Source: Eledone cirrhosa (taxonomy: Eukaryota). Taken from it: DNA of 64,000 bases. The stretch covers positions 275,838,001-275,902,000 of the forward strand of contig OZ024740.1 of assembly GCA_964016885.1 (NCBI GenBank). Reading direction: 5' to 3'. Within the stretch, counting starts at the first letter, position 1; every line of letters starts with the position of its first letter. The notes below the pieces were generated by a model. The model was not told the origin of the DNA, made no database searches, and saw nothing but the letters and a program-made list of their open reading frames with translations. Shown here piece after piece: positions 1 through 64,000 of the stretch. The position numbers and the translations under genes were made by a program.

Positions 1-762
1 TGGATGCCCTTCCTAACACCAACCACATTTACTGTGTGGGGCTGGGAGGTTTTTACCGTGTTGCCTACACGGCCACATTACAGCGTGTGGACTGTGTGTT
101 TTTTTGTCGTGACACCTACATGATCTCATTTGTTTCGGCCTCTGGATGTTGTGGCACCAGCATAACTTTACATTGAAAGGGGCGGTGTGGATGGGGTGTG
201 TGTGTGTGGGGGGGGGGGGTATTTTGTTAGAGATGCCTACTGACTGTAGTAGGTTTTACTTTGTATTTAGGTAAGGCGGGTCTTCTCTATTATTGAGTAC
301 CGCCAAAGGTCTCGGTCCAGTGACATTGTCTTGGAGAGGTGTAAGTGTGTGAGGTCGGAATTTATCAGCTCGTCCCAGGTTTTTCTGGGTCTGCCTACTC
401 CGTGGCTACCGTCTATCTTTATTGCCCTGCACTTTGTTATACAGCTGTCGTCTTTCATGCGCATCATGTGACCATACCAACGTAGCCTTTTCTCGAGTAA
501 ACAACATCTGATCCCTCTTATTTCTAATTTTTTCCTTAGTTCATTTATGCTTTGCCGTTCACGTATATTACTATTACACATCCAGCGGAGCATGCAAGCT
601 TCATTCCTCTCTAGTCTGCGTATATCCTCTGCACACAATGCCCAGGTCTCACTGCCATGCAACATTGCTGTTCGTATGCAGGCATCATACAACCTGCCTT
701 TGATTTTTAGGGAGAACCCTTTAGCGGCTAATAGTGGTATAAGCTCTCTGAACTTTTTCCAT
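1..762 (-). mobile_element. RTE-clade LINE, 5'-truncated 3' fragment (RT C-terminus plus 3' UTR)
   Basis: ORF 267-692 (YDACIRTAMLHGSETW...RLRWYGHMMR...GRPRKTW) is a typical RTE C-terminus; nearly identical to 40801-41558. Confidence 0.9.
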
Positions 763-1068
763 ATTTATAAAACCATAATTATTTTATTATATATATTTCA
801 AGGGCGACCAAGGTAAATTATGATGCGCTTTCATCAGATAAAATGCAGATTTATTTATAAAACAAATCTGTATTTTATCTGATGAAAGCACATCATAATT
901 TACCTTGGTTGCCCTTGAAATATATATAATAAAATATTATGGTTTTACAAATGTAGTTTCCATTTATTAATATATTGTATATTTACTCCACTTAACTGTT
1001 GAGTGCTTTATATCAGTTATAAACATTTTTAAGCTTGTTTAATCCCAACAAATTAAATATAACCTCTG
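763..1068 (+). mobile_element. Fold-back hammerhead cassette, family 1 (Penelope-like pLTR or retrozyme-like)
   Basis: Inverted arms ~763-853 and ~861-953; a hammerhead in each arm; unique tail with GAGTGCT at 1001-1007; ends in (TA)n. Confidence 0.75.
871..936 (+). ncRNA. Minimal type I hammerhead ribozyme
   Basis: tattttat-CTGATGA(879-885)-aag...ctt-GAAA(917-920)-tatata-TA-ataaaata; 8-bp stem I; mirror copy on the minus strand ~780-845. Confidence 0.85.
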
Positions 1069-1101
1069 CATATATATATATATATCTTTTTACAATATGA
1101 C

Positions 1102-1140
<39 letters not shown>

Positions 1141-1239
1141 TATAGTTGTATGTGTTCAACATATATGGGCTTCTGTTAAAAGTTGATTAATATATTATCC
1201 GATATAGAACTCAGTATAAAATGTGGAAAATCACACACA

Positions 1240-1432
1240 CATATGTTTAGATATATATACCCAAAAAGTACATGCAAACACACCACACACTTATATTTAT
1301 ATATATAAATGTATATATATATATAGAGAGAGAGATACATATACATGCTTATATATATATATATCATGGGATGATATATATATATATATATATAGATGCA
1401 TATATATGCTTATATATAGATATAGATATAGA

Positions 1433-1488
<56 letters not shown>

Positions 1489-1604
1489 TGTGTGTGTATA
1501 TATATATGTAAATATATATGTATATATATATGTATATATACATATATCCATATATCTATATATATACACATATACATACATACATACATACATATATATA
1601 TCTA

Positions 1605-1692
<88 letters not shown>

Positions 1693-1715
1693 CGTATACA
1701 CATATAGAGAGAGGG
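1240..1715. repeat. (TA)n-rich compound microsatellite
   Basis: Direct reading; source of the YI-repeat ORFs. Confidence 0.95.
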
Positions 1716-2459
1716 AATGAAAAAGTGAGGTAGTTGGTGTGGGGTGGGGGGGAGAAAATAGATTATTACAGACTGTATTAGATTACTGGACATGTGTTTA
1801 CTGATGTATCTAAAGCACATGTTTGAATATAGTGTAGATTTATGGTTCAATCATTTTACCAGACTTCCAGAACAAGAAATTTGCCAATATTTATTAACTT
1901 GAATTTTCTGTACTTGTAAACAATAATAAAAATATTAGTAAAAACTTAATGAATAGTATGAAAATAAATGATGTTCATGAAATTACTTGATAGCAAAATA
2001 AATTTTTTTTCCAAAACTTTCTGAAGCTAAATTTTTGTAATGGCGAGCTATCACACCTCTCTTCTGTCCGCTGGGGCTGTGGGGTGGTAAGCATGTAGTC
2101 CCCCATTTGATGACAATAGTGAGAGATGGAGTGAGTGAGAGAGATGGAGGCAATGAAAGCGGGAGTTTGGTTCTTTTCTGTTCGATCCTGGTGTATATAA
2201 TGTGCTAAAATAAATGCACTGTCATTCAATCATGCTGATATTTCACAACCAGCAGATATATATGACTGGTATTTAAATATTTTATCTCTCAACCCGCTTC
2301 TAGAGACTGTGTAGTTGTTTTTTTGTTGTTTTTTTTAAATAGAATATTGTTCTACATTTTGGCATATAAAAGCATTATTTATAAAGCTGTATATTTAAAT
2401 CTAGAGAGGTTTCATGAACAAACTGATTTCAGTTTGATCTAAGGGAGTCACTTTAAATA

Positions 2460-2556
2460 ATCGTTTCCACGCAATTACCCAGTGCATTACTGGTACTTTA
2501 TTTTATCGACCCCATAAGGATGAAAGGCAAAGTTAACCTTTGCGGGATTTGAACGG
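2460..2556 (-). mobile_element. tRNA-derived SINE family A, partial
   Basis: ctggtactttattttatcgaccccataaggatgaaaggcaaagttaac core shared with the other copies. Confidence 0.8.
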
Positions 2557-2839
2557 AATCACTTTAAATAATGAATATGTATATGGATACTTTTTTTCAT
2601 AGTGGCATAGTTTGAAAGACTTTTTATATGGCTGGATAAACCTCCTTACACCAACCAGTACCTTATTTTAAAATATGGTGTATATAGCACAAATCTTCTT
2701 TACTAACTGCATTACTATGGGATGTAATTTTACACGGGACATAAACAAATGACTCTAGATGCATGAAAACGTTATCAGTAAGATGATGCATGCAGTAAAC
2801 TGATATGAACACACATATATATATAATCATCATTATCAA

Positions 2840-3110
2840 CATCATCATCACTGTTTAACGTCCATTTTCCATGTTAGCATGGGTTAGATGGGTTGTCCTA
2901 TTTTAGGCAAATCAAAGTCAGATGACCGTTTCTTGCTCATACAGAACTGCTTTTGGCTTGGTTTCTATGGCTGCATGCCCTTCCTATTGCCAATCACATT
3001 TACAGTGTGTACTGGGAGCTTTTTGTTGTGACACCTACATGACCACCTTCGAGTGTGGGCTGGGCGTTTTTTGTTGTGTTGCCATCATGATCACTTTACA
3101 GTGTGAGCTG
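2840..3110 (-). mobile_element. RTE-type 3' UTR / SINE tail fragment
   Basis: (CAT)n tail followed by gtttaacgtccattttccatgttagcatggg, matching the RTE 3' ends in this window. Confidence 0.65.
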
Positions 3111-3392
3111 TGGGCAGGATGTGTGGGGTGGAAATATGGGCATGTGTGAGGGGCAGAGTGTTAGGACATGGGTGGTGTGTGGAAGGAGAGATGAAGATGA
3201 AAGTAGTGCATACCAGATATATGCTTCAGCCTGTACTCATGGGAGGTGTATGGGAGAAAGTGGGGGTGAATACAGTTCTAGTCATATAGAAGCCATTTCT
3301 ATATAAAATAAAGATACCTATCCTCTACCAATGTATTGAGTACCCTTTTGAACTGTGGTTACCTCTCAGCGCATATCAAGAACATACCCATA

Positions 3393-3429
<37 letters not shown>

Positions 3430-3444
3430 GGGGGGGGGGGGGCA

Positions 3445-3660
3445 TATAGACAATATGCCCTCAGCCCCTTTCACTGCAAAGTGGTCGTAGAGGTGTCATG
3501 ACAAATAAGCACCCAGCCCACACTGTAAAGTGGTCGTGTAGGCGCCACAGAGAAAAAGCACCCACCACTCACTGTAAATAAGGTTGGTGTTAGGAAGGGA
3601 ATCCAGCTGTAGAAATCAAGCCAAAATCAGTTCCATTATCAGCAAGACAAAGTCATCCAA
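3445..3660 (+). mobile_element. SINE family B / RTE-tail fragment
   Basis: ggttggtgttaggaagggaatccagctgtagaaatcaagcc matches 22482-22523. Confidence 0.65.
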
Positions 3661-4344
3661 CCTAACATCGCCCACAACAGGATAGGTATCTTTATTTTAT
3701 TTAGAAATGGCTTCTATAGGACTTGAAATGTTTCATTCATATGAAATCAAAAGGCAACATATAAATTTAATCTGATTTTCTTGATGATTTTATACGAATG
3801 AATCAGTTCATTGGCATCTGTTTTAAACAATTCTGAATGGATGGTGATACCTATATTAATATTTTCTTGATAAATTACTTTATCATAGTCAAGCCCAAAC
3901 CAAAAATTCTTTCAGCCAGCCATGTGACTTGGTATAATGGCCTTACTTTCACATAGAAAGACATGAAAGAGCTCCAAACAAAATAGTAAAATAAAGTCAG
4001 GAGGAGGAATGAAATAAAGCTTATTGTTAGAAATAAAGCATAAGTAAGTTTTAAAAGACTATATTTGTTATATGATAGTCCTAACAAAAACGAAAACTTT
4101 TAATTGATTCTTGCCAATTCCGACCATCACTGAATCTCGTTGGAATCATGTGATTATAATCTTAGCTAGTAGGCACAAAATGGAAAACAAAACATACTAC
4201 TCCTATGCCATGTACATCCATCTCAACATCCATCCCTGCATCTCTCCCTCTCGGTGTTACATTTATCACCTTCACCACCACCACCTTTTCAGCTATTACT
4301 TAAACAATTGCTGGTGTCAATACTCCTTCCTATATTACCACGCT

Positions 4345-7300
4345 ACCAACACCAACATCACCACTATCACCAGCACCAACACCATCACCAGCACCAGCAC
4401 CAACATCACCACTATCACCAGCACCATCACCATCACCAGCACCAACACCAGCACCAGCACCAACACCAGCACCAGCACCAACACCAGCACCAGCACCATC
4501 ACCATCACCAACACCAACACCAACACCAACACCAACACCAGCACCAGCACCAGCACCAACACCAGCACCAGCACCAACACCAGCACCAGCACCAACACCA
4601 GCACCAGCACCATCACCATCACCAACACCAACACCAGCACCAGCACCAACACCATCACCAACACCAGCACCAGCACCAGCACTAACACCAACACCAGCAC
4701 CAGCACCATCACCACCATCAACACCAACACCAACACCAACATGACCACCATCACCAGCACCAACACCAACACCATCACCAGCACCAACACCAACACCATC
4801 ACCAGCAGCATCACCAGCACCAGCACCATCACCAGCACCAACACCAACACCATCACCAGCAGCATCACCAACACCAGCACCAACACCAGCACCAACACCA
4901 GCACCAGCACCAACACCAGCACCAACACCAGCACCAGCACTAGCACCAGCACCAGCATCAGCACCAACACCAGCACCAACACCAGCACCAGCACTAGCAC
5001 CAGCACCAGCACTAGCACCAGCACCAACACCAGCACCATCACCAACACCAACACCAACACCAGCACCAGCACCAGCACCATCACCAACACCAGCACCAAC
5101 ACCAGCACCATCACCAACACCAACACCAACACCAGCACCAACACCAACACCAACACCAACACCACCACCAGCACCAACACCAACACCAACACCAACACCA
5201 GCACCATCACCAACACCAACACCAACACCAGCACCATCACCAACACCAACACCAACACCAACACCACCACCAGCACCAACACCAACACCAACACCAACAC
5301 CAACACCAGCACCAACACCAGCACCATCACCAACACCAACACCAACACCAACACCAACACCAACACCAACACCAGCACCAACACCAGCACCATCACCAAC
5401 ACCAACAACAGCACCAGCACCAGCACCAGCACCAACACCAACACCAGCACCAACACCAGCACCACCACCAACACCAGCACCAACACCAACACCAACACCA
5501 GCACCAACACCAGCACCACCACCAACACCAGCACCAACACCAACACCAACACCAGCACCAACACCAGCACCACCACCAACACCAGCACCAACACGAACAT
5601 CAACACCAACACCAACACCAGCACCATCACCAACACCAACACCAACACCAACACCACCACCAGCACCAACACCAACACCAACACCAACACCAACACCAAC
5701 ACCAGCACCAACACCAGCACCATCACCAACACCAACACCAACACCAACACCACCATCAACACCACCACCAACACCAACACCAGCACCAACACCAGCACCA
5801 TCACCAACACCAACAACAGCACCAGCACCAGCACCAGCACCAACACCAACACCAGCACCAACACCAGCACCACCACCAACACCAGCACCAACACCAACAC
5901 CAACACCAGCACCAACACCAGCACCACCACCAACACCAGCACCAACACCAACACCAACACCAGCACCAACACCAGCACCACCACCAACACCAGCACCAAC
6001 ACGAACATCAACACCAACACCAACACCAGCACCATCACCAACACCAACACCAACACCAACACCACCACCAGCACCAACACCAACACCAACACCAACACCA
6101 ACACCAACACCAACACCAGCACCAACACCAGCACCATCACCAACACCAACACCAACACCACCATCAACACCACCACCAACACCAACACCAGCACCAACAC
6201 CAGCACCATCACCAACACCAACACCAACACCAGCACCATCACCAACACCAACACCAGCACCAACACCAGCACCATCACCAACACCAACACCAACACCAAC
6301 ACCAACACCAACACCAACACCAGCACCAACACCAGCACCATCACCAACACCAACACCAACACCAACACCAGCACCATCACCAACACCAACACCAACACCA
6401 TCACCAGCACCAGCACCAGCACCAACACCAACACCAACACCAACACCAGCACCAGCACCACCACCAGCACCAACACCAGCACCAGCACTAGCACCAGCAC
6501 CAGCATCAGCACCAACACCAGCACCAACACCAGCACCAGCACTAGCACCAGCACCAGCACTAGCACCAGCACCAACACCAGCACCATCACCAACACCAAC
6601 ACCAACACCAACACCAGCACCAACACCACCACCAGCACCAACACCAACACCAACACCAACACCAGCACCAACACCAACACCAGCACCAGCACCAGCACCA
6701 TCACCAACACCAGCACCAACACCAGCACCATCACCAACACCAACACCAACACCATCACCAACACCAACACCAACACCAACACCAACACCACCACCAGCAC
6801 CAACACCAACACCAACACCAACACCAACACCAACACCAACACCACCACCAACACCAGTACCATCACCAACACCAACACCAACACCAGCACCAGCACCAGC
6901 ACCATCACCAACACCAGCACCAGCACCAACACCAACACCAACACCAACACCACCACCAGCACCAACACCAACACCAACACCAACACCAGCACCATCACCA
7001 ACACCAACACCAGCACCAGCACCAACACCAACACCAACACCAGCACCAACACCAACACCAACACGAACACCAACACCAACACCAACACCAACACCAACAC
7101 CAATACCAACACCAACACCAACACCATCACCAGCACCAACACCAACACCAACACCATCACCAGCACCAACACCAACACCAACACCATCACCAACACCAAC
7201 ACCAACACCAACACGAACACCAACACCAACACCATCACCAGCACCAACACCAACACCAACACCATCACCAGCACCAACACCAACACCAACACGAACACCA

Positions 7301-10300
7301 ACACCATCACCAGCACCAACACCAACACCAACACCATCACCAGCACCAACACCAACACCAACACCATCACCAACACCATCACCAACACCAACACCAACAC
7401 CAACACCAACACCAGCACTAACACAGACACCAAAACCAACACCAACACCACCACCATCACTAACACCAGCACCAACACCAACACCAACACCAGCACCAAC
7501 ACCAGCACCAACACCACCACCATCACTAACACCAGCACCAACACCAACACCAACACCAGCACCAACACCATCACCAACACCAGCACCAACACCATCACCA
7601 TCACCAACACCAGCACCAACACCAGCACCACCACCATCACCATCACTAACACCAGCACCAACACCAACACCAGCACCAACACCAGCACCACCACCAACAC
7701 CATCACTAACACCAGCACCAACACCAACACCAGCACCAACACCAGCACCAACACCAACACCATCACTAACACCAACACCAACACCAACACCAGCACCAGC
7801 ACCAACACCAACACCACCACCACCACCAACACCATCACTAACACCAGCACCAACACCAACACCAGCACCGACACCAACACCATCACTAACACCAGCACCA
7901 ACACCAACACCAGCACCACCACCAACACCATCACTAACACCAGCACCAACACCAACACCAGCACCAGCACCACCACCAACACCAACACCAACACCAACAC
8001 CAGCACCAACACCAACACCAACACCAGCACCAACACCAACACCAGCACCGACACCAACACCAACACCAACACCATCACCAACACCAGCACCAACACCAAC
8101 ACCAACACCAACACCATCACTAACACCAGCACCAACACCAGCACTAGCACCAGCACCAGCATCAGCACCAACACCAGCACCAACACCAGCACCATCACCA
8201 ACACCAGCACCAACACCAACACCAACACCAACACCATCACTAACACCAACACCAACACCATCACTAACACCAGCACCAACACCAACACCAGCACCAACAC
8301 CAACACCAGCACCAGCACCAACACCAGCACCAGCACCAACACCATCACCAACACCATCACCAACACAGACACCAGCACCATCACCAACACCAACACCAAC
8401 ACCAACACCAACACCAACACCAGCACCAACACCATCACCAACACAGACACCATCACCAACACCAGCACCATCACCAGCATCAGCACCAACACCAGCACCA
8501 ACACCAACACCATCACCAACACCAACACCAGCACCAACACCAACACCAACACCAGCACCAGCACCAACACCAACACCAGCACCAGCACCATCACCAACAC
8601 AGACACCATCACCAACACCAGCACCATCACCAACACCAACACCAACACCAACACCAGCACCATAACCACCACCAACACCAGCACCAGCACCAACACCAAC
8701 ACCAACACCAACACCAACACCAACACCAACACCAGCACCAGCACCAACACCAACACCAGCACCAGCACCATCACCAACACAGACACCATCACCAACACCA
8801 GCACCATCACCAGCACCAACACCAACACCAACACCAGCACCATAACCACCACCAACACCAGCACCATCACCAACACCAGCACCAGCACCATCACCAACAC
8901 CAACACCAGCACCATCACCAACACCAACACCAACACCAGCACCAGCACCAACACCATCACCAACACCATCACCAACACAGACACCAGCACCATCACCAAC
9001 ACCAACACCAACACCAACACCAACACCAACACCAGCACCAACACCATCACCAACACAGACACCATCACCAACACCAGCACCATCACCAGCACCAACACCA
9101 ACACCAGCACCAGCACCATCACCAACACAGACACCATCACCAACACCAGCACCATCACCAGCACCAACACCAACACCAACACCAACACCAACACCAGCAC
9201 CATCACCAACACCAGCACCAGCACCATCACCAACACAGACACCATCACCAAAAACCAGCACCATCACCAGCACCAACACCAACACCACCACCAACACCAG
9301 CACCATCACCAACACCAACACCAGCACCACCAGCACGATCACCAACACCAGCACCATCACCAACACCAGCACCAGCACCATCACCAACACCAACACCATC
9401 ACCAACACCAGCACCAGCACCAACACCATCACCATCACCAACACCATCACCAGCACCAGCACCAACACCAGCACCAGCACCAACACCAACACCAGCACCA
9501 ACACCAACACCAGCACCAGCACCAACACCAACACCAGCACCAGCACCAGCACCAACACCAGCACCAACACCATCACCAACACCATCACCATCACCAGCAC
9601 CAGCACCAACACCATCACCATCACCAACACCATCACCAACACCAGCACCAGCACCAACACCAACACCAGCACCAGCACCAGCACCAACACCAGCACCAAC
9701 ACCATCACCATCACCAGCACCAGCACCAACACCAACACCATCACCATCACCAACACCAGCACCAACACCAACACCAACACCAGCACCAGCACCAACACCA
9801 ACACCAGCACCAACACCATCACCAACACCAGCACCAACACCATCACCAACACCATCACCATCACCAGCACCAGCACCAACACCAACACCATCACCATCAC
9901 CAACACCATCACCAACACCAGCACCAGCACCAACACCAACACCATCACCAGCACCAGCACCAACACCAACACCATCACCAACACCAGCACCAACACCAAC
10001 ACCAGCACCAACACCATCACCAACACGAACACCAACACCAACACCAACACCAACACCAGCACCAACACCAACACCAGCACCAACACCAACACCAACACCA
10101 ACACCATCACCATCATCAACACCAACACCAACACCAACACCAACACCAGCACCAACACCAACACCAACACCAGCACCAACACCAACACCAACACCAGCAC
10201 CAACACCAACACCAACACCATCACCATCACCAACACCAACACCAACACCAACACCATCACCATCACCAACACCAACACCAGCACCAACACCAACACCATC

Positions 10301-13300
10301 ACCAGCACCAGCACCAACACCAGCACCAACACCAACACCAGCACCAACACCATCACCAACACGAACACCAACACCAACACCAACACCAACACCAACACCA
10401 GCACCATCACCATCACCAACACCAACACCAACACCAGCCCCAACACCAACACAACCACCAACACCAACACCAACACCAGCACCAACACCAACACCAACAC
10501 CAGCACCAACACCAACACCATCACCAACACCAACACCAACACCAGCACCAACACCAACACCAGCACCAGCACCAACACCAACACCAGCACCAGCACCAAC
10601 ACCAACACCAGCACCAGCACCAACACCAACACCAACACCAGCCCCAACACCAACACAACCACCAACACCAACACCAACACCAGCACCAACACCAACACCA
10701 ACACCAGCACCAACACCAACACCATCACCAACACCAACACCAACACCAACACCAACACCAATACCAACACCAGCACCAGCACCAACACCAACACCAACAC
10801 CAACACCAACACCAGCACCAACACCAACACCAGCACCAACACCAACACCAGCACCAACACCAACACCAGCACCAACACCAACACCAACACCAACACCAAC
10901 ACCATCACCAACACCAACACCAACACCAATACCAACACCAGCACCAGCACCAACACCAGCACCAACACCAACACCATCACCATCACCAACACCAACACCA
11001 ACACCAATACCAACACCAGCACCAACACCAACAACAGCACCAACACCAACACCAGCACCAACACCAACACCAACACCAACACCAGCACCAACACCAACAC
11101 CAGCACCAACACCAACACCAACACCAACACCAATACCAACACCAGCACCAGCACCAACACCAACACCAGCACCAACACCAACACCAACACCAACACCAGC
11201 ACCAACACCAGCACCAACACCAACACCAGCATCAACACCAACACCAATACCAACACCAGCACCAGCACCAACACCAACACCAGCACCAACACCAACACCA
11301 GCACCAGCACCAACACCAACACCAGCACCAACACCAACACCAGCACCAACACCAACACCAACACCAACACCAACACCAGCACCAACACCAACACCAGCAC
11401 CAACACCAACACCAACACCAACACCAACACCAGCACCAGCACCAACACCAACACCAGCACCAACACCAGCACCAACACCAACACCAACACCAACACCAGC
11501 ACCAACACCAACACCAGCACCAACACCAACACCAGCACCAACACCAACACCAGCACCAACACCAACACCAACACCAACACCAACACCAGCACCAACACCA
11601 ACACCAACACCAGCACCAACACCATCACCAGCACCAGCACCAACACCAACACCAGCACCAACACCAACACCAGCACCAACACCAACACCAGCACCAACAC
11701 CAACACCAACACCAGCACCAACACCAGCACCAGCACCAACACCAACACCAGCACCAACACCAACACCAACACCAACACCAACACCAACACCAGCACCAAC
11801 ACCAACACCAACACCAACACCAGCACCAACACCAACACCAGCACCAACACCAACACCAGCACCAACACCAACACCAACACCAGCACCAACACCAGCACCA
11901 GCACCAGCACCAACACCAACACCAGCACCAACACCAACACCAACACCAGCACCAACACCAACACCAACACCAGCACCAACACCAATACCAACACCAGCAC
12001 CAACACCAACACCAGCACCAACACCAACACCAACACCAGCACCAACACCAACACCAGCACCAACACCAACACCAACACCAACACCAGCACCAACACCAAC
12101 ACCAACACCAACACCAGCACCAGCACCAACACCAACACCAGCACCAACACCAACACCAACACCAGCACCAGCACCAGCACCAACACCAGCACCAACACCA
12201 ACACCAGCACCAACACCAACACCAATACCAGCACCAACACCAATACCAACACCAGCACCAACACCAACACCAACACCAACACCAGCACCAGCACCAACAC
12301 CAACACCAGCACCAACACCAACACCAACACCAACACCAACACCAGCACCAGCACCAACACCAGCACCAACACCAACACCAGCACCAACACCAACACCAAT
12401 ACCAGCACCAACACCAATACCAACACCAACACCAACACCAGCACCAGCACCAACACCAACACCAGCACCAACACCAACACCAACACCAGCACCAGCACCA
12501 GCACCAACACCAGCACCAACACCAACACCAGCACCAACACCAACACCAATACCAGCACCAACACCAACACCAGCACCAACACCAACACCAACACCAGCAC
12601 CAACACCAATACCAACACCAGCACCAACACCAACACCAACACCAACACCAACACCAACACCATCACCAGCACCAACACCAACACCAACACCAGCACCAAC
12701 ACCAACACCAACACCAGCACCAACACCAGCACCAGCACCAGCACCAACACCAGCACCAACACCAACACCAGCACCAACACCAACACCAACACCAACACCA
12801 GCACCAGCACCAACACCAATACCAGCACCAACACCAACACCAACACCAGCACCAGCACCAGCACCAACACCAGCACCAACACCAACACCAACACCAACAC
12901 CAGCACCAGCACCAACACCAATACCAGCACCAACACCAACACCAACACCAGCACCAACACCAACACCAACACCAGCACCAACACCAACACCAACACCAAC
13001 ACCAGCACCAGCACCAACACCAATACCAGCACCAACACCAACACCAACACCAGCACCAGCACCAGCACCAACACCAGCACCAACACCAATACCAACACCA
13101 ACACCAACACCAATACCAACACCAGCACCAACACCAGCACCAACACCAGCACCAACACCATCACCAGCACCAGCACCAGCACCAGCACCAACACCATCAC
13201 CAGCACCAGCACCATCACCAGCACCAGCACCAACACCAGCACCAACACCAACACCATCACCAGCACCAACACCAACACCAACACCAGCACCAACATCAAC

Positions 13301-14348
13301 ACCAACACCAGCACCAGCACCAGCACCAACACCAGCACCAACACCAACACCAACACCAGCACCAACACCAACACCAGCACCAACACCAATACCAACACCA
13401 GCACCAACACCACCACCAACACCAACACCAACACCAGCACGAACACCAGCACCATCACCAACACCATCACCAACACCAGCACCAACACCAACACCAGCAC
13501 CAACACCAACACCAACACCAACACCATCACCATCACCAACACCAACACCAACACCATCACCATCACCATCACCAACACCATCACCAACACCAACACCAAC
13601 ACCAACACCATCACCATCACCAACACCAGCACCAACACCAACACCAACACCAACACCAACACCATCACCATCACCAACACCATCACCAACACCAACACCA
13701 ACACCAACACCAACACCATCACCATCACCAACACCAGCACCAACACCAACACCAACACCAGCACCAACACCAACACCAACACCATCACCAACACCAACAC
13801 CAGCACCAACACCACCACCAACACCAACACCAACACCAGCACCAACACCAACACCAGCACCAACACCAACACCAGCACCAACACCACCACCAACACCAAC
13901 ACCAACACCAGCACCAGCACCAACACCAGCACCAGCACCAACACCAGCACCAACACCAACACCAACACCAACACCAGCACCAGCACCAACACCAGCACCA
14001 GCACCAACACCAGCACCAACACCAACACCAACACCAACACCAGCACCAACACCAACACCAGCACCAACACCAACACCAACACCATCACCACCACCAACAC
14101 CAACACCAACACCAATACCAGCACCAGCACCAGCACCAGCACCAACACCAGCACCAACACTGCCAACACTAACACCAACACCACCACCACCAACACCACC
14201 ACCACCACCAACACCACCACCACCAACACCACCACCACCAACACCAACACCACAACCAACAACATCAACACCACCACCAACACCACCACCACCAACACCA
14301 CAACCAACAACACCAACACCACCACCAAGACCACCACCACCAACACCA
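4345..14348. repeat. ~10 kb degenerate hexamer satellite (ACC-AAC/AGC/ATC)n
   Basis: Continuous accaac/accagc/accatc units; one phase shift near 9251; internal higher-order duplications. Confidence 0.95.
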
Positions 14349-14440
14349 GTAGCAACAGTGCCACAGCCATCACCCCTATAGCAAGGCATTTCTATCTCCC
14401 AGGACATTCCTGCTGAAATGAGTTAAGCCAGACAACTAAC

Positions 14441-14965
14441 AAGAAGAAGAAGAAGAAGAAGAAGAAGAAGAAGAAGAAGAAGAAGAAGAAGAACAACAAC
14501 AACAACAACAACAACAACTACAACTCCAATGACAACAACAAACAACAAAACAGAAACAAATACTTGAAATATGTGATAGTAAAGAAAGGAAAAGACAAGA
14601 AAGGAGAGAAAGAGAGTGAGAGAGAGAGAGAAGGAAAGAAAGAAAGAAAGAAAGAAAGAAAAAGAGAAGGAAGGAGAGAGAAGAAAGAAAGAAAGAAAAA
14701 AGAAAGAAAGAAAAAAAGAGAAAGAACGAGAAAGAATGAGAGCGAGGTAGAAGGAAAGAGAAAGAAAGATAGAGAGAGAGAAAGAGAGAAAAAAAGAAGG
14801 AAAGAAAGAAAAAGAAAGAGAGAAAAAGAGAGCATGAGAGAAAGAAAGAGAGTGAGAGAGAGAGAAATAAATCAATAAATAAAGAAAGAAAGAAAGAAAG
14901 AGAGCAAGCGAGAGAGAGAGAGCAAGCGAGAGAGAGAGAGCAAGCGAGAGAGAGAAAGAGAGAAG
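14441..14965. repeat. (GAA)n, (CAA)n and polypurine GA-rich tract
   Basis: Direct reading. Confidence 0.9.
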
Positions 14966-15340
14966 AGTACTTATATAACTAGGTCAGTAATCTTAGCAAC
15001 AACATCACTCTATCTGGACAGACAATAAACAACACCACTCTACTATGGATGCTATGGATCTAGACAAGTCACTATCACTGGACAAAGATCATGTCCTCGC
15101 TGGATTTCAGAGACGATTACTTTTCTTTGTTTTTACATTGCTTTTCGGGTTTTATTTTTATTTTTTTGCTGTTTTTTGTTGTTGTTGATTTTGTTTTCAT
15201 TCAATTTGGTGTTGCTGTTGTTGTTGTTGCTGTTGTTGTTGCTGTTCTTCTTTGTTTATATATATATATAGAGAGAGAGAGATTGTAAACTTAGCACTTT
15301 CCTGTAAACAAGTGCTATTATGCCTCATATTATGTTACCT

Positions 15341-15410
15341 TATTTTATCTGATGAGAACACAATTTCTGTCCCAGGATGAATTTGTATTCGAAATGTGCA
15401 TAATAAAATA
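15341..15410 (+). ncRNA. Minimal type I hammerhead ribozyme, family 1 variant without a fold-back arm
   Basis: tattttat-CTGATGA(15349-55)-gaacacaatt...aatttgtattc-GAAA(15391-94)-tgtgca-TA-ataaaata; GAGTGCT at 15478-84; (TA)n from 15539. Confidence 0.85.
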
Positions 15411-15557
15411 TATGGAACTCTTTTAACCATCTTTTAATTTCTTCTTTATCATATATACTCCAGTTCTACCAACTGTTGAGTGCTACTTATCTGATATATG
15501 CATAGTTTTATTGTTCTACAATATTATTCACCTTCTACATATATATATATATATGTA

Positions 15558-16095
15558 TAGTAATAAAAATAAAATTGAAGACTAAAATCCAGAGAGGGCT
15601 CGATAAGGAAAATATATATCAAATATATAAGAACCGAAGAGCAAATATTTATTAAAATAACAGATTAAAGTTTAAGCAAAGAATCGCTGCTTTCACCCTT
15701 AACGGGATCTTCTGAAACTAACAAAGTCAATCTGTAAACGCAGAACTGGATATTTAAAAAAACGTTGCAACCGGAGGAAGACAGGAAGACGATACTTTGG
15801 TTCATGGTGACGTTCGCTGGCAAAGAACGGAAAAAAAACCGAATAATACGTCATTAATAGGAGCGGTTTTTCACCGCTCCTATTAATGACGTATTATTCG
15901 GTTTTTTTTCCGTTCTTTGCCAGCGAACGTCACCATGAACCAAAGTATCGTCTTCCTGTCTTCCTCCGGTTGCAACGTTTTTTGAAATATCCAGTTCTGC
16001 GTTTACAGATTGACTTTGTTAGTTTCAGAAGATCCCGTTAAGGGTGAAAGCAGCGATTCTTTGCTTAAACTTTAATCTGTTATTTTAATAAATAT
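15558..16095 (-). mobile_element. Fold-back cassette with ~223-bp arms and a hammerhead-like motif
   Basis: Arms 15645-15867 and 15873-16095 with one mismatch seen; agttt-CAGAAGA-tccc gttaa gggt-GAAA-gca..tgc-TT-aaact at 16021-16071; unique tail 15558-15644. Confidence 0.8.
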
Positions 16096-16124
16096 ATATA
16101 TATATGTATATATATATAGTAATA

Positions 16125-16312
16125 ATTGTTTCTACTTTAGGCACAAGGCCAGCAATTCACCAGTACATTACTGGTACTTTATTTTATCGACCCCGTAAGG
16201 ATGAAAGGCAAAGTTAACTTCGACGGGATTTGAACTTAGACCGTAAAGGGACATAACTATGTTGGAAAGCATGGCGTCCGACTCTCTACCGATACTGCCA
16301 ATCCACCGCCCT
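16125..16312 (-). mobile_element. tRNA-derived SINE family A, full length
   Basis: A-box-like TGGCAGTATCGG, B-box-like GTTCAAATCC, conserved core gcctttcatccttacggggtcgataaaataaagtaccag (Meta-domain-like, from memory), AT-rich tail. Confidence 0.85.
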
Positions 16313-16404
16313 ATATATAGTAATAATAATAAATTTGAAGACTAAAATAAGGATAAATATATATCAGATATATAAGAACCATTGAACAAATATTTATTAA
16401 AATA

Positions 16405-16803
16405 ACATCATCATCATCATCATCATCAACGTTTAACGTCCGTGTTCCACGCTTGCATGGGTTTGGACGGGGGTATTCCCACTTGAGGCAAGAGTGATTG
16501 TCTTGCTCGCATAGGACTGTCTGGCAGGTTTTCTACAGTTGGATGCCCTTCCTAACACCAACCACATTTACAGTGTGGGTCTGGGAGGTTTTTACCGTGT
16601 TGCCTACACGGCCACATATATATATATATATATAATGTAAATGTGGTTGGTGTTAGGAAGGGCATCCAGCTGTAAAAAACCCGCCAGACAGTCCTATGCG
16701 AGCAAGACAACCACTCTTGCCTCAAGTGGGAAAACTCCCGTCCAAACCCATGCAAGCGTGGAACATGGACGTTAAACGATGATGATGATGATGATGATGA
16801 TGA
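16405..16803. mobile_element. Two RTE 3'-UTR fragments in inverted orientation around a (TA)n
   Basis: Minus copy 16405-16616 and plus copy ~16635-16803, each with an outward (GAT)n tail. Confidence 0.85.
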
Positions 16804-16885
16804 TATATATATATATATATATCCTAACACGTGTGCCTCCTCTCCACATTTTATTATTATTATATATATATATATATATATATAG

Positions 16886-17086
16886 AAAAAGCTCAAGACC
16901 CCGACGGCAGAGCTCAAGTCGTTTCGATGGCTATTTCTGGATTGGAGTCCAGAAATAGCTGTTGAAACGGCTTGAGCTCCGCCGCCGGGGTCTTGAACTT
17001 TTACCTATTACCCACTCTACTACCCTAAGTATTGAGTACTTTGGTGTGTTATGGTCCACCTGGTTCCTTACCACACTTCCTTTGTT
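16886..17086 (+). mobile_element. Fold-back cassette between (TA)n tracts
   Basis: Arms ~16886-16941 and ~16948-17002 containing GAAACGGC; tail with GAGTACT at 17034-40. Confidence 0.7.
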
Positions 17087-17289
17087 ATATATATATATAT
17101 ATATATATTATCATTTTGCTAAAACAAATTTAAATCTGAGAGTGAGAGTTTAAATTGAGGTTGAGTGTATGGGTGGATGTGTGGACGGGTGGATAGGTGC
17201 ATGGGGGGATGGGTGGATGGTTGGATGGAGGAATGGTTGTTGTTGTTGTTGTCATCATTGTTGTTGTCATTGGATTATAATTATTGTGA

Positions 17290-17650
17290 TCATCATCATC
17301 ATCTCCAACACCACCACCCCCATACCTCCAAAACCATCACCACCACCACCATCATAATTATAATTACCATCATCATCATCATCATTATTATTGTCATCCT
17401 CATCATCATCATCATCATCATCACCATCATCATCATTATACTTGTCATCATCATCATCATCATCACCATCATCATCATTATGCTTGTCATCATCATCATC
17501 ATCATCATCACCATCATTATCATTATGCTTGTCATCATCATCATCATCATTGTCATCATCATTATCATTGTCATTGCCATCATCATCATGATCATCATCA
17601 TCATCATCATCGCCATCATCATCATCATCATCATTATCATTGTCATCGCC

Positions 17651-17682
<32 letters not shown>

Positions 17683-17775
17683 TATCATTGTCATGATGAT
17701 CATCATCATCATCAATAACAATAATAATGATTTCTTTATTTCTTTATTTATCAATAATAATACTAATAATAATAA
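17290..17775. repeat. Degenerate (CAT)n/(TAA)n microsatellite
   Basis: Direct reading. Confidence 0.95.
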
Positions 17776-17965
17776 TTGTTTCTACTTTTTGGCACAACGC
17801 CAGCAATTATCCCAGTGTATTACTGGTACTTTATTTTATCGAGCCCGTAAGGATGAAAGGCAAAGTTAACCTCGGCGGGATTTGAACTCAGAATGGCAAG
17901 GGCCGTGACTCTATATGTCAAAGCAGGGCATCCGCCCCTCTACCGATACTGCCAATCCATCGCCC
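17775..17965 (-). mobile_element. tRNA-derived SINE family A
   Basis: Full-length match to 16125-16312. Confidence 0.85.
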
Positions 17966-17969
17966 TATA

Positions 17970-18800
17970 CTAATAATAATAATGCTTTCTTTATTAACCA
18001 CAAGGGTTTACATAAAGTAGACATTAAGGACAGTACAGGACAATACAGGACGGTACAGATGGGCATTTCTGCATGTAAAAAAACAAAAACAGAAGATGTA
18101 ACAAAAAAGGAACAATCAAAAATTCCCCAATAGGGGGGAGACTTCCGAGGGCCATCGTGAAGAAAGCCCATTAAAAAAAGCCACGGTGCCCTCTCCCAGT
18201 TTTCCACCTTCAATTTACAGGCACATACTCAGAGTAGGCCCATTCACTCCAGCCATTCTTGCCTCTCTCATCCATAATAATCAAAATGAAATAAAATATA
18301 AATAATGCTTTCTTTAATAACCACAAGGGTCGACACAAAGTATAACATTAAGGACAACACAGGACAATACAAATGGGCATTTCTGCGTGTAAAAAAAAAC
18401 AAAAACAGGGTGTGACAAAAGGAAACAATGAAAAATTTCCAATAGGGAGGAGACCTCCGAGGGTTGCTTTTGGAGAAAGCCCACAAGAAAAGCCACGGTT
18501 ACCCTGACCGCTAGGGCAAATACCCTCTTCCAGTTTTCCTCCTACAATGCTACAGGCACATGCTCAGGGTAGACCCATTCATACGGGCCATTCTTGCCTC
18601 TCTTACCCACCTTTCAACAAACTGGCTGGAGGTCAGCACTTCCCTCTCCACCCTGATTTTACTCTTCAGGTGAAACCTGAAAAAGTTAATGGGGGCGTCA
18701 CCAAAGAGGAAAGTACCCATCTACAACCCTTTCAGACGTGTCCACCATACAATCTCTTTTACCATGGCCACCAGGCAGATAAAAACTGGCTGCCCTTCTC
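17970..18800 (-). mobile_element. Two tandem 3' fragments of an L1/Tx1-like LINE
   Basis: 17970-18275 and 18300-18800 share a 3' end (taataaagaaagcattatta on minus); minus-strand translation ...FICLVAMVKEIVWWTRLKG...RVEREVL...FVERWVREARM resembles Tx1 ORF2 C-termini. Confidence 0.65.
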
Positions 18801-18854
18801 AGTTAAAATATAAATAATACAATTTAAAAATAAAATTTTTTTTAACATTATCCT

Positions 18855-19355
18855 TGTGGATTGGCAGTATCGGTAGAGGGTCGGACGCCATGCTTTCCAG
18901 CATAGTTACGTCCCTTTACGGTCTGAGTTTATATCCCGCCGAGGTTAACTTTGCCTTTCATCCTTACGGGGTCGATAAAATAAAGTACCAATAATGCACT
19001 GGGTAATTGCTGGCCTTGTGCCAAAAGTAGAAACAATTATTATTTTCATTTTTATTATTATTATTATTATTATTATTACCCGCCGATAATATGCTTTGAA
19101 GCATAGAGTTACCTCCTTGTATGATCTGAGTTCAAATCCCGCTGAGGTTAACTTTGCCTTTCATCCTTCCGGGGGTCGATAGAATAAAGTACCAGTAATG
19201 CATTGGGTAATTGCTGGTCTTGTGCCAAAAGTAGAAACAATTAGTATTACCTGCCGATGTTAATTTTGCCTTTCATCCTTACGGGGTCGATAAAATAAAG
19301 TACCAGTAATGTACTGGGTAATTGCTGGCCTTGTGCCTAAAGTAGAAACAATTAT
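18855..19355 (+). mobile_element. Cluster of three SINE family A copies, head to tail, progressively truncated
   Basis: Copies at ~18855-19040, 19080-19245 and 19250-19355. Confidence 0.85.
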
Positions 19356-19619
19356 TACTATTATTGTTATTTTGCATTTTTTATTATATGTACTTTTGCA
19401 TATTATATCTTTTATATTTTTACTTCTTAATCGATTGCTGCCAATTCTTTATCTTTGGATGAATCAACGTGGCGCTTTCGTAGAATATTATTCTGAAATC
19501 CTTCACACGCACTGATCACTTGCTAAACAATAGATACCAGGAAGGCATGGGCCAATTCTCTTGTAAAATGTCTTTTTGTGAAAGCTCTCTTACAATCTAT
19601 GGTTAAATATTATTTGTTT

Positions 19620-20360
19620 GTCTGTTTGTATATGTGTGTGAAAGTGTATGTGTGTGTATATATCTGTTTGTGTATGTGAGTGTATGTATATATGTGTTTG
19701 TGTGTGTCTGTGAGTGTATGTATGTATGTGTTTGTGTATGTGAGAGTGTGTGTCTGTGAGTGTATGTATATATGTGTTGTGTGTGTGAGTGTGTGTATAT
19801 ATGTGTTTGTGTATGTGAGTGCGTGTATATATGTGTTTGTGTGTGTCTGTGCGTGTATGTATGTATGTGTTTGTGTATGTGAGAGTGTGTGTCTGTGAGT
19901 GTGTGTCTGTGAGTGTATATATGTGTTGTGTGTGTGAGTGTGTGTGTATATGTGTTTGTGTGAGTGTGTGTATGTGAGTGTATGTATATATGTGTTTGTG
20001 TGTATGTTTGTGTGTGTGGGTGGGGGTGGGGGTGTATTTGAGTGTGTGTTTGTATATGTGTGTGAAAGTGTGTGTGTGTGTCTGAGTGTGATTGTGTGTA
20101 TGTGAGTATGTTTGTTTGTGAGTGTGTGAGTGTGTTTGGTTGTGTGTGTGAGTGTATGTATATATTTGTTTATGTGTATGTTTGTGTGTGTATTTGTGTG
20201 TATGTATGTATGTATGTATGTGTGTGTGTGTGTGTGTGTATGTATGAGTGTGTGTGCGCGTGTGTATGTGTGTGTATGAGTGTATGTGTGTGTGTGTGTG
20301 TGTATGAGTGTGTGTGTGTCTGTGTGTTTGAATGTGTTTCTGTTTGTTTGTGTGTGTTGA
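19620..20360. repeat. Degenerate (TG)n satellite
   Basis: Direct reading. Confidence 0.95.
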
Positions 20361-20466
20361 CTTTGAATTTAAAATTTCTGCTGTAGCCATTTATCATAAG
20401 ATGTTATAATTATATCTTCTTATTTATTTTAATACCATAGCCTTAATTATCATCATCACTGTTGTT

Positions 20467-20508
<42 letters not shown>

Positions 20509-21164
20509 TTCCTCTTCATTTCTGTTCTTATCATCATCATTGTTGTCATCATCATTGTCCTGCTCATCATCATCATCATCATCATTATCACCTTCCTTTT
20601 TGTGTTCTTATCATCATCATTGTTGTCATCTTCATCATTACCATCTTCCTCTTTCTTTGTGTTTTTATCATCATCATTGATGTCATCTTAATTGTCACTC
20701 CTCCTCCACCCCACCCCCCCTCCTCCTCCTCATCATCATCATCATGATCATTACCATCTTCCTCATCATCATCATTACCACCTACCTCTTCATTTTTGCT
20801 CTTTTTCCTCTAATCACTTCCCAATCATCTTTTTTCTTCAGCATTAATCTTTCTTCATATATATTTTTTTCATGAAACTCACTTGATTTTCTCTTCCTTC
20901 ATCTTCTCTTTCTGTTTCACCTTCTCTTCAACCCTTTTCACCTTCCCTTCCTTCTACTTCTCTTTCTTCTCATAGTAATGTCTTTCTATTTCTTCTATTA
21001 AATTTATACATACCAAAGTATTTAAGATTTTATCCAGTCAGCCTTATACAGAGACATCTGGCCTCAAATGTGACTTGTAATGTTTATTGAGAGCAAATAT
21101 ATATGCTTCCCTACCTGAACCTTTATGTTTATTTGGCTTCTCGTTGGTCTTCACTATTAAACAG

Positions 21165-21470
21165 TTTGGCAGTATCGGTAGAGGGTCGGACGCCATGCTT
21201 TGACCCATAGAGTTACGGCCCTTGCCATTCTGAGTTCAAATCCCGCCGAGGTTAACTTTGCCTTTCATCCTTACGGGGTCGATAAAATAAAGTACCAGTA
21301 ATGCACTGGGTAATTGCTGGCCTTGTGCCAAAAGTAGAAACGACTATTAAACAGATTTCAAATCCCGTTGAGGTTAACTTTGCCTTTCATCCTTACGGGG
21401 TCGATAAAATAAAGTACCAGTAATGTATTGGGTAATTACTGGCCTTGTACCCAAAGTAGAAACAATTATT
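21165..21470 (+). mobile_element. SINE family A plus partial tandem duplicate
   Basis: 21165-21345 and 21357-21470; the sequence tattaaacag recurs at the boundaries. Confidence 0.85.
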
Positions 21471-21649
21471 AAACAGATTTTTTTATTTTTATATTCACTT
21501 ATCTCTGCCTATCTTGTTTGTTTTTTTATTTCTCAACTGTATGCCTTACTAGTTCGTTACGGATGTTTAAATTGATTAAATGAATACATAATAGGGTAAA
21601 AACAACCTTTCGTCATCAATGACAATGAGATTTACACTTAGAAAGTTCT

Positions 21650-21892
21650 CCTCCGAGGCACAAGTCTGGGCAAGGTTGTTTGTGGAAGACCAGCAGTTGC
21701 CCATGCATACCAGCCTCCCCTCTCCACACTACTGATATTGCCCAAGGGAAAGGTAATGGCCGATACGGCTTGGTATCTGTGACATCATTTCTACAGCTGA
21801 GTGAACTGGAGCAGCTTGAAATAAAGTGTCTTGCTCAAGACACAACCTCCTGATTACAAGCCCAATACTCTAACCACTAAACCATGCACCTT
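21650..21892 (-). mobile_element. tRNA-derived SINE, family B related
   Basis: Minus strand reads ggtgcatggtttagtggttagagtattgg...gtgtcttgagcaagacactttatttc. Confidence 0.7.
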
Positions 21893-22289
21893 AATAAATA
21901 ATAAACATAAGTATAAACACTCTTTCCTTAATGTCATTCACTCAGTCTTAAATACAAAAGGTACTTACATTCTTGTCAATCAATAGAGACAGTGAGAAAA
22001 GTGTCTTGCTCATTGAGTACGATATAATTGATGTAACAAGTTTTGAGCTTATAATTTTGTAGTAAATAAACCAGCATGTTAACCCCATGGCCAACTGAAT
22101 TCTCAGTGTTTGGCAAATGTTTGTTTTTTAACAAATGATAAAAAAATAAAAAATAATTTTATGATACATTTAGACACACTGTAAATGTGATATTGAAATA
22201 TCCAATGACTCTCTAATGAGATATAAACTCCAATGTTGCTTGAGCTACTTTTTTTTAAATGCATCTTTATTTCTTATTTATATATATAT

Positions 22290-22590
22290 GGAGGCACATG
22301 GCTTAGTGGTTAGAGCATTGGCCTTGCAATCGAAAGGTTGTGAGTTCAATTCTCAGACTAGGTGTTGTGTTGTTTCCTTGAGCAAGGCACTTTATTTCAC
22401 ATTGCTCCAGTTTACTCAGCTGTAGAAATGAGGTCGTGGAGGTGCCACGGCAAAAAAGCACGCAGCACTCACTGTAAATGAGGTTGGTGTTAGGAAGGGC
22501 ATCCAGCTGTAGAAATCAAGCCAGAATCAGTTCCCGTCCCCCCCTTGCAAGCAGGGAAAAGTGGACGTAAAATGAAATGATGAAATGATG
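22290..22590 (+). mobile_element. tRNA-derived SINE family B with RTE-derived tail
   Basis: A box TGGCTTAGTGG, B box GAGTTCAATTC, ccttgagcaaggcacttta core, tail shared with the RTE 3' UTR, ends in (GAT)n. Confidence 0.85.
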
Positions 22591-22643
22591 ATATATTTTT
22601 AATTTTTCTTTTATATATATGTTTGCATATATATATATATATA

Positions 22644-23519
22644 TGTCAGAAAAGTTCCAGGACTGATGTCACAAAAGATTTATTTCAAACCTAAACTTCA
22701 CACTAAGAGTTTTCTCCTTCAAAGTAATCCCCCTGGAGTATGTAACTGTAATCTTAGCTCTCTGCAGTGATCAAACTTTTTTCTTCATAATTTTATATAC
22801 ATGTCCTCTGTTTCAGGTCGTCAAACAATGAGCACAGAGCAACGAACAAACTTGAAGTTTCTGGTATGGTTGGGGAAAACTCCGTCAGAAGCACTGGGAT
22901 TGCTGCAGCAAGTGTATGGAGATGAGACGATGTCACGCTCACGTGTTTTTGAGTGGTGCAAGAGGACCTCAGGAGCGGAAGTACCTCAACAACCAGGACT
23001 GATGTCAACGTTGAAACGCGTCAGGCAGATGGTGCGTAGCGATCGTCGGCTGACTGTTCGACTGATGGCAAATCAGCTGGGCATGAATCAGGACAGCGTC
23101 TGGAAGATTCTCACTGATTTGGACATGTGGAAAGTCTGCATGAAGAGGGGGCCAAAACTACTGAACAATGACCAGAAGGGTCGACGCATGCAAGTGTGCC
23201 AGGACATCCTCGAGCATCTTGAAACCGAACCAGACTTACTAGGGACAGTCATCACCAGTGATGAGTCAGGGATCTTTGAGTATGACCCGGAGGGGACCCG
23301 TTTTGAAGATGTGGACGACATCAAAAAGGCCGTGACAATGGAACTGCGGAGGATCCCGGAAGAATCCTTCCAGGAGTGCATGCAAGCATGGCAGAAAAGG
23401 ATGGAAAAGTACATTAGACTCCAGGGGATTACTTTGAAGGAGAAAATTCTTAGTGTGAAGTTTGGGTTTGAAATAAATCTTTTGTGATGTCAGTCCTGGA
23501 ACTTTTCTGACACACCTCG
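22644..23519 (+). mobile_element. Internally deleted mariner transposon with ~96-bp inverted repeats
   Basis: IRs 22644-22739 and 23418-23513; right end cacacctcg followed by TA; carries a transposase remnant. Confidence 0.9.
22801..23487 (+). pseudogene. Mariner transposase pseudogene
   Basis: HTH region EQRTNLKF..LGKT...YGDETMSRSRVFEW; ITSDESGIFEYDPE is joined directly to the C-terminal GTRFEDVDDIK, so most of the DDD domain is missing. Confidence 0.9.
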
Positions 23520-24144
23520 TATATATAATCTCCATTTAGTGTGTACTTTTCCATGCTTGCATGGGTTAGATGGGTCGTCCATGTTATATAGGGTAGTCTG
23601 GTGAGTTGGTCGTGCCTTACTTTGCTCAAACAGAACTGCATTTTGACTTAGTTTTTTACTGCTGGATGCCCTTCGTAAGACCAACCACATTTACAATGTG
23701 GGACCGGGTTGTCCTATTATTAGTTAAGTATGGCCAGTTAACTGCACTGTATGTTGCTCATGATGGAATTGCATTTTGGCTGCGTTTTTATGGCTGCTGC
23801 ATGAACTTCCTAACACCAACCACATTTACACCACCAATGTTTACAGTATAGAACTCGGTGGTACCATTAAGGAACATGTCTGTCCAGTTGACCACACCAT
23901 ACCTTGTTCTTAGAGAGACCGTGTTTTGGCTGGGTCTTTATGACTACTGCATGTCATTCCTAAACCTCAATCATGTTTACACCACCTATGTTTACAGTAT
24001 GGAACTGGATAGTACCATATGGGACAGGTCTGGCCCATTTGCTGCACCCTACCTTGCTCACTGTGAGACTGTCTATATAGACCCATTCAACCTTTGCTAG
24101 CAGGGAAAGGGAAATTTAAAACAACAATGATTATATATATATAC

Positions 24145-24179
<35 letters not shown>

Positions 24180-24524
24180 AGAGCATTAGTTTGTTTGTTT
24201 TACATACAAAATTATACACGATACATCAGAATTTCATTACAATTATTAAAACACTGAAACTAAACCCTATCGAAATCAACTTTGCCTTATCATTCTGTGG
24301 GTAGAAGGTGATAAAATAAAATATAAATCAAGTAGTACAGTTTTTTCTATTGATTAATTTTCTTTCTGATGCCAAGCTGTACTTTAATTTTAAATATGAT
24401 ATATACTGATAACTTTTGTTGAACCACTAAGCTGAAAGATATTGTTTATGCAAGACAAAAACAATGTTATTGCATACTTTAAACGGTATTGATATGAAGA
24501 TACTCAGAGACAGAGATACTCCAA

Positions 24525-25182
24525 CATCATCATCATCATCATCATCATCATCATAATCATCATCATCATCTTTAGCATCATTATTTAGTATCCATTTTAC
24601 CTGCTATATATCTAGGGCAGGTAAAATTCCCGAGATCCATGGACGAGCTCTCTCCAGTGGTCTCTGTCCCTCATTATCGCTGCCATGTCCTGCATCTCCA
24701 ACAGACCAGTGTCTGTCCTTAGGGCATCGACATACGTTAACCTTGGTCTTTCTCTTCCAGTGTGTCCAGGTAGGGGCTCCCACAAGAGCACTGAGTGCAA
24801 TGTCAACTCTGGATGTCGGTGAGCATGTCCAGCTAACCTCAGTCTCCTCTGTGTCACTTTTGGGCTGAGCTGACTTTTGGGAGGCTCCCTTACAGCTCTG
24901 AGATTTTCATCTTCAGTGTATACTGATTAATGTTCAGAGCCATCCTCAGCAATCTCGTGTAACACCCATCCACCATCTGAGTGAGTTTCTTGGTCAGTGT
25001 CCAAGTCTCAGACCTGTACAGCAGCACAGACTCCACTACAGCAATGAAGAGGCGGATTTTCAGGTCTTTACGAAGATCCAACTTCTATACCGATCTCAAG
25101 CTGTGGCACGCCGCCCAGGCTTTGCTCTTCCTCTCAACGATATCATCTTCCATATTCCCAATCTTTGCTCCCAAATACCTGC
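24525..25182 (-). mobile_element. RTE-like LINE 3' fragment, second family, decayed
   Basis: KYLGA...LKIRLFIAVVESVLLY.SETWTLT...GCYTRLLRMALN; RRLRLAGHAHRH...LLWEP...RPRLTYVD. Confidence 0.85.
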
Positions 25183-26136
25183 TATATATATACAAAATAA
25201 GCTTGTTCAGGGTACCCATTTATCAACTTCCCTCACAAAGCAATGGCTGGCTTGTGGTTGCAGTAGAAGATAATCACCAAAGCTCAACGTGCTTATCCAT
25301 GCTTGCACATATCATCATCATCATCATCATCGTTTAACACACCATTTTCCATGTTAGCATGGGTTAGACGGGCCATCCCATTTGAGGCAAATTTGGTCAG
25401 GTGATGGTGTCTTATTCATATAGAATTATTCTGGCAAGATTTCTACAGCCGGAAGCATTTCCTAATTCCAACATCATTTACTGTGTGTGCTGGGTGCTTT
25501 TTGTCATAACAACTGCACGGCCACTTTACAGTGTGGGCTGGATATATTTTGTTCACAGTGTAAGGGTGGTGTGAACATGAGTGGGTGGGTGCGGTATAGT
25601 GGTTAAGAGGTGCCTAATAGGTCTATGTTTGAGTCTGTGTGTATGGAAGGCATGTATTCTCTATTACTGCGTAACGCCATATAATTGAGAGAATTGTTTA
25701 CCTAGCAAATTACTGGTACTTCATCTACTAAACCCTCCAGATAGGGAAGGCAAAGTTGTCCCTAAATGGATTTGAACTTGTAAGTAGATGTAATAATGTA
25801 AAAAACCCTACATATTGTTTCAAAAAATCACCATCAGCCTTAAAAAAAAATTAAAACCTTATTTTTCCATACAAATGTTTTTTATTTGTTTTTTCAAAGT
25901 TAGAGAAATATTTTTTTTTGTTTTTGTAATATGTGTAGGTATGTGTCAGTGTGCAAGAATGTGTAAGAATGCGTAATTATCTGTATATGTGTGTGTATTT
26001 TCTGTGGGTGTTAATTCGTTTTTTTTTATTTTCTTTCATATCACCCTCTTCTCTTCCTTTTATGAAATTTAACACACTCTTAGTTGCTTGGCAATAAAAC
26101 AATAAAAGCAACGACAATAGCTGTACTACCAGGTAT

Positions 26137-27305
<1,169 letters not shown>

Positions 27306-27819
27306 AATTAATGTATATAAACCATCATCACCATCATCATCATCATATTTAAATTCTTTGTTGGTGGCGGTGGGGAGTTCTTTTTATGTTTAATTTCAAA
27401 CATTAAGCTCCGTTGCCTGGTGATATAATAATTTTTATATATAATTTTTTTTTATTTTTTCTTTTGCCGAACTGGGGTGTTAGTTAACATTTTGTTCCGA
27501 ATTTATTATTACTATTATTATTATTTTTATTGTTGTTGTTGTTGTTGTTTTGTATGTGTTTCCACTTCTATATAATTTTGTGATTTCCTTTTAGATTTCT
27601 TCATTTTCTGTGTTTGTTTGTTTTTAGTTTATAGCTAAGTTCTGTTCTCTTAGATGTAGAAAACTGGAAAACATTAACAGTCTACAGTTTTTTTCATTTG
27701 AAATACAGCAACATTATCACCAACCCTCCTTTTTTTGTTATTATTTATTATTTTGAATGTTTGTTTCATGTTTCTTTTTTACTTGGTAATAGTGGGACTT
27801 TGACTAAGAGAAGAAAGCT

Positions 27820-28975
27820 TGTATGTAAGTATGTATGCATGTGTGTATGTGTGTATGTATGTATGTATGTATGAGTGTGTATATGTATGTATGTATGTGT
27901 GTGTATGTGTGTATGTGTGTATGTGTGTATGTGTGTATGTGTGTATGTATGTATGAGTGTGTATATGAATGTATGTATGTATGTATGTGTGTGTATGTGT
28001 GTATGTGTGTATGTATGTATGTATGTATGAGTATGTGTGTATGTATGTATGAGTGTGTATATGAATGTATGTATGTGTGTGTATGTGTGTATGTGTGTAT
28101 GTGTGTATGTGTGTATGTGTGTATGTATGTATGAGTGTGTGTATGTGTGTATGTATGTGTATGTATGTATGAGTGTGTATATGAATGTATGTATGTATGT
28201 GTGTGTATGTGTGTATGAGTGTATGTATGTATGAGTGTGTGTATGTGTGTATGTATGTATGTATGTATGTGTATGTATGTATGAGTGTGTGTATTATTGT
28301 ATGTATGTATGCATGTGTGTATGTGTGTATGTTTGTATGTATGAGTGTCTGTGTGTATGTATGTCTGTGTATGTGTGTATGTATGTATGAGTGTGTGTAT
28401 GCGTGTATGTATGTATGTATGTGTATGTATGTATGAGTGTGTGTATGTATGTATGTATGTATGTATGCATGTGTGTATGTGCGTATGTATGTATGAGTGT
28501 GTATGTGTGTATGTATGTATGTATGTATGTATGTATGTATGTATGTATGTATGAGTGTGTGTATGTATGTATGTATGCATGTGTGTATGTGTGTATGTAA
28601 GCATGAGTGTGTATGTGTGTATGTGTGTATGTATGTATGTATGCATGTATGTATGTATGTATGTATGTATATATGTATGTATGTGTGTATGTATGTATGT
28701 ATGTATGAGTGTGTGTATGTATGTATGTATGTATGTATGTATGTATGTATGTATGTATGTATGCATGTGTGTATGTGTGTATGTATGTATGTATGTATGA
28801 GTGTGTATATGTATGTATGTATGTAAGTATTATGCATGTGTGTGTGTATGTATGTATGAGTGTGTATATGTATGTATGTATGTATGTATCAGTGTGTATA
28901 TGTATGCATGTGTGTATGTGTGATGTATGTATATTTGTGTGTGTAAGTTTGGGAGTGTGTGTGTGTGTGTGTGTT
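27820..28975. repeat. (GTAT)n/(GT)n degenerate satellite
   Basis: Direct reading. Confidence 0.95.
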
Positions 28976-29171
28976 AAAAAAGGGAGAGAGAGAGAGGGGG
29001 AGAGAGAAACAGACGAAGTGATTGACAGAAGGACTGTGAGCTTAGAATATGTATGTAAGTTATATATACAGAGAGAGAGAGAGAGAGAGAGGAAGTTATA
29101 TACGTATATATATATATAATACTTACTGAGATATATGTATATATTTCATTATCATCAACATCATAGGCGGA

Positions 29172-29362
29172 TTGGCGGTGGATTGGCAGTATCGGTAGAG
29201 GGTCGGACGCCATGCTTTCTAGCATAGAGTTACGGCCCTTGCCATTCTGAGTTCAAATCCCGCCGAGGTTAACTTTGCCTTTCATCCTTACGGGGGTCGA
29301 TAAAATAAAATGCCAGTAATACACTGGGTAATTGCTGGCCTTGTGCCTAACGTAGAAACGAT
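29172..29362 (+). mobile_element. SINE family A with flanking direct repeat
   Basis: Full copy; attatcatcaacatcata occurs on both sides (29148-29165 and 29361-29378), a probable TSD. Confidence 0.85.
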
Positions 29363-29521
29363 TATCATCAACATCATAAACATTTAACGTCCATTTTCCA
29401 TATGTATAAAGATATCTATATCTAAAAGAGTGTGTATTGGTGTGATTGTGTATGTATAAACATACATACATACACATATATATTGATATACACACATATA
29501 TATATATATATATATACATAT

Positions 29522-29797
29522 ATCATCATCATCGTCATTTCATTTTACGTGCAGCTTTTTCCCTGCTTGCAAGGGTGGGACGGGAACTGATTCTGGCTTG
29601 ATTTCTACAGCTGGATGCCCTTCCTAACACCAACCTCATTTACGGTGAGTGCTGGGTGCTTTTTTTGCCGTGGCACCTCCACGACCACTTTGCAGTGGAA
29701 TGATATGGTAAACTGTCTTGCTCAAGGAAACAACATATCACCCGGTCTGAGAATTGAATTCACAACCTTTTGATTGCAAGGCCAACCACTAAGCCAT
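29522..29797 (-). mobile_element. SINE family B
   Basis: Reverse complement matches 22290-22590. Confidence 0.85.
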
Positions 29798-29801
29798 ACA
29801 C

Positions 29802-29906
<105 letters not shown>

Positions 29907-30221
29907 TTTACACACATATATATATATATATATATACATACATACATATATATACATACATATATTATTGAAAAATGAAAAATCATTTTAATAAAAAATG
30001 CAAAAAGAAAATGTTCCAGATTTAAAGAAGAATGGGCAATAACCATTTTCTGTGAAAGACTTTTCAAGGCAGTTTATTGGCAAGGCTACTTGCATGTTTC
30101 TAGAAACTAGGACTTGAAAAAAGAGCATATTATTTATCTTGCAGATAAGATACCATCTACCTCCACCAATCTTTCTCACAAACATCATAACAAACACATA
30201 TTTTTATATATATATATCGCA

Positions 30222-30302
<81 letters not shown>

Positions 30303-30423
30303 ATATATATATACACACAATTTTATATCTATATATGTACATATTTTTATGGATAGACACATATATATGTTCATACATATGACACATCTATATATTTATA
30401 TACATATATATGTGTATATATAC

Positions 30424-30514
<91 letters not shown>

Positions 30515-30658
30515 GACAAAGCAACAAGGAAAAAATAAAAAAATAGAATTTAAAACGAACAAGCGAAGAGAACATAGGATTCTAACAGAAAAAGAAATTT
30601 GACATTGTTCAACATTAAATGGTGAATTGGAATTAGACAAGCAATAAAACCCAAAACA

Positions 30659-30841
30659 AAATACGTACATATATAAAGACACCTACACATACGTGTAGGT
30701 GTCTTTATATATGTATGTATTTGGCACCATGGTTATGATTTTACCTATCTCTATACCTACTCAACATCTCCCCATACATTGAGTACTCGCATGATTAATG
30801 GCATTCTTGGTCCTAGCACGGCAGACACTCTCTGTCTTTCT

Positions 30842-30848
<7 letters not shown>
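30659..30848 (+). mobile_element. Short fold-back cassette with GAGTACT tail
   Basis: 30-bp arms 30659-30688 and 30693-30722; GAGTACT at 30781-87; ends in (TC)n(TA)n. Confidence 0.6.
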
Positions 30849-30910
<62 letters not shown>

Positions 30911-31034
30911 TGTATATATAATGTATTTTGCAATACACTTTATGCTTAATTAAAAGCATTTTGAAGACCGTATGCTATTGTTTTAGAATAGTGACAAACT
31001 CACTTACTTTAATCTCAGCAAACAAGGGGAGATA

Positions 31035-31079
31035 AGCCGACAAGGCCTTGTTTCGCATTTTTTTATGCTTATCAAAGCT
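31035..31079 (-). ncRNA. Decayed hammerhead ribozyme
   Basis: Minus strand: agct-TTGATAA-gcat aaaaaa atgc-GAAA-caaggccttg-TC-ggct; stem I extends imperfectly across ~31012-31115. Confidence 0.65.
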
Positions 31080-31190
31080 AACTACTCCCTCCTGTCTACT
31101 GAGATCACTGATGTTATATTCTTATAGAATTCTAGTAAATAATCAGGAACTGATTATACAGAGCGGTTGCCGGTCAGGCAGAAATAAAAA

Positions 31191-31247
31191 ATTAGAATTG
31201 GAGCTCTGAAATAGCAATTATTGCTATTTCAGAGCTCCAATTCTAAT
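31191..31247. repeat. Perfect 57-bp palindrome
   Basis: attagaattggagctctgaaatagcaat-t-attgctatttcagagctccaattctaat. Confidence 0.9.
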
Positions 31248-31318
31248 ATATCCTAAACCGACGGTAGTCGGTTTAGTAATATTGTTGTCTTAGTGATTTC
31301 GTTGTATATATATACATA

Positions 31319-31512
31319 TAGAAGTTTTTACACAACAGTTAGTTTACCATACCGAGAACAATTGTTTCACCTTAGCAGATCCTCAGATCGTAATGGACAT
31401 GGTTATAATTGTTCTCGGTATGGTAAAATAACTGTTGTGTAACCACTTCTACCTAACTCGTCCCATGGACTGAGTGCTCTACCACTACGGATATTACCTT
31501 CCAGTGTTCTAC

Positions 31513-31516
<4 letters not shown>
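31319..31516 (+). mobile_element. Fold-back cassette with a hammerhead-like motif in the inverted arm
   Basis: Arms 31319-31363 and 31407-31451; minus strand CTGAGGA-tctgctaaggt-GAAA-caattg-TT (31357-31386); GAGTGCT at 31472-78; (TA)n on both sides. Confidence 0.75.
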
Positions 31517-31602
<86 letters not shown>

Positions 31603-31670
31603 GGAAGCAGAAAATTGCTTTTTGTGATCCAGTTCGTGGTTAAGATATATATATAATTGGTTACAATATA

Positions 31671-31718
31671 CAGGTACTTATGTTTCATTGGCTTATACAC
31701 CCCAACTCCTTCAGCCTG
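31671..31718 (-). ncRNA. Hammerhead-like motif with one extra core nucleotide
   Basis: Minus strand: cagg-CTGAAGGA-gttgg...ccaat-GAAA-cataag-TA-cctg; adjacent inverted repeat 31717-31748 / 31857-31888. Confidence 0.65.
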
Positions 31719-31994
31719 TTATATGAAATAAAAATGACTACCTCCACAACTTATGCCCTTTTACATTATCTAAAAGATTTGTTTATTTATAGCTAAATTC
31801 GAAATTACCTGCTCTTGAAAAAGTCTTGAGTAATTTCTAAAAACCTCAAATCAACCTGTGGAAGTAGTCATTTTTATTTCATATGACATATTTTACTACA
31901 TACACGCACATATATACATATATATTTTCTATTGTTTATTTCCATCGTCTTTGTCCTGTGTGCTCCCCTGTTTGGAATATATATATATATAATA

Positions 31995-32320
31995 ATAATA
32001 ATACAAGGACGATTTGTTATGCCTTCATTACGTTTATTGATTTGTGACACGCGTTTCGCTATTGATCAGCTCAAGGTTCGATTTGTATTTTTTTCGCCCA
32101 ACTCTGGAATCAAAAGCTCATTGGATAAAGATCAAACCTAGAGCTGATCAACTAGCAAAATGTGCGTGCCCAATCAGTAAACGTAATGAAGTCTTAACAA
32201 ATCGTCCTTGTATTATTATATTACACTCTGTTTAGCTCTACACCTCGCCACTGACGTGAACCTAAACATTGAGTGCTCACCTGGGTGTACCTACAGTAAC
32301 TTCACATTACACTCCCTGGA
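31995..32320 (+). mobile_element. Fold-back cassette, family 2 (long stem II hammerhead, decayed)
   Basis: Arms ~31995-32092 and ~32130-32218; GAAACGCG on the minus arm; GAGTGCT at 32271-77; homologous to 48690-48830 and 59572-59783. Confidence 0.75.
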
Positions 32321-32338
32321 TATATATATATATATCTA

Positions 32339-32381
<43 letters not shown>

Positions 32382-32472
32382 ACACCTACACATACCCCAT
32401 ATTCACATTCAGAAGAAATATAAATCAATATAGAATAATGCAAAGGACTTCCAAGAGTACACATAATATAAA

Positions 32473-33384
32473 CTAGCTGACGTACCCAACTTCGCCCGGG
32501 TAAACAGATGATAAGAGAAGACAGGTAAAAGAGAAAATGACTGTATTGGATGTTTCTCTGGTTACAGTATGAAGTGAGTCCGTGGTGTCTGTGTGATACA
32601 AAAAACAGTAAAAAAATCTTCCAGATATACCAGATTCTACGTTGTACCGTTTGTGCATAGTATATGAACAATTCTAGGTGCTCCCACCTAGAATAGTGAC
32701 CTCTAGGAGATGGTTCATCTTCTGCCTGACTGTAAAACGTGTATCATTGCATAGACGTGGTTGTTCCATGTTTCTCAAAAGGATGATGGAAGTTCCAATC
32801 TTTTATATTATATGTAGATATAGATATAGATAATTAATATAAAAGATGTCCTTCAATGTAAAAAAAGGTCCCTATTTACTCCCTTCACAACTCTGTTTAT
32901 GGTAGACTAACAGACAGATAAACTGCGTGGCGATTGTGGGATGCCGCACGTACACACACATACACGCATGGAAACGTGCACACGCACGCAAACTTACACA
33001 CGCACCCGTGCACTTACACACACGCACACACTCACACATATTGATAGTTTTACTTTCTGTGGAACGCTGCACGCACGCACACACACATAAACATACGCGC
33101 ACGTACATTCACACGCACACATGCTAATAGTTATTGCTTTCCTCCCCCTCTTATTTCCACACACATCACACACACACGTCTCTACAGTGACACATATACA
33201 TAGTGTATCCAAACACAGCGTTCACTTTGCCTCTCTCTCCCCTCTCACTCCCTCATTGGCATTATGCATATTAATTTAAGTTTGGTGTCATTGAGGTGGG
33301 CGGAGTCGTTTGAAAACTATGAACCAATGATAATCAAGAATTATGACACACGGAATAATGACATTGTTGAAATTAATATATAGA
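32473..33384 (-). mobile_element. Non-autonomous Helitron-like element
   Basis: Minus strand begins TCTATATATTAAT and ends acccgggcgaagttgggt (hairpin)...CTAG, between A and T; internal (CA)-rich tract. Confidence 0.65.
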
Positions 33385-33462
33385 TGTGTGTTACCCAATT
33401 CGTAGTACAAGAACAAAAGATTGAAGTCTGCTTCAGGCCCAGAAGCTCATGCTGGAGCTTAA

Positions 33463-33688
33463 CCCTTTAGTATTTAAACCAGCCATATCTGGCCAGAATT
33501 ATCTTACTTCTTTTTGTTCAAACCAGCTCTAACTGGCTGCTCATGTTGATGTTAAATTATTGTTCTCAAAATAAATGCTAACAAATCTCAGATTCGATTT
33601 TAAGTGACATAATTATATCAGGTAAAACCTTTACCATGAAAATATAATAGTAAATTAGTAAATATAGAGTGATGTAAATGCTAAAGGG
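33463..33688. mobile_element. piggyBac-type MITE
   Basis: TTAA-CCCTTTAGTATTTA ... TAAATGCTAAAGGG-TTAA; a second, truncated copy starts at 40432. Confidence 0.8.
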
Positions 33689-33719
33689 TTAACCTAGTTT
33701 CATTATTATTTTATTTAAT

Positions 33720-34120
33720 GCCGGTGGATTGGCAGTATCGGTAGAGGGTCGGACGCCATGCTTTGACGCATAGAGTTACGGCCCTTGCCATTCTGAGTTC
33801 AAATCCCGCCGAGGTTAATTTTGTCTTTCATCCTTATGGAGTCGATAAAATAAAGTACCAGCAATGCACTGGATAATTGCTGGCCTTGTGCGAAAAGTAG
33901 AAACAATTGTTATTTAATTTAATATTTAAGGGCAGTGGATTGCCAGTACTGGTAGAGGCTTGGACACCATGCTTTGTAGCATAGAGTTACGGCCCTTTAT
34001 GGTTTGAGTTCAAATCCCGCCAAACTTAACTTTATCTTTTATCCTTATAGGGTCGATAAAATAAAGCACCAGTAATGTACAGGGATAATTGCTGGTCTTG
34101 TGGCAAAAGTAGAAACAATA
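33720..34120 (+). mobile_element. Two tandem SINE family A copies
   Basis: 33720-33908 and 33930-34120. Confidence 0.85.
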
Positions 34121-34853
34121 AAAACTGAGCTACTGCTAATACTATTTTTCAACTGAGTTGACTGGAGTAAAGTGAAATAAAGTATTTTGCTCAAGAACAC
34201 AACTTTCCACCTCATTGACGAACAAAACCCACGACATTAAAATCATAAGTCCAACACGCCAACACGCTAATATATATCATCATCAACATAATTTAATATC
34301 CATTTTCTCTGCTTGCAAGAGTTGGACATCATATAGTTACAGAGTAGTCAGTACTCAAGCAGAGCCTCATGTCTCCAGGCGGGCCAAGTGTCCAACATAC
34401 TATCCTGTTCTCTACCAAATGAATTTTATCATGTTGGCAACTCTAAAGAGGTTGTCGTGTATTTGGCATAGCTGAACAGTGTTTGAGTCCCTTTCTTTGT
34501 TTGGTAGGTTGACTATGGCTGGATGTCCTCCCTATGACCAATCACTTGACAGAATGTACTGTTTGACGGTTTATTTATCATGTAGATTACCATTATTAGG
34601 GAGGTTGTGATGTCCATGACGTATCTGAAGAGTCCTTCAAATCTTTAGTTTGGCAAGTTTTCAGTGCCTGGATACCTTTCCCCCTCATCAATCAGCTTAC
34701 AGAGTGTATTGGATGCATTTTATAGTGGCATCAGCACTAAGTAGGTTGTCAGAGTTGGTGTTGAACATCGTTAAACTAATATATTTCTTTATTGTACTCT
34801 GTCGTTTGCTTTGTTATTTCTGTTTACTTTTTGCATACATACACACACAGACA

Positions 34854-34955
<102 letters not shown>

Positions 34956-34981
34956 TATAAATATACGTATGTATATGTATA

Positions 34982-35124
<143 letters not shown>

Positions 35125-35141
35125 TAGTTTTAATATAGAAG

Positions 35142-35192
35142 AGCTTCTACAGCACTAGAACTGTTTCATTCGCGAGAAATCATCAGGAAGCT
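35142..35192 (-). ncRNA. Type I hammerhead ribozyme
   Basis: Minus strand: agcttc-CTGATGA-tttc tcgc gaat-GAAA-cag ttctagtg ctg-TA-gaagct. Confidence 0.85.
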
Positions 35193-35225
35193 GGCTGTCC
35201 AAATAAGTGGTAGTATTTATACAAA

Positions 35226-35299
35226 TTGCTGACTGAGGATCCTGTGGGTTGTTATACTGCACATATCGGTGGTGAAACGAACGAGATTCGTATCAGCAA
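35226..35299 (+). ncRNA. Type I hammerhead ribozyme
   Basis: ttgctga-CTGAGGA-tcc...ggt-GAAA-cgaa cgaga ttcg-TA-tcagcaa. Confidence 0.85.
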
Positions 35300-35492
35300 A
35301 CTTATAGTTATAAGGTTGGTAATTTAAAACTCTAATTCAGAGAATTGATTCTGACTTAGTTTTTTTCTATTTAATTGCTAAACCTGTAGATATTGTTCTC
35401 TATACAGTAACGGTAAAACCCACATGTAATAATTCTTTACCACACATCTCACTGTGTAACACACTTCTCTTTGTGTAATATATTTGTATATA

Positions 35493-35581
<89 letters not shown>

Positions 35582-35974
35582 ATTTAAGTTAAAAATGTAC
35601 ATCTACATATGCATACTGAAATACTAGTGTGTATATGAATACACACACGTATACATATGTAGGTGTACCAAGTCTTTCACTGGTCGCTTTACAGTGAGCG
35701 ACCCAGCTATTCTGTATGTAAACACACAGACAAACCGGTTTTTAGAGTCATACTGGTTTTGGGGGGAACACCTTCCCCCTATTCTCCAGAAAGCCAGACA
35801 AGGAATATTGAACTAGTTTCGTTGTTGTTACAACTCATCAGCAATATTTACCTATCTACAGGCCTTTCTGGAGAATTGTAAAAGCACATATCGTTATATG
35901 CTTTTTCTATGAAAATTAGTAGTGGGCAGACTAATTTGCATAGAGTGTGAGTACGCACCGGTTCAGCGGAGACG

Positions 35975-36027
35975 ATAAAAACAAATAACGAAACGAAATT
36001 TAATTTCGTTTCGTTATTTGTTTTTAT
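35975..36027. repeat. Perfect 53-bp palindrome abutting (TA)n
   Basis: ataaaaacaaataacgaaacgaaatt-t-aatttcgtttcgttatttgtttttat. Confidence 0.9.
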
Positions 36028-36064
36028 ATATATATATATATACATATATATATACACATACATG

Positions 36065-36098
<34 letters not shown>

Positions 36099-36254
36099 GT
36101 ATGTAGGCATATATGTATATATGTATATATATATATATCATATATATCATATATGTATATATATTTATATATATATATATATATACATTCATACACACAC
36201 ACACACATATACATATATATATATATATATATACATTCATACACACACACACAC

Positions 36255-36300
<46 letters not shown>

Positions 36301-36304
36301 ATGA

Positions 36305-36379
<75 letters not shown>

Positions 36380-36455
36380 TGATATATATATATACATATA
36401 TACATATATGCCTACATACATAATATATATATATATATATATATATATAAGCATG

Positions 36456-36507
<52 letters not shown>

Positions 36508-36758
36508 CATGCTGATGTACATTTAAGTAATGAGAGCTCACATAAAAGTGTTAATGGTGACTTGGGCTCGTTCTTTCATAATATGAAAGCTCCCTAAACA
36601 TAGAATCAATGGCAAGAAGCAGGGTGTGGGAGTTATGAGAAGTAAGTTACAATACTTTCATTCATAATAGAGAAAACAACAACAAATTCCTGTCCAAAAA
36701 ATCTTCAATGCCAACATCTACCCACCCAAAATTTTTTGATGGTTGTTGTAGTGATCTT

Positions 36759-36851
<93 letters not shown>

Positions 36852-36898
36852 TACAGATATATATATATATGTGTGTGTACATGTATATATATATGTAC

Positions 36899-36945
<47 letters not shown>

Positions 36946-36946
36946 C

Positions 36947-37015
<69 letters not shown>

Positions 37016-37080
37016 TATATATATATATATATATATTTATATACATATATATATATATATTTATATACATATATATATAC

Positions 37081-37153
<73 letters not shown>

Positions 37154-37310
37154 TATATGCATACATATATATGTATATATATACACACACATATATATAC
37201 AAATATATATAAGCATACATACACTTATATATACAAATATATATAAGCATACATACTCTTATATATACATATGTAGGTATATGCGCACACACAAAGTACA
37301 CATACATGCA
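36028..37310. repeat. (TA)n microsatellite complexes
   Basis: Direct reading; interrupted by unique sequence at 36506-36762. Confidence 0.9.
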
Positions 37311-38357
37311 CTCACATGTTCATACACATAAAATCGTTTTATGTAAAATATACAAAAACAACGAAAGAAGGCCTCATGAAACATAAAATCCTCAAAGGTA
37401 AAACAAAAATGAGCTCCCCACTCTCCCTAAAAGGAGGAAGAAAAGGTTATTAACTCCCTAGAGTTCAGACATTTAAGACCCTTATGTTGATCAAGATGTC
37501 AACCCAAAGTAATTAATTGAAGTTTATAATGAACCACCAAGTAAATAAAAAAAAGTGGCTTAGATTGTGTGTTTACATGTATCTATATATGTATGTAAAT
37601 ATATATGGGTGTGTTTGTATGTATATGTATCTATATGGGTGTGTGTGTGTGTTAAGATCTATCTGTACGGGTGTATATGTCTGTGTGTAGATCTATCTAT
37701 ATGGGTGTGTTTGTGTGTGTGGATATGCATCTATATTGGTGTGTTTGTGTGTATATATGTATCTATATGGATGTGTGTGGCTAGTATCTATATGGGTGTG
37801 TTTGTGTGTGTGTATATGTATGTATATGTGTGTGTATATGTATCTATATGGGTGAGTTTCTGTGTGTGTATATGTATGTATATGTAAACGTCTGTTAATG
37901 TTTATAAATGTGTGTGGTTATGTGAATGATTATGTATATGTGTCTATGAATTAATATGCATGCATTTTATTTTTTGTTTAGGTTCCTGTATGTATGTTTT
38001 TAGATATTAGCATATTCATGCATGTGCATACGTGTGCATTTATCTTTGTATGTGTGCACTTGTATATATTTATATACATATACATTTGTGTGTGTGTGTA
38101 CATATCCACATGCACATTTATATGTATATATGTGAGTAATTATGAGTTTGTGAGTGTTAGGGAGTGTACCATTGTCAAAATCATATTATTTATTTATTTT
38201 TTACTTGATTTTTATTGATAACTTGCCAAAACTGTACTGAACCTATTCCCCCTCCAACCCAACACCATCCCTTACCATTGAAATAATGGGTAAAATAAAC
38301 AAATATAAGTATATATATATATATATGTATATATTTATATATGTATGTCTAAATATA

Positions 38358-38423
<66 letters not shown>

Positions 38424-39269
38424 TAGATATACATATATAATTTTGTAAATAATTGAATAAAAACTACCTCAGCAAACAATAATTATCAAAAATAACGAAC
38501 AAAATTTCCAATAAACACATACACAGACATACAAACATACAAAAACACAAAATTCAGCAAACATAAATAAATAAATAAAATAAATAAATAAATAAATTCA
38601 AGTTGAAAATTTATGGATATTAAAAATTAATTAATTTAAGTATTATTATCATTATCATTATTATTATTATTAATATTATGTTGTTGTTATTTTTATTTCC
38701 CCCTGTATATATATGTTTATATACTATTTTAATGGCTTATGAAAAGTAATAAATTTGTTAAGTTTAAAATGTTATTTGGCTTTTAACATGAAATGTTAAA
38801 TGCTTGTTTAAGTGAAAGAAATTTATAAATTAAGTGAATAATAATTTAATAAAAGCAATAAATAGATAAAAATAAGGTTCTTTTGTAGTCCATATTTTTT
38901 ATGATTTTTTTCAAGAATTCAGGAATTTTATACTTCTTTTTCACATAATTCTAGCATTTTATATTTCTTTCCCATGTGTCTCATACATGGATGTAGCATG
39001 ATCTTTGAAAGTTTGAATGCTTATATATATATATCAAATTAAAAAACGGAGTTAAAGGCTCACATTCATCCCTTATAATTTAATGAGCTCAAGGAATAGG
39101 TACCAGGCCCTTTATAAGACAGTATATAGATAAAAATACACAAAGAGGCATGTGTGCAATTATAGGGGATATAATACCACCAGAGTAAAATTGACTTCTG
39201 CAGGATTAGAATTGAAAACACTAAGAGCCAGAATGAATTCCAGAAGTTACTTTGTCCAACACTCTAACG

Positions 39270-39427
39270 CAGTGTTTCTCAACTAAGGTTCCCCAGAACT
39301 CTAGGGTTCTGCAACTGGTTGCTAGGAGCTCTGCAAGAAAAAGAAAAATATTTTTAATGTAGTGATTCCCTGAAACATGAAAACTATTTCAAGGTTTCTA
39401 CAAGGGTAGAAAGGTTGAGAAACACTG
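39270..39427. mobile_element. hAT-type MITE
   Basis: TIRs cagtgtttctcaac / gttgagaaacactg; 8-bp TSD ctctaacg / ctctaatg. Confidence 0.85.
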
Positions 39428-40431
39428 CTCTAATGCATATACCCATTCTCTACCATTGCCAATTTGCCACTTTATATAATGTTATAGTAAGTCTTTCTTC
39501 TCTTCACTATCATTAGTCATAACCTCTACTCCTCTATCTTTTCTTAACATGTCATTCTAACCTCCAATAAATGACTTGTTTCTATCTCTTTAATCAGGTC
39601 TATTTGGTTGTTTGCTGAATTGTTTGATTACATTCATTTCTCCTGAACTTCTGCAGCCAGATAATCATAAATTTATTTCAAATTAATGATTATTAAACAA
39701 AATTAAAGCAATTGGTTTTGCTTGTGTGCTTTGATTTTATCAAATTTATTGTATTTGATTGATTATAAAATGCATGAGCTTATAAGATGCCCCTCAATTT
39801 GAGCAAGCATTAAAAAATAAATGGATTTAAACTTCAAATGTCAAGTGGGAGGTATAAAGTTTGTACATGGTATTTTTAATATCATTCTACATAGTAATTT
39901 TAGTTGTAATATTTTAGTACATTTTAAACCATAAGGAAGTGGTAAAATAAATTTACTTTAATCTCTACATCATATTTTTTTTAATATTTAGTACATTTTT
40001 AAAACAAGATAAAGTAAAAATAAATTTCATTTATTCATTATAAAATGTATTATTTTTTAGAAAAGAGTTGCCATTGTTGATGTAGAAGCAACTATTGCCA
40101 CCTAGTTTTCATTTGTGGAGATGTCTGGAGTTTAATTTAAGGGTCACTGTAGTACTAGAACTCCAGTAGCCAGTAACCCAAACTGACCCTTGACTTTATA
40201 ATATGTAGGGTCATTTTCTTGGACATTTAAAAACAAAAAAAAAGATGTGTTGCATAAGCTGTCAAATATGGCATTTTAATAATTTAAGTAATAAAATGGA
40301 TGATGCATAGGTGAGTTAGAAAATATATCTTGTTGCATTTGTTGAGGTCAATGAATCAAGTACCAGTCTATGGTAATATATTGATCAAATGCTAGAGTGC
40401 TGGAAATGGCTTGATTGTGTACTAACATTAA

Positions 40432-40620
40432 CCCTTTAGCATTTAAACCAGCTGTATCCAGCCAGAATTCTCTCACCTCTTTCAGTTCAAACTGGCTGTA
40501 ACTGGCTGCTCATACAGATATTAAAATATTGTTCTCAAAATAAATAGTATCAAAATCTCATAGATTTGATATTATGTGAGATAATTATGTGAGGTAAAGC
40601 CTTTACTGTGAAAATATAAT
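40432..40620. mobile_element. piggyBac-type MITE, right end lost
   Basis: Homologous to 33463-33650; runs into SINE and RTE sequence. Confidence 0.75.
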
Positions 40621-40666
40621 TGTTTCTACTTTTGACACAAGACAGCAATTACCCAGTGTATTACTG

Positions 40667-41900
40667 ATCATCATCATCATCATCATCAACATTTAACGTC
40701 CGTGTTCCACGCTTGCATGGGTTTGGACGGGGGTTTTCCCAGTTGAGGCAAGAGTGGTTGTCTTGCTCGCATAGGACTGTCTGGCGGGTTTTCTACAGCT
40801 AGATGCCCTTCCTAACACCAACCACATTTACAGTGTGGGGCTGGGAGGTTTTTACCGTGTTACCTACACGGCCACATTACAGCGTGGACTCTGTGTTTTT
40901 TTGTCGTGACACCTACACGATCTCATTTGTTTCGGCCTCTGGATGTTGTGGCACCAACATAACTTTACATTGAAGGGGCGGTGTGGATGGGGCGGGGGTG
41001 GTGGGACGGGGGTGTATTTTGTTAGAGATGCCTACTGACTGTAGTAGGTTTTACTTTGTATTTAGGTAAGGCGGGCCTTCTCTATTACTGAGTACCGCCA
41101 AAGGTCTCGGTCCAGTGACATTGTCTTGGAGAGGTGTAAATGTGTGAGGTCAGAATTTATCAGCTCGTCCCAGGTTTTTCTGGGTCTGCCTACTCCATAG
41201 CTACCATCTATCTTTATTGCCCTGCACTTTGTTATACAGCTGTCGTCTTTCATGTGCATCATGTGACCATACCAACGTAGCCTTCTCTCGAGTAAACAAC
41301 ATCTGATCCCTCTTATTTCTAATTTTTTCCTTAGTTCGCTTATGCTTTGCCGTTCACGTATGTTACTATTACACATCCAGCGGAGCATGCAAGCTTCGTT
41401 CCTCTCTAGTCTGCATATATCCTCTGCACACAATGCCCAGGTCTCACTGCCATGCAACATTGCTGTTCGTAAGCAGGCATCATACAACCTGCCTTTCATT
41501 CTTAGGGAGAACCCTTTAGCGGCTAATAGTGGTATAAGCTCTCTGAACTTTTTCCATCCAGTTCTGACTCTAGCTACTGTACTTTCAGAGCACCCTCCCC
41601 CACTGCTGATTTTGTCGCCCAGGTAACGGAAGCTGTCCACTATTTCTATAGAACCCTCTGCGCAATTGAAAGAGATAGTATTTTGTGGGCACTTGCTGCT
41701 ACTTATTGCACCAGAGCACCGGCCACATGTAAAATCTATGTTCTTAGTTAGCTTACCTGTGATCCCACTACATCTTTTATGCACCCATACTTTGCATTTG
41801 GGACATAAAATAGAGTTTCTACCTACGCCTTTCCTACACACTGAGCATGGCCATTTCCCAGAAGGGACCGGCGCCTTATTTTCTTTCCTACAAACTAGAA
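40667..41900 (-). mobile_element. RTE-clade LINE 3' fragment with PHD-like zinc finger, inserted into a SINE
   Basis: ORF 41062-41919 with C4HC3-like finger, then FRYLG, HGSETW, RLRWYGH; (GAT)n tail; SINE A pieces at 40620-40667 and 41902-41992. Confidence 0.9.
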
Positions 41901-42242
41901 CTGTAAGGATGAAAGGCAAAGTTAACCTTGGTGGGATTTGAACTCAGACCATAAAGTGCCATAACTCTTTGCTGCAAAGCATGGCGTCCGAAGATAATAA
42001 GTTGTAATGTGAGGGCTGCTATATTCTTTAGCTGATTAACAGGCCATATAGTTCAGTGGTCCCTAGCAGTGTGTGTGGGGGGGAGGGGGGTGACCATTTG
42101 ATACTAGGCTGCACATAAAGAACAAAAACATTTTTCTCCATTTTATGGAATATTGTGGTCTACCTCATATTGAGTTGAGTCTGCATTATATTGAATTGAG
42201 TCACATTTACAGTATAAATGACATAATTAAATTAATAATTAT

Positions 42243-42420
42243 GTCTACGCTTGGCACAAGGCCAGCAATTATCCCAGTGCATTACTGATGCTTTATTTTG
42301 TTTGATCCCGTAAGGATGAAAGGCAAAGCTAGCCTTGGCGGAATTTGAACTGAGAGCATAAAGGAGCGTAACTCTATGCTGCTAAGCATGGCATCTGTCC
42401 CTATACTGATACTGCCAACC
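42243..42420 (-). mobile_element. SINE family A
   Basis: Sequence match to other copies. Confidence 0.8.
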
Positions 42421-42915
42421 AAAATCATATGCACTTTATTGTTTATCGTTTTGTTATGCCTGTGACCGACACCGAATTCCACACTGTGGAGAAATTGTCT
42501 TGCATGACACAAGTCGATGGTGTAAAAAGGCTGGGGAGTGCTGTTATAGAACATCCTTCATTGACTTGTAGGTGGAGATGGATGTGGATTGGTGTGTTCT
42601 GATGGTGATGATTAAATAAATAAATACACAAATGAATAATTAAATCCCCAAAACAAGATATAAATCATAGTCAATTAATATTATTATTGTCATTATTACT
42701 AATAGTAGTAGTATCATCACTGGCTGATCATCTTGATATTTATATTTGTTTAAGTTTAAGTTTTACTTTTCAGAAACTAATTGCTTTTGTTATTTATCTA
42801 TTCTATATTCAAATTCAGTTGTTGTTTGTTGGTTTTACAAGTTGGCCAAAAGTTTTGAATTATTTTTTTTCAATATATATATATATATATATGCATATGT
42901 GTGCATGTATATATG

Positions 42916-42964
<49 letters not shown>

Positions 42965-43786
42965 GTGTGCATGTATATATGTATGTGTGTATATATATAC
43001 ACATACATATATATATTTGTATGTATGCATATATATATGTATTATATATATATGTGTGTATATATATATATATATTTGTATGTATGTATGCATATATATA
43101 TATATATATATCTATGTATATATATTTGTGTGTGTAAATATATATAATGGGGAAAAATCTCTCATCGTTTTCTCTTTTTCTCTTTCACTTTCTATCCTTC
43201 TCCATCCATCCAGATATATAAAACAAACTCTTCTCTTGAAAATGGATTACATAACCAATATGATGGCTTCTCTCCAATTATTGGCAAAACATAAACCGTT
43301 TCAATCCATTTACATTTTTCTTAATGTGTTTTTTCTTTGTTTTGTTTCATTTTTTTTTTCATATTTTTTACCGTTCTCCACCCCATCCACACTTTTTTTA
43401 TTTTTATTGGATGAATGTAGATAGATAAATATATCAGCAAACATTATACATTGCAGTTTAATCTATAAATCTAAGTAGAGTATTGATAAATTGAAGATGT
43501 ATTTGTCTTTACACCCCCTCTTCACATTTCATTTAGATTTTTTTAAAAAAAGTTTTACATAGGCTTCTTGTCTACATAGGTATTTCTGTATTGTTGTTAT
43601 AATAATCATTGCCCATGTGGCAAATAAAGAAATCAGTGTTTTTTTTTGTTGTTCATATAATTGATCTGTCTATTGTCTGAGGTCCTTGGGCCTACCCCCA
43701 TTTTTTTATAACTTTCTTCAACTCTACATGTTTATAAAGTTTACAATATATCTTTGTGCAAGTCCTTATGGCTTATTAAAAAATAA

Positions 43787-43972
43787 TTGTTTCTACTTTT
43801 GGCACAAGGCCAGCAACTACCCAGTGTATTACTGGTACTTTATATTATCGACCCCATAAGGATGAAAGGCAAGGTTAACCTTGGCGGGATTTGAACTCAG
43901 AATGGCAAGGGCAGTAACTCTATGCGTCAAAGCATGGCGTCCGACCCTCTACCAATACTGCCAATCCCCCGG
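43787..43972 (-). mobile_element. SINE family A
   Basis: Sequence match to other copies. Confidence 0.85.
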
Positions 43973-44270
43973 CTTATGAAAAAATAATAATTGTTATTAT
44001 TGTTGTTAGTTGCTATCTGTATTATATATGTATGCCTATTTATATATATGTGTGTGTAAATACATATATATCGTTGTTTTTACATCTGATTTTCTATGCT
44101 TGCATGTGTTATATATATATATATGTAAATGTGTGTGTGTATGAGTGTTTGTATATACAAGATGGAATACTTAATGCCTGCTATTGAATTTTTATATCTG
44201 TTCAAAAATATTGATTTACCTCATTGATACCCAGAGTTTCTTGCTATGGGACAATCATTTAAATGAATAT

Positions 44271-44342
<72 letters not shown>

Positions 44343-44363
44343 CTTGACTTTTCTACTACTAAA

Positions 44364-44410
<47 letters not shown>

Positions 44411-44419
44411 GAAGAAGAA

Positions 44420-47400
44420 GAAGAATTGAATAGAACTGTTATGCAATGCTACCTGAAAAGTAACCCCAAGGAGAGGGGCTACAGGAGACGGATGCATAAC
44501 ATCTGGAACGAGATTGGTTTATTTAAATTAGATGAACAAAAATTGGCCGGGCAGGCTCGGGTAATAAGAACTAATGGGTGGATAAGCGAGCTGGAACTGG
44601 AGGAACTGAGCAGAGAGAATGGCTTGGAGATGGCGGGTGTAGTATGCCAGACAAGCGAGCCGGCGGGAAATGAAGGTGAGGAGGTCCTGAGAATGGAGGA
44701 ACCACCCGAAGCAGACAATGATCTGAATACTGAGATAAATAATACCTGGAACAGAGATACGGCCACTGAGGAGATGAATGCTGACGGGCTAGGACAAGAT
44801 TCGGTTGACATCCTAAATTTAGTGGTAGATGAGTTGAACAATGATAGTGGGAGACCTATGAACCTAAGATTTGTAGACAGGAAAAAGTTAAAAGAAACAA
44901 CAGCTAAGGTAAACAAAGTCATCCCATACCTTGAGGCGAGGAGTCTTCACCAGTGCAACAATATCCTCAAAGCAACAGCAAATACGGTGAGGAAACTACT
45001 TGGTATAAAAGCGAGAGGAAACAACAGACAAGAAAGAGCAGAGCCGTGGTGGAAGAAGCGACTGAGTGGGCAAATCGGGGAAATGAGAAATGACATAGGA
45101 AAGCTTGAGTCACTACTGAATGGGACACTAAAAAACATAGGCACTAAAAATAGACTGGAAATAAAATACAAAACTAGGAGTAAAAAGCTAAATATTATCA
45201 TAGAGGAATTGAAGCAACGCATTGTAGCAAAGAGTGCCAAAATCAGGCGATACGAGAACAGAGTCAGTCAGTATAAACAGAACCGCATGTTCGACAACAA
45301 CCAGAAGATGCTGTTTGGACAGCTTGAGGGGAAAGAAAGAGGCAACGACTTGATCCCTGGGGCGGAACAAGCTAAAACATTCTGGAGAGGAATATGGGAG
45401 CAGGATGTTAGACACAATGCCCAGGCAGGGTGGATTGAGACAGTACAGAGGGAGATCGGTGAGCAGGCACAGCAACAGACTGATTTGAGTATCACAGTTG
45501 AAACTCTTAAGGGGCAAGCCAAAAAACTAACCAACTGGAAATCACCAGGCCCAGATGGTGTGCAGGGGTATTGGATTAAACATTTAACATCCCTCCACCC
45601 GAAGCTGACGGCCATGTTCAATGACTGCTTGGTGTCGGGTGAGGTGCCAGAGTGGTTGACAAAAGGTACCACAGTTCTGATAATGAAAGACCGAATCAAG
45701 GGTAATGATGTTACCAACTATAGACCTATCACATGTCTGCCCGTAATGTGGAAACTGTTGACGAGCATTGTGTCTGAGGAAATCTACCATCACCTCCACA
45801 CAAACAACTTGTTGCCGGACGAACAGAAAGGATGCCGAAAGAAGTCACGTGGTACAAAGGACCAGTTGCTTATTGATAAGATGGTAATGGGGAATTGCAG
45901 GAGGAGACACACTGATCTTGCCATGGGATGGATAGACTACAGAAAGGCATTTGACATGGTGCCTCATTCCTGGATCACCAAAAGCCTGGAGATCTTCAGG
46001 GTGGCAGATAACATCAGACAGTTGCTGGGCAGGAGTATGGGGTCCTGGGAGACAGAGTTGACATCAACTGGAGTATCCTTGGGAAGCGTGAAGATCAAGA
46101 GAGGTATCTTCCAGGGAGATAGCCTGTCCCCTCTGTTGTTTGTCCTTGCCCTGATGCCCTTGACCATTATGCTGCGAAAAGTGAGAGCAGGATACAAGTT
46201 GGACGATCTTAAGCTCTTCGGGAAAAGTGAGAAGGAGTTGGATGTGCTTGTTGACACTGTCCGTATTTTCAGCAGTGATATATGTATGCAGTTTGGTATT
46301 GGTAAATGTGGAGTCATTGTGATGAGGAGGGGTAGGTTGAGCAGAAGTAACGGGATCCAGATACCAACAGGTGAGATGATAAAGGAAATTGACTCTGAGG
46401 AAGGATACAAGTATTTGGGCGTTCTGGAGGCTGATGGCATAAAGAACAAAAAAATGAAGGAATTGTTAAGAACTGAATACATTCGGAGAGTAAGGAGCGT
46501 ATTGAAGTCACATCTGAACAGCAGAAATGCCATAAGCGCAGTAAATTCCCGAGCTGTGTCTATTATTAGGTACAGTGCGGGAATTCTGAGATGGAATGTT
46601 GCTGAACAAAAAGAAAAGGATAGGAAGACTAGGAAGCTATTGACTATCTACAACATGTTCCACAAGAGGAGTGATGTCGATAGACTCTACCTAAGGAGAT
46701 CTGAGGGTGGAAGAGGTCTTATCAGCATAGAGGACTGTGTTCAGATGGAGAAAAACAACCTATACAAATACGTGACCTATAGTAAGGAGCCAATGCTCAG
46801 AGCTGTACTGAAGGAGGGGACAGTAGGCCAGGGGATATCCAAGGAGGAAATAACATCAAGGAGGAAGAGCAGCCTTAAGGGAAAATCCCTTCATAGTACC
46901 TTCTTTGAGAAAACTGAATTTAGAGATCCACAGACATGGAACTGGTTGAGAAGAGGAGACCTCAAAAAGGCTACAGAAGGAATGCTAATGGCTGCGCAGG
47001 AGCAGGCCCTCAAAACGAAGTGGTTGAAGCACCATATCTACAAGGAGGAGGCTAGCCCACTGTGCAGGATCTGTGGAGAGAGAGAGGAGACTGTGGCTCA
47101 CATTGTGTCCGAGTGTAAACACCTAGCCCAGACCCACTATAAGGGCTGGAGACACGATGTGATGGGCAGGGTGATCCACTGGCACCTGTGCAAAGTAAAC
47201 AATCTACCACATTCTGAGAAATGGTATGAGCATAGGCCAGAGGCGGTGATGGAGAACAGTCAGGTGAAGGTGCTGTGGGATTTTAGGATACAGACGGACA
47301 AAAAACTGGAACACAATAGACCTGACCTGGTGGTTGTGGACAAAGAAAAAAGATCGTGCCTGATTGTGGATGTGGCCTGCCCGTTCGACACGAGAGTGCA

Positions 47401-47710
47401 AGAGAAGGAGAGGGAGAAAATTAACCGATACTAGGACCTAAAGTGGGAGGTGAAAAGGATTTGGAACTGCCATGAAGTCAAAGTGATCCCGATTGTCATA
47501 GGCGCACTGGGGACTATCTCCAAAGGTTTCCAGAGATGGTTAAAGAAAATCGGCCCCTTCACGCTTTTTGGAACGCTTCAAAAGGCATGCTTGCTTGGAA
47601 CGGCAAGAACCCTCCGATACGTCCTGAATATCTGAGGCTGCAGGTAGTGGCTTGATATTCAATCCAACGGACTTTCCAGTTAACCAACATCAATGACTGA
47701 GATTCAAGGA
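44420..47710 (+). mobile_element. R4/Dong-clade non-LTR retrotransposon (RT plus restriction-like endonuclease) in (TAA)n
   Basis: (TAA)n-type tracts at 44364-44410 and 47709-47757; single ORF; short 3' UTR. Confidence 0.9.
44426..47635 (+). pseudogene. Disabled RT-RLE polyprotein
   Basis: RT motifs KSPGPDG, NYRPITCL, IDYRKAFDMV, GIFQGDSLSP, YKYLG; CCHC CRIC..ETVAHIVSEC; RHD; NRPDLVV..D..P..K. In-frame TAG at 47432-34; the YMDD region is reduced to LDD. Confidence 0.9.
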
Positions 47711-47758
47711 ATAACAATAACAATAATAATAATAATAATAATGATGATGATAATAATA

Positions 47759-47925
47759 TTGTCTCTACTTTTGGCACAAGGCCAGCAATTTCCCAGCGCA
47801 TTACTGGTGCTTCATTTTAGGGATGAAAGGCAAAGTTAACCTCGGCAGGATTTGAACTCAGAACGTAAAGGGCCGTAACACTATGCTGAAAAGCATTGTG
47901 TCTGACGCTCTACTGATACTGCCAA
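47759..47925 (-). mobile_element. SINE family A
   Basis: Sequence match with a small internal deletion. Confidence 0.8.
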
Positions 47926-48100
47926 TAATAATATTACTATTTATTTGGCTTGGTTCTGGTTTCTTGCTTTGTATTTTCCTTAAATCTATTATCACTGCAT
48001 TTTAAACATTTGTCTGAATAAATTTGATCTGGCTCAAAAAGAGAAAACCAAACAATCACATCTACAGGAAATATACATCCATACAACAACCTTAACTCTG

Positions 48101-48165
<65 letters not shown>

Positions 48166-48203
48166 TAATTACAGGTGAAAAGTTAGGCTGTGTGGTTAGA
48201 CGA

Positions 48204-48360
48204 AGGGTTAGAAGGTAAACGGGATGTAAACAAGAGAAGAAAAGTATCCCTTCATCAGCTGTTTACTACAGAAGCACTGAAACATCTATGATCTGTTGTG
48301 AAGAGCTGATGAAGGGATACTTTTCTTCTCTTGTTTACGTCCCGTTTACCTTCTAACCCT
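48204..48360. mobile_element. Fold-back cassette with decayed hammerhead
   Basis: Arms 48204-48272 and 48292-48360; CTGATGA-aggg...ccct followed by CAAA. Confidence 0.7.
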
Positions 48361-48378
48361 CAAAGAAAAGAATCCCCA

Positions 48379-48421
48379 GTCACTGAAGAGGTCACAGAAT
48401 GTGTGACGAAAGAACTTTGAC
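48379..48421 (+). ncRNA. Minimal hammerhead-like motif
   Basis: gtca-CTGAAGA-g-gtcaca gaatg tgtgac-GAAA-gaac-TT-tgac. Confidence 0.7.
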
Positions 48422-48600
48422 AATATATGAACAACCGTCCGGTTGTGGAACCAACCATCCAACCGGAAATTTATAAATTATTTTTGAAAAAGTTTTTTAA
48501 ATAATAGATTTTTATTTTTTATTTTTTAATTTATAATAAATTGAAGTGGAAGCAACTGGTGCGTCTGTTTCTTATTGGCAACATGACCCTCCCAAAGTAT

Positions 48601-48667
<67 letters not shown>

Positions 48668-48689
48668 CACATATATATAAATCATTAAT

Positions 48690-48830
48690 ATAAAAAGTAT
48701 GGACGAGGTGTCAAATTTTCATTAAGTTTATTTAGGTGTGACGTGCATTTCATGATTGATCAGCTCAAGGTTCAATCTTTATTGATTGGGCCTGACTCTG
48801 GAATCAAAAGCTCATCAGACTTCTGTTAGC
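48690..48830 (-). mobile_element. Family 2 hammerhead cassette fragment between two (TA)n tracts
   Basis: Minus strand: gt-CTGATGA-gcttttgattccagag...gagctgatcaatcat-GAAA-tgcacg-TC-ac. Confidence 0.65.
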
Positions 48831-48837
48831 TTAATAT

Positions 48838-48925
<88 letters not shown>

Positions 48926-48955
48926 AAAGAATAGAGGTGTAACACACAAGTTATG

Positions 48956-49325
48956 ATATATTGGTAAACGGAAAAGAAAATGCTGACAAATTGTTCACAG
49001 TGAAAAATAGTTTAATTAGGAATAAGTGAGAATTAGTAATAGTATTGGTTAGTATTCAGTTTTTGGTTTTAAGTTTTACCGGTTGCGCATTTCTAATGCT
49101 TTTCAAAAATAATTTTGAGATAGAGCGTCCGTGATTAAAGCAAACATCACGGACGCTCTATCTCAAAATTATTTTTGAAAAGCATTAGAAATGCGCAACC
49201 GGTAAAACTTAAAACCAAAAACTGAATACTAACCAATACTATTACTAATTCTCACTTATTCCTAATTAAACTATTTTTCACTGTGAACAATTTGTCAGCA
49301 TTTTCTTTTCCGTTTACCAATATAT
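48956..49325. repeat. Perfect fold-back with 180-bp arms between (TA)n tracts
   Basis: Arms 48956-49135 and 49146-49325; 10-nt loop; no mismatch seen. Confidence 0.95.
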
Positions 49326-49377
49326 ATATATATACATATACATATATATATATATATACACACACATATATATATAT

Positions 49378-49428
<51 letters not shown>

Positions 49429-49489
49429 TATATATATTCTCCTTTACCTGTTCCAACCATCCAACTGAGGCCATGCTGGGGCACTGACC

Positions 49490-49785
49490 TTGTTATTTCA
49501 TTTTTTATATCCAGCCTGCATTAACTGGCCTTTGATGTATGAGGGAGATTGTTGCTGACTTGGGTTACCTTCATTCTGTGCTGTGGGTTCATCTGGGATC
49601 CAGGATAGCAGAGTGTCAAGATATTTTTTGAAAACATCCATATCCACACCATGCAGATCTCCCAAGTTTCTTGGTAGCTTATTAAAGATTTGGGGGTCTT
49701 TGAACCCCAGGCTAGCGCAATATCTGCTTTTTACTCTAAATATGAAAGATGGGATTTTGGCACTACACAGTGACATCCTGTTCAA
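49490..49785 (-). mobile_element. CR1-group LINE 3' fragment
   Basis: PQIFNKLPRNL..L...DVFKKYLDTLLSWIPDEP C-terminal signature. Confidence 0.65.
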
Positions 49786-51111
49786 GGGTTGGTCAAGCTG
49801 TCAATACCTGCCAGGACCTTCCATACGTATATCACTGCAAACCTCTTCTGCCTTCATTCCAAGGAGTAGAGTTTTAGTTCTTTTGCCTCTGCCAGTAGCT
49901 CATCTCCTTCATCATGGCAATCCTCTTGGTGTAGCTTTGTTGGATTACTTCAAGACCTGTGGTTAATATATTCCAAGCCATTCAATTGAAATATCAATTT
50001 ACCATTGATATTTCAATTGAAGGTCTGGGAATAAACATTTAAAAATTAGGAAAATGTTCTTACAAAAATGTTATGATGAACAGGGCAGTTTATAATACAA
50101 AGGTTGTGTATTATATGCTGCAAAATACAGTAGGTCTGAAATTGCTTCTCTTGTAAGTTCATTGCACAGAATAAGAGGCTGTGAATAGCTAAGAGACATG
50201 ATTCTTTTATTGTTAGCCAAACATCAATAAATTGAGGGTGAAATGTTGCACTTTTGTAAAGTTTTATCTTCACATTTACTATTAATGGATAGCAATAAAA
50301 CAAAAATATGCCAAACAAAAACATTCAGACTGAAAAAAAAAATATATAATTTTTCTTGATTCTTTGTATGTAAATCTTCTTAGTGCTATTGTTTGGAAAT
50401 TTGATTGTGTTAGTGATCATAACAAATATTATATCCATATTTCTTATGAAATTGTATCCTTGTTCAACCATGCTGGACCTGTGAATGACATTTGCAATCC
50501 AGTGAATTTTCACACAAATTTCCATCTACTGAATTTCACTCACAAGGCTTAGACTGATCCATGGCTATGGTAGAAGACACTTGTCAAAGATGCCACACAG
50601 TAAGATCGAAATTTGGACCTTGTGATTATGAACGGAACTTTTTAACCACTGCACCCATGATAAGAAATAAGTACTATCATTGTTCATTATGACTGAAAAA
50701 AAAGATGGAGAAAAATTTACATATACAGCCTTGTTACATATGGTGTCATATTGAGTCTACTCGTTTGATTAATAGAATAATCTGCTCATAAAATTAACAT
50801 GTAAGTAGTTGATCATTCCACAGACATGTTTACCCATAATGTAACTCTAAGGAAGATTAGTGTGACACTGTGTATGACAAGGTTAACCCCTTATACTATA
50901 TTTACTGTTCATTCAACTGGCTTTCAAACAATTTCCATCTATCCAATTCCTCTCACAAGGCATGGGTCAACCTGACACTATGGTAAAAGACTCTTCCCCA
51001 AGGTGTTATGCAATAAAATTGAACCTGGTATGTAATGATTGTGAAATAAACCTCTTAACCATTCAACCATACTGCAAATTTTTACAGAAGTTCTAAATAA
51101 CAATTATATAA

Positions 51112-51512
51112 TTGTTTCTATTTTTGGCACAAAGCCAACAATTATCCTAGTGCATTACTGGTACTTTATTTTATCGACCCCGTAAGGATGAAAGGCAAAG
51201 TTAACCTCAGCAGGATTTGAACTCAGACCGTAAAGGGACGTAACTCTATGCTGCAAAGCATGACATCCAAGCCTCAACTGATACCGCCAATCCACCTGCC
51301 ATTATTATATAACAATTATATAATTATTTCTACTTTTGGCACAAGGCCAGCAATTATCCCAGTGTATTACTGGTACTTTATTTTATCGACCCCGTAAGGA
51401 TGAAAGGCAAAGTTAACCTTGGCGGGATTTGAACTCAGACCATAAAGGGCCGTAACTCTTTGCTGCAAAGCATGGCATCCAACCCTCTACTGATACTGCC
51501 AATCCACCACCC
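51112..51512 (-). mobile_element. Two tandem SINE family A copies
   Basis: 51112-51300 and 51324-51512; ataacaattatataat is repeated before, between and after them. Confidence 0.85.
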
Positions 51513-51793
51513 TATATAACAATTATATAATGATATCCATATAGAAAGATTTTGGTGCACATATTTATGTAATAAAATTATTGCACAATAACCTTCAACA
51601 CTCAAAGATGTAGAAAACACAATTGACCTGAATTTCAGAAAATGAATCCTTCATTGGAAGAATGTAACTATGTAAAATGTTTCTTTTCTTCCTAAACAAC
51701 ACCATCTTACACAATCTGTTTACCATTGCCTGAAATCTAACAAAAGAGCTTTGTAACTTAGAAACTGTGGAAATTATTTAGATCGGTTGTATA

Positions 51794-51934
51794 CGAGGGT
51801 GGGCTAAAAACTTCATAGGCTGGCTATGAAGGAGTGATGCTAGAGCTGTGAAATCAAAAACCATTAATTTCATCTCTTCTCATTAATAACTGTATTGTTT
51901 CTTTGGTCAGCCTACGAACTTTTCAGCTGACCCC
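51794..51934. mobile_element. Mariner-type MITE, decayed
   Basis: TA-cgagggtgggctaaaaacttcataggctg ... cagcctacgaacttttcagctgacccc. Confidence 0.65.
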
Positions 51935-52557
51935 ACACACACACACATATTCAACCACACACATATATATGTGTGTGTATTCATGTGATTATGTTTTTAT
52001 ATATGTGTGTGTACAGTTAATTATATAGTTTCCCTGGAAACAACATTATCTATATGGACAGGAAATAAATAAACAAGCATATGAGATTCCAGACATTGAC
52101 ATTTTATTGTTTCATATGTTGCATGCACAGTCGTCACGGAAGAAGGACAGTCTTATAGTTGCCCATATTTAATCTATAGTAGTACAGTGCTTTTTGATTT
52201 TGTAGAAAAGAACAAAACACAATAGAACAAGCAGAATGAATATAAATATGTATAATATATGCATGATCACAACAACTTTCAGAGAATAAATGTAAATGAA
52301 TTCATATTAAATGTTATTTAATTTGTTAAGGTGTTAGTATTAAATTCAATATTGCACAGAGAGCAAACATTAATACTGTAAGGCATCCTATTCAAGGTAA
52401 CAACATTATCAAATTTGCCACATGATGCTTATTTCACAGACATCTTAGGGTGAAAGATGAAGTCAACCTGGCCCCTAGAACAATTTAAACCTGACATGTA
52501 ACATTTTAGTTATATATATTTTATATCTGTTTTCAAGTAAAGCTACTACTACTACTA

Positions 52558-53040
52558 CATCATCATCATCATAATTTTTATGTCTATTTTTTCCACACTT
52601 GCATGAGTTGGACAGGTCCTTCTTAGCACGACATCTCTCCACTCATCTCAATCATTTGTCATCTACTCTGTGAATTTCAGTGTTTTGAGATCAGCTCTCA
52701 CAACCTCTGTCAAGTCTTTCTTGGGCTACCTCTATCACAGCTTCCTTCTACTGGCATGTCCTGGCACTTTTTCACCCAACGATCATTGTCCATATTCACC
52801 ACATGTCCAAACCAATGTAGTCTTCTCTCCTGCACACCACCTCAAATTCCTCTTTAACCCAGCTTCTCCCTCAACTTGTCCAAAATGTCTTTCTCTCATA
52901 CTTCCAACAGAGCATAGTTGCTTCAATTCTCTCCAGTCAACACATGTCCTCTGCAGTCACAGCCCATGTTTCAATATCTTGCAGCATCGCACTTCACACA
53001 CAGGCATCATGCAGCATCCTTTTGTACATAGGGAGAAACA
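52558..53040 (-). mobile_element. Decayed RTE LINE 3' fragment
   Basis: Homologous to 59104-59570; accacatgtccaaaccaa reads WFGHV on the minus strand; (CAT)n tail. Confidence 0.7.
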
Positions 53041-53935
53041 CTAAAATTAAATGGACATTTGTTTAGTTATAAAACATCTGTTTTCAAGTAAAACTGCTCT
53101 AAAACTAAATGGACCTTTATTAGTTTCACTGATAAGTGTTCTGGTTATTTGATCAATAGTATGGCTTACTCGTTAAATTAAAAGAGGAAATGAAGAAAAT
53201 CTTCTTGGAACTTATTAAGGTGTTTGCCAAAAATGATACATTATTAAAGCAACATTTAATACTGAGTGATTGAAATGCAACACATGCCAGCCTTGACATA
53301 TATAATGATCTGATACAGTCCTTAACAACCTAGGTTCTATCAAAGATAATAGCTAAAATCAAGGTGGCTAAGTACATTGCAATAATTGTTGTCTCTACTA
53401 CTGATGCCAGCAGAGATGATCAATTTTCTTTATCTTTACTATATGAACACGGTAATGCATTAGAACTATTTATATACTTCTTCAAATTACCTGGATCCAG
53501 GGATCGAGATTTTATCAAAGTTTTTCTCCCAGTAATCAAAATGTTAGGGCTGTCAATAACTGTATTATGGCTAATCTTACAAAGAAACAAGCACAATATT
53601 GAGTAAAATATCTAGTCTTTAAATTAAGATTATGGAAGTTTCTCTAAATCTATTATTTATACTCTTCTGTGCAAATAATATAAATTTGGTCTCAGTTGAT
53701 ACAGTAAGCTCCATTATTCAAACTAAGTTGTATTTTTTGTACTCTAGTAATTGTCTACACTAGTTTTACTGGCAGTTTACCTCAATACTAAAATCACAAG
53801 ACAGTCCTATTATATCTTTTGAATTGACGTTAAAGAAACTTTGCTATACTTGTGCTAATAGATCTGTGTCAATAAAGCCAGTAACAGAAGCAGTCGTTCG
53901 AAATTTATCATCACTAGAAGCTGGTCTTTAAATAA

Positions 53936-54140
53936 TGGTTTCTAATTTAGGCACAAGGCCAGCAATTTTGGGGAGGGGAAAGTTGATTAAATAGACCCCA
54001 GTGCATTACTGGTACTTTATTTTATTGACCCGTAGGGATGAAAGGCAAAGCTAACCTCGGTGGGATTTAAACTCAGAATGTAAAGGGACATAACGATTCT
54101 GTGAAGCATGTTGTCTGGCACTCTACTGATTCTGCTAATC
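53936..54140 (-). mobile_element. SINE family A, older variant
   Basis: Sequence match with an extra internal segment. Confidence 0.75.
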
Positions 54141-54745
54141 TGAATAGTAACATGAAAACAATTATATACAATCAGTACATGCAGATTATTAGTTGTTCTT
54201 ATATTTCAGAGTAAAAGGTTAAACAAGATTTTTAATTTATCTATATACATAAAAATGGTCCAAATCAGGATACAATGATCATTTGATATAACATTTTAAA
54301 AAAGAAACATATAAAAATCATATAGAATGAGTATGAATCTCAGTTCAAACAGACATCATCATCATCATCATCATCATCATCACCATTATATTATGCCTGC
54401 TTTTCCATGCTTTCATGGGCTGGATAGATCCTTTCCAGCACAGCCTGCCTTCTCATGTCAAATTCCTTTGGCACTATGAGGTGCAGCCTAAAAGTAAATG
54501 TGTGATTATTTGATCATAATTAGCCATTTTATCTTTAAAATATTATATTGATATGGAATACGAACCATACAGGATACATACATGATAAATGTTAAAAGAG
54601 AAAATTGTAGAGAATGAAATAATATTTGATACCCAAAAGGAATTCACAGTTGAATTCTAATTAGTGTCTTTAAATTCTCTTATAAATAGCAATCAGTAGT
54701 GTCATGGCACTTTTTAGTTCCTTGCTTTCATTAACTTTAGAACAT

Positions 54746-54930
54746 GGCAGTGGATTGGCAGTATCGGTAGAGGGTCGGACGCCATGCTTTCCAGCATAGT
54801 TACGTCCCTTTACGATCTGAGTTCAAATCCCGCCGAGGTTGACTTTGCCTTTCATCCTTATGGGGTCGATAAAATAAAGTACCAGTAATGCACTGAGTAA
54901 TTGCTGGCCTTGTGCCAAAATTAGAAATAA
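54746..54930 (+). mobile_element. SINE family A with TSD
   Basis: Full copy; attaactttaraacatggca occurs at both ends. Confidence 0.85.
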
Positions 54931-55064
54931 TTAACTTTAAAACATGGCAACATCACAGTCTTTGAGAGACCATGTTTGGATACTACCATAAAGGGTTTTA
55001 GTTGAGCATGTTGATATCAGTAAGTATTTCCATCTCATATTTATTTTATAGCTCTCTCTCTCTC

Positions 55065-55171
<107 letters not shown>

Positions 55172-55559
55172 AATGACTAAATTGCATTTTGGAAACAATA
55201 CCAATAAACATATACAAAAACACATTGGTATCCTCAAAGAAAGGGATAAAGAGGACATCCTAATATGAACTGGTGGCAGACAATTGCCAAGGATCTGAAA
55301 CCCATCAACAAAATGACTATTAATGACTATTCTAATTGTTTAATCATTGGAACATACTGGACATCAAATTAACATGCATGTGGCTGAGTATTGTACAGAC
55401 ATGTGTACTTTACTGTAATTCTGAGGAAGAATTAGTGTGATACAGTCTGTGACAAGAGTGTCCATTTGAATTTCAGGTACAGGCTTAGGTTTTCATCAAT
55501 TTGAGTCTCAAGGTTTGGGTTCACCAAAGTCCATGGTGAATAACATTTTAACACTTGCT

Positions 55560-55599
<40 letters not shown>

Positions 55600-56036
55600 A
55601 CCAAAGATTAATATGGTTCATTGATTACTCAATGAATATAGTTTTACAATAGATTAAAAGCACCCTACAATGAAGTTTTCTGGAGTTATTAATATTATTC
55701 AAAATATTAATAAATGAAGACATTCACATAATCAAATTATATGTTTCATTATATATATTTTGGAGGTACTGTACTGTTTTTTCAGTACGTCCTCGTCAGA
55801 TAAAATACATGAATTGCATGAATTGATGTATGACATACCTCAACTGTCTTGATAGTTCAATTCCAGTCTTGACAGTCTCTGCCAATACTGGAATTGAACC
55901 ATCAAGACAGTTGAGGTATGTCATACATCAATTCATGTATTTTATCTGATGAGGACGTACTGAAAAAACAGCACAGTACCTCCAAAATATATATAATAAA
56001 CATATATTTTGATTATGATCATTTACTAATATTTTG

Positions 56037-56039
<3 letters not shown>
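55600..56039 (-). mobile_element. Fold-back hammerhead cassette, family 1
   Basis: Arms ~55697-55875 and ~55879-56039; tattttat-CTGATGA(55946-52)-gga..tcc-AAAA-tatata-TA-ataaa; minus-strand tail with GGGTGCT at 55659-65; (TA)n on both sides. Confidence 0.8.
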
Positions 56040-56076
<37 letters not shown>

Positions 56077-56587
56077 TTAATTATACTATTTATGGTTATG
56101 CAAATACAAAAACCTTTTGCAGTTATATATATTTTTATATATTTATATAAACCCTAAATAGTGGTAGGCAGTAATATATTACTACCTACGCATTTCCAAT
56201 ATTTTTAATGCTTACACTATTTTTAATACTTATATTATTTCTCCACACACAGACTATAACAATCATATAAGGAATTCATCACCAGATCAACAACCTTAAC
56301 ACTCTCGATTACCTGCATAAGTGCTTCTACTACACGTAACTCTCTGCCACACTATATAAACAAGACGCATGTGCTTGCCACACATATAACCTTTGCACTA
56401 TATAACCGCTTAATTTCATGTATTTTAACCTGTATTTTTGATTGTATCTTTTAATATGAATGTAATCTCTAAGTGTGTACTGCCACTCTAAATGCTATAA
56501 TGAATGTTGACCCACAATATTTGCATATGTATCTGTATGTCTCTTGGGTGAAAAGGAGGTCATATAAGTGTTCATTCAATCATAAAT

Positions 56588-56634
56588 TGCTCCAAAGAAT
56601 CCAAACCTCGGTTTGGAGGAAACAGTTGTAAGCA
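56588..56634 (+). ncRNA. Decayed hammerhead ribozyme
   Basis: tgct-CCAAAGA-a tccaaac ctcg gtttgga g-GAAA-cagttg-TA-agca. Confidence 0.6.
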
Positions 56635-56669
56635 TACAAATGTTTTGAACAGTTCTTTGATTATTATAA

Positions 56670-56720
<51 letters not shown>

Positions 56721-57014
56721 AGCATAGCACACAATTTTTCCTCTTTGCTTTACGCAACCTGTCCACTGAAATGTGCATAATGTTTATAGTAATAAAAAAA
56801 TTAGGAAAATCAACATATTTGGCCTCCTGTCATTTCACTTTATAATACATTTACTCCGTTCCCACACCACCAACATGATACAACATTGAAGATGGATGAG
56901 TTGCATAATGCTGAGTGCTCTTCTCATATTACATCATGATTAATATTGCAGAATGACCAATTCTACCCAGTGGTAAACCACCAAATTTAATGATATATAT
57001 ATATATACATATAT

Positions 57015-57913
57015 TTGACAACAGAGGAGGACTAGCCTAACAAGAATATGGAAGTTAAAGGATCTCACATCCAGTAACATATTTAAAAGCATATTACTTG
57101 ATGCTTTTGACAGTAAGGAAGAGCAATTAGAGACGTACAGTATAGAGGAACAGTGGGATTCCTGAAAGTTAAACTGCTGAATGCGACAGATGAAATCTGT
57201 GGCTGGAGCAGACCTATAGGCAGGAGGAGAGGAACAAAGCATGCATGCTCCGCTGGATGGTTAATAGTAATATATGTGAACAGCAAAGTATAAATGACCT
57301 AAGTGAGAAATTAGGTATAAAAGGGATCAGATGCTGTTTACTTGAGAGAAGACTATGTATAAAAAAGTGCAGGGTGATCAAAATTGATGGAAGTTACGGA
57401 GTAGGCAGATAAATTCCAACTTTTCACACTTACACCTCTCTAAGACTATGTCACTGGACCGAGATCTTTGGCGCTACACAGTAATACCGAAAACCCGCCT
57501 TGCCTAAGTACAAAGCGAAACCTACAGTCAGTAGGCACCTCTTAATCAAATATACACTCCCATCCCACTACCCCAACTCCCCCACCCCCACCCCCATAAA
57601 CACCACCCTTTTCTCTGTAAAGTTATGTTGGTACCACAATGTCCAGTCCTAAATAAACGAAGTCGTGTAGGTGTCACGTAAAAAAACACACAGTCCACAC
57701 TGTAATGTGGCGGTGTACGTAACACAGTAAAAACCTCCCAGTGCACACTGTAAACATGGTTGGTGTTAGGAAGGGCATCCAGCCGTAGAGACCTGCCAGA
57801 CAGTCTCATATGAGCGAGACGAGCAATCTTGCCTTAAGTGGGACAATTCCCGTCTAAACCCATGCTAGCGTGGAAGATAGACATTAAACGATGATGATGA
57901 TGATGATGATGAT
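57015..57913 (+). mobile_element. Internally deleted RTE LINE copy
   Basis: 3' part matches the reverse complement of 40667-41400; upstream part resembles a LINE linker region; (GAT)n tail. Confidence 0.8.
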
Positions 57914-58102
57914 GTATGTATGTATTTTAGATCATTGGCTGGGCTAAAAAGCCACATTCGATCGCAGCACTGTTAGTTGCTATCGTGTGTGTATAGATAT
58001 GTTTATGTGTGTGCGTGTATGTGTATATATATATATATATGTATATTATTATTGTTGTTGTAGTCGTTATTATTAGTGTTGTTATTATTATTATTATTGT
58101 TA

Positions 58103-58138
<36 letters not shown>

Positions 58139-58203
58139 CTCTTCTCGTGCAATGGCCATACTCGATAACGAGGGGGCAGCCATCATGTATGTATATAAAC
58201 TAG

Positions 58204-58291
58204 CATATCTGATGAGATGTTGAGGAAGAGAGAGGCCTCAGTCATTATGATTTCACCCTGTGTTGATTGATATTGAAATGATTGTAATATA
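58204..58291 (+). ncRNA. Decayed hammerhead with long stem II
   Basis: atat-CTGATGA(58209-15)-gatgt...atatt-GAAA(58275-78)-tgattg-TA-atat. Confidence 0.55.
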
Positions 58292-58351
58292 CCAATAAAG
58301 TTTATATATATGCTGCAACAGTGACTTTGATCCTACATATATATATATATA

Positions 58352-58453
58352 CAGGGTGTCCCAAAAATGTATACACACTTCAACAGCATTCTAATAAATA
58401 TTGCCTGTACAGTGTTTAATCAAAGTGTGCATACATTTTGGGGGGACACCCTG
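58352..58453. mobile_element. Tc1/mariner MITE in (TA)n
   Basis: TIR cagggtgtcccaaaaatgtatacacactt with its inverted counterpart; TA flanks. Confidence 0.85.
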
Positions 58454-58479
58454 TATATATATATATATATGTATGTATG

Positions 58480-58564
<85 letters not shown>

Positions 58565-59103
58565 ATCCTTGCCAGCAGAGAGAACAGGCATGATTATAAT
58601 CAAGAGCTAATGCACAGTTTCCATCTATTAAATTCCATTCACAAATGGGCGAACTGAGACTGTCGTAAAAATATCACACAGCTTGAATTTGGAACCACAT
58701 GATCATGATGAGAACTTCATAACCACATAAGAATAAGTGTATCCAGATGAAGACCTAATGGCGTGCTACCAAGATATGCTAATACACTAGTTATATATAT
58801 GTTGTTTAAGCTAAGTCTTTTCATCTTTTATCTGATTGGCAAGAGTTGTTTATGGCACTGACTAAATGTTTGTCTGAATGAACATATGCATATCTATGCT
58901 CATTACTATAGACACCATCATGTCTTGTAGAGCGTTAAGAACATCAGAGACCTATAGTCATTGAAGCTTGACAGCATATAGTCACAGTGCTGGTTTTGAT
59001 GGAAACTGTGTATAAACTGTATGAACCAAGGTAAAAATACTGGCAACACTTTTGTTATATGTTTGTTATATTTTCTTTATCATATATGTATATATATATA
59101 TAA

Positions 59104-59570
59104 CATCATCATCATTTTATGTCCGCTTTTCCCTGCTTGCAAGGGTGGGGTGGCGGGTCTTCTTCAGCACAACATCTCCCCATTTGTCACGGTCCTTCGT
59201 CATCTCCGCTGTGAGATTCAGAGATCTGAGGTCTGCTCTCACCACCTCTCCCCATGTTTTTCATGGTCTTCCTCTACTGTGTCTTCCTTCCACTGGGATT
59301 TCTTGGCACTTCTTTATTCAGCGGTCATCTTCCATGCGCATTACATGGCCATACCAATGCAGTCTTCTCTCCCGAACACTACAACCTATCCCTCTTATAC
59401 ACAGTTTCTCTCTCAACTCGTCTATGCTTGGTCATTCACACAGATTGGCATTGCACATCCAACGGAGCATGCTTGCTTTATTTCTCTCCATCCGTCGCAT
59501 ATCCTCCGTAGTTGTTGCCCATGTCTCACTACCAAGCAGCATTGCACATCTCACACAGGCATCATATAAC
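59104..59570 (-). mobile_element. RTE LINE 3' fragment
   Basis: Minus-strand remnants of HWYGHVMRM and GRPXKTW; (CAT)n tail. Confidence 0.8.
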
Positions 59571-59571
59571 T

Positions 59572-59783
59572 AGGGAGTGTAACGTCCTGTTACTATAGGT
59601 TCACCCAAGTGAGAACTCGATGCGTAGTTTCCTGTCTATAACGTGGTGTAGAACTAAACAGAGTGTAAATATATATTCCAGAGTAGGCCAGATCGATACA
59701 GTTCGAACCTTGAGCTGATTAATAGCGAAACACACGTTACTACTCAATAAACATAATCAAGGCATAACAATTCGTCCTTTTAC
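59572..59783. mobile_element. Family 2 cassette, rearranged
   Basis: 59572-59668 is the reverse complement of tail 32220-32318; 59675-59783 is the hammerhead 3' half in the opposite orientation. Confidence 0.7.
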
Positions 59784-59800
59784 CAGTGTGTATATATATA

Positions 59801-60097
59801 AGGCACATGGATTAGTGGTTAAAGCATTGGCCTTGCAATCGAAAGGTTGTGAGTTCAATTCTCGGACTGGGTGATGTGTTGTTTCCTTGAGCAAGACACT
59901 TTATTCACATTTCTCCAGTTTACTCAGCTGTAGAAATCAAGCAAGAATCAGTTCCCGTATGAGCAAGACTTGGTCAGCCGACATGGTGAGCAAGACATGG
60001 TGAGCATGACATGGTCAGCGAGCCCGGCATGGTCAGCCGACCGGACACTGCCCACATAGAAGAACAGACGTTAAACGATGATGATGATGATGATGAT
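59801..60097 (+). mobile_element. SINE family B
   Basis: Head matches 22292-22427; short internal repeats; (GAT)n tail. Confidence 0.8.
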
Positions 60098-60147
60098 ATA
60101 TATGTACATATATTTAGAAAGTGAACAACACAATATGTAACTACTCC

Positions 60148-60239
60148 ATTACCAAAGGTTTCAGGACCCTAGACAATATATGTCTGTCTGATGAACGATC
60201 TAGACGTATATTGTCTATGTTCCTCAAACCTTTGGTAAT
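60148..60239. mobile_element. Short fold-back with hammerhead remnant
   Basis: Arms 60148-60185 and 60202-60239; CTGATGA at 60188-94; GAAA-cctttgg-TA intact on the minus arm. Confidence 0.65.
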
Positions 60240-60313
60240 TAAATAGCTCTGTACATATATCACTCTATACATAGATCACTATTTTTTCCTTTGCTTTTTC
60301 TTTGGAAATATCT

Positions 60314-60797
<484 letters not shown>

Positions 60798-60827
60798 ATA
60801 AATATAGATATATATTAGTCAGTAGAC

Positions 60828-61195
60828 CAGTGTTTCGAAACCTTTTTACCCTTATGGAACTCTTGAAATAGTTTTCAGGTTTCAAGGAAACCCATCAGAA
60901 AACTGATTATATTTCAGTGCGGTGAATTGGCAGTATCGGTAGAAGGTTGGACGCCATGCTTTCCAGCATAGTTACGTCCCTTTATGGTTTGAGTTCAAAT
61001 CCTGTCGAGGTTAACTTTGCCTTTCATCCTTACGGGGTCGATAAAATAATGTACCAGTAATTCACTGGGTAATTGCTGCCCTTGTGCCAAAAGTAGAAAC
61101 AATTATTAATAATTATGCATTAGCTTATTTATAACTGTTTATTATGTGATCTCTTGTGGAACAAAAAGGGCCAGGGAAACACTGGTTGAGAAACG
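60828..61195. mobile_element. hAT MITE interrupted by a SINE family A copy (60918-61105)
   Basis: Left end matches the reverse complement of 39365-39427; right end ggttgagaaac. Confidence 0.7.
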
Positions 61196-61429
61196 TAGCT
61201 ATGCTGGAAATGAACTTTATTCAATCTTCACAAACCCCAGTAATTGTTATTTTTAAAATCGGTGCCTATTTTATCAACCTCTCTTTGCTGAACTGCTAAA
61301 TCACAGGACATAAAAACAGACACACATATACAATGGGCCTATACAGTTTCTGTCTACCAAATTTCACTCACAACCTAACACTGTAGTAGAAGACATTTGC
61401 CTAAGATCCTATTTGTATCGCGAGCTTTG

Positions 61430-61760
61430 TAAAGGTAAGAGACCACCTCACAAACCAAAGCTCCGATTCAAAGATTGTGTAAAGGACTCATTGAAAAAAC
61501 TAGTTTGATGGTGGCTGACTGGGAGATAGAACCTCTTGAAAGAGAAACTTTTGGCATGGAATGGTGAATGATGGAGTTCATAATTTTCAGGACAGATGCA
61601 TAGAGCACAGGAAGATAAAACAGGATGTGCGTAAGCAATGCCCTGGTGTATCTCCCAAATCAATCTGTGTCTCCATTGAATTGGTATGCCCTGAGTGTGG
61701 AAAGATTTGCTTGAGCAAATCTGGTCTCAGGAGCCACAGTCACAGCCATGTTCAGAGAAA
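61430..61760 (+). mobile_element. Decayed RTE LINE C-terminus with C2H2 finger
   Basis: GKRPPHKPKLRFKDCVK and CPECGKICLSKSGLRSHSHSH. Confidence 0.7.
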
Positions 61761-63934
61761 ACCAGTGAACTATGATCTCCATAGTATTGTGAAGGTTCAC
61801 AGGCAACTTGATGCAAGACCTGAGGCCAGGGAGATCCATAGTTGTTTTCAATGTGCAAGTCTCTAGCAGGCTTGAAGAGCCATATCCGAGCGTCATACAT
61901 CTGTATCTGACAAGTGATTGCAAAACTCTTAGCAGAGTTTGCAGCCATCATGTGTGCATGTATGTATATAGGTAGATACGTATGTATCTGTGTATTTATG
62001 TATGCATGTATGTATTATTTATATAGTTTGTTTTTTTGTTTGTTTTTTCTAAGACAGTAGGATATGAGTTGACAATGATTTGGCTGCTATTTCTACCAAG
62101 TTGATTGACTATTTTGTTGCTGCACCGCTGGCCCGATCACCATATTGGTTTTACTTAGTGATGTCATTCATATTGACCCCAATCCCTTCCAGCCTTCTAA
62201 CATAATTCATTGGCAATTAAAGTTGTTGTATTTTATATTTTAATATTTTCCAGTCTGAACATTTCTCTCTCTCTCTAAGTGGCTAACTATTGCCAAGTTG
62301 GTCAGTAATTTGGTCAGATGTTTGATCAGCACTAGAGTTTAGTCATATAGGCTTAACGCCAGGATTCATTTCTTCCTTGTGCAGGAAATTAGGCGCAATT
62401 CGCATATTATTATTGTTGTTATTGCTATTGTCATTATTGCTATTATTATTATTAATAATAATATCATTAATAGTATTTCATCTTTGTACTGTCTCTGAAA
62501 CGCCTGGGGCTCTAATGATCAATAAAAGAAATGATAATAATTATGATTAATGACTGTTGAATAAATGAACGCTGCTTTCGGACCTTGTGTGAAATTGTAA
62601 ATTTTACCTAAATTACTTAATAAATTTCATTTTTTTTTATTCTGTATCAATTTCATTAACAAAAAATTTAAAATCTTTTAAGCATCAACTCCATTACTTA
62701 GGGTGGAAGAAATGATCTTCCTCAGACATGTTCTAATTCTATATAATTTTGGACGATAGCCATTTATATTGTTGCTTGTATTGCAAATTAATTACTTTTG
62801 TGCTAGAGAGGAAGGGGGCTAGCCACAGTAGTACCAGCAGACTCAATATTGAACATTCTTTCATTTGATGTTTTTTTAATAAAAATAAGCATTTTGTGTG
62901 ATATGTATGAAAGATAGCAGCTGCTTTAAAAATGCAGAGAAAGCCCTGTGCCTGGAACTCATGGAAGAGGCAGACCCAGGAAGACTCGGAATGAAGTTGT
63001 GAAGACCAAAAATATGACCATGAAACAAGCGTATTTAAATGCAAATATTAACGGTCATAATTTGAAAACAAAACTACATAGATAAAGAAAAGTGATGAAA
63101 ATATAAACTTAAGTACCTAAAGCAATGGAAACAATAGCACCAACAAGGTGGAGATGGAGAAATGTAGAAAATATATTTTAAGAAAAAAGTACCTCTTGGA
63201 GATTTAATAAAAGAAATGACAAAGAGGAAAGGAATGAACCTCAGTTTTCCAAAACGAAAAACAAGGAAAAGTTAAATGTCCTGGCTGCTATGTGACAGGC
63301 TGTATGCTTCATTAATCAAAGCAGTGCATATGGAAGTATGAGCCTGTTATCTAAACCTGGAAATGAGGCAAGGAAACATGCAGAGCTCACGTACTACATG
63401 CTTGATCATAGAATAGTGTTGTAGTGGTTGGCTTAAGGCCTAGAAAATTTGTCAACTTGGTTCCTTGGGTTGTGTGTGTTGATGTCAACTTTTGGCCTGC
63501 TCTCCCTTTTGTATCATAGACCAAGTGGTTGATAAGCACAGAGTTGATCTACAAGGACTCACACAACTAACATGTTAATGCTATACAAACCACACATCAC
63601 ACATCTGACAGAGAGAGACACAACACAGATTATGCAGTACACATGGAACATACTCACTTCTCAATAAAATAGCACAACTCACTCTACACATACCCTAAAC
63701 AATAGAACAAACTATAAATTAATCCCAGAAAGAGTAAGCCATACCCCATCACAAAACAAAATGAGCTGTACATCCCTCATAAAAAATATAAACATTAAGG
63801 CTGTACACATTTCAGGAACACTTCCTGCATAGAAACTCACACGAACCTGTTGAAGAAATGATAATAACAATAAATTATTTATTATAAGAATTGATAGAGC
63901 ATTGTACAAAATACTTTGCATTAGTTGTTTCAGT

Positions 63935-64000
63935 CGTGGATTGGCAGTATCAGTGGAGGGTCGGACGCCATGCTTTCCAGCATAGTTACGTCCCTTTATG
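63935..64000 (+). mobile_element. SINE family A head, cut by the window end
   Basis: gtggattggcagtatcagtggagggtcggacgccatgc. Confidence 0.8.

What the first reader, a model, noticed from the sequence alone, without database searches (positions are those of the whole stretch)
763..1068. Family 1 hammerheads: invariant stem I and core, freely varying stem II
Four loci (871, 15341, 55938, 60618) keep tattttat-CTGATGA...GAAA-t(ATAT/GTGC)a-TA-ataaa. Their stem II sequences differ yet still pair (aag/ctt, gaacacaatt/aatttgtattc, gga-gtactg/cagtac-tcc, gag-taccaa/ttggta-ctt). This covariation is direct evidence of selection on RNA structure. The self-complementary stem III suggests cleavage as a dimer, as is known for minimal hammerheads.
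Basis: partly seen in the sequence, partly recalled or inferred. Interest (0 to 1): 0.75.

Follow-up and report, generated by a model that had tools for sequence, protein, structure and literature searches.

The report
Penelope-type hammerhead motifs in retroelement relics
The window holds seven, not four, copies of a small hammerhead (self-cutting RNA) motif that belong to a very abundant non-coding jumping element of an already described type; the motif is predicted, not shown, to cut, and likely only when two copies pair.

Summary
The motif is real and far beyond chance. TTTTATCTGATGA occurs 7 times in the window against 0.11 expected. A tighter pattern occurs 15,473 times in the 3.0-Gb genome, and its reversed control 0 times.

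Three of the four loci are head-to-head inverted pairs. The 55938 pair has lost the catalytic G12 (GAAA has become AAAA).

Stem II covaries: 9 of 10 pairs change on both sides, and 0 of 500 shuffles reach the observed score. It is not "freely varying", because a C·C mismatch at its fourth position is kept in 83 of 92 copies.

The motif lies about 50 or 145 nt from the 3' end of a non-coding element. That element is 5'-truncated, sits in (TA)n, and often forms snap-back inverted pairs. This matches the published signature of Penelope-like elements and their dimer-type minimal hammerheads (PMC4209133, PMC8557442, PMC11167929).

I found no coding partner, and cleavage is untested. Verdict: a new member of a known kind. 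Other windows of this genome were read the same way earlier in this scan.

The parts
763..856 (-). Locus 1, inverted (left) arm of the two-armed insertion
   Evidence: 94% identical to the reverse complement of 860-952; arms meet in a snap-back centre with a 3-nt loop
780..845 (-). Hammerhead motif copy on the minus strand. Stem I begins C instead of U; stem II is decayed. Predicted A17 = 788.
860..1069 (+). Locus 1, right arm (long 3' form) ending at (AT)8 1070-1085
   Evidence: 137 nt from motif end to the TA tract
871..936 (+). Hammerhead motif: stem I 871-878/929-936, core 879-885 and 917-920, stem III 920-927. Predicted cut after A17 = 928.
15283..15541 (+). Locus 2, solitary 5'-truncated copy flanked by (TA)n(GA)n on the left and (TA)n on the right
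15341..15410 (+). Hammerhead motif with a long stem II and stem III UGUGCA. Predicted cut after 15402.
55600..55868 (-). Locus 3, left arm (long 3' form, 145 nt from motif to the (TA)n at about 55570-55599)
55742..55807 (-). Hammerhead motif copy with CTGACGA and G12 to A (predicted inactive)
55887..56043 (+). Locus 3, right arm (short 3' form, 39 nt from motif to (TA)n)
55938..56003 (+). Hammerhead motif copy with G12 to A (..ccAAAAtat..), predicted inactive
60404..60544 (-). Locus 4, left arm (short 3' form, runs into (TA)n 60328-60413)
60453..60513 (-). Hammerhead motif copy with the best-preserved stem II in the window (z = -2.86). Predicted A17 = 60461.
60548..60757 (+). Locus 4, right arm; homology to genomic copies stops near 60757, before the family's usual 3' end
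60618..60678 (+). Hammerhead motif. Predicted cut after A17 = 60670.

Best explanation
The four loci hold seven relic copies of a minimal type I hammerhead motif that sits near the 3' end of a non-coding retroelement with at least 15,000 motif-intact copies and the insertion signature of Penelope-like elements (PLEs). The motif likely cuts the element's own RNA after A17, but only when its weak palindromic stem III is completed by a second sense copy or helped by the element's protein partner.

Shown here:
- The motif, its copy number, and the covariation of stem II.
- The absence of subfamily-level change in stems I and III and the core.
- The element's anatomy: 5' truncation, two discrete 3' ends in (TA)n, and snap-back head-to-head pairs made in one event.
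- The absence of coding capacity.

Inferred:
- A PLE reverse transcriptase/GIY-YIG endonuclease copies the element in trans.
- The ribozyme is active.
- Selection acts on the few source copies rather than on the thousands of insertions. The window copies are therefore mostly dead relics: one pair has lost G12, one pair has a decayed stem II, and three loci are inverted pairs whose read-through RNA would fold into a hairpin rather than a hammerhead.
For: Motif and abundance:
- Searches give 15,473 genomic matches against 0 for the reversed pattern.

Structure:
- Of 92 distinct copies from the first 37.5 Mb of contig 1, stem II pairs 1-3, 5-7 and 9 are standard pairs in 86-97% of copies.
- Alternative pair types occur at single positions: A-U 54 / G-C 30, G-C 42 / A-U 41, U-A 56 / C-G 29, C-G 43 / U-A 33.
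- On alignment A3 (95 rows, 81 distinct), 9 of the 10 stem II pairs change on both sides, and the covariation score is 0.229 against 0.145 +/- 0.007 (0 of 500 shuffles).
- All four combinations of the states at pairs 18-49 and 21-46 occur, so at least one of those pairs changed more than once.

Constraint at source level:
- In 30 copies picked by BLAST rather than by motif, differences shared by 2 or more copies occupy 0 of 1,050 cells in stem I, core and stem III, against 129 of 3,060 cells in the flanking 102 columns.
- Private differences are 0.86% against 1.96% per cell (Fisher p = 0.017).

Retroelement anatomy:
- Copies are 5'-truncated, with a long non-coding form of about 1.7 kb. That form has 44 stops in 567 codons.
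- 22 of 27 copies have (TA)6+ within 330 nt downstream, against 30 of 81 background windows. The distances cluster at about 45-55 nt and about 140-147 nt.
- Among the 100 listed places there are 11 head-to-head pairs, 1 same-strand pair and 0 tail-to-tail pairs, and both arms of every pair belong to the same stem II subfamily.
- 8 of 27 primary copies have an inverted partner, and several partners are 5'-truncated past the hammerhead.
- About 12 of 16 pair centres are near-perfect palindromes with 3-11 nt loops.

Genome context:
- There are 10,595 first-look GIY-YIG candidates.
- ORFs with RT plus C-terminal GIY-YIG exist. They carry their own minimal hammerhead about 390 nt after the stop codon and end in (TA)n.

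Literature:
- Minimal hammerheads in PLE repeats, dimer design, opposite-strand pairs 100-700 bp apart, and families full of covariation (PMC4209133, main text parts 1-2 read).
- 5' truncation, an adjacent inverted 5'-truncated copy, the hammerhead near the 3' end, and (TA)n bias (PMC8557442, passages).
- Two RT start sites that define a 'tail', extension of both DNA strands, and a protein-assisted hammerhead (PMC11167929, passages).
Against: - No coding partner was linked to this family. None of 30 + 8 GIY-YIG loci carries this hammerhead downstream.
- tblastn with 8 PLE ORFs found nothing at E <= 1e-5 in 244 kb of family loci plus the window.
- blastx of the long form gave a best E of 0.19.
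- No Rfam hammerhead model matches. There were 0 matches at gathering score in the window, and none of the 27 matches or 49 matches at E <= 10 was a hammerhead family.
- Energy models do not favour the fold. The hammerhead monomer fold is -6.6 against an MFE of -11.0 kcal/mol for the best window copy, and z-scores for 4 of 6 window copies lie between -1.5 and +0.33.
- The 10.1-11.1 pair is mostly A-U or G·U. It is G-C in only 4 of 92 copies, whereas PMC4209133 lists G10.1-C11.1 as highly conserved.
- That paper also reports an unpaired base after A9, which is absent here.
- Published minimal PLE hammerheads cut poorly in vitro (PMC4209133), and cleavage was not needed for insertion of the anole element in vitro (PMC11167929).
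- The covariation counts are inflated by shared descent of copies; the number of independent events is small (my estimate is about 6-8).
Confidence: 0.8

Rival explanations
1. The motif keeps the hammerhead shape but is not kept for self-cleavage. It would serve as a structured RNA handle, for instance a binding or folding platform for the reverse transcriptase/endonuclease that copies the element, or it would simply ride along with the element.
For: Published minimal PLE hammerheads cut poorly (PMC4209133). The anole PLE hammerhead needs the protein, and its mutation does not affect insertion in vitro (PMC11167929). Craig et al. raise the idea that hammerheads 'simply parasitize PLEs' (PMC8557442). 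In this family G10.1-C11.1 is mostly replaced by A-U or G·U, and a C·C mismatch is conserved in stem II, which suggests a constraint other than plain helix stability.
Against: All catalytic core letters plus A15.1-U16.1 and a non-G residue at 17 are kept across subfamilies that differ elsewhere: 0 shared differences in 1,050 cells and invariant blocks in A1/A2. A mere protein handle would not need exactly the hammerhead core.
Confidence: 0.15
2. The family is an animal non-LTR retrozyme. Tandem copies would be transcribed, cut by the hammerheads, circularised, and the circular RNA copied back into DNA.
For: It is a short non-coding element with a dimer-type type I hammerhead. Same-strand neighbours exist: two copies 206 nt apart on contig 1 and two copies 306 nt apart in L072. 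[quoted passage not shown]
Against: Tandem arrangement, which defines retrozymes, is rare here: 1 same-strand pair against 11 head-to-head pairs among 100 listed places. Tandem Repeats Finder lists no array at any of the four loci. Most copies are solitary or inverted and 5'-truncated. No RNA data were available.
Confidence: 0.12
3. The loci are foldback or MITE-type DNA transposons whose terminal inverted repeats happen to contain the motif.
For: Three of the four window loci are inverted repeats. Rfam's hairpin (miRNA) models score on them below threshold.
Against: Many copies are solitary single arms with variable 5' ends. The distance between arms varies from 17 to 423 nt, with the palindrome running to the centre. 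The outer ends are unequal, long plus short, in 13 of 13 resolved pairs. The ends lie in (TA)n rather than in defined termini with target duplications. The only strongly conserved block is the hammerhead itself.
Confidence: 0.03

Closest known systems
Minimal / palindromic-helix-III type I hammerheads in the repeats of metazoan Penelope-like elements (Cervera & de la Pena 2014, PMC4209133; main text read, supplements not seen)
   Same: Type I topology, a long helix II, and a tiny palindromic helix III that can be completed only by a second copy. Thousands of dispersed copies per genome fall into consensus families with compensatory changes. Pairs occur on opposite strands 100-700 bp apart, and most copies are truncated relics.
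   Different: No unpaired base between A9 and 10.1. The 10.1-11.1 pair is mostly A-U or G·U rather than G-C (G-C in 4 of 92). Helix I is 8 bp rather than 4-5. A conserved C·C mismatch lies at the fourth pair of helix II. No PLE ORF was found attached to this family.
Penelope-like elements with C-terminal GIY-YIG (Penelope/Poseidon, Neptune, Hydra clades; Craig et al. 2021, PMC8557442, passages; Poseidon of Anolis, PMC11167929, passages)
   Same: 5' truncation, an adjacent inverted 5'-truncated copy, a hammerhead near the 3' end, insertion into AT-rich or (TA)n DNA, and two alternative 3' ends ('tail'). An A/C-rich stem-loop lies near the 3' end (aatttgttg..caacaaatt).
   Different: The element is non-coding (about 0.33 kb, long form about 1.7 kb). 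The stretch between the two 3' ends is about 95 nt, against a published tail of 30-40 bp. In pairs the two ends are strictly one long and one short (13 of 13), whereas the anole study saw no strand difference in RT start site.
Animal non-LTR retrozymes (Cervera & de la Pena 2020, PMC7229834: search listing and start of abstract only; Li, Clavereau & Pollet 2026 preprint, part 1 of 5 read)
   Same: A small non-autonomous element carrying a type I dimer-type hammerhead, proposed to depend on PLEs.
   Different: Retrozymes are defined by tandem arrays and circular RNAs. This family is mostly solitary or head-to-head inverted, and no RNA evidence was available.
Dimeric hammerheads of newt satellite 2 and Schistosoma repeats (as cited in PMC4209133; details recalled, not checked)
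   Same: A short helix III, with activity through pairing of two adjacent motifs.
   Different: Those have a 4-bp helix II with loop-loop contacts and lie in tandem repeats.

Membership tests
Hammerhead ribozyme, type I | Conserved core C3 U4 G5 A6 N7 G8 A9 ... G12 A13 A14, A15.1-U16.1, and a non-G residue at 17 | tested here: met
   5 of 7 window copies have it complete. Both arms of the 55938 locus have G12 to A. There are 15,473 genomic matches to a pattern that includes the core.
Hammerhead ribozyme, type I | Three helices around the core, supported by compensatory change | tested here: met
   Helix II: 9 of 10 pairs change on both sides, and 0 of 500 shuffles reach the score. Helix I (8 bp) and helix III never vary here, and the search pattern fixed most of their columns, so they say nothing either way. 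Helix III is only 2 bp within one copy.
Hammerhead ribozyme, type I | Site-specific self-cleavage 3' of residue 17 | not testable with these tools
   No RNA run is listed for this sequence; no bench assay was possible.
Hammerhead ribozyme, type I | G10.1-C11.1 closing pair of helix II (highly conserved in natural hammerheads per PMC4209133) | tested here: not met
   A-U 46, G·U 38 and G-C 4 of 92 copies.
Rfam hammerhead families (covariance models) | Score at or above the family's gathering threshold | tested here: not met
   0 matches at gathering score in the window. No hammerhead family appears among the 27 matches or the 49 matches at E <= 10, even on 8 loci with intact motifs.
Penelope-like element (autonomous) | Single ORF with reverse transcriptase and GIY-YIG endonuclease | tested here: not met
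   The long form has 44 stops in 567 codons. blastx best E is 0.19. tblastn of 8 PLE ORFs against 244 kb of family loci plus the window gave no hit at E <= 1e-5.
PLE-type insertion (autonomous or mobilised in trans) | 5' truncation plus an adjacent inverted 5'-truncated copy (head-to-head) | tested here: met
PLE-type insertion (autonomous or mobilised in trans) | Hammerhead near the 3' end; AT-rich or (TA)n target; optional 'tail' at one end | tested here: met
   22 of 27 copies against 30 of 81 background windows have (TA)6+ downstream, at two discrete distances. Arms are long plus short in 13 of 13 resolved pairs. The tail is about 95 nt, longer than the published 30-40 bp.
Animal non-LTR retrozyme | Tandem repeats, each unit with a hammerhead; unit-length circular RNA | tested here: not met
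   There is 1 same-strand pair among 100 listed places. No tandem array lies at the four loci. Circular RNA is not testable.
MITE / foldback DNA transposon | Fixed terminal inverted repeats with target-site duplication | tested here: not met
   Arm lengths vary, solitary arms exist, and outer ends are unequal. Target duplications cannot be read inside (TA)n.

The most novel reading that the evidence does not exclude
This family is a distinct hammerhead design. Its long helix II carries an invariant C·C mismatch exactly where loop II sits in canonical hammerheads, four pairs from the core. That mismatch would act as the tertiary or protein docking site that makes the ribozyme switchable.

The strict long-plus-short, snap-back architecture of the pairs would mean that each PLE-type insertion copies its own first cDNA back on itself and uses two start or stop points about 95 nt apart, one per arm. 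That would be a readable in vivo record of a step in PLE integration that is still unresolved.
Probability: 0.2. Interest if true: 0.5.

Novelty: new member of a known kind. Interest (0 to 1): 0.3.

Why it matters
This is mainly an annotation result. A repeat family with at least 15,000 motif-intact copies carries a ribozyme motif that Rfam models do not detect, so such genomes are under-annotated for self-cleaving RNAs.

The family offers a large natural data set of source-level selection on a hammerhead. Helix II is rebuilt repeatedly, while the core and helices I and III stay untouched.

Its two-armed insertions also record how Penelope-type enzymes finish integration (snap-back centre, two discrete 3' ends). 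The published in vitro work leaves that step open.

It does not change what is known about hammerheads or PLEs in kind.

Tried and rejected
- **Rfam.** No match at gathering score. At E <= 10 there was only sub-threshold miRNA-hairpin and other noise caused by the palindromes and TA repeats.
- **RNA evidence.** No RNA holder is listed for window 60430-60760. The three holders are Logan contigs of unknown kind from one study. I did not lay them, since contigs cannot show RNA ends.
- **Thermodynamic folding.** I folded six window copies and a cofolded dimer. The result is inconclusive, because the all-A/U stems allow alternative pairings and the self-complementary helix II dominates the dimer fold.
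- **Search for a coding partner.** I scanned the top 30 GIY-YIG loci and 8 loci with long open frames for the family's motif. I also ran blastx/blastn of the long form against 8 PLE ORFs and their 3' regions (output cut; only (TA)n matched) and tblastn of the PLE ORFs on all family loci. None linked the family to an ORF.
- **Chance motif.** Rejected.
- **MITE/foldback.** Rejected (see the rival explanations).
- **The window's own RT ORF (44426-47434) as partner.** It has RVT_1 plus zf-RVT and no similarity to the PLE ORFs.
- **The two arms of a pair forming the active dimer.** Rejected, because they are on opposite strands.
- **Earlier findings by sequence.** The look-up returned nothing.

Full report
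**1. What is in the sequence**

Each has tattttat, CTGATGA, a variable hairpin, GAAA, a 7-nt A/U-rich or UGUGCAU stretch, an A, and ataaaata.

A scan for TTTTATCTGATGA with up to one mismatch finds seven copies, not four. Four are on the plus strand (873, 15343, 55940, 60620). Three are on the minus strand (843, 55805, 60511). The mean in 100 dinucleotide-preserving shuffles is 0.11, and no shuffle reached seven.

Three of the four loci are therefore head-to-head inverted pairs. The given interval 763-1068 is one complete two-armed insertion: left arm 763-856 on the minus strand, right arm 860-1069 on the plus strand, ending at an (AT)8 tract.

Both arms of the 55938 locus read AAAA where the core needs GAAA (G12 to A), and the minus arm has CTGACGA. 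The two copies at 871 and 837 have a decayed stem II.

**2. The fold**

Numbered as a type I hammerhead, the parts are as follows.
- Stem I is 8 bp (UAUUUUAU/AUAAAAUA).
- The core is CUGAUGA...GAAA.
- Residue 17 is A.
- Stem III (A-UAUAUA-U) gives only two pairs within one copy, but eight pairs between two copies.

Rfam's models do not see the motif. Nothing reached gathering score in the window. No hammerhead family appears among 27 matches at E <= 10 around locus 1, nor among 49 matches on eight loci with intact motifs.

Energy models are not decisive. The hammerhead fold of the best window copy costs -6.6 kcal/mol against an MFE of -11.0. Only two of six window copies fold clearly better than shuffles.

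**3. The family in the genome**

The window lies in a 3.0-Gb assembly. The pattern TTTTATCTGATGAN{18,50}GAAATRTRYATAATAAA occurs 7,780 + 7,693 times, and its reversed control 0 + 0 times.

I fetched the first 100 places, a sample chosen by position and not by score. After removing duplicates I had 92 distinct copies.

**4. Covariation**

Counting stem II pairs inward from the core:
- Pairs 1-3, 5-7 and 9 are standard pairs in 86-97% of the 92 copies.
- Alternative pair types occur at single positions: pair 2 A-U 54 / G-C 30; pair 3 G-C 42 / A-U 41; pair 6 U-A 56 / C-G 29; pair 9 C-G 43 / U-A 33.
- Position 4 is C·C in 83 of 92 copies, and a standard pair in only 1%.

On alignment A3 (95 rows, 81 distinct), the count of structure pairs gives the following:
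- 9 of the 10 stem II pairs change on both sides.
- 139 cells changed on both sides, against 68.1 +/- 9.9 in shuffles (0 of 500 reached it).
- The covariation score is 0.229 against 0.145 +/- 0.007 (0 of 500).
- 89.5% of cells are paired, against 36-54% when the 3' partner is slid by 1-3 columns.

Caveats:
- Copies share descent, so cells are not events.
- The search pattern fixed most columns of stems I and III, so only stem II is informative.
- One abundant subfamily has a bulged base that misregisters pairs 8-11.

Reading the subfamilies, I count roughly 6-8 independent double changes. All four combinations of the states at pairs 18-49 and 21-46 occur, so at least one of those pairs changed more than once.

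"Freely varying" does not hold, because the C at position 4, the C·C mismatch and a G(U/C)AC helix are kept.

**5. Where selection acts**

I took 30 copies picked by BLAST with a 154-nt query rather than by motif.
- Differences shared by two or more copies fill 0 of 1,050 cells in stem I, core and stem III. They fill 129 of 3,060 cells in the other 102 shared columns.
- Private differences are 0.86% against 1.96% per cell (odds ratio 0.43, p = 0.017).

A first, cruder count gave 0.9% against 10.5%. It included flanks that not all copies share, so I do not rely on it.

Across subfamilies that are otherwise hard to align, the hammerhead block is the main invariant stretch.

I read this as selection on the source copies, that is, within the transposition cycle. 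It is not evidence that the thousands of insertions are functional. The smaller private-difference deficit may come from unresolved subfamilies or from how the copies were picked.

**6. The element**

Copies share about 60 nt upstream of the hammerhead and 50 or 145 nt downstream. Many are 5'-truncated.

Four of the 30 BLAST-picked loci extend about 1.4 kb further upstream to a common 5' end, giving a long form of about 1.7 kb. That form is non-coding, with 44 stops in 567 codons and a best blastx E of 0.19 against PLE ORFs.

The 3' end abuts (TA)n. 22 of 27 copies have (TA)6+ within 330 nt downstream, against 30 of 81 background windows. The distances cluster at 38-64 nt (13 copies) and 139-147 nt (7 copies).

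**7. The pairs**

Among the 100 listed places there are 11 head-to-head pairs (22 copies), one same-strand pair 206 nt apart, and no tail-to-tail pair. In all 11 pairs both arms have the same stem II subfamily, and several share rare variants. The shared G12-to-A change in both arms of the window's 55938 locus fits the same picture.

In 27 loci of 3 kb, 8 primary copies have an inverted partner, and several partners are truncated past the hammerhead.

About 12 of 16 pair centres fold as near-perfect palindromes with 3-11 nt loops, while the distance between the motifs ranges from 17 to 154 nt.

The outer ends are unequal. One arm reaches (TA)n after 39-57 nt. The other reaches it after 133-149 nt in 12 pairs and after 102 nt in one. 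This holds in 13 of 13 pairs where both ends could be read.

So a pair is made in one event, with one arm copied from the other. It is not two separate insertions, and it is not a fixed composite.

For the finding itself, this means the neighbour in three of the four window loci is antisense. It cannot serve as the dimer partner.

**8. Comparison with what is known**

Cervera and de la Pena (PMC4209133; main text parts 1-2 read, supplements not seen) describe:
- minimal type I hammerheads in the repeats of PLEs, in thousands of mostly solitary copies per metazoan genome;
- families "full of covariations", a long helix II, and a palindromic helix III read as a dimer design;
- pairs on opposite strands 100-700 bp apart, and low cleavage in vitro.

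Craig et al. (PMC8557442, passages) describe 5' truncation, an adjacent inverted 5'-truncated copy, hammerheads near the 3' end, a one-sided 30-40 bp tail, and microsatellite bias including (TA)n.

The anole Poseidon study (PMC11167929, passages) reports:
- cleavage of AT-rich DNA and extension of both strands;
- two RT start sites in an AC-rich stem-loop that define the tail;
- a protein-assisted hammerhead that is not needed for insertion in vitro.

This genome is rich in such elements. It has 10,595 first-look GIY-YIG candidates. ORFs with RT plus C-terminal GIY-YIG exist, followed about 390 nt later by their own minimal hammerhead and ending in (TA)n.

The family studied here has the same insertion anatomy but no ORF. 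I could not link it to any of the 38 PLE loci inspected. It is best filed as a non-autonomous element of PLE type. It comes close to the animal retrozymes, which a 2026 preprint derives from PLEs (part 1 of 5 read). It lacks their defining tandem arrangement.

**9. Differences from the published minimal hammerheads**

- There is no unpaired base after A9.
- The 10.1-11.1 pair is A-U or G·U in 84 of 92 copies, and G-C in 4.
- Stem I is 8 bp.
- A C·C mismatch is conserved in helix II.
- The tail is about 95 nt.
- The pairs show a strict long/short rule.

I did not search the literature for these particular features, so I make no claim that they are unreported. The supplementary figures of PMC4209133, which I could not see, show many more families and may include similar designs.

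**10. Mechanism, with what is shown and what is inferred**

Shown:
- the motif and its constraint at source level;
- the non-coding retroelement anatomy;
- the one-event snap-back pairs.

Inferred:
- A PLE enzyme nicks (TA)n and primes reverse transcription near the element's 3' hairpin.
- That enzyme often copies the nascent cDNA back on itself.
- The hammerhead cuts the element's RNA after A17 when a second sense copy or the protein completes helix III. This would trim read-through or multimeric transcripts.

The published data leave the role of cleavage open, and so does this work.

**11. Verdict**

The thing is a new family of an already described class. Earlier follow-ups of this scan reached the same reading on other windows of this genome. 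I formed mine before seeing them and re-tested the points I use.

Noticed in passing
window 55600-56043 and 60404-60757; loci L080, L112, L122, L129, L132, L133, L141, L152, L026, L010, L024, L009: Head-to-head pairs always combine one arm with a short 3' end (39-57 nt from motif to (TA)n) and one with a long 3' end (133-149 nt in 12 pairs, 102 nt in one). This holds in 13 of 13 resolved pairs. The centres are near-perfect snap-back palindromes of variable length. This suggests one insertion event with two start or stop points about 95 nt apart.
   Followed up: partly
L002, L005 and other long-form copies, about 25-50 nt before the 3' (TA)n; window about 1030-1056: A small stem-loop (aatttgttg-aataac-caacaaatt) lies just before the long 3' end. 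A diverged subfamily has ttcgttga/tcaacgaa, a compensatory change. It recalls the AC-rich stem-loop where the anole PLE starts reverse transcription.
   Followed up: partly
window 48383-48411 (+): A different hammerhead-like motif, CTGAAGA-ggtcaca-gaat-gtgtgac-GAAA, with a 4-bp stem I (gtca/tgac). The same motif recurs in loci L043 and L153 near PLE sequences.
   Followed up: no
window 35817-35841 (-): A compact minimal hammerhead candidate: aatattg-CTGATGA-gttgt-aaca-acaac-GAAA-ctag-t-t-caatatt. It has a 7-bp stem I and a palindromic CTAG stem III, and belongs to a family other than the one studied.
   Followed up: no
window 44426-47434 (+): A 1002-aa open frame with reverse transcriptase (RVT_1, E = 1e-19) and a weak zf-RVT match. 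It has no similarity to the genome's PLE ORFs and is probably a LINE-type element.
   Followed up: partly
window 4345-14339: A 10-kb array of the hexamer ACCAAC (about 88% matches), open in several frames for that reason only.
   Followed up: no
window 19147-19354, 21235-21480, 51097-51508; also about 100 nt in many fetched loci: A very abundant short repeat (..GGGGTCGATAAAATAAAGTACCAG..) occurs in tandem or inverted partial copies. It looks like a SINE and is unrelated to the hammerhead family.
   Followed up: no
L156, L157, L160 (own genome): Autonomous-looking PLEs (RT plus GIY-YIG) carry their own minimal hammerhead, gaac-CTGAAGA-t-tgc-gaaa-gca-t-GAAA-gtac-t-t-gttc, about 390 nt after the stop codon. 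They end in (TA)n about 170 nt later.
   Followed up: partly
L158 (own genome) 1850-4865: Two 551-aa PLE open frames lie head-to-head and overlap, one on each strand. This is an inverted duplication of a coding PLE, the large-scale version of the two-armed insertions.
   Followed up: no

What the first reader, a model, noticed from the sequence alone, without database searches (positions are those of the whole stretch)
35142..35299. Two different intact-looking hammerheads back to back on opposite strands
A minus-strand hammerhead (35142-35192) and a plus-strand one (35226-35299) lie 33 nt apart, divergent, within one island between (TA)n tracts. They are not reverse complements of each other, so this is not a simple fold-back. 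Both have real 3-4 bp stem III helices. Ribozymes in both polarities are characteristic of viroid-like circular RNAs. Alternatively, two PLE ends were joined by template switching. Both explanations are inference.
Basis: partly seen in the sequence, partly recalled or inferred. Interest (0 to 1): 0.8.

Follow-up and report, generated by a model that had tools for sequence, protein, structure and literature searches.

The report
One-off collision of two hammerhead transposons
The two back-to-back hammerhead ribozyme motifs are real, but each belongs to its own abundant mobile-element family and no second copy of their join was found in the genome, so this is most likely an ordinary pile-up of Penelope-type insertions at a TA microsatellite, not a viroid-like RNA.

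Summary
Both type I hammerheads are at the stated coordinates, 33 nt apart and divergent.

The minus one (A) is the pseudo-LTR hammerhead of a Penelope-like element (PLE). It has 1,678 exact core copies and lies directly upstream of intact 758-763-aa RT/GIY-YIG ORFs with Hydra-clade motifs. The plus one (B) belongs to a non-coding 548-549-bp tandem repeat of the non-LTR retrozyme kind (155 exact copies).

The A/B junction was found once in 3.0 Gb, and no other A or B locus fetched has it (0 of 68 A loci, 0 of 89 B loci).

Divergent hammerhead pairs are routine here: 26 of 28 such pairs in other loci are same-family fold-backs, the known 5'-inverted PLE structure. The junction bases match B's own inverted 3' tip primed on TATA, and a third family (C) sits in the same TA array. 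Most likely B inserted beside a 5'-truncated A. A single two-template event is the main rival. Cleavage and expression are untested.

The parts
34853..35124 (.). (TA)n tract, left flank; the 3' end of fragment A joins it
35125..35221 (-). Fragment A: 97-nt 5'-truncated piece of the pLTR of a Hydra-type Penelope-like element
   Evidence: 96-98% identical to dispersed copies over query 1-97; same motif upstream of intact 758-763-aa ORFs in 7 of 8 loci
35142..35192 (-). Type I hammerhead A; predicted cut between 35148 and 35147 (GUA)
   Evidence: stem I position 4 is C-G in 32 and A-U in 10 of 59 distinct copies
35218..35226 (.). Junction: TATA (the end of A, and TA-target-like) plus CAAA(T), the reverse complement of B's own 3' tip at 35482-35490
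   Evidence: 8-nt match to the reverse complement of B; CAAA is the commonest 4-mer after the TA run at the outer end of B inverted arms, 15 of 42
35226..35486 (+). Fragment B: 5'-truncated piece (positions 1 to about 261) of a 548-549-bp non-coding tandem repeat, non-LTR-retrozyme-like
35226..35299 (+). Type I hammerhead B; predicted cut between 35292 and 35293 (GUA); weak stem II
35487..35578 (.). (TA)n tract between B and C
35579..36027 (-). Fragment C: near-complete monomer of a third, younger 467-bp tandem hammerhead repeat, with its own short 5' fold-back (35987-36027)
   Evidence: 99% identical dispersed and tandem copies; monomer and mapping
35788..35859 (-). Type I hammerhead C with a short palindromic stem III and G10.1-C11.1
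   Evidence: Rfam HH9 38.6 bits, below the gathering score of 52

Best explanation
Two unrelated hammerhead-bearing repeat fragments abut once, head to head, most likely because they were inserted one after the other into the same (TA)n tract by Penelope-type target-primed reverse transcription. Shown: A is the pLTR hammerhead of an RT plus GIY-YIG element with Hydra-clade motifs; B is a non-coding 548-549-bp tandem repeat; both families end at TA tracts; both make head-to-head inverted insertions with their own sequence. Inferred: a 97-nt 5'-truncated A was fused to the tract at its internal TATA. B was later primed at that TATA, leaving a 5-nt inverted tip of its own 3' end and a direct arm cut off at the 5' edge of its hammerhead. 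C inserted independently further right. Each ribozyme's likely job is in its own family (cutting precursor RNA, or making monomer circles for B); the pair as such has no function.
For: Exact cores: A 1,678 and B 155, controls 0. Junction pattern: 1 hit genome-wide, this window. Junction DNA search: only the window spans both sides among 22 matches. The 354-nt search gave only B-half hits besides self. The B monomer is in 0 of 68 A loci; no head-to-head A at the 5' end of 29 + 60 other B loci. A fragments lie near B in 4 of 29 and 3 of 60 B loci, far above a uniform expectation under 1% (my arithmetic), so co-location is common. 81 of 87 B copies end at TA and 54 of 87 carry an inverted arm of their own sequence. 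20 of the first 100 listed A cores are in divergent A-A pairs, and all 10 pairs were checked as fold-backs. 26 of 28 divergent pairs in 207 other loci are same-family; the 2 mixed pairs are separated by 34-38 nt of TA. The junction bases match B's commonest outer-end signature, and L137 has a similarly tiny tip. Literature: inverted 5'-truncated arms and (TA)n targeting are described for PLEs and the Hydra clade (PMC8557442); dual hammerheads on opposite strands 100-700 bp apart are reported in Schistosoma (PMC4209133).
Against: No TA tract survives between A and B, only the TATA that A's own sequence supplies. The outer architecture (a 3' end on TA at both sides, 5' ends joined) is exactly that of a single two-armed PLE insertion. 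The rest of A is not found right of B, so this is not a simple nested insertion. A and B are about equally diverged from their relatives (3-4%), so age does not separate them. Very short inverted tips are rare (1 clear case among 33 B copies without a long arm). One other B copy, L175, is joined directly to a different repeat family with no TA between, so inter-family joins do occur. No autonomous partner was tied to B by sequence.
Confidence: 0.65

Rival explanations
1. One chimeric insertion event. A PLE reverse transcriptase primed at the TA tract on A RNA, copied 97 nt, and jumped at TATA to the 3' end of B RNA; the other strand was primed on B RNA, and the two arms were joined.
For: Both outer ends are 3' ends on TA tracts and there is no TA tract in the middle, as in same-family inverted insertions. 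Divergence is similar. A nascent A cDNA ending in TATA could prime on B and give the same junction bases. L175 shows another direct inter-family join.
Against: 0 of 89 other B loci and 0 of 68 A loci show an A/B arm pair. B already has its own inverted tip, so A is not needed as its left arm. Neighbouring insertions in TA tracts are far commoner than direct inter-family joins (7 of 89 against 1 of 60).
Confidence: 0.28
2. A viroid-like or ambisense circular RNA with hammerheads in both polarities, integrated as a unit.
For: Catalytic cores and GUA sites are intact on both strands. On the minus strand, hammerheads C and A could in principle cut out a 663-nt RNA (35810 to 35148) that carries B in antisense.
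Against: The junction was found once. The halves belong to separate families of 1,678 and 155 exact cores. B and C monomers have no CUGANGA on the opposite strand. There is no direct repeat to release a unit, and the island's circular-fold z-scores are -0.9 and -2.2.
Confidence: 0.02
3. Two separate neighbouring insertions were later brought together by a deletion or TA-tract collapse, or the join is an assembly artefact.
For: Long (TA)n tracts are unstable and hard to assemble (general knowledge). The two other mixed pairs are about 550 nt apart with TA between.
Against: The four junction bases that belong to neither consensus match B's usual insertion-end signature, which a random deletion or mis-join would not be expected to leave.
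Confidence: 0.05

Closest known systems
Hydra-clade Penelope-like elements (Craig et al. 2021, PMC8557442), for example Hydra-1_Obim and Penelope-13_HM
   Same: C-terminal GIY-YIG; RWR (RWK-like), DKT, CxCX5C linker and CxxC/CxH motifs in the ORF next to hammerhead A; (TA)n targeting; a hammerhead in the pLTR. U.U at the base of stem II occurs in 14 of 25 Hydra families in their File S2 (my count). Penelope-13_HM carries the same hammerhead on both strands through a 5' inverted copy.
   Different: A's hammerhead sequence differs from that of Hydra-1_Obim, so it is another family. A's pLTR includes a long TA/TG microsatellite stretch. Here the opposite-strand partner comes from a different family. 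The clade was assigned by motifs and by-eye likeness; no tree was built.
Non-LTR retrozymes of animals (Cervera and de la Pena 2020, PMC7229834; Li et al., bioRxiv 10.64898/2026.07.22.740005)
   Same: B and C are non-coding, low-GC head-to-tail tandem repeats with one type I hammerhead per monomer, with PLE-style inverted arms and TA ends.
   Different: The monomers (548-549 and 467 nt) are longer than the 170-400 nt described. CircRNA expression is untested. B's circular fold is only weakly better than shuffles (z -2.0), C's much better (z -9.2).
Opposite-strand dual hammerheads of Schistosoma mansoni PLEs (PMC4209133)
   Same: Two type I hammerheads close together on opposite strands in PLE debris.
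   Different: Those are 100-700 bp apart and, in the text I read, not said to be from different families. Here the gap is 33 nt and the families differ.
Avsunviroidae and viroid-like RNAs with ribozymes in both polarities (recalled)
   Same: A self-cleaving motif on each strand.
   Different: No unit-length repeat, no recurrence as a unit, no rod fold; each half traces to a genomic transposon family.

Membership tests
Type I hammerhead ribozyme | CUGANGA and GAAA core, NUH site, stems I and III closed | tested here: met
   A and B; compensatory C-G/A-U pair in A stem I, 32 against 10 of 59 copies
Type I hammerhead ribozyme | G10.1-C11.1 and a stable stem II | tested here: not met
   U.U in both families; B has only 2 base pairs before an internal loop. 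U.U is a documented natural variant in Hydra PLEs
Type I hammerhead ribozyme | Self-cleavage | not testable with these tools
   needs an in vitro assay
Hydra-clade PLE (family A) | Hammerhead in a pLTR adjoining a single RT plus C-terminal GIY-YIG ORF | tested here: met
   A homology upstream of 758-763-aa ORFs in 7 of 8 loci. GIY-YIG Pfam E 0.008, below cut-off. Atlas hits 0.96-0.99 to GIY-YIG/RVT_1/HTH_animal clusters. Pfam RVT_1 itself was not hit
Hydra-clade PLE (family A) | DKT, RWK-like motif, CxCX5C linker, CxxC and CxH near the conserved E and N, no CCHH | tested here: met
Hydra-clade PLE (family A) | Insertion into (TA)n | tested here: met
   seen at many A copy ends; not counted
Hydra-clade PLE (family A) | Placement in an RT phylogeny | not tested
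   no reference proteins were aligned and no tree was built
Non-LTR retrozyme (family B) | Head-to-tail tandem monomers, one type I hammerhead each, no coding capacity seen | tested here: met
   L063 and L064 have 548- and 549-nt periods; six-frame translations are full of stops
Non-LTR retrozyme (family B) | Monomer of about 170-400 nt | tested here: not met
   548-549 nt against PMC7229834
Non-LTR retrozyme (family B) | Expressed as circRNA | not testable with these tools
   needs RNA data for this organism
Viroid-like ambisense circular RNA | Both-polarity ribozymes recurring as one unit, in tandem or with terminal repeats | tested here: not met
Viroid-like ambisense circular RNA | Strongly self-paired rod or branched circle | tested here: not met
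   z -0.9 and -2.2

The most novel reading that the evidence does not exclude
The island is a single insertion made from two different RNAs, an autonomous Hydra PLE pLTR and a retrozyme. That would be direct genomic evidence that one PLE reverse transcriptase handles both templates and builds its inverted 5' arms by a template jump or twin priming, naming the Hydra family as the mobiliser of retrozyme B. A bolder extension, a 663-nt minus-strand RNA cut out by hammerheads C and A with B in antisense (a proto-viroid made by accident), I put at about 0.02.
Probability: 0.28. Interest if true: 0.5.

Novelty: new member of a known kind. Interest (0 to 1): 0.2.

Why it matters
As it stands it matters little. 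It adds what look like new members of known kinds (a Hydra-type PLE family and two long retrozyme-like repeats). It also warns that 'hammerheads in both polarities' in an animal genome is a routine product of PLE inversion and TA targeting, so it is no sign of a viroid-like agent. If the single-event reading were proved, it would link a retrozyme to its mobilising PLE and bear on the unsettled mechanism of PLE inverted arms.

Tried and rejected
Rfam found neither A nor B even at E<=10, only C below its gathering score; the miRNA hits are TA-repeat noise.

Sequencing runs: no RNA holder listed. Contigs of three runs from one sample did not bridge the junction; a hole there proves nothing.

Pfam on broken ORF pieces gave nothing above cut-off. 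The PDB sequence search gave nothing significant.

I first read family A as Neptune-clade and changed this to Hydra after reading the motifs. I first took U.U at stem II for a possible new variant and dropped that on seeing File S2.

Simple nesting of B inside a longer A was rejected because no remainder of A lies to the right. Dating A against B by divergence did not discriminate.

Earlier scan findings: nothing relevant. A paper on PLE hammerhead variants that I recalled (Lunse et al.) is not held and was not read. Searches (titles and abstract starts only) listed no paper on mixed-family back-to-back pairs; that is not proof of absence.

Full report
Observation. The window sequence shows a minus-strand type I hammerhead at 35142-35192 (A) and a plus-strand one at 35226-35299 (B), 33 nt apart and divergent, between (TA)n tracts at 34853-35124 and 35478-35578. 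Both have a CUGANGA and GAAA core, closed stems I (6 and 7 bp) and III (3 and 4 bp plus A15.1-U16.1) and a GUA site. A relaxed descriptor found 8 motifs in the window, against a mean of 0.12 in 50 shuffles. The stricter version found A but missed B, and Rfam hit neither. Both have U.U instead of G10.1-C11.1. B's stem II is weak, and its hammerhead fold is about 10 kcal/mol above an alternative rod. The two share no meaningful similarity.

Does the pair recur? No second copy was found. A search of the own genome (3.0 Gb) with 35125-35478 scored 40 of 2,759 candidates, and every hit except the window began at query position 93 or later, that is, in B alone. The left 101 nt found a second family (40 of 1,637 candidates scored) whose matches stop at position 97. 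Exact core patterns gave 1,678 copies of A and 155 of B, with reversed controls at 0. A gapped junction pattern gave 1 match, this window. A 66-nt junction search gave 22 matches, of which only the window spans both sides. Among 211 held loci only the 4 that are this locus match. The B monomer is in 0 of 68 A loci. No head-to-head A was seen at the 5' end of 29 similarity-picked B loci or of 60 more taken in listed order from the first 100 of the 155 exact cores. These searches could miss a heavily mutated second junction.

What A is. A copies continue past the junction into a common upstream sequence. Two copies ran on downstream into a decayed reverse-transcriptase ORF. A protein search with one piece returned 150 scored matches of 25,994 candidates, many in open frames of about 758 aa. 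Of 8 such loci fetched, 7 have the A sequence just upstream of the ORF on the same strand. [quoted passage not shown] That is the description of the Hydra clade of Penelope-like elements, which insert into (TA)n (PMC8557442, section 11 read). Profile support is modest: Pfam GIY-YIG E 0.008, below cut-off, and no RVT_1 hit; atlas hits of 0.96-0.99 to GIY-YIG, RVT_1 and HTH_animal clusters. The paper's supplement lists a Hydra family from an octopus, whose protein resembles L204 by eye but whose hammerhead differs. It shows U.U at the base of stem II in 14 of 25 Hydra families (my count). A stem I pair covaries, C-G in 32 and A-U in 10 of 59 distinct copies.

What B is. B copies continue upstream into a common sequence and form head-to-tail repeats of 548-549 nt with one hammerhead each. 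The translations seen were full of stops, and there is no core on the opposite strand. This matches non-LTR retrozymes (PMC7229834, passages and section 14; bioRxiv 10.64898/2026.07.22.740005, part 1 of 5), except that the monomer is longer than 170-400 nt. Of 87 B loci (89 less two segmental duplicates), 81 end at TA and 54 carry an inverted arm of their own sequence of 20 nt or more. That is the known 5'-inverted structure of PLE insertions (PMC8557442, passages). No autonomous partner was tied to B.

Back-to-back hammerheads are routine here. Twenty of the first 100 listed A cores are in divergent A-A pairs, and all 10 pairs are fold-backs, 9 of them with gaps of 4-19 nt between cores. In 207 other loci (some overlapping; pairs de-duplicated), 28 divergent pairs lay within 600 nt. 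Of these, 26 were same-family and 2 mixed, both about 550 nt apart with 34-38 nt of TA between. The window itself holds same-family pairs at 837/879 and 60505/60626. Opposite-strand dual hammerheads were already reported for Schistosoma PLEs (PMC4209133, parts 1-2 of 4 read). A fragments lie near B in 4 of 29 and 3 of 60 B loci. A uniform expectation from the exact-core counts is well under 1% (my arithmetic), so the families cluster at TA tracts. A third family, C, fills 35579-36027 next door. It is a 467-nt tandem repeat with copies 99% identical and its own fold-back.

The junction. A ends at its own TATA (35218-35221). Four bases, CAAA, belong to neither consensus, and B starts at the first base of its stem I. 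TATACAAA(T) is the reverse complement of this B copy's 3' end (35482-35490), and CAAA is the commonest 4-mer following the TA run at the outer end of B inverted arms, 15 of 42. L137 has a comparably tiny inverted tip. So B appears to carry its own minimal left arm, primed on TATA (inferred). The rest of A is not to the right of B, so A was probably already truncated at that TATA; B copies are often cut off at such TA-like points.

Mechanism. Most likely (0.65), two successive insertions went into one TA tract. The main rival (0.28) is one event in which a nascent A cDNA ending in TATA jumped to B RNA. It explains the same bases and the missing middle TA tract. It fits the equal divergence (3-4%) and has a possible parallel in L175, where B is joined directly to another repeat family. 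Later deletion or an assembly error gets 0.05; contigs from one sample neither confirm nor deny the join. A viroid-like unit gets 0.02. It does not recur, has no repeat to release a monomer and does not fold like a rod (z -0.9 and -2.2). Cuts at A and B alone would give each strand only one ribozyme-made end.

Verdict. The parts are new members of known kinds, and the pair is a one-off. Cleavage and expression were not tested. The organism is probably an octopus; that is my inference from genome size and repeat content, not a tested result (PMC13282606, passages only, reports Penelope-like and Dong-R4 elements in an octopus). PMC6765202 was seen as passages only. Supplements of PMC4209133 and PMC7229834 were not opened, and those of the bioRxiv preprint are closed; they may list related hammerheads.

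Noticed in passing
window 35579-36027 (-): Third hammerhead family C: a 467-nt tandem repeat with copies 99% identical, arrays of 5 or more monomers and a strongly self-paired circular fold (z -9.2). It is the best candidate here for an active retrozyme circRNA.
   Followed up: partly
window 837-/879+, 60505-/60626+, 55799-/55946+, 48258-/48306+, 15349+: Further same-family back-to-back or single hammerhead-like motifs of other families. The first two pairs and 15349 pass the descriptor; the other two pairs are degenerate.
   Followed up: partly
window 44411-47434 (+): A 1007-aa open frame with RVT_1 (E 1e-19) and zf-RVT, next to a (TAA)n tract; it looks like a Dong/R4-type non-LTR retrotransposon (label recalled).
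   Followed up: partly
window 4345-14339: A 10-kb array of 6-nt-based units (ACCAAC-like, TRF period 18) with open frames of over 3,000 codons on both strands.
   Followed up: no
L067-L075 (G000:C1): Family A fold-back points lie within 4-19 nt of the hammerhead core, in stem I, in 9 of 10 divergent pairs picked from the first 100 listed cores. This suggests the ribozyme structure stalls or redirects reverse transcription.
   Followed up: partly
L175 (G000:C3:351983762-351985562): A B copy joined at its 5' truncation directly to a different fold-back repeat with no TA tract between; a possible inter-family template switch.
   Followed up: partly
L204-L211; one search list: Many intact, about 90% identical 758-aa Hydra-type ORFs, so this PLE family is abundant and probably recently active. 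Its pLTR contains a long TA/TG microsatellite stretch.
   Followed up: partly
window 3267-3363 (+) and 3695-3754 (-): Two older, more diverged family A fragments in opposite orientation.
   Followed up: no
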